DNA from: Patescibacteria group bacterium
Lineage (GTDB): Bacteria; Patescibacteriota; CPR2; UBA1875
Reading direction: 5' to 3'
Assembly (NCBI GenBank): GCA_041737595.1
Contig: JBGSRK010000111.1
Span: forward strand, 1-13,364
Length of the DNA stretch: 13,364 nucleotides
A program made the translations under genes and the position numbers. Of the stretch, positions 1-13,364 are shown one piece after another (position 1 is the first letter of the stretch; each line of letters begins with the position of its first letter). The notes beneath the pieces are model-generated. The model searched no databases, was not told the origin of the DNA, and saw nothing but the letters and a program-made list of their open reading frames with translations.

Positions 1-136
1 GGGCAGGCTGAGGGCCGGGGGAAGCGGCCGGGGCCGCTCCGGGGCCTGTCTCCAGCGTAACGCCCCCCCACGGGGTCCTCGAACCCGCGCCCGCTCAGTG
101 CCTATCGAGTACAACGACAAGTATTTCCCCGCACAC

Positions 137-165
137 TTGACTCTGGCACACAACTGTGTCACACT
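137..165 (+). promoter_or_regulatory. Sigma70-type promoter with operator-like palindromes
   Basis: TTGACT (137-142), 17-nt spacer, TG at 157-158, CACACT (160-165). Overlapping inverted repeats ACACA-N2-TGTGT (148-159) and GTGT-C-ACAC (156-164). Predicted +1 near 171-172. Confidence 0.65.
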
Positions 166-170
166 CCCCC

Positions 171-375
171 TGGTGACCCGGGAGCGATGCGTCTGGTACC
201 AGAGCGATCAGAACAGCTCGTATCCGCCGCAAGTCGTCGTAAAAGACCTTGTCAGCGACGAGCCCCGGACATGACTGTGGTTAGCTCAGTCAGGAGAGCC
301 CGCGTTCGTACGCGGAGACGTCGGTGCAAATCCGGCACGCAAGATGTCCCGGGTGCGGAAACGGCAGGGTCACCA
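171..375 (+). ncRNA. Putative structured ncRNA (~205 nt) containing a tRNA-like domain
   Basis: 9-bp terminal helix TGGTGACCC (171-179)/GGGTCACCA (367-375) beginning at the predicted +1. Internal helices: TCTG-gtac-CAGA (192-203), TCGTCG/CGACGA (234-239/256-261), GGACAT/ATGTCC (267-272/344-349). Embedded D-arm and T-arm. Confidence 0.6.
275..343 (+). tRNA. tRNA-like element (pseudo-tRNA or tRNA mimic; probably non-decoding)
   Basis: TA-GCTC-AGTCAGGA-GAGC D-arm (282-299); hairpin CCGCGT-tcgt-ACGCGG (300-315) in the anticodon position but without a 7-nt loop; AGAC variable region; T-arm GTCGG-TGCAAAT-CCGGC (320-336); imperfect acceptor stem and no CCA directly after it. Confidence 0.55.
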
Positions 376-403
376 CATTCAGGAAGGAGGCACGACATGT
401 CGA

Positions 404-457
404 CCCGGAAGGGATCGAGAAGGGCCGATGAGCGGCCTGGTCCCCGGAAGGGATCGA
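404..457 (+). repeat. 15-bp direct repeat CCCGGAAGGGATCGA (two copies), each forming a CCC-GGAA-GGG GNRA hairpin
   Basis: Copies at 404-418 and 443-457, enclosed by the inverted repeat CATGTCGA (396-403)/TCGACATG (454-461). Confidence 0.8.
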
Positions 458-458
458 C

Positions 459-626
459 ATGGCTGGCGACAAGAAGCATCGCCGGGGCGGGAAGACGAAC
501 CGCAAGCACCGCCGCAATGACCGCTGGGGTGGAACGGATCATTCCGTGACGAAGTACCGGATGCGGCACAACATCGACCCCAACAAGAAGCGCCGGAAGG
601 GAACCAGCGAAAAGGACAACGGGTGA
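459..626 (+). CDS. Small Lys/Arg/His-rich protein (55 aa), possibly nucleic-acid binding
   Basis: Not in the ORF track. Translates MAGDKKHRRGGKTNRKHRRNDRWGGTDHSVTKYRMRHNIDPNKKRRKGTSEKDNG; GAAGGGA upstream; GC-rich third positions; stop overlaps the next start (GTGA). Confidence 0.7.
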   Translation: MAGDKKHRRGGKTNRKHRRNDRWGGTDHSVTKYRMRHNIDPNKKRRKGTSEKDNG

Positions 627-853
627 AGATTCTCAGCGTCCGGGCATTCCGGGCTCATATCTCAACCGTTCAGGAGCCCGTCACCGTCATCAGGTATTCC
701 AAGGTCATCGGGGTGTGGACACCGAGCCATGAGGCAGATCGAGCAGATGTGGACGCTCAACGTCCAGGACGGGAAGAACTACTTCCTGATGGAGGAGGAG
801 AACGGGCAGATCCGGACGGGGATCTGCCACGCGAGCGTCACGACCCGGGGTAG
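623..853 (+). CDS. Phd/YefM-like antitoxin-type DNA-binding protein
   Basis: N-terminus MKILSVRAFRAHISTVQEPVTVIRYSKVIGVWTP follows the Phd/YefM pattern (M.TIS.REFR..LS...EPV.ITR.GK.V.V..P); AAGGA RBS; charged tail overlaps the next ORF. Confidence 0.5.
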   Translation: MKILSVRAFRAHISTVQEPVTVIRYSKVIGVWTPSHEADRADVDAQRPGREELLPDGGGERADPDGDLPRERHDPG

Positions 854-953
854 GGCGTTCATCAATGATACCTGCGTCGACTTCTCCATGACGTCGGGGG
901 ACCTGAAGCTCGGGAAGATGGAGCACGTCGTCTACATGGCGGAGATCGACTAG
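729..953 (+). CDS. Hypothetical protein (74 aa)
   Basis: Strong GC3 codon bias; stop directly abuts the next ATG (954). Confidence 0.7.
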   Translation: MRQIEQMWTLNVQDGKNYFLMEEENGQIRTGICHASVTTRGRAFINDTCVDFSMTSGDLKLGKMEHVVYMAEID

Positions 954-1166
954 ATGGCGATGTGGACCATCGTCCCGGTGGGCAAGGGGATCCTCATGCT
1001 CACCGAGGAGACGCCGACCGAGGAGGAGGCCCCCCGGATCAACGAGATGATCAACCGGCTCATCAAGATCACCGGCATCCCCTGGGTCTTCATCGGGAAT
1101 GCCACGCTCGTATCCGAGGAAGCAGTCAAGGAGATCGCCGAGCGCTTCTACGGGATCAAGCGATGA
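954..1166 (+). CDS. Hypothetical protein (70 aa)
   Basis: GGAG upstream, good codon bias, ATGA overlap with the next gene. Confidence 0.75.
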   Translation: MAMWTIVPVGKGILMLTEETPTEEEAPRINEMINRLIKITGIPWVFIGNATLVSEEAVKEIAERFYGIKR

Positions 1167-1468
1167 ACATCATCGTCGGCCTCATCTTCATCGGCGTTGC
1201 CGTCGGCTCCGCCCTCCTGTTCCTGCCGATGTTCGCGGAAGAGGAGGATCGGGCGTTCAAGGCAGGCATGACCCTGCTCATTGCTCCCTGCATCATCGGG
1301 CTCGGGCTCTTCGGTGCCGCGCTCATCTTCTCCCCGGGATCGTTTGACGGTGAGCCTCTCGTCGAGAACGCCTGCTACCGGGCCTACGGCAAGAACACCA
1401 TCGTGCCCGTCGGCAAGGTGTTCGTTCCCATCCACGACGTCGTCCTCGTCGAGATCCGCTGCCCCTAG
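1163..1468 (+). CDS. Hypothetical membrane protein (101 aa, two TM helices)
   Basis: Start reassigned to ATG 1163 (ATGA coupling); hydrophobic segments IIVGLIFIGVAVGSALLFLPMF and MTLLIAPCIIGLGLFGAALIF. Confidence 0.75.
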   Translation: MNIIVGLIFIGVAVGSALLFLPMFAEEEDRAFKAGMTLLIAPCIIGLGLFGAALIFSPGSFDGEPLVENACYRAYGKNTIVPVGKVFVPIHDVVLVEIRCP

Positions 1469-1476
1469 GAGATTCC

Positions 1477-1671
1477 ATGCCCGTTGCTCAGCATGAACAT
1501 CGCATCGAGGACATCTGCTTTCGCGGGCCCTGGTTCATCAGCTGCATCTGCGGATTCCACAGGGAGTGGCTGAGCGAAGAGGTTGCCGCGCTCGAGTTCG
1601 GGGGCATCTACGAGGAGATCGAGGCGACATGGCTGATCCATCGTCGAACCTTCGGCCTGACCAAAAAGTAG
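1477..1671 (+). CDS. Hypothetical protein (64 aa) with His/Cys motif
   Basis: AGGAG RBS; HEH...CICG...H possible metal-binding residues. Confidence 0.65.
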   Translation: MPVAQHEHRIEDICFRGPWFISCICGFHREWLSEEVAALEFGGIYEEIEATWLIHRRTFGLTKK

Positions 1672-1763
1672 CCCTCGCCGCGCTCGCGGTGATCCTGTTC
1701 GTCACCCTCGTCGTGGCAGGAGCGCTGCTTCTCTGGAAGTGGATGTGGGAGTCGGTATCGTGA
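1629..1763 (+). CDS. Small single-pass membrane protein (44 aa)
   Basis: ATG 1629 after GAGG; VALAALAVILFVTLVVAGALLLW TM helix; GTGA coupling to the next ORF. Confidence 0.6.
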   Translation: MADPSSNLRPDQKVALAALAVILFVTLVVAGALLLWKWMWESVS

Positions 1764-1870
1764 TCTGGGAGATGTACGCCGCCCCCTGGTGGGCGATGCC
1801 CCTTTGGGCATTTACGGTGTATGCCGTCAGCAGATTCACCATCAAATACCTGTGGCGGAAACTCCGATGA
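1760..1870 (+). CDS. Small hydrophobic protein (36 aa)
   Basis: Not in the ORF track: MIWEMYAAPWWAMPLWAFTVYAVSRFTIKYLWRKLR; GGAG RBS; coupled at both ends (GTGA, ATGA). Confidence 0.55.
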   Translation: MIWEMYAAPWWAMPLWAFTVYAVSRFTIKYLWRKLR

Positions 1871-2157
1871 CCGAGCCCCGTGACCGCCTCGCGGCGGACC
1901 TCGCCATGATCCGCACCGGAGAAGGGCTGTCTGCGGCGCTGGTGCTGCCGCGTGACGAACACGACGCCGACCGCCTCATCGCCCTCGGCTGGACGCGGCT
2001 GGACAGCGAGTTTAGCCAGAGTTTAGCGGGCGTGCGCGTGCTCGGGCATCCCATCGAGGACGTGATCCGCTATACGGTCAGGACGCCGACTGCCGATGCA
2101 AACATTCCCATTACGACAGCTCAATTGGACTGGATGGATCAGCACGGGAGAAAATAG
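1867..2157 (+). CDS. Hypothetical protein (96 aa)
   Basis: Start reassigned to ATG 1867 (ATGA coupling); MTEPRDRLAADLA...DADRLIALGW is typical of small phage proteins. Confidence 0.65.
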   Translation: MTEPRDRLAADLAMIRTGEGLSAALVLPRDEHDADRLIALGWTRLDSEFSQSLAGVRVLGHPIEDVIRYTVRTPTADANIPITTAQLDWMDQHGRK

Positions 2158-2172
2158 ATGACGGAAAATCCA

Positions 2173-2200
2173 TTGCAGCACGACGGAAATGCGATATTGT
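2173..2200 (+). promoter_or_regulatory. Possible promoter for the queD-parB-terminase operon
   Basis: TTGCAG-16 nt-TATTGT in an AT-richer gap; GACGGAAA direct repeats at 2160-2167 and 2182-2189. Confidence 0.35.
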
Positions 2201-2243
2201 TGCCGCACACCCGTGCGGTGTCCTCGAATGAGCGAGGTTGCTG

Positions 2244-2564
2244 ATGGAGACGTCGTATCTCTACCAGCGGAAGTTCTCGGCAGGACACGCCCTCGAGCGT
2301 TGCAGTAACCGCCCACATGGTCACGATTTCACGGTGACCGTGGCGTTTCGTGCAGAAAGTCTGGCCGGAGAGGCAGCCCTCGACGGCTGTATTGCCGAAA
2401 TTGATCTCCGGAATCTCGCCGAAATGCTTCCGGCTGTTCCGCCCACCTGTGCGGGAATTGCCAATTGGCTGTTCGGGCGGCTGCGTTCGGAGGGCCCCGT
2501 CACCCGGGTCACGGTGTGGCAGTCCATGGAAATCGGAGCGGAGGTTACCGAAACCCCGTTATGA
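2244..2564 (+). CDS. queD: QueD/PTPS-like T-fold protein (divergent 6-carboxytetrahydropterin synthase family)
   Basis: FSAGHAL..C...HGHDFTVTV matches the F.AAH.L..C..HGH.Y.V.V signature; PT...IA and V.VW also present; GAGG RBS before ATG 2244. Confidence 0.8.
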   Translation: METSYLYQRKFSAGHALERCSNRPHGHDFTVTVAFRAESLAGEAALDGCIAEIDLRNLAEMLPAVPPTCAGIANWLFGRLRSEGPVTRVTVWQSMEIGAEVTETPL

Positions 2565-2761
2565 AGGCGTTCACCTGCTCGTGCGGCACCCGAACAACTG
2601 CGCCGTTCCTCGTGAACGGCCAGTGGTTGTGCACGCTGTGCGCAGAAGACGCGTATCCCGGCCTGGTGAGCAGTCGGGCGCGAAAGGACTGGAACGACTT
2701 TGTCTCGGAAAACCCGAAGCACCGGATCAGGAAAGCTACTCTTGGCGACCGCTGGCGATGA
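2561..2761 (+). CDS. Small Zn-finger-like protein (66 aa)
   Basis: CSCG...LCTLC motif; ATGA coupling to queD. Confidence 0.7.
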   Translation: MKAFTCSCGTRTTAPFLVNGQWLCTLCAEDAYPGLVSSRARKDWNDFVSENPKHRIRKATLGDRWR

Positions 2762-3155
2762 CAACAAGGACACGCTGTACCGATTGATTTCAACGTCAAC
2801 GACATCTCCAGTAACCGATTGGGGAACGTTCACTACATCGGGTACGCCGATCAAAATCCACGAATGGTCGAGTTCAACCGCGTGGACGTTCGAGCCGCAC
2901 GAGAACCTTGACGATGCGCAGCTGGAGGCACTGATTGGCACGGTCATCGACAGCATCGTCGTCCGGGCGGTTGGTCCCCGTGGCGGAGATCTGCCCGAAC
3001 CCCTGGAACCCGAATCGCCAGGATTCATTTATCTACGAGAAGGAACTGGCGTCACTCCGACGATTTGGCGTAGTGAGCCCCTTGGTGGTTCGTCGAATAC
3101 CACCACGTACTGGTCGAGCAGCAGCGAAGGGTGCTTCACCTTTACCAACGATTAG
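2742..3155 (+). CDS. Hypothetical Ser/Thr-rich protein overlapping the ParB-like gene
   Basis: Open frame 2700-3155; TTG 2742 after AGGA; fills the 2762-2934 gap; FEPHENLDDAQLEALIGTVIDSIVV looks protein-like with good codon usage. Start uncertain. Confidence 0.4.
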   Translation: MATAGDDNKDTLYRLISTSTTSPVTDWGTFTTSGTPIKIHEWSSSTAWTFEPHENLDDAQLEALIGTVIDSIVVRAVGPRGGDLPEPLEPESPGFIYLREGTGVTPTIWRSEPLGGSSNTTTYWSSSSEGCFTFTND

Positions 3156-3603
3156 CTATGAGCTGATCGACGGCGAACATCGCTGGAAGGCAGCGCAGGA
3201 ACTCGGCATTACGGAAGTGCCCGTCTGGGATCTCGGGGACGTCCCTGACGCTGTCGCCAAGCAGCTGACGATCATTCTCAACGAGACGAAGGGCTCGCCC
3301 GATCCAGGCAAGCTGGGCGAACTCCTCATGGACCTCCTCGAAACCGAGCTTCCGGCAGACCTGCTGGAAGTTCTGCCATTCCCGGAACAGCGTTTCACCG
3401 AGTTGACGAAGCTCGCTGATTTCGACTGGAAGACGCTCGAGGAACCGAAAACGGAAACCGGCTGGGTGGAGCGGACCTACCGGATGCCCAAAGCCGCGGC
3501 GGAGGTCATCGATTCCGCCATCGATAAAGTGCGCGATGACTCGGGCCCCACGAAGGAATGGCACGCTCTCGAGTACATCTGCGCTGATTTTCTGGCGAAG
3601 TAG
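2935..3603 (+). CDS. ParB/Sulfiredoxin N-terminal domain protein
   Basis: PNPWNPN, SLRRFG...PLVVR and YELIDGEHRWKAA motifs; GGAGG RBS before TTG; upstream of terS as is common for phage ParB-like genes. Confidence 0.9.
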   Translation: MARSSTASSSGRLVPVAEICPNPWNPNRQDSFIYEKELASLRRFGVVSPLVVRRIPPRTGRAAAKGASPLPTISYELIDGEHRWKAAQELGITEVPVWDLGDVPDAVAKQLTIILNETKGSPDPGKLGELLMDLLETELPADLLEVLPFPEQRFTELTKLADFDWKTLEEPKTETGWVERTYRMPKAAAEVIDSAIDKVRDDSGPTKEWHALEYICADFLAK

Positions 3604-3609
3604 GGGTGC

Positions 3610-4125
3610 ATGCGGCCGACGAAGATCGACTACGCGACAATTGAAAAAGAGTACGTAACGGGCGAGGAATCCCTTCGGGAACTCGCCCGTCGTCGTGGTG
3701 TGGCCTGGAGTTCACTGGCCAGCAAGTCCCGCCGGGACAACTGGACCGACAAGCGCGATGCATTCCGGGATTCGGTGAATCGTCGCAGCTACGAGCGCGT
3801 GGCCGACCGCTACGCCGCCGAGCAGGGCGAGATCCGGTCGGAATCGGTCATGGTCATGCGGGCGACGCTTCGGCGCTACGCCCAGCAGCTCCAGAAGGGG
3901 GAAATCTCGGTCAACACAAAGGATGCGGTGGCGGCGGTCCAGACCCTGCAGCTGCTCCTCGGCGAACCCACAGCCCGTTCGGAGAACAAGGTCATTGAAT
4001 TCTCAACTGGAGGCGTTGCTCCAGATGACCTCCGACGTCTCGTCGAGCTTGCAAGAACTCGAATTGTCGAAGGAAGTCTGGCAGCAGGTCCTGAACGAAG
4101 CCCAGAGGCTGCTGGCGAGGGATGA
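3610..4125 (+). CDS. terS: Terminase small subunit (HTH)
   Basis: IDYATIEKEYVTGEESLRELARRRGVAWSSL...W HTH typical of TerS; immediately upstream of terL. Confidence 0.8.
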   Translation: MRPTKIDYATIEKEYVTGEESLRELARRRGVAWSSLASKSRRDNWTDKRDAFRDSVNRRSYERVADRYAAEQGEIRSESVMVMRATLRRYAQQLQKGEISVNTKDAVAAVQTLQLLLGEPTARSENKVIEFSTGGVAPDDLRRLVELARTRIVEGSLAAGPERSPEAAGEG

Positions 4126-5449
4126 CGTCTTCGCCTTCGGCGAGTACGTCTTCGGCTACACCGCTGCCCCCCACCATCGCGAGATGGTGCAGTTCATGCT
4201 GGATCGCCTCGAGGACAAGGAAAACGCCGTCATCCTCGAGCCCCGGGGGCACGCCAAGACGACCTGGGGCAACACGATTCTCCTTCCCTGGCTCATTGGC
4301 CGGAACCCGAACCTCCGCATCGGCCTGATCTCCAACACGGCCAAGCAGTCCAACGCCTTCTCCCGGGCCATTCGCTGGACGCTCCAGGCCAACGACCGCT
4401 ATCGCGATGTCTTCGGGGATCTCGTCTCCCCGGCCAAATGGACCGACGTGGAATGGCTGGCCAAGGGCTCGATTCACCACGCCAGCAAGGATGTCACCGT
4501 CTACTCCGCTGGTGCCCTCGGCGCCATCATCTCCAAGCGCTTCGACATCATCCTCTGTGACGACATCCTCGACGAGGAGAACTGCGCCAACCCCGAGCAG
4601 CGGGAAAAGGTCATCACCTGGTTCTGGAAGACGCTCAAGCCCTGCCTGACGCCGGGCGGTGTCATCCTCGTTCTGGGGACACGCTGGGCTGAGGAGGATC
4701 TGTACGAGATCCTCATCGAGCAGAACAAGTGGAGAAGCATCGTCCGGGGTGCGCTCGTCTACGACGAAGCCGAAGACCCTGCCCACAAGCGCCCGACGGC
4801 CCTCTGGCCCGAGGTCTGGCCCGTGTCCTCGCTCATGGCCGAGAAGAACGACATGGGCAGTGCGATGTTCTACTGCTCGTACATGAACGACATCGGCGGG
4901 CTCATGGCTGGCAATGTCTTCCGCCGAGACTGGTTCAAGTACTTTGATTCGCTCGACCCGAGCAAGAAGTACACCATCACGATGGGCGTCGACCTCGCCT
5001 CGTCCGAGCGGGAATCGGCCGACTTTACGGCCCGCGTCGTGATTGCCGAGGACGAAGAGCACAACCACTACGTGTTGTCGGTCTACCGGGATAAACGAGA
5101 AACCGGCCACCGCCAGTTCGTCATCGACGGCTGGCAGGCATACCCCTCGATGAGCCGGATCGTCATCGAGAACAACCAGTTCCAGTCGACGCTCGTCCGG
5201 GATCTCGTCGATACGACAACGCTGCCCGTCGTGGGCAAGAAGGCCGACGTAGACAAGGTAACGCGGGCCAGGGCGGTGGCTGCTCGGTACGAGTCCCACA
5301 AGATGTTCCACCACCGGAGCCTCGCGGGCGGAGCGTTCGAAACGGAACTGCTCCAGTTCCCCAAGGGGCATGACGACATGATCGACGCACTGGGCAACGC
5401 CATGGACCTGGGTCGTGGCGGCCTCGTCTTTGGCAGCTTGCGGAGGTGA
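4025..5449 (+). CDS. terL: Terminase large subunit
   Basis: Walker A EPRGHAKT, Walker B IILCDD, motif III LGTRW, RNase H-fold nuclease MGVDLA...ENN...HDDMIDA. Start uncertain (ATG 4025 after GGAGG, or TTG 3995). Confidence 0.95.
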   Translation: MTSDVSSSLQELELSKEVWQQVLNEAQRLLARDDVFAFGEYVFGYTAAPHHREMVQFMLDRLEDKENAVILEPRGHAKTTWGNTILLPWLIGRNPNLRIGLISNTAKQSNAFSRAIRWTLQANDRYRDVFGDLVSPAKWTDVEWLAKGSIHHASKDVTVYSAGALGAIISKRFDIILCDDILDEENCANPEQREKVITWFWKTLKPCLTPGGVILVLGTRWAEEDLYEILIEQNKWRSIVRGALVYDEAEDPAHKRPTALWPEVWPVSSLMAEKNDMGSAMFYCSYMNDIGGLMAGNVFRRDWFKYFDSLDPSKKYTITMGVDLASSERESADFTARVVIAEDEEHNHYVLSVYRDKRETGHRQFVIDGWQAYPSMSRIVIENNQFQSTLVRDLVDTTTLPVVGKKADVDKVTRARAVAARYESHKMFHHRSLAGGAFETELLQFPKGHDDMIDALGNAMDLGRGGLVFGSLRR

Positions 5450-5658
5450 CGATGAACGGTGGGGTGGAAATGGAGTTTCGGGACGGCCTTCGAGTTGTTC
5501 CCGACCATGTTGCCGACTACCTGACAGGCATCGATACGCTTCGCCTCACCTTCCTCGAGGCCATGGAAATGGCGAACAAGGCGAGGGTCTCCGAACACCT
5601 CAATCGCATGCAGCAAAAGGTGATCACGGAGCATTTCAAGGAATTGAAGGTCTTCTAG
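5446..5658 (+). CDS. Hypothetical protein between terL and portal
   Basis: GTGA coupling to terL and stop abutting the portal ATG; helical composition; start could be 5452 or 5470. Confidence 0.7.
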   Translation: MTMNGGVEMEFRDGLRVVPDHVADYLTGIDTLRLTFLEAMEMANKARVSEHLNRMQQKVITEHFKELKVF

Positions 5659-6969
5659 ATGGGGCTGCTGACGAGTGTCTTTGCCCGCAGTCCGGGGCCG
5701 AAAACTACCCCCGACAAGGTCCCGACTTCCTCGGCGACCGTCGCGTTCCGGGATCACGGCAGGGTTGGCAAGACCAACGTCAATGTCTACCGGAACTGGT
5801 CCGAGCGCTCGGAATGGGTTCGCACCGCCATCAACCTGCTGAAGCGAGAAGTCGCGACAGCCGAATGGGACATCGTTCCCTTCGATACCGACAAGAGCGC
5901 GAATCTCGCGATGGCCTCCGAAATCAAGGCCATCTTCGACCGTCCGAACGCGAAGAACGATTCGTTCCGCGGATTCCTTGAGCCGGTGCTCGAGGATGTC
6001 CTTGTGCTCGATGCTGGATGCATCGAGGAGGTGCGCAACCTGCGCGGAATGACCGCCGAGCTGTGGCCCGTCAATGGTGGCGAGATCAAGGTCGACGCCC
6101 TGTGGGATGGTTCGAACCCGGATGCGCCTCGCTATTACTGGTATCCGGACCACCAGGAGCGAGCCCGCTTTCGCAATGACGAGATGGTCTACATGATGGC
6201 CAACCCGGCGACCTACCGCGTGGTGGGGCTCTCGCCGCTGGAAGTCCTGAAGATGACCATCGACGCCGAGCTGTCCGGCTCGGAGTACAACCGCAAGCAG
6301 GTCATCTCGGCCGCCCCGGATGGCATTCTCCACCTCGGCGAGGAAGCTCGACCGGAACAGATCGAAACGTTCCGGAGCTACTGGCAGGCGGAGATTGCAG
6401 GCAAGGGAGCCATTGCCATCACGGGCGGAACGAAGAATCCGTCCTTCATCCCCTTCCGGTCGTCGAACCGCGAGATGCAGTTCCTCGAGTGGCAGATCTA
6501 CCTCGTCCGAAAAATTGCGGCAGTCTTCGGACTTACCCCGCAGGACCTCGGCGTGACGTACGACGTGAACCGAAGCACGTCGGAAGTCCAGCAGGAGCAG
6601 ACCGAAAACCGTGGCGTCCGACCGTTGATGTCCATGGTCCAGGACTACTTCACGAGGGAGATCGTCCAGGATCCCGCCTTTGGCGGCATCGAGAACAATC
6701 TCGCGTTCCGCTTCCTCAGCCTGAACATCAAGGAAAACACGGCCAAGGCGAACATCAACAAGGTCGCCCTGGCCAACGTTCCCTGGAAGACGGTGAACGA
6801 AGCGCGCATCGACGATGGGCGGGAGCCCCTTGGCCCGGAATACGACCAGCTGATGATGGTCACGCCCACGGGCGCGGTCATCCTCAGCGACGTTCCGACG
6901 GCCCGCGAGTGGTTGACTGCTCGCACGAAACCAGCCCCCCAGGCCCGTCCCGGTGGTTCGCAGCAGTAA
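5659..6969 (+). CDS. Phage portal protein (HK97 family)
   Basis: 436 aa; ELWPV, GLSPLE, PDGIL, EMQFLE...IAAVFG..PQDLG, TVNEAR...GREPL motifs; follows terL. Confidence 0.95.
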   Translation: MGLLTSVFARSPGPKTTPDKVPTSSATVAFRDHGRVGKTNVNVYRNWSERSEWVRTAINLLKREVATAEWDIVPFDTDKSANLAMASEIKAIFDRPNAKNDSFRGFLEPVLEDVLVLDAGCIEEVRNLRGMTAELWPVNGGEIKVDALWDGSNPDAPRYYWYPDHQERARFRNDEMVYMMANPATYRVVGLSPLEVLKMTIDAELSGSEYNRKQVISAAPDGILHLGEEARPEQIETFRSYWQAEIAGKGAIAITGGTKNPSFIPFRSSNREMQFLEWQIYLVRKIAAVFGLTPQDLGVTYDVNRSTSEVQQEQTENRGVRPLMSMVQDYFTREIVQDPAFGGIENNLAFRFLSLNIKENTAKANINKVALANVPWKTVNEARIDDGREPLGPEYDQLMMVTPTGAVILSDVPTAREWLTARTKPAPQARPGGSQQ

Positions 6970-7017
6970 CCCTGCGACGCGGAACCCCGGCGATTAGGAC
7001 ACCACTGAGGAGAATCC

Positions 7018-7506
7018 ATGGCCGCAAGTCTTTCCCTGCGCGTCTACACCGGCTCTGGCGCCGGTACGCAGTCGAGCGCCGTTACGGGTGTCGACTTCAT
7101 CTCCGCCGACAACGCGACGAACTCGCTTGCCAACCGGCAGTCGAACCCGATCACGGTTGGCACCGCTTCGTACGAGAAGTGGCTCAAGCTGTACGTCGAC
7201 ACCGCCCCGGCGAACGGTGTGGCGAACTTCAAGATCTGGGGCGATGGCGCGGTGCAGACCTCGACCACGCTCTACTTCACCGGGCAGTACGTCACCGGTG
7301 TGACCCCGACGGCCACCACGTCGACCGTCGCCAACGCGGCGTTCACGACGTACACCTCGGGCAACAAGGCCACCTGGGACACCGTGTCCTATTCGGCCAC
7401 CGGCGCGACGACAAAGTACGTCGTGTTCCAGCTCGCAGTCGATTCGACCTGTGGCCCGGGCAACTGGACGCAGGAAACCATCAACTACAGCTACGACGAG
7501 ACGTAG
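7018..7506 (+). CDS. Thr/Ser-rich beta protein, probable virion structural or decoration protein
   Basis: GAGGAG RBS, MAA start, about 45 of 162 residues Thr/Ser by hand count, beta-strand pattern, directly after portal, followed by a strong hairpin. Confidence 0.7.
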   Translation: MAASLSLRVYTGSGAGTQSSAVTGVDFISADNATNSLANRQSNPITVGTASYEKWLKLYVDTAPANGVANFKIWGDGAVQTSTTLYFTGQYVTGVTPTATTSTVANAAFTTYTSGNKATWDTVSYSATGATTKYVVFQLAVDSTCGPGNWTQETINYSYDET

Positions 7507-7516
7507 GATGTGAAGC

Positions 7517-7546
7517 GGGGGGCCGGTTAGATGTGCCCGGCCCCCC
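7517..7546 (+). terminator. Strong GC hairpin (mRNA stabiliser or leaky terminator, no U-tract)
   Basis: GGGGGGCCGG-10 nt-CCGGCCCCCC, 10 nt downstream of the 7018-7506 stop. Confidence 0.65.
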
Positions 7547-7563
7547 ATCACGCTGGAGAACGG

Positions 7564-8229
7564 ATGAGCCTTCTCGTGTTCTGCCCAACACGCGGGCGTC
7601 CAGCTGCGGCCGAAGCGGCCTGGGAATCATTCGTCGCCACGAAGCGGCGTGACGACACGTCCCTCATGTTCGTCGTCGATGACGACGACACGTCCGAATA
7701 CTCGGCATCGTTGCCCGTGGCTGTTCTGCCATCTGCCGGGTCCATGAACGGGGCACTGCAGCAAGCCGTAGAGCGAAACCCCGAGTACGACGTGTACGGG
7801 TTCATCGGCGATGACCACCGGTTTCGAACACCTGGCTGGGATGAGCGCATCGTGTCGCTTCTCGACGACCAGGGTGGCGGATTTGCCTACGGCAATGACA
7901 CCAATCGAAACGACATTCCGACGCAGGTGTTTGTCAGCTCGAGCATCGTGAAGGCCCTCGGATACTTCGGCCTTCGGGGCTGCCGACACCTGTATCTCGA
8001 TGATGCATGGCGCGTTCTCGGTGACGGAGCGGACTGCCTGTTCTACTTCCCGGATGTCGTCATCGAGCACATGCATCCCACCTCCAACAAGGGTACGTGG
8101 GATGCCAACTACGAACGAGTCAATTCGGCGGAGATGTACAGCCACGACCGTGCGGTGTTTGCAACGTGGCTCGAAACGGAAGCTGAGCGCGACATCCGCA
8201 TCGTGAGGGACGTTCTTGGGAAACCCTGA
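7564..8229 (+). CDS. GT-A fold (GT2-like) glycosyltransferase
   Basis: LLVFCPTRGRP, FVVDDDD, GFIGDDH...WD, HLYLDD, IEHMHP; GGAG RBS before ATG 7564. Confidence 0.85.
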   Translation: MSLLVFCPTRGRPAAAEAAWESFVATKRRDDTSLMFVVDDDDTSEYSASLPVAVLPSAGSMNGALQQAVERNPEYDVYGFIGDDHRFRTPGWDERIVSLLDDQGGGFAYGNDTNRNDIPTQVFVSSSIVKALGYFGLRGCRHLYLDDAWRVLGDGADCLFYFPDVVIEHMHPTSNKGTWDANYERVNSAEMYSHDRAVFATWLETEAERDIRIVRDVLGKP

Positions 8230-9001
8230 GCGCGTTACCCCGAACCACCGGCAGATTGCCAAGAGTTCGGGTATTCGCTATCCGAACAAAACTCCGTACA
8301 CCCACATCACGGCGACCATCGTTGCCTGGAACGAAGAGGTTCGGCTGCGGCCCCTGCTGCAGCTTCTACGTCCGGTGTTCGCGACCATCGTGGTCGGCGT
8401 TCAGCAGTCCAGCGACATGACCGAGGCCATCGCTCAGCAATACGCCGATGTTCTTGTTCTCGATTCCCATCGGGGATATGGCGATGCCACGTTCCCCGCC
8501 ATCATGGCCAACGTTCGCACCAAGTGGGCGTTCAAGGTCGATGCTGACGAGATCCCGGACGACAAGCTCCTGAAGTCCCTCTCGCATGCCACCTGGACGG
8601 CCGAGCAGATGGGCAGGTCGGGCATCTGGATTCCGTTCAAGTCCTGGGTCGATGGCATCGAATACGTCGAGCAGCACCATCATCTGCGCTTGTGGGAAGC
8701 CAGGTTCCCCTGGCCCGGAACGCAGCATTCCCGGCCCCCCATCGACGATGGCCATTCGATCATCTGGGACAGCGGCTGTATCCGCCACGAGCGGACGCTC
8801 AACGAGATGATCCAGGACTACCTGCGGTATTACGGCATCGGCAAGGACAATCCCGGCTGGGAAAAGCACAACCGGGAAATGATGTACCACGCCTGCAGTG
8901 GAACGGCCAATGTGCGTGGTTGGGACTACGTGTTCTCGTTCCCCTGGTGGCCCAGGGTCGAGGCAATCGCATTCACGGAGGACAAACCATGGCAACGTTG
9001 A
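8216..9001 (+). CDS. GT2-family glycosyltransferase
   Basis: ITATIVAWNEE, SSDMTEAIA, WAFKVDADE (DxD), later H motifs. Confidence 0.85.
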   Translation: MGNPERVTPNHRQIAKSSGIRYPNKTPYTHITATIVAWNEEVRLRPLLQLLRPVFATIVVGVQQSSDMTEAIAQQYADVLVLDSHRGYGDATFPAIMANVRTKWAFKVDADEIPDDKLLKSLSHATWTAEQMGRSGIWIPFKSWVDGIEYVEQHHHLRLWEARFPWPGTQHSRPPIDDGHSIIWDSGCIRHERTLNEMIQDYLRYYGIGKDNPGWEKHNREMMYHACSGTANVRGWDYVFSFPWWPRVEAIAFTEDKPWQR

Positions 9002-9297
9002 CCATCACCCCGGCGTCGGGTGCCATCACCGCGAAGGTGTCGGCTTGCCGCATCGACGTCACGGGCGCTGCGGACAATCGGACGCCGGACGACACGGGCG
9101 GCGCGTTCGCGTACTACCTGCTCATCGATTCCCCGGCTGGCACCGACGACGGCAAGAGCTACGCGTTCAACGTCAGCGCCGATGGCGCCCACACGTTCAA
9201 CAACTACGTCTTCCCGGCAGCTGGAAGCTATACCGTTCGTCTTCGCGATGCTTCCAACGATTCGGATGTGGCCACGCTTTCCGTCACTGTCGCCTGA
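8989..9297 (+). CDS. Small Ig/PKD-like beta-sandwich protein (102 aa), probably structural
   Basis: GGAGG RBS; MATLTITP...YVFPAAGSYTVRL...LSVTVA PKD/Ig-like C-terminal pattern; Ala/Thr/Ser/Asp-rich. Confidence 0.75.
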   Translation: MATLTITPASGAITAKVSACRIDVTGAADNRTPDDTGGAFAYYLLIDSPAGTDDGKSYAFNVSADGAHTFNNYVFPAAGSYTVRLRDASNDSDVATLSVTVA

Positions 9298-9302
9298 TTT
9301 CC

Positions 9303-9881
9303 ATGCGTCAGCGGTATAACCGCGACGGGCAGGTTGACTACACGAACGTCCGACGCCTCAACGAGACGTGGGTCGACCATGTGTTTCGGACCAACGTCAC
9401 GGCCGGGCTCATCGCCTCGCTCAAACCGACGAGCGCGATGGACCCGGCATGTGGCGATGGATCCATCCTGCTGGCCGCCGCCAAGCTGGTTCACATTCCG
9501 GCTTTGTTCTTTGGTGATGTCAGCGTCCCCAACATCGACGCCATTCCGCAAGTTCAGGGAATCGCGACAAACTGTGGTGACATCCTCGATTCGTTCGAAA
9601 CGTTCCCTCGCGTCAATGTCGTCGTTCTGACCGAGATTCTCGAGCATCTCCCTGACCCTGACCTCATCGTTCGTGAGGCTCGGGCCAAGGGGGATTTTCT
9701 TCTTGCCTCGTCCCCGGTGATTGAGGCCAATGAACGAGACGACAATCCGGAGCACCTGTGGGGATTTGATGAGGAGGGCTACGCAGAGCTTTTGAGCGCG
9801 AACGGGTGGCAGCCATTCGTTCGTAACCGATTGACGTTCCGGGACTTCCCGTACATCTTCCAGTTCTGGATCGCCCGATGA
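9303..9881 (+). CDS. Class I SAM-dependent methyltransferase (glycan/small-molecule type)
   Basis: MDPACGDG motif I; EILEHLPDP; NPEHLWGFD; no DPPY/NPPY DNA-MTase motif. Start reassigned to ATG 9303. Confidence 0.85.
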   Translation: MRQRYNRDGQVDYTNVRRLNETWVDHVFRTNVTAGLIASLKPTSAMDPACGDGSILLAAAKLVHIPALFFGDVSVPNIDAIPQVQGIATNCGDILDSFETFPRVNVVVLTEILEHLPDPDLIVREARAKGDFLLASSPVIEANERDDNPEHLWGFDEEGYAELLSANGWQPFVRNRLTFRDFPYIFQFWIAR

Positions 9882-10135
9882 AGCGCCTGACCGAGATGTC
9901 TCACGAACAGGTCATCGCCTACAACCTGCGGGATGGCGGAACGGCGGTTACGTTTTTCGCCGAAGCCCAGACGTATCGTGTCCAGCCGGGCAACATGGAG
10001 CCCGGGCATGTCTGGTGCTACGACTACGCTGACTATCTTCATTGGTATGAGCTTGGTGGGCACCGCATGGTCGAGACCCACCTGTTTTCCGGCCCCTTCC
10101 CGGAAATGGTGATGGGGCTCGGGGTGAGGGCCTAG
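9878..10135 (+). CDS. 85-aa protein resembling a methyltransferase lacking its SAM-binding core (possible pseudogene)
   Basis: EPGHVWCYDYADYLHWYELGGH aligns by eye with NPEHLWGFDEEGYAELLSANGW of the upstream MTase; ATGA coupling. Confidence 0.55.
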   Translation: MKRLTEMSHEQVIAYNLRDGGTAVTFFAEAQTYRVQPGNMEPGHVWCYDYADYLHWYELGGHRMVETHLFSGPFPEMVMGLGVRA

Positions 10136-10137
10136 AC

Positions 10138-11085
10138 GTGCGTGTTCTCGTCACGGGGGCTGCAGGCTTTTTGGGGCGCCACTTCGTCAAGCATCATGTG
10201 GCGATTGGCGACGAGGTCCTCGGCGTCGACGATCTCTCGAATCCGCATTCGTATTGGCCCAAGGTGCTCTCGGCTGACCAATGCGTCGAGGACGACGCCG
10301 GGAACTGGTTCGATACGGCCAAATCGCAATACGATCTGGCCTATCACTTCGCAGCTCCGGTCGGCGGCCGGGAAAAGATCGAGTGGGATCCGTTGTTCAA
10401 TGCCGATAGCCTGCGGCTGGACACGCAGTTCTTCCGCTGGGCTATTGGAAATGTGGCGGTGGCGGTCTACCCCAGCTCATCGGCCGTTTACGGGGTGACC
10501 TATCAGAGCGACCGCCCATCGGCGCTGCACGAGGAGATGTTCGACCCGGCGTCGATGATCTGGCCTGCTCCGGACGAGGTGTACGGACTCACGAAGATGG
10601 TCGGCGAGGTGCTGGCTTACAAGGCTGCCCGGTATGGCCTCTCAACGCTCTGCATTCGCCCGTTCTCCGGCTACGGCGAGGACCAGTCGCTCGAATACCC
10701 GGTTCCCTCCATCTGCCGCCGCGCCCACTTCCGCGAAGATCCGCTGCTCGTCTGGGGCAGCGGCAGGCAGAAGCGGGACTTCGTCCATGTCGATGATCTC
10801 GTGGGGGCCACGACCGCTCGGCTGGCCAAAGGCATCGACGGCTACCAGACCATGAACATCGGCAGCGGCAAGGCGACGGATTTCATCACGGTGGCCAGGA
10901 TTGCTGCCGAGATCCAGGGATATGCTCCACGCATCGTGACCGACATCAACAAGCCCGTCGGCGTCTCTGCCCGATGGGCCGACGTGACGAAGATGCACGA
11001 GTACTACAAACCAATCGTCACTCTAAAGACCGGGCTTGCCCGTGTGCTGGAGGGAATGAAGCATGCCAAAAATCGTCGAATCTGA
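10138..11085 (+). CDS. NAD-dependent NDP-sugar epimerase/dehydratase (extended SDR)
   Basis: VLVTGAAGFLG, SSSAVYG, YGLTK (YxxxK), RDFVHVDD, NIGSG. Confidence 0.95.
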   Translation: MRVLVTGAAGFLGRHFVKHHVAIGDEVLGVDDLSNPHSYWPKVLSADQCVEDDAGNWFDTAKSQYDLAYHFAAPVGGREKIEWDPLFNADSLRLDTQFFRWAIGNVAVAVYPSSSAVYGVTYQSDRPSALHEEMFDPASMIWPAPDEVYGLTKMVGEVLAYKAARYGLSTLCIRPFSGYGEDQSLEYPVPSICRRAHFREDPLLVWGSGRQKRDFVHVDDLVGATTARLAKGIDGYQTMNIGSGKATDFITVARIAAEIQGYAPRIVTDINKPVGVSARWADVTKMHEYYKPIVTLKTGLARVLEGMKHAKNRRI

Positions 11086-11887
11086 CTGGAGCCCCGGCAC
11101 GGCGCTGCGCGTTTACAGCGCTGATTCGCAGGGGGACTGCTTGGGGACCATCGCCATCCCGGTCCGGGATCACCTGAACGCCGCAACGGTGACCGCACTG
11201 CTCGGCACGGATTTTTCGTGGCTTCCGGTCGGAAGATCGGTGAACCGAAAAATCATCCAGGGCGGTATCCTGACGATGCAGCGCAATGAAGCTGTGCAGA
11301 GGATGGAAGGAGATTGGCTCCTTTTCATCGACGACGACATGGTCTGGCAGCCGGACGCAGTCCGCCGCCTCGTGGCCGTCCGAGATGAGTTCGACCTGGA
11401 CATGGTCGGCGCGCTCTGCTTCCGGCGCATTCCGCCGTATCAGCCGACGCTCTACATGCGCGAATCGCCGATGTCTGGTCCGTACAACTTCCTCGAGACG
11501 TGGGATTCGGATCTTGTCGAGGTCGATGGGACGGGCATGGCCTTCGTCCTCATCCATCGTCGAGTGTTCGAGCGTATTGCAGGAACGCCCATGCCGCCAC
11601 TCGATGATCGCGTCAAGCTCGGGCTGCCGGAGTTCTTCACCTGGCATGGGAAATTCGGCGAGGACCTGCGGTTCTGCCAGGACGCCAAGGCTGCCGGGAA
11701 CAAGATCTTCGTCGATACGAGAATCAAGATCGGCCATATCGGGGAAGTCGAAATCGACGAGAAGCATTACTTCGGGCAGATCGCAACCAGGGGCGCGGAT
11801 GTCGAGAGCGAGCGTCGCAAGATCAACGATGCGATGGGCTTGCCCACGATGACCGCGGCTGATGCGAAGGAGCGTCTGGGGTGGTAG
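11063..11887 (+). CDS. GT-A fold (GT2-like) glycosyltransferase
   Basis: IAIP, QRNEAV, WLLFIDDDM, GMAFVLIHRRVF, GEDLRFC, IGHIG. Confidence 0.9.
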   Translation: MPKIVESDWSPGTALRVYSADSQGDCLGTIAIPVRDHLNAATVTALLGTDFSWLPVGRSVNRKIIQGGILTMQRNEAVQRMEGDWLLFIDDDMVWQPDAVRRLVAVRDEFDLDMVGALCFRRIPPYQPTLYMRESPMSGPYNFLETWDSDLVEVDGTGMAFVLIHRRVFERIAGTPMPPLDDRVKLGLPEFFTWHGKFGEDLRFCQDAKAAGNKIFVDTRIKIGHIGEVEIDEKHYFGQIATRGADVESERRKINDAMGLPTMTAADAKERLGW

Positions 11888-12285
11888 AGGACCAGTACGG
11901 CGGCTGGAAAGGCTCGAACCCGTATTACCTCGTCATCGCAACGCAGGACGAGAACATCGGCATTGACCTCGATGAATCGGGCTGGATGACGACGTATGCC
12001 TTCGCCATGCGAATCCCCGGTCAGTGGATCCTCATCCACAAGGTGACGGGGCACCAGTCACTCATCGTCAAGGTGGAGGAGGGGGACCAGCCGTACTACA
12101 CGGCCCGCCACGTTGGCATCACTGGCGGTGGGGGAAGCAACGAGATCACTGCATACGGCATCGGGAAGAAGTGCCCAGACGGCCACGTAGAGCGATTGTG
12201 GGTGCTCCCGGGCGGAACGGTATGCGGAGGTGACGACGTGGACTCGCTCGGCCTCTTGATGGTAAAGCGCCTGGGCCCCAGGTAA
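11881..12285 (+). CDS. Hypothetical protein (134 aa)
   Basis: AGGAG RBS, overlap with the GT stop, good codon bias. Confidence 0.75.
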   Translation: MVEDQYGGWKGSNPYYLVIATQDENIGIDLDESGWMTTYAFAMRIPGQWILIHKVTGHQSLIVKVEEGDQPYYTARHVGITGGGGSNEITAYGIGKKCPDGHVERLWVLPGGTVCGGDDVDSLGLLMVKRLGPR

Positions 12286-12299
12286 CGGAGAGCGTCAGC

Positions 12300-13364
12300 A
12301 TGCGTACCGACCCGCACGAGCACAAGCACAGCCCGACGATGAAGCCTAGGCTTCATCGTCACAGTCTGGCAGAGGTCGATGCCGCCCTGGCCGAGTTGCG
12401 CGGTGAGTACGACGCTGCCATCGACGCGCTCGAGACCCGCGTCGCTGCGCTGGAGGAGCCGGAGCCAGAGCCGGAGCCAGAGCCGGAGCCGCCGACCCTC
12501 ACCCGCATCGTCGTTCCCAAGGGCGGAAAGGGCGTCACCGTCACCGACCACGGCCAGGTGATCGAGAACCTCGAGATCGTCGGCCCCGGAGCGGCCGCCT
12601 ATGACGGCAGCACGTTCGGCATCTGGTCCTCGGCCGCTCTCCGCGACGTGGTGATCCGCCACTGCGTCATCCGGGGCATGGGCCACTCGGGCATGTGGCT
12701 CGGCAACCTCTCCGACCTCGTCATCGAGGACTGCGTGATCGAGGACGTGGCCTACGCAGGGATCATGCTCCTCGGCGCGACGAGGGCCACCGTCCGCCGC
12801 TGCAAGGTGCTCGACGTGACGGCCACCGGACTGCCGGGCCCCGGCAATGCCTATGGCCTCTGCGCCAGCCATATCGGGTCGCAGGCCCGCTGCTCCGATG
12901 TCGTGTTCGAGGACAACCTCGTCGATGGCGTGCCGACGTGGCACGGCCTCGACACTCACGGCGGCCTCCGCATCACCTTCCGCCGCAACGTCGTTCGCCG
13001 ATCACCTCGAGCTGTGTTCATGACGAGCAATGACACAGGCGACAAGGCGACCGACTGCCTCATCGAAGGCAACCTGTTTGCCGACCCGATCCAGGTGTCC
13101 GGCGGCACGAACCCCGTGGCGATGACGGCCTACGCGACGGTCGATAACCGCTTCGTCGGCAACGTCATCGACCCGGCCTACGGCGCTCCGACCGTCTACG
13201 ACTACCAAGGCGCTAGCACTGGTCTCGTCCAGTCCGGCAACGTCAACGGGACGAAGCTGCCGACAACTCCTCCGCCTCCTCCGCCTCCTCCGCCTCCGCC
13301 GCCTGACGGCGCGACGATCCGCGTCACCTCCGTCCCCGCCCTCCTCGCGGCGCTGGCCGACGAC
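12300..13364 (+). CDS. Right-handed parallel beta-helix (pectin lyase-like) protein with coiled coil and Pro linkers; 3' truncated
   Basis: Not in the ORF track (no stop in window). GGAG RBS; MRTDPHEHKH...LETRVAALEE(EP)n, then repeats VVIRHCVIRG / LVIEDCVIED / VVFEDNLVDG / ITFRRNVVR / CLIEGNLF, P12 linker, then IRVTSVPALLAALAD, a typical start of a second beta-helix domain. Confidence 0.9.
   Translation, partial: MRTDPHEHKHSPTMKPRLHRHSLAEVDAALAELRGEYDAAIDALETRVAALEEPEPEPEPEPEPPTLTRIVVPKGGKGVTVTDHGQVIENLEIVGPGAAAYDGSTFGIWSSAALRDVVIRHCVIRGMGHSGMWLGNLSDLVIEDCVIEDVAYAGIMLLGATRATVRRCKVLDVTATGLPGPGNAYGLCASHIGSQARCSDVVFEDNLVDGVPTWHGLDTHGGLRITFRRNVVRRSPRAVFMTSNDTGDKATDCLIEGNLFADPIQVSGGTNPVAMTAYATVDNRFVGNVIDPAYGAPTVYDYQGASTGLVQSGNVNGTKLPTTPPPPPPPPPPPPDGATIRVTSVPALLAALADD
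12335..12360. repeat. Perfect 26-bp palindrome
   Basis: GACGATGAAGCCTAGGCTTCATCGTC equals its own reverse complement. Confidence 0.95.
12456..12491 (+). repeat. (GAGCCR)x6 encoding a (Glu-Pro)6 linker
   Basis: Direct reading of the sequence. Confidence 0.9.
13269..13304 (+). repeat. (CCT/CCG)x12 encoding a poly-Pro linker
   Basis: Direct reading of the sequence. Confidence 0.9.

What the first reader, a model, noticed from the sequence alone, without database searches (positions are those of the whole stretch)
137..375. Promoter-driven ~205-nt phage ncRNA carrying an anticodon-less tRNA mimic
Seen: a good promoter whose predicted +1 coincides with the 5' arm of a 9-bp helix (171-179/367-375) that closes the whole segment. 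Inside are a near-canonical D-arm and T-arm in normal tRNA order. The anticodon arm is instead a perfect 6-bp stem with a 4-nt loop, and the imperfect acceptor stem continues into another helix (267-272/344-349) rather than ending in CCA. Competing pairings exist (ACCCGGGA 176-183/TCCCGGGT 347-354; GCTCGT 216-221/ACGAGC 258-263). Known: YrlA Y RNAs mimic tRNA but are circularly permuted; tmRNA keeps an aminoacylatable acceptor; GOLLD RNAs are much larger. None fits by eye. Inference: the tRNA elbow is kept while decoding and charging are lost, suggesting a decoy or scaffold, for example for tRNA-targeting defence enzymes, RNase P/Z or ribosome-associated factors.
Basis: partly seen in the sequence, partly recalled or inferred. 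Interest (0 to 1): 0.8.

Follow-up and report, generated by a model that had tools for sequence, protein, structure and literature searches.

The report
Phage RNA scaffold carrying tRNA-like arm
This is a small, tightly folded RNA gene shared by a handful of uncultivated high-GC phages; in this phage one arm has been swapped for a tRNA look-alike with no anticodon loop, and the RNA's job is still unknown.

Summary
Window 171-375 (205 nt) is closed by the 9-bp helix 171-179/367-375. It contains a cloverleaf-like segment at 275-343, with a D arm, a T arm and a 6-bp/4-nt hairpin in place of the anticodon arm. ARAGORN finds no tRNA. Rfam's tRNA model scores 25.5 bits, below its 29-bit cut-off, and no other Rfam family matches.

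The main new result is that this RNA belongs to a wider phage RNA family of 10 distinct sequences, 116-205 nt long. The family has five helices (P1-P5). On the alignment, 94.6% of cells are paired against 80.6% in shuffles, and 25 pairs carry compensatory changes (0 of 500 shuffles reach either value).

The tRNA-like part is not the conserved core. It sits on P5, an arm that ranges from a bare hairpin to about 85 nt. It is tRNA-like in only 2 of 10 members. A 90%-identical relative carries an unrelated insert in its place.

Six of 10 members have a TANNNT hexamer 5-9 nt upstream of P1, so transcription probably starts at P1. Two members point against all neighbouring genes, which argues for a stand-alone RNA rather than a leader.

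Best reading: a stable, trans-acting phage RNA scaffold with an exchangeable cargo arm. Its function is unknown, and the decoy idea was not tested.

The parts
137..165 (+). Promoter-like region: TTGACT 137-142, 17-nt spacer containing the short inverted repeat ACACA..TGTGT, TG 157-158, and the -10-like CACACT 160-165 ending 5 nt before P1
   Evidence: Read. Conserved in L037 and L039. Not found by the consensus scan. At family level, 6 of 10 members have TANNNT 5-9 nt upstream of P1, P about 2e-10; the window itself is not one of the 6.
171..179 (+). P1 5' strand (closing helix)
   Evidence: Pairs with 367-375. In the family, 6 of 9 pairs carry changes on both sides and 96.6% of cells are paired.
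180..188 (+). J1/2 strand GGGAGCGAT, unchanged in 8 of 10 distinct members
   Evidence: Alignment A5.
189..205 (+). P2 hairpin (189-195/200-205, loop GTAC); 192-203 is a perfect 12-nt palindrome
   Evidence: 5 of 6 pairs carry changes on both sides. Palindrome read.
206..215 (+). J2/3 strand containing the conserved AGAAC
   Evidence: Alignment A5.
216..227 (+). P3 5' strand (long-range helix with 355-365)
   Evidence: RNAalifold. 96% of cells paired, with one pair changed on both sides (C-G to G-C in L037).
234..261 (+). P4 hairpin (234-240/255-261) with an inner 2-bp P4b (241-242/249-250), hexaloop AAGACC (AAGTCC in 7 of 10 distinct members) and the bulge GTCA 251-254
   Evidence: 3 of 7 pairs carry changes on both sides. 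The P4b pair 241/250 is A-U, G-C or C-G in 9 of 10 distinct members.
262..272 (+). P5 base, 5' strand (pairs with 344-354, with a C266/C350 mismatch)
   Evidence: 5 of 9 pairs carry changes on both sides. Fold.
275..343 (+). tRNA-like cargo on P5: acceptor-like 275-281/337-343 (4 of 7 pairs), D arm 284-299, short hairpin 300-315 (6 bp, loop TCGT), T arm 320-336; no CCA
   Evidence: Rfam tRNA 25.5 bits, below the 29-bit cut-off. ARAGORN finds none. The minimum-energy fold is a cloverleaf on a stalk.
344..354 (+). P5 base, 3' strand
   Evidence: See the P5 5' strand entry.
355..365 (+). P3 3' strand, GCGGAAACGGC, inside the near-invariant GGGTGCGGAAACGGCAGG
   Evidence: All 6 contigs found independently through the 5' motif also carry this 3' motif.
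367..375 (+). P1 3' strand

Best explanation
Window 171-375 is a gene for a stable, structured, stand-alone phage RNA. It belongs to a family that is not in Rfam 15. Transcription probably starts at or next to the first base of P1, so both RNA ends are locked in a G+C-rich closing helix. Inside are a hairpin (P2) and a long-range helix (P3) that encloses two arms (P4 and P5). The conserved function lies in the invariant core: the J1/2 strand, the AGAAC junction strand, the P4 hexaloop with its GUCA bulge, and the GGAAAC internal loop of P3. I infer that this core binds a protein or RNA partner in trans. P5 is a surface arm that tolerates and exchanges inserts. In the window's lineage it carries a tRNA-derived cloverleaf joined through its acceptor stem, with the anticodon loop cut down to 4 nt and no CCA. 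This cloverleaf probably arrived by recombination with the phage tRNA genes that lie directly after the RNA in its closest relatives. Shown: the family, the fold, the variable arm, the swapped cargo, and a -10 signal at family level. Inferred: action in trans, the existence of a partner, and any role of the tRNA-like cargo (recruiting or titrating a factor that reads tRNA shape, or no role at all).
For: Family: 10 distinct sequences match covariance models R1 and R2 end to end, at 55-127 bits with R2 and one hit per contig.

Fold: 94.6% of cells are paired against 80.6 +/- 1.2 in shuffles, and 25 pairs are changed on both sides against 14 +/- 2 (0 of 500 shuffles reach either). Slid controls give 32-42% paired and 2-8 such pairs. 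G-U pairs fall on this strand, for example G262-U354 in all 10.

Transcription start: a TANNNT hexamer lies 5-9 nt upstream of P1 in 6 of 10 members, against a background of 1% per position.

Variable arm: total length runs from 116 to 205 nt and the differences lie largely in P5.

Cargo swap: the window and L037 are 83% identical upstream and 90.7% identical downstream, yet their inserts cannot be aligned. All 4 laid sequencing runs carry the L037-type insert.

tRNA link: real tRNAs start 4 nt (L005: Leu, Gln) and 8 nt (L037: Tyr) after P1.

Stand-alone: in G404 (L032) and G403 (L027) the RNA sits in an intergenic gap and points against every neighbouring gene. No protein family is shared by more than 2 of the 8 phage lineages in the held DNA. 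Phages that share tail genes (L008, L032) carry the RNA at different places.

Structure kept in the cargo: between the window and L005 the T stem and the short hairpin keep pairing through changes on both sides.
Against: In 8 of 10 members the next gene runs in the same direction. In the window, L005, L037 and L013 the RNA heads the long rightward operon, so a role in cis is not excluded. No terminator or defined 3' end was found. No partner has been identified. The family is small, and 7 of its 10 members were found through one exact 16-mer, so conservation of the P3 3' strand is partly a result of how members were found; the independent 5'-motif scan only partly removes this. Alignment A5 was fitted to the model, which favours the model's pairs. 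The window's own -10 (CACACT) is not TANNNT, and the consensus scan finds no promoter. Evidence of expression is limited to assembled metatranscriptome contigs from one study, which cannot show RNA ends or levels.
Confidence: 0.55

Rival explanations
1. It is a cis-acting leader element at the head of the late or packaging operon. It could be a put-like RNA that modifies the transcribing polymerase, or a riboswitch-like aptamer. In either case it would act only on its own transcript.
For: The RNA begins at the inferred transcription start. In the window, L005, L037 and L013 it lies between divergent leftward genes and a long rightward operon that includes ParB, TerS, TerL and portal genes. In 8 of 10 members the next gene is co-directional. 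Invariant junction strands combined with variable peripheral arms are typical of aptamers.
Against: Two of 10 members (L032/G404, L027/G403) point against all neighbouring genes. In L005 and L037 tRNA genes sit between the RNA and the first open reading frame. The distance to the next start codon varies from 2 to about 100 nt or more, with no shared terminator or ribosome-binding-site-sequestering element. A 9-10-bp G+C-rich P1 is a poor switch helix. No Rfam riboswitch matches.
Confidence: 0.2
2. The tRNA look-alike is the functional part: a decoy or scaffold for host factors that recognise tRNA shape, such as RNase P or Z, the CCA-adding enzyme, modification enzymes or tRNA-targeting defence nucleases. 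The rest of the RNA serves only as a frame.
For: The window and L005 keep a cloverleaf with a shortened 'anticodon' hairpin even though the insert sequences are not alignable by blastn, and the T stem and hairpin carry compensatory changes. The D-arm sequence is conserved between the two. Phage tRNA genes are adjacent in relatives.
Against: 8 of 10 family members have no tRNA-like arm while the core stays near-invariant. L037/L039 replaced the arm with an unrelated insert, and that form is the one seen in all 4 laid runs. L005's D and T loops lack the usual elbow letters, and Rfam's tRNA model does not match it at E up to 10. With no anticodon loop it cannot decoy anticodon nucleases, and with no CCA or free acceptor end it cannot be charged.
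Confidence: 0.12
3. The tRNA-like segment is a decaying tRNA pseudogene, or a sequencing or assembly artefact, that happens to lie in an intergenic region.
For: The tRNA score is below threshold. The acceptor stem has 3 mismatches. ARAGORN is negative. The tRNA-Tyr gene next door is present or absent among close relatives.
Against: The segment is embedded exactly in arm P5 of a covarying RNA. A second lineage (L005) has the same architecture with a short loop and compensatory changes. The window-type sequence is held at 0.98 and 0.83 of sampled words in two runs, although one of them may be the source sample.
Confidence: 0.04
4. The conserved core is a small catalytic RNA, either self-cleaving or acting on tRNA, and the linked or adjacent tRNAs are its substrates.
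For: The core has invariant unpaired strands and a multi-junction fold. It is associated with tRNAs or a tRNA-like arm in 4 of 10 members. Real tRNAs begin 4-8 nt after P1.
Against: No match to any Rfam ribozyme or RNase P model at E up to 10. Six of 10 members have no tRNA nearby. No cleavage evidence exists.
Confidence: 0.05

Closest known systems
GOLLD and ROOL RNAs (large phage and prophage RNAs)
   Same: They are encoded by phages and prophages, are often near tRNA genes, have no known protein partner, and tRNAs are sometimes present inside a variable GOLLD linker. These points come from passages I read in bioRxiv 10.1101/2024.12.08.627333 and NAR 2017 PMC5737381. Here real tRNAs directly follow the RNA in 2 of 10 members, and a tRNA-like domain sits in the variable arm in 2 of 10.
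   Different: This RNA is 116-205 nt, against about 580 to over 800 nt for ROOL and GOLLD. There is no Rfam match to either. The fold is different. Oligomer formation was not tested here; the palindromic P2 is only a hint.
YrlA-type bacterial Y RNAs
   Same: Both are modular non-coding RNAs in which a closing stem carries a tRNA-like module that cannot be charged. The description of YrlA is recalled, not drawn from any call.
   Different: In YrlA the tRNA-like module is permuted, with the ends leaving through the anticodon stem (recalled). Here the order is D arm, short hairpin, T arm, and the ends leave through the acceptor stem. No Rfam Y RNA family matches. No Ro/Rsr gene was seen among the proteins scanned, but not all ORFs were scanned.
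tRNA (Rfam RF00005)
   Same: The D arm, the T arm with a 7-nt loop, a 4-5-nt variable region and the arm order are the same. The match covers the whole model at 25.5 bits.
   Different: The score is below the 29-bit cut-off. The loop has 4 nt instead of the 7-nt anticodon loop. The acceptor stem has 4 of 7 pairs. There is no CCA and no free 3' end. ARAGORN is negative.
tmRNA
   Same: Both are stable RNAs that contain a tRNA-like part.
   Different: ARAGORN's tmRNA search is negative. The tRNA-like part here is internal and not formed by the RNA's two ends. There is no tag reading frame and no chargeable end.
Candidate structured RNAs catalogued from IMG/VR (Comput Struct Biotechnol J 2023, PMC10690425)
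   Same: That study mined IMG/VR intergenic regions for covarying structures of 29-151 nt and reports tRNA-like candidates (passages read). The short members of this family could be among its 8495 entries.
   Different: I could not check this. The main text names no motif with these features.

Membership tests
tRNA (RF00005) | Score at or above Rfam's gathering cut-off, and detection by ARAGORN | tested here: not met
   25.5 bits against 29. ARAGORN finds 0 genes at default and relaxed thresholds.
tRNA (RF00005) | 7-nt anticodon loop on a 5-bp stem | tested here: not met
   6-bp stem 300-305/310-315 with the 4-nt loop TCGT. L005 has a 5-bp stem with a 5-nt loop.
tRNA (RF00005) | 7-bp acceptor stem ending in a free discriminator-CCA end | tested here: not met
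   4 of 7 pairs. The strand continues into helix 267-272/344-349 and there is no CCA.
tRNA (RF00005) | D arm and T arm in canonical order | tested here: met
   for the window, and by eye for L005. Not met in L037.
YrlA / bacterial Y RNA | Match to an Rfam Y RNA model | tested here: not met
   No such match at E up to 10 or at the gathering cut-off.
YrlA / bacterial Y RNA | Neighbouring Ro/Rsr gene | not tested
   Only some ORFs were scanned. None was Ro-like.
tmRNA | tRNA-like domain formed by the 5' and 3' ends, plus a tag reading frame | tested here: not met
   ARAGORN's tmRNA search is negative. The tRNA-like part is internal.
GOLLD / ROOL | Match to the Rfam model, and size of about 580 nt or more | tested here: not met
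   No Rfam match. Length is 116-205 nt.
GOLLD / ROOL | Phage or prophage location near tRNA genes, with tRNA inside a variable region | tested here: inconclusive
   All members are on viral contigs or in a presumed prophage. A tRNA lies within 10 nt in 2 of 10 members and within 500 nt in 3 of 10. A tRNA-like arm is present in 2 of 10.
Cis-regulatory leader / riboswitch | Always directly upstream of, and co-directional with, the regulated gene, with an expression platform | tested here: not met
   2 of 10 members point against all neighbours. No shared platform was found.
Retron msr-msd RNA | Adjacent reverse transcriptase gene | tested here: inconclusive
   No reverse transcriptase among the scanned neighbours. 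Not all ORFs of all loci were scanned.
New P1-P5 phage RNA family (this report) | End-to-end match to model R2 with P1-P5 and the invariant strands | tested here: met
   The window scores 124.4 bits, E 2.2e-23, but it is one of the sequences the model was built from.

The most novel reading that the evidence does not exclude
This is a miniature counterpart of the giant phage RNAs GOLLD and ROOL. It would be a self-associating RNA scaffold that pairs with itself through the perfectly palindromic P2. In 7 of 10 members P2 is a palindrome, with self-complementary loops GUAC, GCGC or UGCA. The scaffold would display an exchangeable cargo on P5. In this phage the cargo is a tRNA body without anticodon or CCA, which would capture or mislead a host factor that reads tRNA shape during infection. 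The rapid swapping of the cargo between phages that are 90% identical would then be the trace of an arms race.
Probability: 0.1. Interest if true: 0.85.

Novelty: new variant of a known kind. Interest (0 to 1): 0.62.

Why it matters
The finding adds a compact RNA fold, well supported by covariation, to the short list of phage RNAs that are physically linked to tRNAs. At 116-205 nt it is far easier to study than GOLLD or ROOL. It also comes with a natural experiment: the same core is found with no cargo, with unrelated cargo and with a tRNA-like cargo. If the tRNA-like arm is functional, this would be a new way of presenting a tRNA body, joined through the acceptor stem with decoding and charging removed, and it would bear on how phages deal with tRNA-directed host functions. 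If the arm is only a recombination scar, the family still provides a new phage RNA of unknown function with a clear set of invariant nucleotides to mutate.

Tried and rejected
Known-family ideas. By recall I considered RNase P-like motifs, twister-sister and HDV-like ribozymes, SRP RNA, 6S RNA, T-box and several riboswitch classes. I dropped all of them because five Rfam scans at E up to 10 (window, L027, L023, L005, L037) gave only the sub-threshold tRNA hit and noise. A retron was dropped because no reverse transcriptase was seen among the scanned neighbours.

Chance matches. L006 (read) and L057-L059 are coding-region matches. Of the 30 hits to the 16-mer, 21 have no model match at E up to 0.001.

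Isolate collections. The whole window gave no megablast match among phage isolates. The window RNA against phages gave only 20-nt chance matches. The L023 RNA against phages gave nothing. The L027 RNA against phages and plasmids gave only partial matches (40% coverage or less, E 0.08 or higher), almost all under annotated coding genes.

Host genomes. In the presumed host phylum the RNA model matched 1 of 9 genomes in the order strongly, with the others at 18.3 bits or less. It matched 1 of 25 in the class and 1 of 151 in a phylum sample. The 17-mer pattern matched 1 of 401 genomes. In every case the hit was G001. This means not found in the genomes searched, not absent. BLAST of the window's and L037's P5 inserts against G001 gave no informative donor.

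Window's assembly. The genome holding the window was no help. Contig C127 has 61.6% G+C against 32-37% for the large contigs, so it is a mis-binned phage contig.

Sequencing runs. Parts of the window without contig cover say nothing. The RNA contig that begins at window position 179 (run X10) and the one that ends near 155 are compatible with a start near P1, but contigs cannot show RNA ends.

Partner protein. An all-against-all comparison of ORFs from the held DNA found no protein family shared by more than 2 of 8 phage lineages. Only parts of most contigs were held.

Claim that it is not in print. This rests on four searches and on passages from three papers.
Full report
OBSERVATION.
- The closing helix is 171-179/367-375, 9 perfect pairs.
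- The helix 267-272/344-349 is present.
- There is a D-arm-like hairpin (284-287/296-299, 8-nt loop) and a T-arm-like hairpin (320-324/332-336, 7-nt loop).
- Between them sits a perfect 6-bp stem with a 4-nt loop (300-305/310-315).
- The acceptor-like stem (275-281/337-343) has 4 of 7 pairs and no CCA.

ARAGORN finds no tRNA or tmRNA in the window, nor in the element at relaxed thresholds. Rfam at gathering thresholds finds nothing in the window. At E up to 10 on 100-480, the tRNA model matches 275-344 over its whole length at 25.5 bits, below the 29-bit cut-off (E 0.0034), and nothing else credible appears. The 211-nt segment folds better than its shuffles (z = -3.0) with the closing helix in the minimum-energy structure.

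The promoter is weaker than claimed. The consensus scan finds none. By eye there is TTGACT, a 17-nt spacer, TG and CACACT, ending 5 nt before P1.

WHERE THE WINDOW COMES FROM. The window is a whole 13.4-kb contig with 61.6% G+C, sitting in a bin whose large contigs have 32-37%. It is therefore a mis-binned phage contig. It encodes ParB-like, small and large terminase and portal proteins, all on the + strand. It has no megablast match among 50,697 phage isolates.

HOMOLOGS. Three routes gave relatives of the RNA.
- Large-terminase relatives in IMG/VR gave L005. There, window 175-265 and 351-371 are 92% and 95% identical, while the stretch between them does not align by blastn.
- The 55-aa basic protein just downstream led to the metagenome locus L037. 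A gapped core motif led to L039, which lies 1.77 Mb into a 5.97-Mb scaffold of a Planctomycetota MAG. This is presumably an integrated prophage; I did not map its borders. L037 and L039 are identical over the RNA.
- An exact 16-mer from the 3' strand hit 30 IMG/VR stretches. A covariance model built from the first four sequences (R1) matched 8 of them at E below 0.001: L023, L029, L032, L013, L027, L021 and L022 at 38-116 bits, and L008 at 17.9 bits. A ninth hit, L007, is the L005 contig. The remaining 21 are chance matches.

A separate scan with a 5' motif returned 6 contigs, all already found and all carrying the 3' motif. A third motif added only 3 chance coding matches. In total there are 10 distinct sequences (L029 = L023; L039 = L037), with one copy per contig.

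Nothing was found in phage isolates or plasmids. Among sampled Planctomycetota only G001 was hit: 1 of 151 with the model and 1 of 401 with a 17-mer.

STRUCTURE. RNAalifold on the first four sequences gave P1-P5. On the 11-row alignment A5 (10 distinct rows):
- 94.6% of cells are paired, against 80.6 +/- 1.2 in shuffles.
- 25 pairs are changed on both sides, against 14 +/- 2.
- 0 of 500 shuffles reach either value.
- Sliding the partners by 1-3 columns gives 32-42% paired and 2-8 such pairs.

Pairs changed on both sides, by helix: P1 6 of 9, P2 5 of 6, P3 1 of 10, P4 3 of 7, P5 5 of 9.

Caveats apply. A5 was fitted to the model. In addition, the P3 3' strand was the search bait for 7 members.

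An extra pair inside the P4 loop (window 241/250) is A-U, G-C or C-G in 9 of 10 distinct rows. It defines a hexaloop (AAGUCC in 7 of 10 rows, AAGACC in the window) and an invariant GUCA bulge. G-U pairs lie on the + strand, so the RNA is read in this direction.

The 3' partner of 176-183 differs in L005 and L037. The partner of 216-221 covaries with P4 and not with 216-221 in the seven members outside the window's clade.

START OF THE RNA. A TANNNT hexamer ends 5-9 nt upstream of the first P1 base in 6 of 10 members, against a 1% background in the same loci (binomial P about 2e-10). The window and L037 have CACACT at that place, with TTGAC(T/A) 17 nt upstream.

THE tRNA-LIKE PART IS A CARGO ON P5. 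Total length runs from 116 nt (L027) to 205 nt, and the differences lie largely in P5. P5 is a bare hairpin in L027 and L021, carries 26-48 nt in L013, L023 and L032, and carries about 82-85 nt in the window, L005 and L037.

Only the window and L005 show a cloverleaf. L005 has a perfect 6-bp acceptor stem, the same D-arm sequence, a 5-bp stem with a 5-nt loop, and a 5-bp T stem. Its T stem and short hairpin differ from the window's by changes on both sides. However, Rfam's tRNA model does not match it at E up to 10, and its D and T loops lack the usual elbow letters.

L037 is 83% identical to the window upstream and 90.7% downstream, yet it holds an unrelated 85-nt insert with no Rfam match. 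At that level of relatedness this is a cassette swap, not drift. All 4 laid runs carry the L037-type insert.

L013 is a syntenic but distant relative (large terminase 65%, portal 62% identical). It has only a 26-nt hairpin in P5. The tRNA-like cargo therefore arose within the window's clade.

In that clade real tRNA genes start 4 nt (L005: Leu, Gln) and 8 nt (L037: Tyr) after P1. The window differs from L037 by an indel of the tRNA-Tyr gene bounded by the repeat CACCA.

CONTEXT. In the window, L005, L037 and L013 the RNA lies between leftward genes and the long rightward operon. In L023 a GerE/sigma-70-region-4 protein starts 2 nt after P1.

In G404 (L032) the RNA sits between the tail chaperone genes and the tape-measure gene but on the opposite strand. 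In G403 (L027) it also points against all of its neighbours. No protein family is shared by more than 2 of the 8 lineages in the DNA held. Phages that share tail genes carry the RNA at different places. This is the behaviour of an independent, movable transcription unit.

ECOLOGY AND EXPRESSION. Eleven runs from 7 studies hold part of the stretch: hot spring or biofilm (window type), soil, freshwater sediment and wetland. Two wetland metatranscriptome runs from one study contain contigs over the RNA. Contigs cannot show RNA ends, strand or level.

COMPARISON WITH KNOWN FAMILIES. By test this is not a tRNA, a tmRNA, a Y RNA, GOLLD or ROOL.

In behaviour it is closest to GOLLD and ROOL. Those are phage RNAs near tRNA islands, and tRNAs are sometimes found inside a variable GOLLD linker (passages read). 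It is 3-7 times smaller and unrelated in sequence.

Its modular design, a closing stem plus a tRNA-like module that cannot be charged, recalls YrlA. That comparison is from recall. The order of the arms is not permuted here.

A catalogue of 8495 IMG/VR candidate RNAs exists (passages), but its tables were not open to me.

MECHANISM. My best reading (confidence 0.55) is a stable stand-alone RNA whose invariant core binds a partner in trans, and whose P5 arm carries exchangeable cargo. The tRNA-like cargo probably came from the neighbouring tRNA genes. Whether it recruits a factor that reads tRNA shape is open.

Rivals are a cis-acting leader (0.2), a tRNA decoy as the main function (0.12), a ribozyme (0.05) and a pseudogene or artefact (0.04).

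One unexplained feature is that P2 is a perfect palindrome in 7 of 10 members, with self-complementary 4-nt loops of three kinds. This would allow self-pairing between two RNA molecules.

VERDICT. The finding is a new, rare phage RNA family with a swapped-in tRNA-like arm. Interest 0.62.

Noticed in passing
window 192-203 (P2), and the same place in L005, L037, L023, L032, L013 and L021: P2 is a perfect 10-14-nt palindrome in 7 of 10 family members. Its 4-nt loops are themselves self-complementary (GTAC, GCGC, TGCA), which an ordinary hairpin has no need for. It could allow RNA dimers, or it could be a DNA-level site.
   Followed up: partly
window 375/376 compared with L037 3825-3917: The window lacks the tRNA-Tyr(gta) gene that follows the RNA in L037 and L039. 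The 92-nt difference is bounded by the repeat CACCA, which is both the end of P1 and the 3' end of the tRNA. This points to recombination at the tRNA-like ends. The direction of the event (gain or loss) is not known.
   Followed up: partly
whole window (contig C127 of G000): The contig has 61.6% G+C, while the large contigs of the 1.09-Mb bin have 32-37%. It is a phage contig placed in the wrong bin. A near-identical element lies in a Planctomycetota MAG.
   Followed up: yes
window 459-626: A 55-aa, very basic protein (Lys/Arg/His-rich) is conserved in L037 (98% identical) and L005 (69-71%). It has no Pfam or PHROG family. It is the first gene after the RNA in this clade only.
   Followed up: partly
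window 405-418 and 444-457: The direct repeat CCGGAAGGGATCGA occurs twice between the RNA and the basic-protein gene, flanking a GGCCG/CGGCC hairpin (423-437). The first copy is degenerate in L037. An ATG at 397 behind a strong Shine-Dalgarno sequence opens a frame that L037 stops after 4 codons.
   Followed up: no
window 2238-2564: The ORF matches 6-pyruvoyl tetrahydropterin synthase/QueD (Pfam PTPS, E 9e-9), just upstream of the ParB and terminase genes. It is conserved in L005, and an ORF at the same place in L013 looks similar by eye. No other 7-deazaguanine pathway gene was looked for.
   Followed up: no
L037 1041-1511 (- strand), about 2 kb upstream of the RNA: A 156-aa protein combines a coiled-coil N-terminal part with a match to the C-terminal domain of ribosomal protein L7/L12 (Pfam E 1.7e-10).
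   Followed up: no
window 623-853 and L013 2194-2316: The ORF starting at 623 has homologs in L037, L005 and L013. In L013 it begins 16 nt after the RNA. In the window its 3' part overlaps the better-supported ORF 729-953, so its true end is unclear.
   Followed up: no
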